DNA from: Candidatus Fervidifonticultor quintus
GTDB taxonomy: Bacteria > Sysuimicrobiota > Sysuimicrobiia > Sysuimicrobiales > Humicultoraceae
Reading direction: 5' to 3'
DNA length: 12,569 nt
NCBI GenBank assembly: GCA_031459535.1
Contig: JAVKIJ010000085.1
Location: 1 to 12,569, forward strand
Shown: positions 1 to 12,569 of the stretch, piece after piece
How the letters are laid out: the number at the start of each line of letters is the position of its first letter
Numbering within the stretch: position 1 is the stretch's first letter
Made by a program: the position numbers and the translations under genes
Notes under the pieces: generated by a model
The model's database searches: none
The model's input: the letters and a program-made list of their open reading frames with translations, nothing else
Told to the model about the DNA's origin: nothing

Positions 1-1
1 C

Positions 2-352
2 CTGGAGTATGCCACGACGCCGGAACTCGTGGTCGCCATGCTCCAGCGCATCGATCACCCCGCCCTGGGGCTCACCCTGGACCTCGCCCACCAGTTCTCC
101 AACGGGGACGAACTGCGGCTGGACGCGCTGCTGACGCACATCATCCATGTGCACGTCTCCGGGTCTACCCGGGACAGGGTGCACGTGCCGCTGGCCGAGG
201 GAATCTACGCCCTGGAGCCGGCGCTGGCGGCGCTGGAGCAGGCGTTTGGCGGCATGGTGGTAATCGAGGGTTACGTGCGCGGCCGCGCCCGGGAGACGCT
301 GGCGGACAACCTCCGGGTGATGACGGAACTGCTGAATCCCCCGGCGCCGTAG
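2..352 (+). CDS. Sugar phosphate isomerase/epimerase family (xylose isomerase-like TIM barrel), 5'-truncated by the window edge
   Basis: The frame is open from position 2 (LEYATTPELVVAML...). Motifs 'LGLTLDLAH', 'IIHVHVSG', 'HVPLAEG' and 'VVIEG' match the C-terminal metal-binding strands of this family. Stop TAG at 350-352. Confidence 0.8.
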   Translation: MEYATTPELVVAMLQRIDHPALGLTLDLAHQFSNGDELRLDALLTHIIHVHVSGSTRDRVHVPLAEGIYALEPALAALEQAFGGMVVIEGYVRGRARETLADNLRVMTELLNPPAP

Positions 353-357
353 CCGGC

Positions 358-1719
358 CTACAGATCCGCGAAGCCGTCCAGGATGCGCGCGATGTGCCGG
401 GCGGCGTTGAGGAAGTCCACGAGCCGCACGTGCTCGTCGGGCGCGTGGGTACGGTTGCCCGCATACCCGACTCCGGCCGTCACGACCGGAATGCCCAGGG
501 GTCGGGAGAAGGCGTAGATGGGACTGCTGCCGCCGCCGATGGGCCTGACCTGCGCCGGGACGCCGTAGACCTCTTGGGCGGCGCGCACCGTCAACCCGAC
601 CAGGGGGTCGTCTACCGGGACGCGCGCCGGCCACATCGCACCGAGCCTGCGCACCGCCACGTCGGGAAACCCTTCCCGGTCGAGGTGCGACCGCAATTTG
701 GCGAAGATGTCCTCCGGGTCCTGCCACGGCACCAGGCGGAAGTCGATCTTGCACGTGGCCGTGGCCGGAATCACGGTCTTCATCCCGGGTCCCTGGTAGC
801 CGGCGGCGATGCCGGCGATGTTGCAGGTCGGCTCGAAGATCGCCTGGCTCAGGGCCCGGCCGGAGGCGCCGCGCACGAACGCGCCGACCCCGTAGGTCTG
901 ACGCAGCCACGGCTCCTCGTCGGGGAGCGCGGCCAGCATCTCCAAATCTCGCGTCGAGGGCGGCTCGACGTCGTCGTAGAACCCGCGGATCAAGACCCGA
1001 TGGTCGGGGCCCACCAGCGTCGCGAGCGCCCGGTGCAGCCGCCATGCGGCGTTGGGCAGGATGTGGGCGGCCCCGGAGTGCGCGTCACGCGCCATGGTCT
1101 GGACCTCCAGTTCGACGGCGAGGATGCCCCGGCGGCCCAGGGTGGTTTCCGGTCGGCCCGAGGCGGCCAGGCCTCCTTCCTCCCAGACGGCGCCGTGACA
1201 GCGCAGGGCATCCCGGTGCGCGCGCACGAACTCGGCGATGTGCGGGCTGCCGATCTCCTCTTCGCCTTCCACGACGAAGAGCACGCCGCAGGGCAGGCCG
1301 CCGTCTCCCGCGGCGCGCGCTGCCTCCACCGCGGCGAGGCGGGCGATGAACTCGCCCTTGTCGTCCTTGGCGCCGCGGGCGTAGAGGGCGCCGTCCCGCA
1401 GAGTCGGCTCGAATGGTGGTGACGTCCACAGGTCCAGCGGATCGGGTGGCTGGACGTCGTAGTGGTTGTAGAAGAGCATCGTGCGCTCCGAGCGGCCGCC
1501 CGCGCGGCCGACGACAATGGGGTTGCCAGGCGTGGCCACCCGTTCCACGCGAAAGCCGTGCCGCTCCAGGATCTGCGCGACCAGGGCGGCGCACTCCAGG
1601 GTGCCCTCGCCCGTGGCAGAGACGCTGGGCTGGGCGCAGAGCTCGGCCGTCTCGGCGATGTATCCGTCGAGGCCTGCCTGCAGGAATGCGTCAATGCGCG
1701 CGGCGCGGTCCGACGACAT
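358..1719 (-). CDS. M20/M25/M40 family metallo-hydrolase (ArgE/DapE/dipeptidase-like), 453 aa
   Basis: Zn-ligand motifs 'YNHYDVQP', 'YARGAKDDKG', 'EGEEEIGS' and C-terminal 'HAPDE'. Dimerisation-domain motifs 'DAHSG' and 'KTVIP...IDFRLVP'. Confidence 0.93.
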   Translation of the reverse strand: MSSDRAARIDAFLQAGLDGYIAETAELCAQPSVSATGEGTLECAALVAQILERHGFRVERVATPGNPIVVGRAGGRSERTMLFYNHYDVQPPDPLDLWTSPPFEPTLRDGALYARGAKDDKGEFIARLAAVEAARAAGDGGLPCGVLFVVEGEEEIGSPHIAEFVRAHRDALRCHGAVWEEGGLAASGRPETTLGRRGILAVELEVQTMARDAHSGAAHILPNAAWRLHRALATLVGPDHRVLIRGFYDDVEPPSTRDLEMLAALPDEEPWLRQTYGVGAFVRGASGRALSQAIFEPTCNIAGIAAGYQGPGMKTVIPATATCKIDFRLVPWQDPEDIFAKLRSHLDREGFPDVAVRRLGAMWPARVPVDDPLVGLTVRAAQEVYGVPAQVRPIGGGSSPIYAFSRPLGIPVVTAGVGYAGNRTHAPDEHVRLVDFLNAARHIARILDGFADL

Positions 1720-1758
1720 GGCTGGACCCTCTGGGCGGCTCGAGACCGGGATGCGCGC

Positions 1759-2946
1759 TCAGGCCGGCACAGCCGGCCGGTACTTGGGCAGCGCCTCTCG
1801 CATGCGGCGGATGCCCTCGCGGATGTTCTCCTGACTGTTGGCGTACGAGAACCGCAGGTATCCGCGCCCCCCGTCCCCGAACGCGGTGCCTGCCAGGCAG
1901 GCCACACCCGCCTCGTCGAGCAGGAAGGCGCCCAGCCGCTTGACGTCCGTGTCGATGGCGGCCACATTGGGAAATGCGTAAAAGGCCCCGCGCGGCATGC
2001 GGCAGCGCACGCCCTCGATCTGCGTCAGCGCGTCGATGATGATCTGGCGCCGCGCCCGAAACTCGGCCACCATGCGATCCACGCTGTCCTGCGGACCGGA
2101 CAACGCCGCGATGGTGGCAATCTGCGAGAACGCCGCCGCGCAGGAGCTGGAGTTGATCATCAACTGGGCCATCTTCTCCGCGAGCTCCGGCCGCATGACG
2201 CCGAAGCCGATGCGCCACCCGGTCATCGCGTAGGTCTTGGACAGGCCGTCCAGAATGATGGTCCGGTCCTGCATCCCGGGCACCGCGGCGATGCTGTAGT
2301 GCGTGCCCTCGTAGAGGATGCGGCTGTAGATCTCGTCGCTGAGCACGTAGGCTCCGGTGGGCAGCACCGCTTCGGCGACGGCCTCCACGTCCGCGCGGTC
2401 CAGCGCCGATCCGCACGGGTTATGGGGGGAGTTGAGCACCACCATCCGCGTGCGCGGGCTCAGCATGGCCCGGAACTCATCGAGGTCGAACCGGAAGTCG
2501 TTCTCCTCCCGCAACCGGATCGGCCGGAGCGTGGCACCGATGAACCGGGCGATCGATTCGTAGATGGGATACCCGGGATCTGGGTAGATCACCTCGTCAC
2601 CAGGGTTGACCAGCGACAGCATAGCGAACAGCAGGACGTTCTTGGACCCCGGCGTGATGACCACGTTGTCGGCGTCCACCTTGATGCCCCGGGTGCGCGC
2701 CATGTAGTCGGCCACGGCCTGGCGGGCCTCCATGATGCCCGCGGCGGGGGTGTAGTGCGTGTACCCGTCGCGCATCGCTCGGATGGCCGCCTCCATGATG
2801 TGGGTGGGTGTGTCGAAGTCAGGCTCGCCGATCTCCAGGTGGATGATGTGGCGGCCCTGGGCTTCCAACCGTCGGGCGCGGGCCAGGACTTCGAACGCGG
2901 TCTCGGTCCCCAGCGCACTCATCCGAAGGGCAAACTCGATGTCCAC
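1759..2946 (-). CDS. PLP-dependent aminotransferase class I/II (aspartate aminotransferase-like), 395 aa
   Basis: Motifs 'IGEPDFDTP', 'NSPHNPCG', 'SDEIY', PLP lysine motif 'GLSKTYAMTGWRIG', 'GAFYAFP', 'YLRFSYA'. GTG start preceded by a GAGGAGG RBS. Confidence 0.95.
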   Translation of the reverse strand: MDIEFALRMSALGTETAFEVLARARRLEAQGRHIIHLEIGEPDFDTPTHIMEAAIRAMRDGYTHYTPAAGIMEARQAVADYMARTRGIKVDADNVVITPGSKNVLLFAMLSLVNPGDEVIYPDPGYPIYESIARFIGATLRPIRLREENDFRFDLDEFRAMLSPRTRMVVLNSPHNPCGSALDRADVEAVAEAVLPTGAYVLSDEIYSRILYEGTHYSIAAVPGMQDRTIILDGLSKTYAMTGWRIGFGVMRPELAEKMAQLMINSSSCAAAFSQIATIAALSGPQDSVDRMVAEFRARRQIIIDALTQIEGVRCRMPRGAFYAFPNVAAIDTDVKRLGAFLLDEAGVACLAGTAFGDGGRGYLRFSYANSQENIREGIRRMREALPKYRPAVPA

Positions 2947-3088
2947 GACGCGTCCTCCTCGCCTGGTGTTCGTCGAGGCCTCGCCGGCTTACAGGCCCCG
3001 TGGTCCATCCAGGGATGGGCTTCTGCGGCGCGCCCGGCACTCCTGCGGACGGGCTGGGGCGTGCCGCGGCCATCCGGCTGGTACCCGA

Positions 3089-3117
3089 TTGGCCCGGCAG
3101 ATCGGCTTTGCTACACT
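3089..3117 (+). promoter_or_regulatory. Putative sigma70-type promoter for the dehydrogenase gene
   Basis: TTGGCC (3089-3094), 17 bp spacer, TACACT (3112-3117), with an extended -10 TG (TGcTACACT). It lies in the divergent intergenic region about 50 bp upstream of ATG 3170. Confidence 0.5.
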
Positions 3118-3169
3118 TCGTGAGGACTTGGCGCACCGCATGTTCAAACCCGGGACGGGTGGAGGCGGT

Positions 3170-4138
3170 ATGACCCCTATCAGTGTGGTTTCCTACGGAC
3201 TCGGCCCCATCGGCGCAAGCATCGCCCTCCACGCGCTGGACGTCGGGTACCGGATCGTCGGGGCCGTGGACATCGACCCCGAGAAGGCCGGGCGCGACCT
3301 TGGCGCGCTGATCGGCCGCGACCCCCTCGGCGTCACGATCACGGCTGACCCGGCCGAGGCGCTGGCCCGCGGACCTCAGGTTGTGCTGCACTCCACGCAG
3401 TCCCACATCCCCGAGGTCCTCTCTCAGATCCTGGAGTGCCTGGAGGCCGGCGCGTGCGTGGTGTCCACGTGCGAGGAAATGGCTTTTCCGTGGTACCGGC
3501 ATCCGGCCGCGGCACACAGGATCGATCGGGTCGCCAAGGCGAAGCACGTTGCCGCCGTCGGCGTCGGCGTGAACCCCGGCTTCGTCATGGATTTGCTGCC
3601 GGTGGTACTGACCGCGCCCTGCCGCGACGTCCGGTCCATCCACGTGACCCGCGTGGTGGACGCCGGCAAGCGGCGTCTCCCTCTACAGCGCAAGGTCGGC
3701 GCGGGCATGACGCGGGCAGAGTTTGTGGCGGGCGTGGCCGAAGGACGCCTGGGACACGTAGGACTCCAGGAATCGGTGGCCATGATCGCCGATGCGCTCG
3801 GCTGGCAGCTCGATGGCATCACCGAAGACATTGAGCCGGTCGCCGACGGCGAGCAGGTCAGGGGACTGCACCAGGTCGCCCGGGGCTCCCAGGGCGGCCG
3901 CCCGGTCATCACACTGGACCTGACCATGGCCGTGGGCGCGCCGAACCCGCGCGACAGCATCGTCATCGAGGGAGACCCCCCACTCCATGTCACGGCCGCC
4001 GGGGGCGTGCACGGGGACATCGCCACCTGTGCGATCGCCGTCAATGCCATCCCTCGCATACTGGAGGCGCCGCCCGGGCTGACCGCGGTCCACCGTCTGC
4101 CCCCGCTCCGATACGGCGACGCCCGCTCATCCTGGTAA
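3170..4138 (+). CDS. NAD(P)-dependent dehydrogenase, 2,4-diaminopentanoate dehydrogenase (Ord) / DapB-N-like family, 322 aa
   Basis: Start reassigned to ATG 3170 (GGAGG at 3161-3165). Rossmann motif 'YGLGPIG', then 'GAVDIDPEKAG', 'VVSTCEEM', 'GVNPGFVMD' and C-terminal 'GGVHGDIATCAIAVNAIP...APPGL'. Confidence 0.8.
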   Translation: MTPISVVSYGLGPIGASIALHALDVGYRIVGAVDIDPEKAGRDLGALIGRDPLGVTITADPAEALARGPQVVLHSTQSHIPEVLSQILECLEAGACVVSTCEEMAFPWYRHPAAAHRIDRVAKAKHVAAVGVGVNPGFVMDLLPVVLTAPCRDVRSIHVTRVVDAGKRRLPLQRKVGAGMTRAEFVAGVAEGRLGHVGLQESVAMIADALGWQLDGITEDIEPVADGEQVRGLHQVARGSQGGRPVITLDLTMAVGAPNPRDSIVIEGDPPLHVTAAGGVHGDIATCAIAVNAIPRILEAPPGLTAVHRLPPLRYGDARSSW

Positions 4139-5416
4139 CTCCGGCAAGCGGCGCTGCGCGACGGCGCAGTGCCCCTCGCACGCTCCCGGGATCAGGACCC
4201 GCCGGCGCCTGGCCACCATGTCGTAGAGCCTCTGCCCGGCCACCACGCGCACGGCAGCCAGGAGTGGAACCACGGGCCACAGGACGACGAGGCGCCCACC
4301 GATGGCCACGATCGCGTCGAGCCCTTCTTTGACCGCGCCCGAGGCCGTGACGGCCTGAATGCGGCGGGTCGCGCGGTCCGCGTCCAGACCATGGGTCTCG
4401 AGCACCCCGGGGTCGCGGAACGAGACGAACTGCACCAGTGACAGAATGTCGCACCGGGCCCACCGGCGGACGCTCCGCGTGCACAGCAGGCACCAGCCGT
4501 CGTAGAGCACGACCAGGTGCCACCGCCTTCGCAGCCATCCGGCCAGTTGCCGGTACTCGCCGTCGGTCAGAAGCAGGGGGTAGAGACTCAGCATGCTCCA
4601 GGCGAAGGTGACGAGGCCCATGAGTGCGGCGATGGCGCTGTGAAAGGCCACTCCAGCGGCAATCATCGCATACCGGGTCCACCGGTTGAGCAGCAACGGG
4701 AGGAACATGATCTCGAAGAGCACCGTGCCGTACGTGGCGCCGACTACCAGGTACGGATTGCGATAGACGAGAGCGGCCGCGCGCGGCCAGGAGAACTCGT
4801 CCACCCGCAGGACGTAGTACAGGGCGGTGCCATTCTGCCACATCTCTCCCATGGCCTTGTACAGGCCGGTGCTCATGTACAGGAGCGACAGCTGGGCGAT
4901 GATGAGCAGGACCCCCGCATTGTGGGCGATGGCCCGCACCTGGCGCCACCACGGCGGCAGCGGGCGATCTGGTCGGCGCGCGTCCAACGAGAAATGGGCG
5001 CCCGCGTCAACGAGCACCAGGAAGAGCAGCGCCAGGCGCATGATGTTGTCGCCACCGTCGGTAATGAATGGATTCCGCATCTGCAGCGACCAGAGCAGCA
5101 GCCAGTGTAACGCGGTCGAGAGCCGCGTCCGGTACCCGAGAGTGAACGACAACGCGACCACCATGCCCGCCAGGTAGACCGCCTCGAAGAAGAGGGGTGA
5201 CGGGCTGAGCTGCCAGACCGAGAACGGCGGTTGTAGCCCCACGAACCGGTCGTGCGGCCAGATCCCGGCCGGCCCCCACAGCAGATGGCGGACGGGGACG
5301 TGCAGCGCGTAGTAGTAGAGGGCCCACATCCCCAGCAGGATGCGGACCAGCGAGGCTCCCACCAGCCAGCGTTCCTGGGAGAACCAGACCAGTACCCGTG
5401 CACCCAGAATCCGCAC
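4127..5416 (-). CDS. SdpB-like HTTM-domain membrane protein (vitamin K-dependent gamma-carboxylase-like) fused to a C-terminal DCC1/DUF393 thiol-disulfide oxidoreductase domain, about 429 aa
   Basis: Multiple TM helices with HTTM motifs 'LGYRTR', 'RNPFITDGGDNIMRL', 'QLSLLYMSTGLYK...W.NGTALYY' and 'FH.AIAALMGL.TF'. C-terminal 'VLYDGWCLLC' DCC motif. Start chosen at GTG 5416 (GAGGTGA SD, 5 nt spacer); GTG 5425 overlapping the upstream stop is an alternative. Confidence 0.85.
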   Translation of the reverse strand: MRILGARVLVWFSQERWLVGASLVRILLGMWALYYYALHVPVRHLLWGPAGIWPHDRFVGLQPPFSVWQLSPSPLFFEAVYLAGMVVALSFTLGYRTRLSTALHWLLLWSLQMRNPFITDGGDNIMRLALLFLVLVDAGAHFSLDARRPDRPLPPWWRQVRAIAHNAGVLLIIAQLSLLYMSTGLYKAMGEMWQNGTALYYVLRVDEFSWPRAAALVYRNPYLVVGATYGTVLFEIMFLPLLLNRWTRYAMIAAGVAFHSAIAALMGLVTFAWSMLSLYPLLLTDGEYRQLAGWLRRRWHLVVLYDGWCLLCTRSVRRWARCDILSLVQFVSFRDPGVLETHGLDADRATRRIQAVTASGAVKEGLDAIVAIGGRLVVLWPVVPLLAAVRVVAGQRLYDMVARRRRVLIPGACEGHCAVAQRRLPELPG

Positions 5417-5421
5417 GGCGA

Positions 5422-6063
5422 TCACCTCGCGGGCTGATAGGCGTCCCACGGGAGCCCGATGAACCGGGTGAGCCCCGCGGAGGCCGGCAGATCCCGCCTC
5501 GACCACGCCGGCGGGGTGTGCATGAGGATCCGCATCTGCACCGCTCTCGTCTGTCCCGATCCGACGACCCGATCGCAGGCCATTGACGCGGTGCGACGAA
5601 GCAGGTAGGCTCCTGCGTCTCGAAGCCTGTCCACGACCGGCCCCTCCCGGCGGCAGGCCGGGGAGTTGGGCGTGCGCTTGCAGATCACCTGACGCCACTC
5701 GTCGTGGGTGACCCCCAGGAACAGCCTGATGGCATTCTGCTGGACACGCAGGATGCGGCCCATGGGTGACGTCCGATTCCTGTGGTGGCGCGCGAGCAGG
5801 GGCTGTGTGGCGTCGATCCATGGTGATGTGACGGTCTGGGTGCGACAGCGCACCGACAGCACGTAGTTGGTGCGAATGGGGTTAGGGGCGAAGAGATGCC
5901 AGTTCTGCGCGAATAGCGGGTGCGCGAGCCGGAAGACGACCGGTAGCCACTGGGCCTTGACCGGGTTCGGCGGCGTCAGGTACAGCACGGTATTCGCGAG
6001 GTAGAGCCCCGCGGCTGCCAGGACGACGATGAGAACGACCGTGGGTAGGATGACGCGTTGCAC
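5422..6063 (-). CDS. SdpA / DUF5819 family protein, 213 aa
   Basis: N-terminal TM helix, then 'LYLTPPNPVK' and the signature 'PLFAQNWHLFAPNP'. Lies directly upstream of the HTTM gene. GTG 6063 has a GAGGAGG RBS. Confidence 0.82.
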   Translation of the reverse strand: MQRVILPTVVLIVVLAAAGLYLANTVLYLTPPNPVKAQWLPVVFRLAHPLFAQNWHLFAPNPIRTNYVLSVRCRTQTVTSPWIDATQPLLARHHRNRTSPMGRILRVQQNAIRLFLGVTHDEWRQVICKRTPNSPACRREGPVVDRLRDAGAYLLRRTASMACDRVVGSGQTRAVQMRILMHTPPAWSRRDLPASAGLTRFIGLPWDAYQPAR

Positions 6064-6081
6064 TGCAGACCTCCTCGGGCC

Positions 6082-6110
6082 GCCTGGGGGAGGGAGGCCT
6101 TCCCCCAGGC
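6082..6110 (-). promoter_or_regulatory. Intergenic GC-rich stem-loop (mRNA stabiliser or attenuator candidate)
   Basis: Perfect 10-bp inverted repeat GCCTGGGGGA (6082-6091) / TCCCCCAGGC (6101-6110) with a 9-nt spacer. No U-tract on the minus strand. Confidence 0.65.
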
Positions 6111-6133
6111 ATTCTTCCAGCCCAAAGCCGGCT

Positions 6134-6553
6134 CTAGGGGGCCGGGTCGAAGAGCTCAGGCACGAGCTGCGTCTGGAGCTGCCCTGGCGCCTCGCCGCCG
6201 AGACGTTCGGCGGCCCACTTGGCAGCCTCAAGGGCGAGCGCCTGAAGCCCGGCGGTGACCGCGGCCAACGCGATCTCGCGCCACCACTCTGGCGATGAGA
6301 GGCTCTCTTCCTGGCTGTAGGCGTAGTCGCCGCCGTAGTCGCCCACGTACGCCACATCGCCGTCGACACCCATGTCGGCCATGCCCGTCAGGGCCGACGA
6401 TACGGGCAGGCATTGCCCCGACATCTGCGCCGGAGCCCCGTGGCACTGCCGGAAGGCCGTGCTGGCCTCCGGAAGAGGCTGCGCCCTCGACCCCCGCACG
6501 GCTACCGCCGTGACGAGAAACACCAGGACCAGCAATCCTGCAACCGTCTTCAC
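6134..6553 (-). CDS. Secreted hypothetical protein, putative peptide/toxin precursor, 139 aa
   Basis: GTG 6553 with a GGAGGGG RBS. Sec-type signal peptide 'MKTVAGLLVLVFLVTAVA', two Cys, an acidic linker and an amphipathic Ala/Leu/Trp helix ending in GG. Located between the CPBP and sdpA-like genes. Confidence 0.75.
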   Translation of the reverse strand: MKTVAGLLVLVFLVTAVAVRGSRAQPLPEASTAFRQCHGAPAQMSGQCLPVSSALTGMADMGVDGDVAYVGDYGGDYAYSQEESLSSPEWWREIALAAVTAGLQALALEAAKWAAERLGGEAPGQLQTQLVPELFDPAP

Positions 6554-6634
6554 ACAAATCCCCTCCCTCTGCCGACCGTGGTCCGGCCGAGCCCGCTGTG
6601 ACTTCACCCCATTTATCGGCAGCGAGTGGGGCAG

Positions 6635-7396
6635 CTACCGGGATCGGGCTTCGAAGATCACCACGGCAGTGGCCGAGAGGTTCAACACGACGTGCGAGAT
6701 CGTGGACGCGCCCGTGCCCCAACGCCACCGCACGGCTCCGAGCATCAGGGATGACGCGATGAGGACCGTCGTACGGCTCACCGAAAGATCGACGACCACG
6801 TGCTTGGCGGCAAACATCGCCGCCGTGGCCAGCAGCGCTGCGCCCGGGCTCCAGGCCCCCGCGAGCACCGACTGGATGATGCCCCGCCACACGAACTCCT
6901 CGACGACCGGCGCCAGCAGGCCGTTCTCGACCAGGAACATCAGTGTCACCATGAGGCTGGCTTCTCGAAATCCCTGCGCGAGTGCTTCGTAGGCGACCGG
7001 CCCGAAGACGCGTCCATCCACCATGGACGCCGGGTACAGGCCCGCGAAGAGCCCGGCGCCGGCGGCCGCCCCGGCGGCGGCAGCCGCCCACGAGAGCCGG
7101 TATCCCATCGAGCCGAGGCCAAGCCCTGCGCGGCGCCTGTACCGGTCGAACCACGCACCCAGGATGCCGAAGGCCAGCGCGCCGGCGACCGCCTCGGTGG
7201 CGATCAGCAGCCCGGGCGAGGGTCGTACGCCGCCCCGTTCCCACAGAGCAATCCATACCGCCGCGCCGCCGGCGGCGCGGATGCCAAACTCGACAGCCAC
7301 CCACCGCAGCGCCGCACCGATGCCGGCGCTGGCGGGGAGCCGCGCGGGCGTCACGTCGCTCGCCACGGCACCGGCAGCAGGATCCCTTATGGCCAC
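6635..7396 (-). CDS. CPBP family intramembrane glutamic endopeptidase (CAAX protease-like / Abi), about 253 aa
   Basis: Hydrophobic protein with intact motifs 'LAPVVEEFVWRG' (EExxxR), 'FAAKH' (FxxxH) and 'SHVVLN' (HxxxN). Exact start uncertain. Confidence 0.88.
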   Translation of the reverse strand: MAIRDPAAGAVASDVTPARLPASAGIGAALRWVAVEFGIRAAGGAAVWIALWERGGVRPSPGLLIATEAVAGALAFGILGAWFDRYRRRAGLGLGSMGYRLSWAAAAAGAAAGAGLFAGLYPASMVDGRVFGPVAYEALAQGFREASLMVTLMFLVENGLLAPVVEEFVWRGIIQSVLAGAWSPGAALLATAAMFAAKHVVVDLSVSRTTVLIASSLMLGAVRWRWGTGASTISHVVLNLSATAVVIFEARSR

Positions 7397-7405
7397 ACCT
7401 CGCCC

Positions 7406-8164
7406 TTACGCGCGAGGTCTCTCCGGGCTCTCTCGCTCTGACTTCCCCACCAGTGCTGCCCGGGCCAGGGTCAGGACGACCACCCGCGCGGCGCCCGAGG
7501 CGCGCAGCACCGCAGCGCACGCGTTGACGGTCGCGCCGGTCGAGAAGACATCGTCCACCAGCAGCACGTTCCCGCTCATTGCCTCGCCGCCACGCCCGAA
7601 GGCCCCGCGCACGGCAGACCGGCGCGCGCGTACGTCGAGCGTGGCCTGGGAGTGCTCGTGGCGCACCCGGCGCACGGCATGGGCCAGGAGGGGCAGCTGC
7701 AATCTGGTGGCGATCGGGCGCGCCAGCAGCGCGGCCTGATTGAACCCGCGCGTGACCAGCCTCGAGGGGTGCAGGGGCACCGGCACGACTGCGGTGAGTC
7801 CGGCGGTCGCCTGCGTGGGAACGGACTCGGCCATCAGTTGGCCCAACATCCGGCCCAGGACGCGGTGGCCGCCGTACTTGAACGCCCAGATCGCGTCACG
7901 CAGCGGCCCCTCGTAGACGAACAGCGACCAAGCCCTGTCAAAGGCCGGCGGACGGACCCGGCAGGCCTGGCAGAGGCGTACCGAATCGGGTGGCACCCGG
8001 GTCGTCGGTGACGGGCGCGGCCCGAGCGGGCCCCCGCACCGGCTGCACAGCGGCGGGCGCAGCGGCCGGAACCGCCCCACACACTGGACGCACACCTGCG
8101 CGCCCGGTCGCCCGCATGAGACGCAGGCCGGCGGGTAGAGCAGGTCGAGGAGGCGGCCCCACAC
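7406..8164 (-). CDS. comF: ComF family protein (double zinc ribbon plus phosphoribosyltransferase domain), 252 aa
   Basis: '[13 protein letters not shown]' followed by further CxxC pairs, 'FKYGG', 'VPVPLH..R...RGFNQA' and the PRPP motif '[13 protein letters not shown]'. Confidence 0.92.
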
Positions 8165-8255
8165 CCATCAGATCGGCGAACCGGCCGCGTCTGATCGGGT
8201 CAGTGGGCTGGACCCTTTGCGGGCCCGTCGGGCTCTGCCACGGACGCCCGAAGGC

Positions 8256-9512
8256 TCAGGTCCCCTCCTGCCAGGACTCCAAGTAGCGGCGCTGCTCGTC
8301 CGTCAGGACGTCGATCCCGATGCCCAGGGCTTCCAGCTTCAGCCGGGCCACGGCCTCGTCGATCGCGGGCGGGACCGGATGGACGGTCCGCGCCATCGAG
8401 GGGCCCGAGGCGGCCAGGTGCTCGGCCGCCAGGGCCTGGTTGGCGAACGACATGTCCATCACCGCGGCCGGATGGCCCTCGGCCGCCGCCAGATTGAGCA
8501 GCCGGCCCTCGGCGAGCAGGTAGAGGCGGCGGCCGTCGGCCAGCGTGAACTCCTCCACGTGCTCCCGCGCGCGGCGGCGGCCGGTGGCCATACCCTCCAG
8601 GGCCGGGATGTCGATCTCGACGTTGAAGTGCCCGCTGTTGGCCAGAATGGCGCCGTCGCGCATCAGCGCGAAGTGCTCGGCCCGCAGCACCCCGATGTTG
8701 CCGGTCACGGTCACGAACACGTCGCCCACACGCGCTGCCTCCGCCGACCGCAGCACCTGGTAGCCGTCCATGGCAGCCTCGAGCGCGTGCAAGGGCGAGA
8801 CCTCGGTGACGATCACGCGGGCGCCCATGCCCCGCGCGCGCATGGCCACCCCGCGGCCGCACGACCCATAGCCGCAGACGACCACGGTCCGGCCCGCCAG
8901 CAGGACGTTCGTGGCCCGCAGCAACCCGTCAATGGTGGACTGCCCGGTGCCGTACCGGTTGTCGAACAGGTGCTTGGTCTTGGCGTCGTTGACCGCGATG
9001 ATCGGATAGCGCAGCGCCCCATCCCGGGCCATGGCCCGCAGGCGGATCACGCCGGTCGTCGTCTCCTCGGTGCCGCCGATGATGCCGCCGAGCAGGTCTG
9101 TCCGCTCCCGGTGCAGCGTGGACACCAGGTCCGCCCCGTCGTCCATCGTGATGTGCGGCTCCCCGGCCAGCACCTGGTGAATGTGCCGGTAGTACGTCTG
9201 ACGGTCCTCGCCGCGGATGGCGAAGACGCTGATGCCGTGTTCCGCGGCCAGCGCCGCGGCCACGTCGTCCTGGGTCGAGAGCGGGTTGCTGGCGCACAGC
9301 GCGACGTCTGCGCCGCCCGCGCGCAGGGTCAGGACCAGGACGGCGGTTTCCGTGGTGACGTGCAGGCAGGCGGCGATGCGGCGGCCGCGGAGCGGCTGCT
9401 CGGCGACGAACCGCTCCCTGATCCGGCGCAGGACCGGCATCTCCCGCTCGGCCCAGGCGACCCGCCGCAGGCCCTCTGCGGCCAGGGCGATATCACGCAC
9501 GTCGTGACTCAT
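8256..9512 (-). CDS. ahcY: Adenosylhomocysteinase (SAH hydrolase), 418 aa
   Basis: Motifs 'AEREMPVL', 'CLHVTTETA', '[12 protein letters not shown]', 'DDGAD', 'EETTTG', '[13 protein letters not shown]', 'GHFNVEID', '[15 protein letters not shown]'. AGGAGG RBS. Confidence 0.98.
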
Positions 9513-9541
9513 CCCGTCTCCTCCTGTCCTGTGCTGGCGGG

Positions 9542-10651
<1,110 letters not shown>

Positions 10652-10676
10652 GGCCAACTCCGGGCAGGCGCAGCGC

Positions 10677-12443
10677 CTACCGGTTCCGCTTCCCCGAAAC
10701 GATCAACTCCGCATACGCCGCCTGGAGGCGGCGCAGTTCCTCCTCGTCGCCCCGGGCCTGGGCCGCCTGAATCGCCTCCCAGACGCGGCGGCGCTCGGCG
10801 GCGGCCGGCTCGGTCTGGGTCAGGTACCGGATCGCGCCCTCCACCGCTCTCTCCTTGTCGCGCTCGGTCACCGGCGGCTCCTCAAACGCCAGCCGCATCA
10901 GCAACTGCGCCGCGTCGTCGGCGAGCCCATCGCGCAGCTCCTTGGGGCCAGCCTGCGGCGCCCCGAACAGCGCCGCGGCCAGCGCCTGATGCGCGGGCGA
11001 CCCAAATGCCTCGGACCGCAGTACGCTGGCGATGCGGGCGCGCCGCGCCGGCTCCCGCACCATCACGTGCAGGAGCAGGCGCTCTGCCTCTTCTCGGGCC
11101 CGATCGCTGCGCGGCGCGGGTGCACTGGAGGCCTCTCCCGACGGCCGTCCGGGGCGCCGACGCGCGCGCAGCCGTTGCCGCAAGGCGTCTTCGGGCGCGC
11201 CAAACCGCTCTGCCAGCGCGCGCAGGTACTCCGCGGCGCGGACCGGGTTTGCGACCAATTGAATAGCATCCAGCATTTCGTCAATGATGGCAAGCCTTCC
11301 TTCACGCGTGGCCGGGTCGTGCCGCCGGGCGGCGGCCTCCAGCCGGTACTCGAACGCCGGGAGGGCGGACGCCAGCAGGCGTCCAAATGCCTCCGGGCCC
11401 CGACGGCGCAGGTAGCTGTCCGGGTCTTCACCGGCGGGGAGTCCCACCACCCTGGCCGCCACCTCGGCCTCCTCGCACAGCGCCAGAGCCCGCTCAGCGG
11501 CCGCCTCGCCTGGCCGGTCCGAGTCGTACACCAGCGTGACCTTCGAGGCGAATCGCCTGACCAGGGCCACCTGGTCGGCGGTGAGCGCCGTGCCCAGCGA
11601 GGCCACGGCGTGGGTGAACTCGAACTGGTGGCAGGTCATGGCATCCATGTACCCCTCGACCACCAGCACCTCCCCCCGATCCCGGATGGCCTCCCGCGCC
11701 TGCCCGAGGGCGTAGAGGAGGCGTCCCTTGGTGAAGACCGGACCCTCCCTTGAGTTCAGGTACTTGGGCTCCGACTCGTCCAGCGCGCGACCGCCGAACG
11801 CCACCGTGCGGTCCTGGAGGTCAAAGATGGGAAACATCAACCGATCGCGGAACATGTCGAAGTACCCCTCGCCGCCCTGGCGGGCCGCGACTAGGCCGGC
11901 CTGCTCCAGCACCGCCGCGTCGTACCCACGCTGGCCGAGCGCCGTCAGCAATCCATCCCAGCCCGGCGGCGCGTAGCCCAACTGGAAGCGCGAGGCGATC
12001 GGGTCAGAGACCCCGCGCCCAGCCAGGTAGTCGCGCGCCTTCCTGCCCCGGGACGCCAGCATCGCGCGGAAGTACTCGCGCGCCGCGTCCAGCGCGCGCA
12101 GCGTCTGCTCTCGCTCGGACGACCGCCTGAGGGCGTCCGGAGAGGTCTCGACCTGCACCCCGGCCCGGCGGGCCAGCTCCAAGGCCGCCTCCATGAAGGT
12201 CAGGTTGCCGATGCGCATCACGAAGTCGAACACGTCTCCGCCCGCCCCGCAGCCGAAACAGTGGAACAGGCCCCGCTCCGGATCCACGTGGAACGACGGC
12301 GTCTTCTCCTGATGGAAGGGACACAGCGCCTTGTAGTAGCGGCCGGACTTCTTGAGGGCCGCGTGGCTGCCAACCAGCGCCAGGATGTCCGTGCGCCGCC
12401 GGATCTCTTCTTTGACCTCGGGGGTGATCCCCGCCCGGTTCAT
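10677..12443 (-). CDS. dnaG: DNA primase, 588 aa
   Basis: CHC2 zinc finger '[11 protein letters not shown]...HCFGC', 'FRDRLMFPI', 'FGGR', 'PKYLNS', TOPRIM motifs 'VVEGYMD' and 'YDSD..G', and 'GEDPDS'. Canonical position upstream of rpoD. Confidence 0.98.
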
Positions 12444-12488
12444 GCCGACACCCCTAGGAGCCCGTCCCGGAAATGGCGTCGAGATGAG

Positions 12489-12516
12489 ATGCTATGAGAC
12501 CTGACCTGCTTGTGAA
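12489..12516 (-). promoter_or_regulatory. Possible sigma70-type promoter upstream of dnaG
   Basis: Minus strand reads TTCACA, 16 bp spacer, TAGCAT, about 45 bp upstream of the dnaG ATG in a locally less GC-rich stretch. Confidence 0.35.
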
Positions 12517-12569
12517 GCGAGTACCAGGCCAGGAAAGCTCTTGGGCCGGGATCATCCCGTGCTCACCCT

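Follow-up and report, generated by a model that had tools for sequence, protein, structure and literature searches.

What does a membrane protein related to both SdpB and the vitamin K-dependent carboxylase (GGCX) act on when it is encoded next to a small, apparently secreted protein of no recognised family? The question is raised by a locus of Candidatus Fervidifonticultor quintus, an uncultured hot-spring bacterium (genome 88.9% complete), within a 12,569 nt stretch (contig JAVKIJ010000085.1, positions 1-12,569) that is called the window here. An earlier note had read the locus as a variant Sdp-like peptide maturation cassette and a candidate for an undescribed system. This reading is partly supported: the conserved module and a precursor unlike SdpC stand, while the SdpA-like label and the novelty of the enzyme pair do not.

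A conserved four-gene cassette

The cassette is real: an ORF scan of the window returned the four co-oriented, closely spaced genes noted earlier, all minus-strand ORFs over 4127-7396 (Table 1), and they form a conserved module. Start codons were refined from ribosome-binding sites and homologues. Packing is operon-like, with the CPBP gene starting 9 nt past the comF stop, the GTG start of the HTTM-DCC gene overlapping the DUF5819 stop as GTGA and the other gaps within the cassette measuring 70-81 nt. The small ORF starts at a GTG 7 nt downstream of GGGAGGGG; a GGGAGGGG/GAGGAGGGG-type motif also precedes the matching start codon at homologous loci, and NCBI records carry an identical 139-aa call. 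Its GC content at codon positions 1/2/3 (0.74/0.51/0.83) resembles that of neighbouring genes, a coding signal. The DUF5819 gene has the ribosome-binding site GAGGAGG. Around the cassette, the window ORFs (Pfam scan) are housekeeping genes, with neither transporter nor regulator.

Table 1. Coordinates of the cassette and its key sites in the window
Feature	Position	Strand	Remarks
CPBP/Rce1-like glutamic-type intramembrane protease	6635-7396	-	253 aa; Pfam PF02517
Ribosome-binding site GGGAGGGG before small-ORF GTG	6560-6567	-	sequence read; homologous loci
Small secreted FD-tail protein	6134-6553	-	139 aa plus stop; no family match in Pfam or NCBIfam
Phe135-Asp136 codons, C-terminal tail of small protein	6146-6151	-	invariant in alignment A2
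DUF5819 protein	5422-6063	-	213 aa; Pfam PF19136
HTTM-DCC1 fusion protein	4127-5425	-	432 aa; Pfam PF05090 and PF04134
Lys190 codon of HTTM protein	4856-4858	-	invariant in alignment A1
DCC CxxC codons, Cys312-Leu-Leu-Cys315 (within YDGWCLLC)	4481-4492	-	sequence read; alignment A1

The small protein consists of a signal peptide (residues ~1-25, GSRA/QP), a Cys37...Cys48 loop, an acidic Gly/Asp-rich disordered linker, a helix at 88-118 and a 21-residue tail ending in ELFDPAP. Its AF2 model (mean pLDDT 62.7) has helices at 2-22, 32-38 and 88-118, with 50-82 and the tail disordered. The last helix is Ala-rich and mildly hydrophobic (mean Kyte-Doolittle 0.28) and the mature part is acidic (6 K+R vs 15 D+E). 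Residues A18, S22, A24, C37, C48, F135 and D136 are invariant in alignment A2 (n = 16 sequences), the middle and helix regions being hypervariable between these conserved ends. A search of 1.84 billion proteins returned relatives in 69 cluster representatives, 59 of which end in FD plus 0-4 residues. Homologues of the ORF were found at 14 of 80 fetched loci, every one directly upstream of the DUF5819 gene.

The CPBP protein passes the cut-off of the Rce1-like Pfam family PF02517 (44.8 bits vs 22.4; E 1.5e-11) and its motifs EExxxR (E166, E167, R171), FxxxH (F195, H199) and HxxxN (H235, N239) are intact, their residues being invariant in 12 of 12 aligned orthologues. NCBIfam gives only weak matches to Mrt/CPBP models (38 bits vs cut-offs of 75-250).

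The cassette is conserved in the window's family within Ca. Sysuimicrobiota. Considering 94 genomes of this phylum, a tally that includes two unpublished ones (G019 and G027) and in which related genomes are not independent samples, 20 have a close HTTM-DCC orthologue (E <1e-100). The small protein is present in 18 genomes, all among these 20, and every match lies on a contig that also holds all or some of the HTTM-DCC match; the two exceptions are G007, whose HTTM-DCC match starts at contig base 2, and G025, which is 59% complete. CPBP orthologues occur in 15 genomes, again all among the 20 carriers, and in none of the 74 genomes that lack the cassette. The co-occurrence that the earlier note had proposed to check is therefore seen for both the small secreted ORFs and the CPBP genes. 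At all 12 clade loci with both flanks the CPBP orthologue adjoins the core, upstream at seven and downstream at five; a CPBP fragment also lies downstream of the core in G018. Synteny of comF, ahcY and rpoD is kept in close relatives, so part of the gene linkage reflects vertical inheritance only.

The membrane core and its relatives

The HTTM-DCC protein, the sole HTTM protein of this genome, joins an SdpB/GGCX-type membrane domain (~1-300; 39.5 bits against PF05090, cut-off 27.7) to a DCC1-like thiol-disulfide oxidoreductase domain (~303-432; 50.4 bits against PF04134, cut-off 27.8). The earlier description of an SdpB-redox fusion was right about the redox domain and wrong about family membership: the score against the SdpB family TIGR04033 is 61 bits for a cut-off of 178, and no cassette gene belongs to the SdpA, SdpB or SdpC families. 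With a YitO-like SdpB paralogue the HTTM protein shares 27% identity (E 2e-13), and the profile of alignment A1 matches human GGCX chains (E 1.1e-06). K190, W196 and F274 of the HTTM domain and D309, G310, C312 and C315 of the DCC domain are invariant in A1. HMMER aligns Lys190 with the second K of the GGCX 'VKK', K218 in full-length numbering (via the offset between chains), which we take to be catalytic.

Among the 120 matches listed of 147, most have both Pfam domains, and the loci come from several phyla. Of 81 loci, 37 encode DCC as a fusion and three more as an ORF of its own within the locus (two of the three Pfam-confirmed); an FAD oxidoreductase occupies its place at eight actinobacterial loci, overlapping the HTTM stop in L073. 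MenA is present in the genome of Ca. F. quintus (185.9 bits, cut-off 102).

A DUF5819-like ORF adjoins HTTM at 76 of 81 loci. The window's copy, single in this genome, matches PF19136 (76 bits, cut-off 27.1; E 6.8e-21) and encodes a protein whose single predicted membrane helix, at the N-terminus, precedes a basic ectodomain (27 K+R vs 9 D+E). Its earlier SdpA-like label has to be dropped: Pfam SdpA (PF17418) is matched by true YitP, and comparing the DUF5819 profile with YitP gives no significant match (probability 3%). The AF2 model (mean pLDDT 89.9) on its own retrieved no GGCX-like fold, with no Foldseek match at E ≤0.001 and GGCX at rank 39 in the fold search (E 1.8; best VIA Z 5.2). We predict the DUF5819 protein to be the partner subunit of the HTTM protein.

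For Melghirimyces thermohalophilus, DUF5819 and HTTM-DCC1 were predicted to form a split GGCX-like complex, and the menaquinol pocket predicted for such a homologous pair is lined by Lys189, Trp195 and Phe273 (bioRxiv 10.64898/2026.08.19.745780). The window's pair shares the two-gene core, the domain architecture and the Lys/Trp/Phe triad (here K190, W196, F274), and both may be read as a split bacterial GGCX relative. The DUF5819/HTTM-DCC1 pair is not undescribed: it already appears in this 2026 preprint, and HTTM-DCC fusions are common. The preprint's main text names no substrate and lacks the words SdpA, SdpB, precursor, sporulation, CPBP and neighbour; the FD-tail neighbour family and clade-specific hydrolases presented below were not found in it.

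Like Bacillus subtilis sdpABC and yitPOM, the cassette has an HTTM gene homologous to SdpB/YitO, immediately preceded by the gene of a small single-pass partner, and, as in SdpC and YitM, a small protein with signal peptide, C-terminal helix and then an extension of ~20-21 residues. It differs in that the partner is DUF5819 and not Pfam SdpA, DCC is fused to HTTM, and CPBP is present while SdpI and SdpR are absent. The candidate precursor gene lies upstream instead of downstream, its sequence is unrelated to SdpC/YitM and its tail carries FD, in contrast to ...L[VLI][DE]xxN in the SdpC family. The earlier claim of a precursor unlike SdpC is borne out (hhalign probability 0.3%; no TIGR04032 or Pfam match), and so is the absence of SdpI, which a search of the 88.9%-complete genome did not find. 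In Bacillus spizizenii the two system types coexist at different loci (L045 and L082).

VKOR is the CxxC redox protein associated with GGCX, and the cassette likewise has an associated CxxC protein, although DCC is unrelated to VKOR. Further likenesses to GGCX are the HTTM homology and the aligned Lys at the catalytic position, and GGCX acts, as proposed here, on a secreted protein. GGCX carries lumenal domains of its own on a single chain, whereas DUF5819 is a separate gene; the conserved acidic residue here is a single C-terminal Asp, in GGCX clustered Glu after an N-terminal propeptide. MloH of malonomycin biosynthesis, which according to the preprint carboxylates an aspartyl residue and has a region structurally corresponding to DUF5819 (10.64898/2026.08.19.745780), is comparable by description only, as a bacterial HTTM-type carboxylase acting on such a residue; it is a fusion protein working on a polyketide/non-ribosomal intermediate, unlike the ribosomal, Sec-exported candidate substrate in the window. 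Linaridin clusters similarly place an HTTM protein (LinG/CrdG or CypH, mechanism not known) beside a ribosomal precursor and a hydrolase-type partner, there an alpha/beta hydrolase (PMC9927463). None of the seven window ORFs scanned is a linaridin-type precursor or alpha/beta-fold hydrolase. Linaridin precursors carry leader peptides and not Sec signal peptides.

FD-tailed neighbours across phyla

At 56 of 76 HTTM/DUF5819 loci, spanning at least eight clades, the same-strand ORF just before the DUF5819 gene is small, secreted and ends in FD plus 0-4 residues; chance would yield about 1.3 such loci, given the rate of FD endings among other ORFs (46/6214). Tallied by clade, FD-tail loci number 60 of 81. 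The 56 loci contribute 61 non-redundant proteins in which the motif ([LAVI]-F-D before the 0-4 end residues; wider tail consensus [AL][EDS]x[LAVI]FD) sits at the extreme C-terminus in all clades, FD being the very end in 17. The FD-tail ORF occupies this position across unrelated phyla whose flanking genes differ, and six loci show tandem duplication of precursor genes. Which membrane-anchored hydrolase lies beside the core depends on the clade: CPBP, an M23 enzyme, or one of the transglutaminase-like or beta-lactamase-fold type.

None of six more distant HTTM loci within Ca. Sysuimicrobiota (L083-L088) has an FD-tail ORF or CPBP; five of them are HTTM-DCC fusions, and for L088 the match covers the HTTM region alone. 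Thermoactinomycetaceae loci, from the family of the preprint's example, have no convincing FD-tail ORF. Support for homology between the FD-tail clades is partial: hhalign probabilities are 96-88% for Bacillaceae/Chloroflexota/Streptomyces/Microbacteriaceae pairs, 78% for the window's clade against Acidobacteriota and <60% for most pairs, and some matches are to signal peptides.

A candidate substrate and competing explanations

With middling confidence, we favour a maturation module of the Sdp type: the four genes would form one extracytoplasmic unit, and its split GGCX-like enzyme would act on the candidate FD-tailed precursor. The signal peptide would export the 139-aa protein; DUF5819 and the HTTM domain would constitute a split membrane enzyme of the GGCX type, whose target on the precursor, for recognition or for modification, would be the invariant C-terminal hydrophobic-Phe-Asp tail. 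Most specifically, and with MloH in mind, we guess that the invariant Asp is carboxylated in a reaction that depends on menaquinone and O2. The redox partner is probably the fused DCC CxxC domain, which would regenerate the quinone cofactor in a VKOR-like role. CPBP may trim the precursor, for instance freeing the region around helix 88-118 as SDP is freed from SdpC, or may instead protect the producer. We infer the substrate relationship, the chemistry, both of these roles and any bioactivity of a product from sequence and gene context.

A classical Sdp/YIT-type antimicrobial, which we judge unlikely, would make the small protein a toxin precursor whose proteolytic maturation is aided by DUF5819 and HTTM-DCC without carboxylation, with CPBP conferring immunity. 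Abi/CPBP proteins are immunity factors in bacteriocin loci and, SdpI not having been found, a toxin of this type would need another such factor. The homology between HTTM and YitO fits, and the hypervariable middle and helix together with tandem duplications resemble bacteriocin precursors. SdpA and SdpB are needed to convert SdpC into the 42-aa SDP, YitPOM is a second such toxin system with a different hydrophobic C-terminal domain, and SDP itself is hydrophobic (PMC6818787). Helix 88-118, in contrast, is only mildly so, and the mature part is acidic. The transglutaminase-like, beta-lactamase-fold and M23 hydrolases of other clades are not known immunity types, the conserved catalytic Lys and redox partner argue for chemistry past scaffolding, and the housekeeping surroundings without transporter or regulator also speak against a toxin locus.

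It seems rather improbable that the small protein is a non-substrate, whether as a third subunit, structural or regulatory, or as a periplasmic protein with no relation to the enzyme, which would then act on a lipid, quinone or other small molecule. In the preprint's model a GGCX-like substrate channel is blocked and another opening is present, MloH works on a non-ribosomal intermediate (10.64898/2026.08.19.745780), and some HTTM/DUF5819 loci have no FD-tail gene; yet conservation limited to the FD tail, two Cys and the signal peptide, with free variation elsewhere, would be unusual for a stable subunit. The mostly disordered model and the tandemly duplicated precursor genes also speak against it.

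We think it similarly improbable that the FD tail serves as a C-terminal signal for sorting or anchoring, by which the small protein would be attached or cross-linked to the envelope in a transpeptidation-like reaction of HTTM/DUF5819 and the clade-specific hydrolase, in place of a diffusible peptide being made. The extreme C-terminal position of FD in all clades would suit it, and the accessory enzyme types (transglutaminase core, beta-lactamase/PBP fold, M23) act on peptide cross-links or the wall. Known CTERM sorting signals have a membrane helix and a basic tail, neither of which follows the FD motif here, and where FD is the very end (17/61) nothing is left to cleave off beyond it. The best NCBIfam matches of CPBP are to myxosortase-type Mrt, which processes C-terminal sorting signals, but they lie far under the cut-offs. 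Inherited synteny without functional link, to which the syntenic comF, ahcY and aminotransferase flanks of close relatives might point, is highly improbable and already disfavoured, as CPBP switches sides yet remains adjacent, gene presence and absence agree across the 94 genomes and the FD-tail ORF keeps its slot in unrelated phyla with different flanks.

Returning to the split GGCX-like enzyme acting on an FD-tailed precursor, what is new is the recurrence, in many phyla, of an FD-tailed small secreted ORF upstream of HTTM/DUF5819. It points to these proteins, encoded beside the GGCX-related enzyme, as candidates for its long-missing substrate.

The four-gene cassette and its distribution

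Open reading frames were found for all four genes that the earlier note had picked out, and its gene-level observation held at the stated coordinates: three of the products score above their Pfam cut-offs, namely the CPBP protease (PF02517, 44.8 bits against a cut-off of 22.4), the DUF5819 protein (PF19136, 76 bits against 27.1, with 77.5 bits in the genome search) and the HTTM-DCC fusion in both of its domains (HTTM, PF05090, 39.5 bits against 27.7, with a conserved Lys where GGCX has K218; DCC1-like, PF04134, 50.4 bits against 27.8). The PF04134 score bears out the redox domain on the HTTM protein. The small ORF, for which Pfam and NCBIfam searches returned no family, starts with a GTG located 7 nt 3′ of GGGAGGGG, has the GC3 pattern of coding sequence in this genome and is present as an identical 139-aa call in public records. 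HTTM-DCC begins with a GTG that overlaps the DUF5819 stop codon. At the other end of the HTTM-DCC gene, its last 12 nt (4127-4138) are shared with the end of a convergent plus-strand gene, whose Pfam match is the 2,4-diaminopentanoate dehydrogenase C-terminal domain.

Cassette genes and their neighbours in the window, and an FD-tail gene pair at another locus
Feature	Coordinates	Strand	Remark
CPBP/Rce1-like protease	7396-6635	minus	253 aa
Small ORF (FD-tail protein)	6553-6134	minus	139 aa
DUF5819 protein	6063-5422	minus	213 aa
HTTM-DCC1 fusion	5425-4127	minus	432 aa
comF, ahcY, rpoD, dnaG		same as cassette	upstream of cassette
DAP-dehydrogenase-like gene		convergent	downstream of cassette
Aminotransferase gene		same as cassette	beyond DAP-dehydrogenase-like gene
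Paired FD-tail genes, locus L003	4277-4720 and 4843-5280	same as cassette	

G+C content of the window lies between 66 and 75% (500-base windows), and the source assembly comprises 138 contigs and 3.1 Mb at 88.9% completeness. A promoter and terminator scan of positions 3900-8400 returned no promoter-like site and two terminator-like sites against 1.1 expected. Contigs from one RNA-library run (X4), which belongs to the study that produced the probable source runs, cover parts of all four genes, a weak hint of cassette expression, since such a library may contain DNA and its contigs cannot show transcription. Near-identical DNA is contained in hot-spring metagenome runs, and the closest public loci are labelled Candidatus Fervidifonticultor, Ca. 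Humicultoraceae, Ca. Sysuimicrobiota or "Armatimonadota bacterium" (locus listing and a quick-search tree, from which taxon labels alone were used). The phylum is described in the available part of PMC11604079 as uncultivated and likely facultatively anaerobic.

Relatives of the HTTM-DCC fusion numbered 147 in a word-indexed search; among the 120 matches listed, most have both Pfam domains and many are named solely "DCC1-like thiol-disulfide oxidoreductase". Gene neighbourhoods were compared in 80 loci around HTTM homologues taken from species-representative genomes (81 with the window). Homologues of the small ORF, 15 in all, occur in 14 of the 80 loci and every one of them lies immediately upstream of the DUF5819 gene. 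A CPBP orthologue adjoins the core (the DUF5819 and HTTM genes) in 12 of the 18 loci of the window's clade, the window included; in seven of these it precedes the precursor gene, and in five it follows HTTM-DCC. Each of the remaining six has one flank lost to a contig end. In one lineage (L013:5028-5312; L089:2946-3230) the CPBP gene downstream of HTTM-DCC is reduced to a 94-aa ORF, which may reflect decay, a frameshift or an assembly error; genome G018 has a CPBP fragment in the same position.

Across 94 genomes of the phylum, including the unpublished G019 and G027, and keeping in mind that related genomes are not independent samples, the small-protein profile matches in 18, all from one family. 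A close HTTM-DCC orthologue (E < 1e-100) is found in 20, which are those 18 plus G007, where the match sits at a contig end, and G025, a genome 59% complete. The CPBP orthologue (E 1e-15 or better) is present in 15 genomes, all inside the 20, and in 0 of the 74 others. Small secreted ORFs and CPBP genes therefore do co-occur with the DUF5819/HTTM pair, and the module proposed in the earlier note is real. A hold-out check speaks against generality: in a second family of the phylum, six more distant HTTM loci, of which five have HTTM-DCC fusions, had neither an FD-tail ORF (0/6) nor a CPBP gene (0/6). Two of the six, both HTTM-DCC/DUF5819 loci, present instead an upstream secreted, low-complexity Gly/Thr-rich ORF of 207-261 aa without an FD tail (L083:5210-5833 and L086:4990-5775), which may be a different class of substrate.

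Small secreted proteins with a C-terminal Phe-Asp

The alignment of 16 small-protein sequences leaves few invariant residues: A18, S22 and A24 of the signal peptide, near GSRA/QP, then Cys37, Cys48 and, close to the C-terminus, the pair Phe135 and Asp136. The middle of the protein, its acidic Gly/Asp-rich stretch and its helix vary freely. An AF2 model gives a signal helix, a short helix and a confident helix at 88-118, with residues 50-82 and the 21-residue tail disordered. When the profile was run as a full HMM search against 1.84 billion representatives, only 69 matches were returned, of which 59 end in FD plus 0-4 residues (hereafter the FD tail); the remainder consists of a junk repeat, sequences that are truncated or read through, and one protein in which five residues follow FD. 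The top-scoring match, P0125 (1567 aa, highly repetitive), was rejected as a false positive built from 23 weak repeats, a caution for profiles built on short low-complexity proteins. A look-alike search of the ESM Atlas with the small protein gave Turandot as its best match, with a score of 0.78 that is under chance level, and was discarded.

When neighbours were clustered across the 81 loci, the slot of the small ORF proved to be taken in other clades by different small ORFs with signal peptides, which also end in FD. A DUF5819 gene adjoins HTTM in 76 of the loci, and in 56 of these a same-strand FD-tail ORF stops just short of the DUF5819 gene, against a chance expectation of about 1.3 loci (from a rate of 46 in 6214 among the other ORFs of these loci). 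A looser positional window raises the count to 60 of 81 loci, distributed over the clades as follows.

Loci with an FD-tail ORF, by clade
Clade	Loci with FD-tail ORF
Window's clade	15/18
Bacillaceae/Caryophanaceae	11/13
Paenibacillaceae	5/6
Chloroflexota	3/5
Streptomyces group	10/12
Microbacteriaceae	2/2
Myxococcota	8/10
Acidobacteriota	5/7
Thermoactinomycetaceae	1/8 (probably a spurious ORF)

No small ORF of this kind is present at the Salinithrix locus, and in Vicinamibacterales and Jeotgalibacillus the FD-tail gene lies downstream rather than upstream. The consensus of 61 non-redundant tails is [AL][EDS]x[LAVI]-F-D, followed by no residue in 17 cases, one in 25, two in 3, three in 14 and four in 2. 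Six loci (L003, L007, L020, L025, L029, L056) harbor two FD-tail genes on the cassette strand, mostly adjacent, and a genome of the window's own genus has two copies of the small protein (G009, C24:28690-29693). Multiplied precursor genes are typical of bacteriocin and RiPP loci. FD-tail proteins are named "hypothetical protein" in Streptomyces and Paenibacillus records, have no Pfam family and show a single, chance NCBIfam match far under its threshold (16 bits against a cut-off of 348).

Profile-profile comparisons link some of these sets. The Bacillaceae proteins match those of Chloroflexota at 96% probability, Streptomyces at 94% and Microbacteriaceae at 90%, and further links join Chloroflexota with Streptomyces (88%) and the window's clade with Acidobacteriota (78%); most other pairs stay below 60%, and several matches fall in signal peptides. 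Because this support is only partial, we call the FD-tail proteins equivalent in architecture across clades, with common descent unproven. In the window, the DUF5819 ectodomain is strongly basic (27 K+R vs. 9 D+E) and the mature small protein acidic (6 vs. 15), and across loci the median net charge is +8.5 for DUF5819 (34 sequences, 26 positive) and −4 for FD-tail proteins (62 sequences, 45 negative).

The putative enzyme core and its relation to GGCX and Sdp proteins

The HTTM-DCC alignment profile matches human GGCX chains (E 1.1e-06), aligning the invariant Lys190 on Lys218 in full-length numbering, which we take to be the catalytic base of GGCX. K190, W196 and F274 are invariant in the HTTM-DCC alignment, as are D309, C312 and C315 of the DCC domain; DxxCxxC is the motif that defines the DCC1-like family. 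The available part of a recent preprint (bioRxiv 10.64898/2026.08.19.745780) models the DUF5819 protein of Melghirimyces thermohalophilus and the adjacent HTTM-DCC1 protein as a confident complex resembling whole GGCX, and places menaquinol near Lys189, Trp195 and Phe273, which correspond to K190, W196 and F274 in the window. It describes the GGCX-type substrate channel as blocked, with an alternative opening present, and names, in that part, no substrate for DUF5819/HTTM-DCC1. The same preprint and two further papers, as far as their available text goes, report carboxylation of an aspartyl residue by the bacterial HTTM enzyme MloH.

Foldseek found nothing in the PDB that matched our AF2 model of the DUF5819 protein (pLDDT 89.9) at E 0.001 or better; GGCX (9bux) ranked 39th, with E 1.8. 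VIA-align gave a best Z of 5.2, with the N-terminal helices alone aligned. That DUF5819 stands in for the GGCX lumenal clamp is a prediction taken from the preprint. A candidate vitamin K-dependent carboxylase function receives indirect support from the conserved residues and from MenA, which is encoded in the window's genome; the MqnA family of the futalosine route was not found in this 88.9% complete genome. DCC is fused to HTTM in 37 of 81 loci and is a separate ORF within the locus in three from Bacillaceae/Caryophanaceae, and an FAD oxidoreductase takes its place in eight actinobacterial loci, where it may serve as the redox partner instead. That such a partner recurs would suit an enzyme that cycles quinones. 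At actinobacterial loci (L032:6974-10009; L073:4034-5497; L074) HTTM is without a DCC domain; next come genes for a beta-lactamase-fold hydrolase and for the amine-oxidase-like FAD oxidoreductase, and in Rhodoglobus the FAD oxidoreductase gene overlaps the HTTM stop. Crude hydropathy gave no assignable topology for the DCC domain. In the available part of PMC8743628 a DCC protein appears only as a row of an association table, with no bearing on the cassette.

The earlier note had read the cassette as Sdp-like, with SdpA- and SdpB-type genes. This is broadly right but imprecise. The HTTM domain is a homologue of a YitO-like SdpB paralogue, with which it shares 27% identity (E 2e-13). At 61.1 bits the protein scores far below the TIGR04033 cut-off of 178.4 and lies outside the SdpB subfamily. 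The "SdpA-like" label fails: the gene product is a DUF5819 protein without a match at E 0.01 or better to the SdpA models of Pfam (PF17418) and NCBIfam, whereas PF17418 recognises a YitP-like protein at E 3.1e-36. Comparison of the DUF5819 profile with YitP was not significant (hhalign probability 3.2%), a QxWxxFxxNP-like motif being all they have in common. The precursor is indeed unlike SdpC, with no match to the toxin families TIGR04032 and PF26137 and an hhalign probability of 0.3% against YitM, and the reported absence of SdpI agrees with zero PF13630 matches in the genome (88.9% complete).

According to the available text of PMC6818787, SdpC and YitM are built from a signal peptide and a C-terminal helix, followed by an extension of about 20 residues, which SDP no longer has. 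The small protein has the same architecture, although the sequences are unrelated. SdpC-family precursors (P0194-P0199, SdpC/YitM) share a conserved C-terminal ...REMAI..L[VLI][DE]xxN, loosely reminiscent of the FD tail; to judge from these sequences, HTTM-type maturation systems may in general recognise their precursors by a hydrophobic-hydrophobic-acidic motif close to the C-terminus. One Bacillus spizizenii genome encodes both kinds: an FD-tail/DUF5819/HTTM/transglutaminase-like locus (L045) and, separately, a yitPOM-type locus with SdpA (PF17418), HTTM and an SdpC-family gene (L082). These are distinct paralogous types rather than variants of one locus. Linaridin clusters also contain an HTTM protein, as seen in the available part of PMC9927463, and no alpha/beta hydrolase was found among the seven window ORFs scanned.

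Associated hydrolases and a proposed model of precursor maturation

The CPBP catalytic motifs, with E166, E167, R171, F195, H199, H235 and N239, do not vary in any of the 12 orthologue sequences. EExxxR, FxxxH and HxxxN/D are the motifs by which the CPBP/Rce1-like family is defined. By NCBIfam the protein is not a myxosortase-type Mrt protease (best 37.9 bits against cut-offs of 75-250). The core is adjoined by a membrane-anchored hydrolase whose type varies with clade: CPBP in the window's clade and Shimazuella, a transglutaminase-like hydrolase in Chloroflexota and Bacillaceae, a beta-lactamase-fold hydrolase in Paenibacillus and Streptomyces, and M23 in Paenibacillus and others. The pattern resembles non-orthologous replacement of a single processing step, and leaves room for an envelope-anchoring reading too.

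The most likely mechanism, to which we give about even odds, is that an exported FD-tailed precursor is matured by a split enzyme of GGCX type, which has its redox partner built in and a protease associated with it. Asp carboxylation, which we put forward as a long shot, is the boldest specific version of this view: the split DUF5819/HTTM enzyme would carboxylate the invariant C-terminal Asp using menaquinol and O2, the fused DCC domain (in actinobacteria the FAD oxidoreductase) would recycle the quinone, and the clade-specific hydrolase would then release the product. On the same long-shot view, the FD-tailed proteins would be the first ribosomal proteins to count among the substrates of bacterial carboxylases of the vitamin K-dependent type, and a cross-phylum class of modified peptides would have been overlooked because every precursor is annotated "hypothetical protein".

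The earlier claim of an undescribed system stands in part. The DUF5819/HTTM-DCC core (bioRxiv 10.64898/2026.08.19.745780) and the Sdp/Yit systems are already known, but the candidate substrate family, the cross-phylum FD motif and the CPBP linkage were not found in the curated libraries or in the literature searched, which took in few subscription journals.

The question of what SdpA/SdpB-type and other bacterial HTTM proteins actually do dates from the description of SDP. To it the cassette contributes a specific candidate substrate in which a single acidic residue is invariant, encoded beside the putative enzyme in at least eight clades, among them cultivable and genetically tractable carriers (Paenibacillus polymyxa relatives, Streptomyces, Bacillus spizizenii and Sorangium), which makes the HTTM role a direct mass-spectrometry question. 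If the chemistry is carboxylation, bacteria too would have vitamin K-dependent modification of proteins, a function could be assigned to the widespread DCC family and a new ribosomal natural product family would be defined; if not, the cassette is still a well-delimited, conserved variant of Sdp-type maturation systems.
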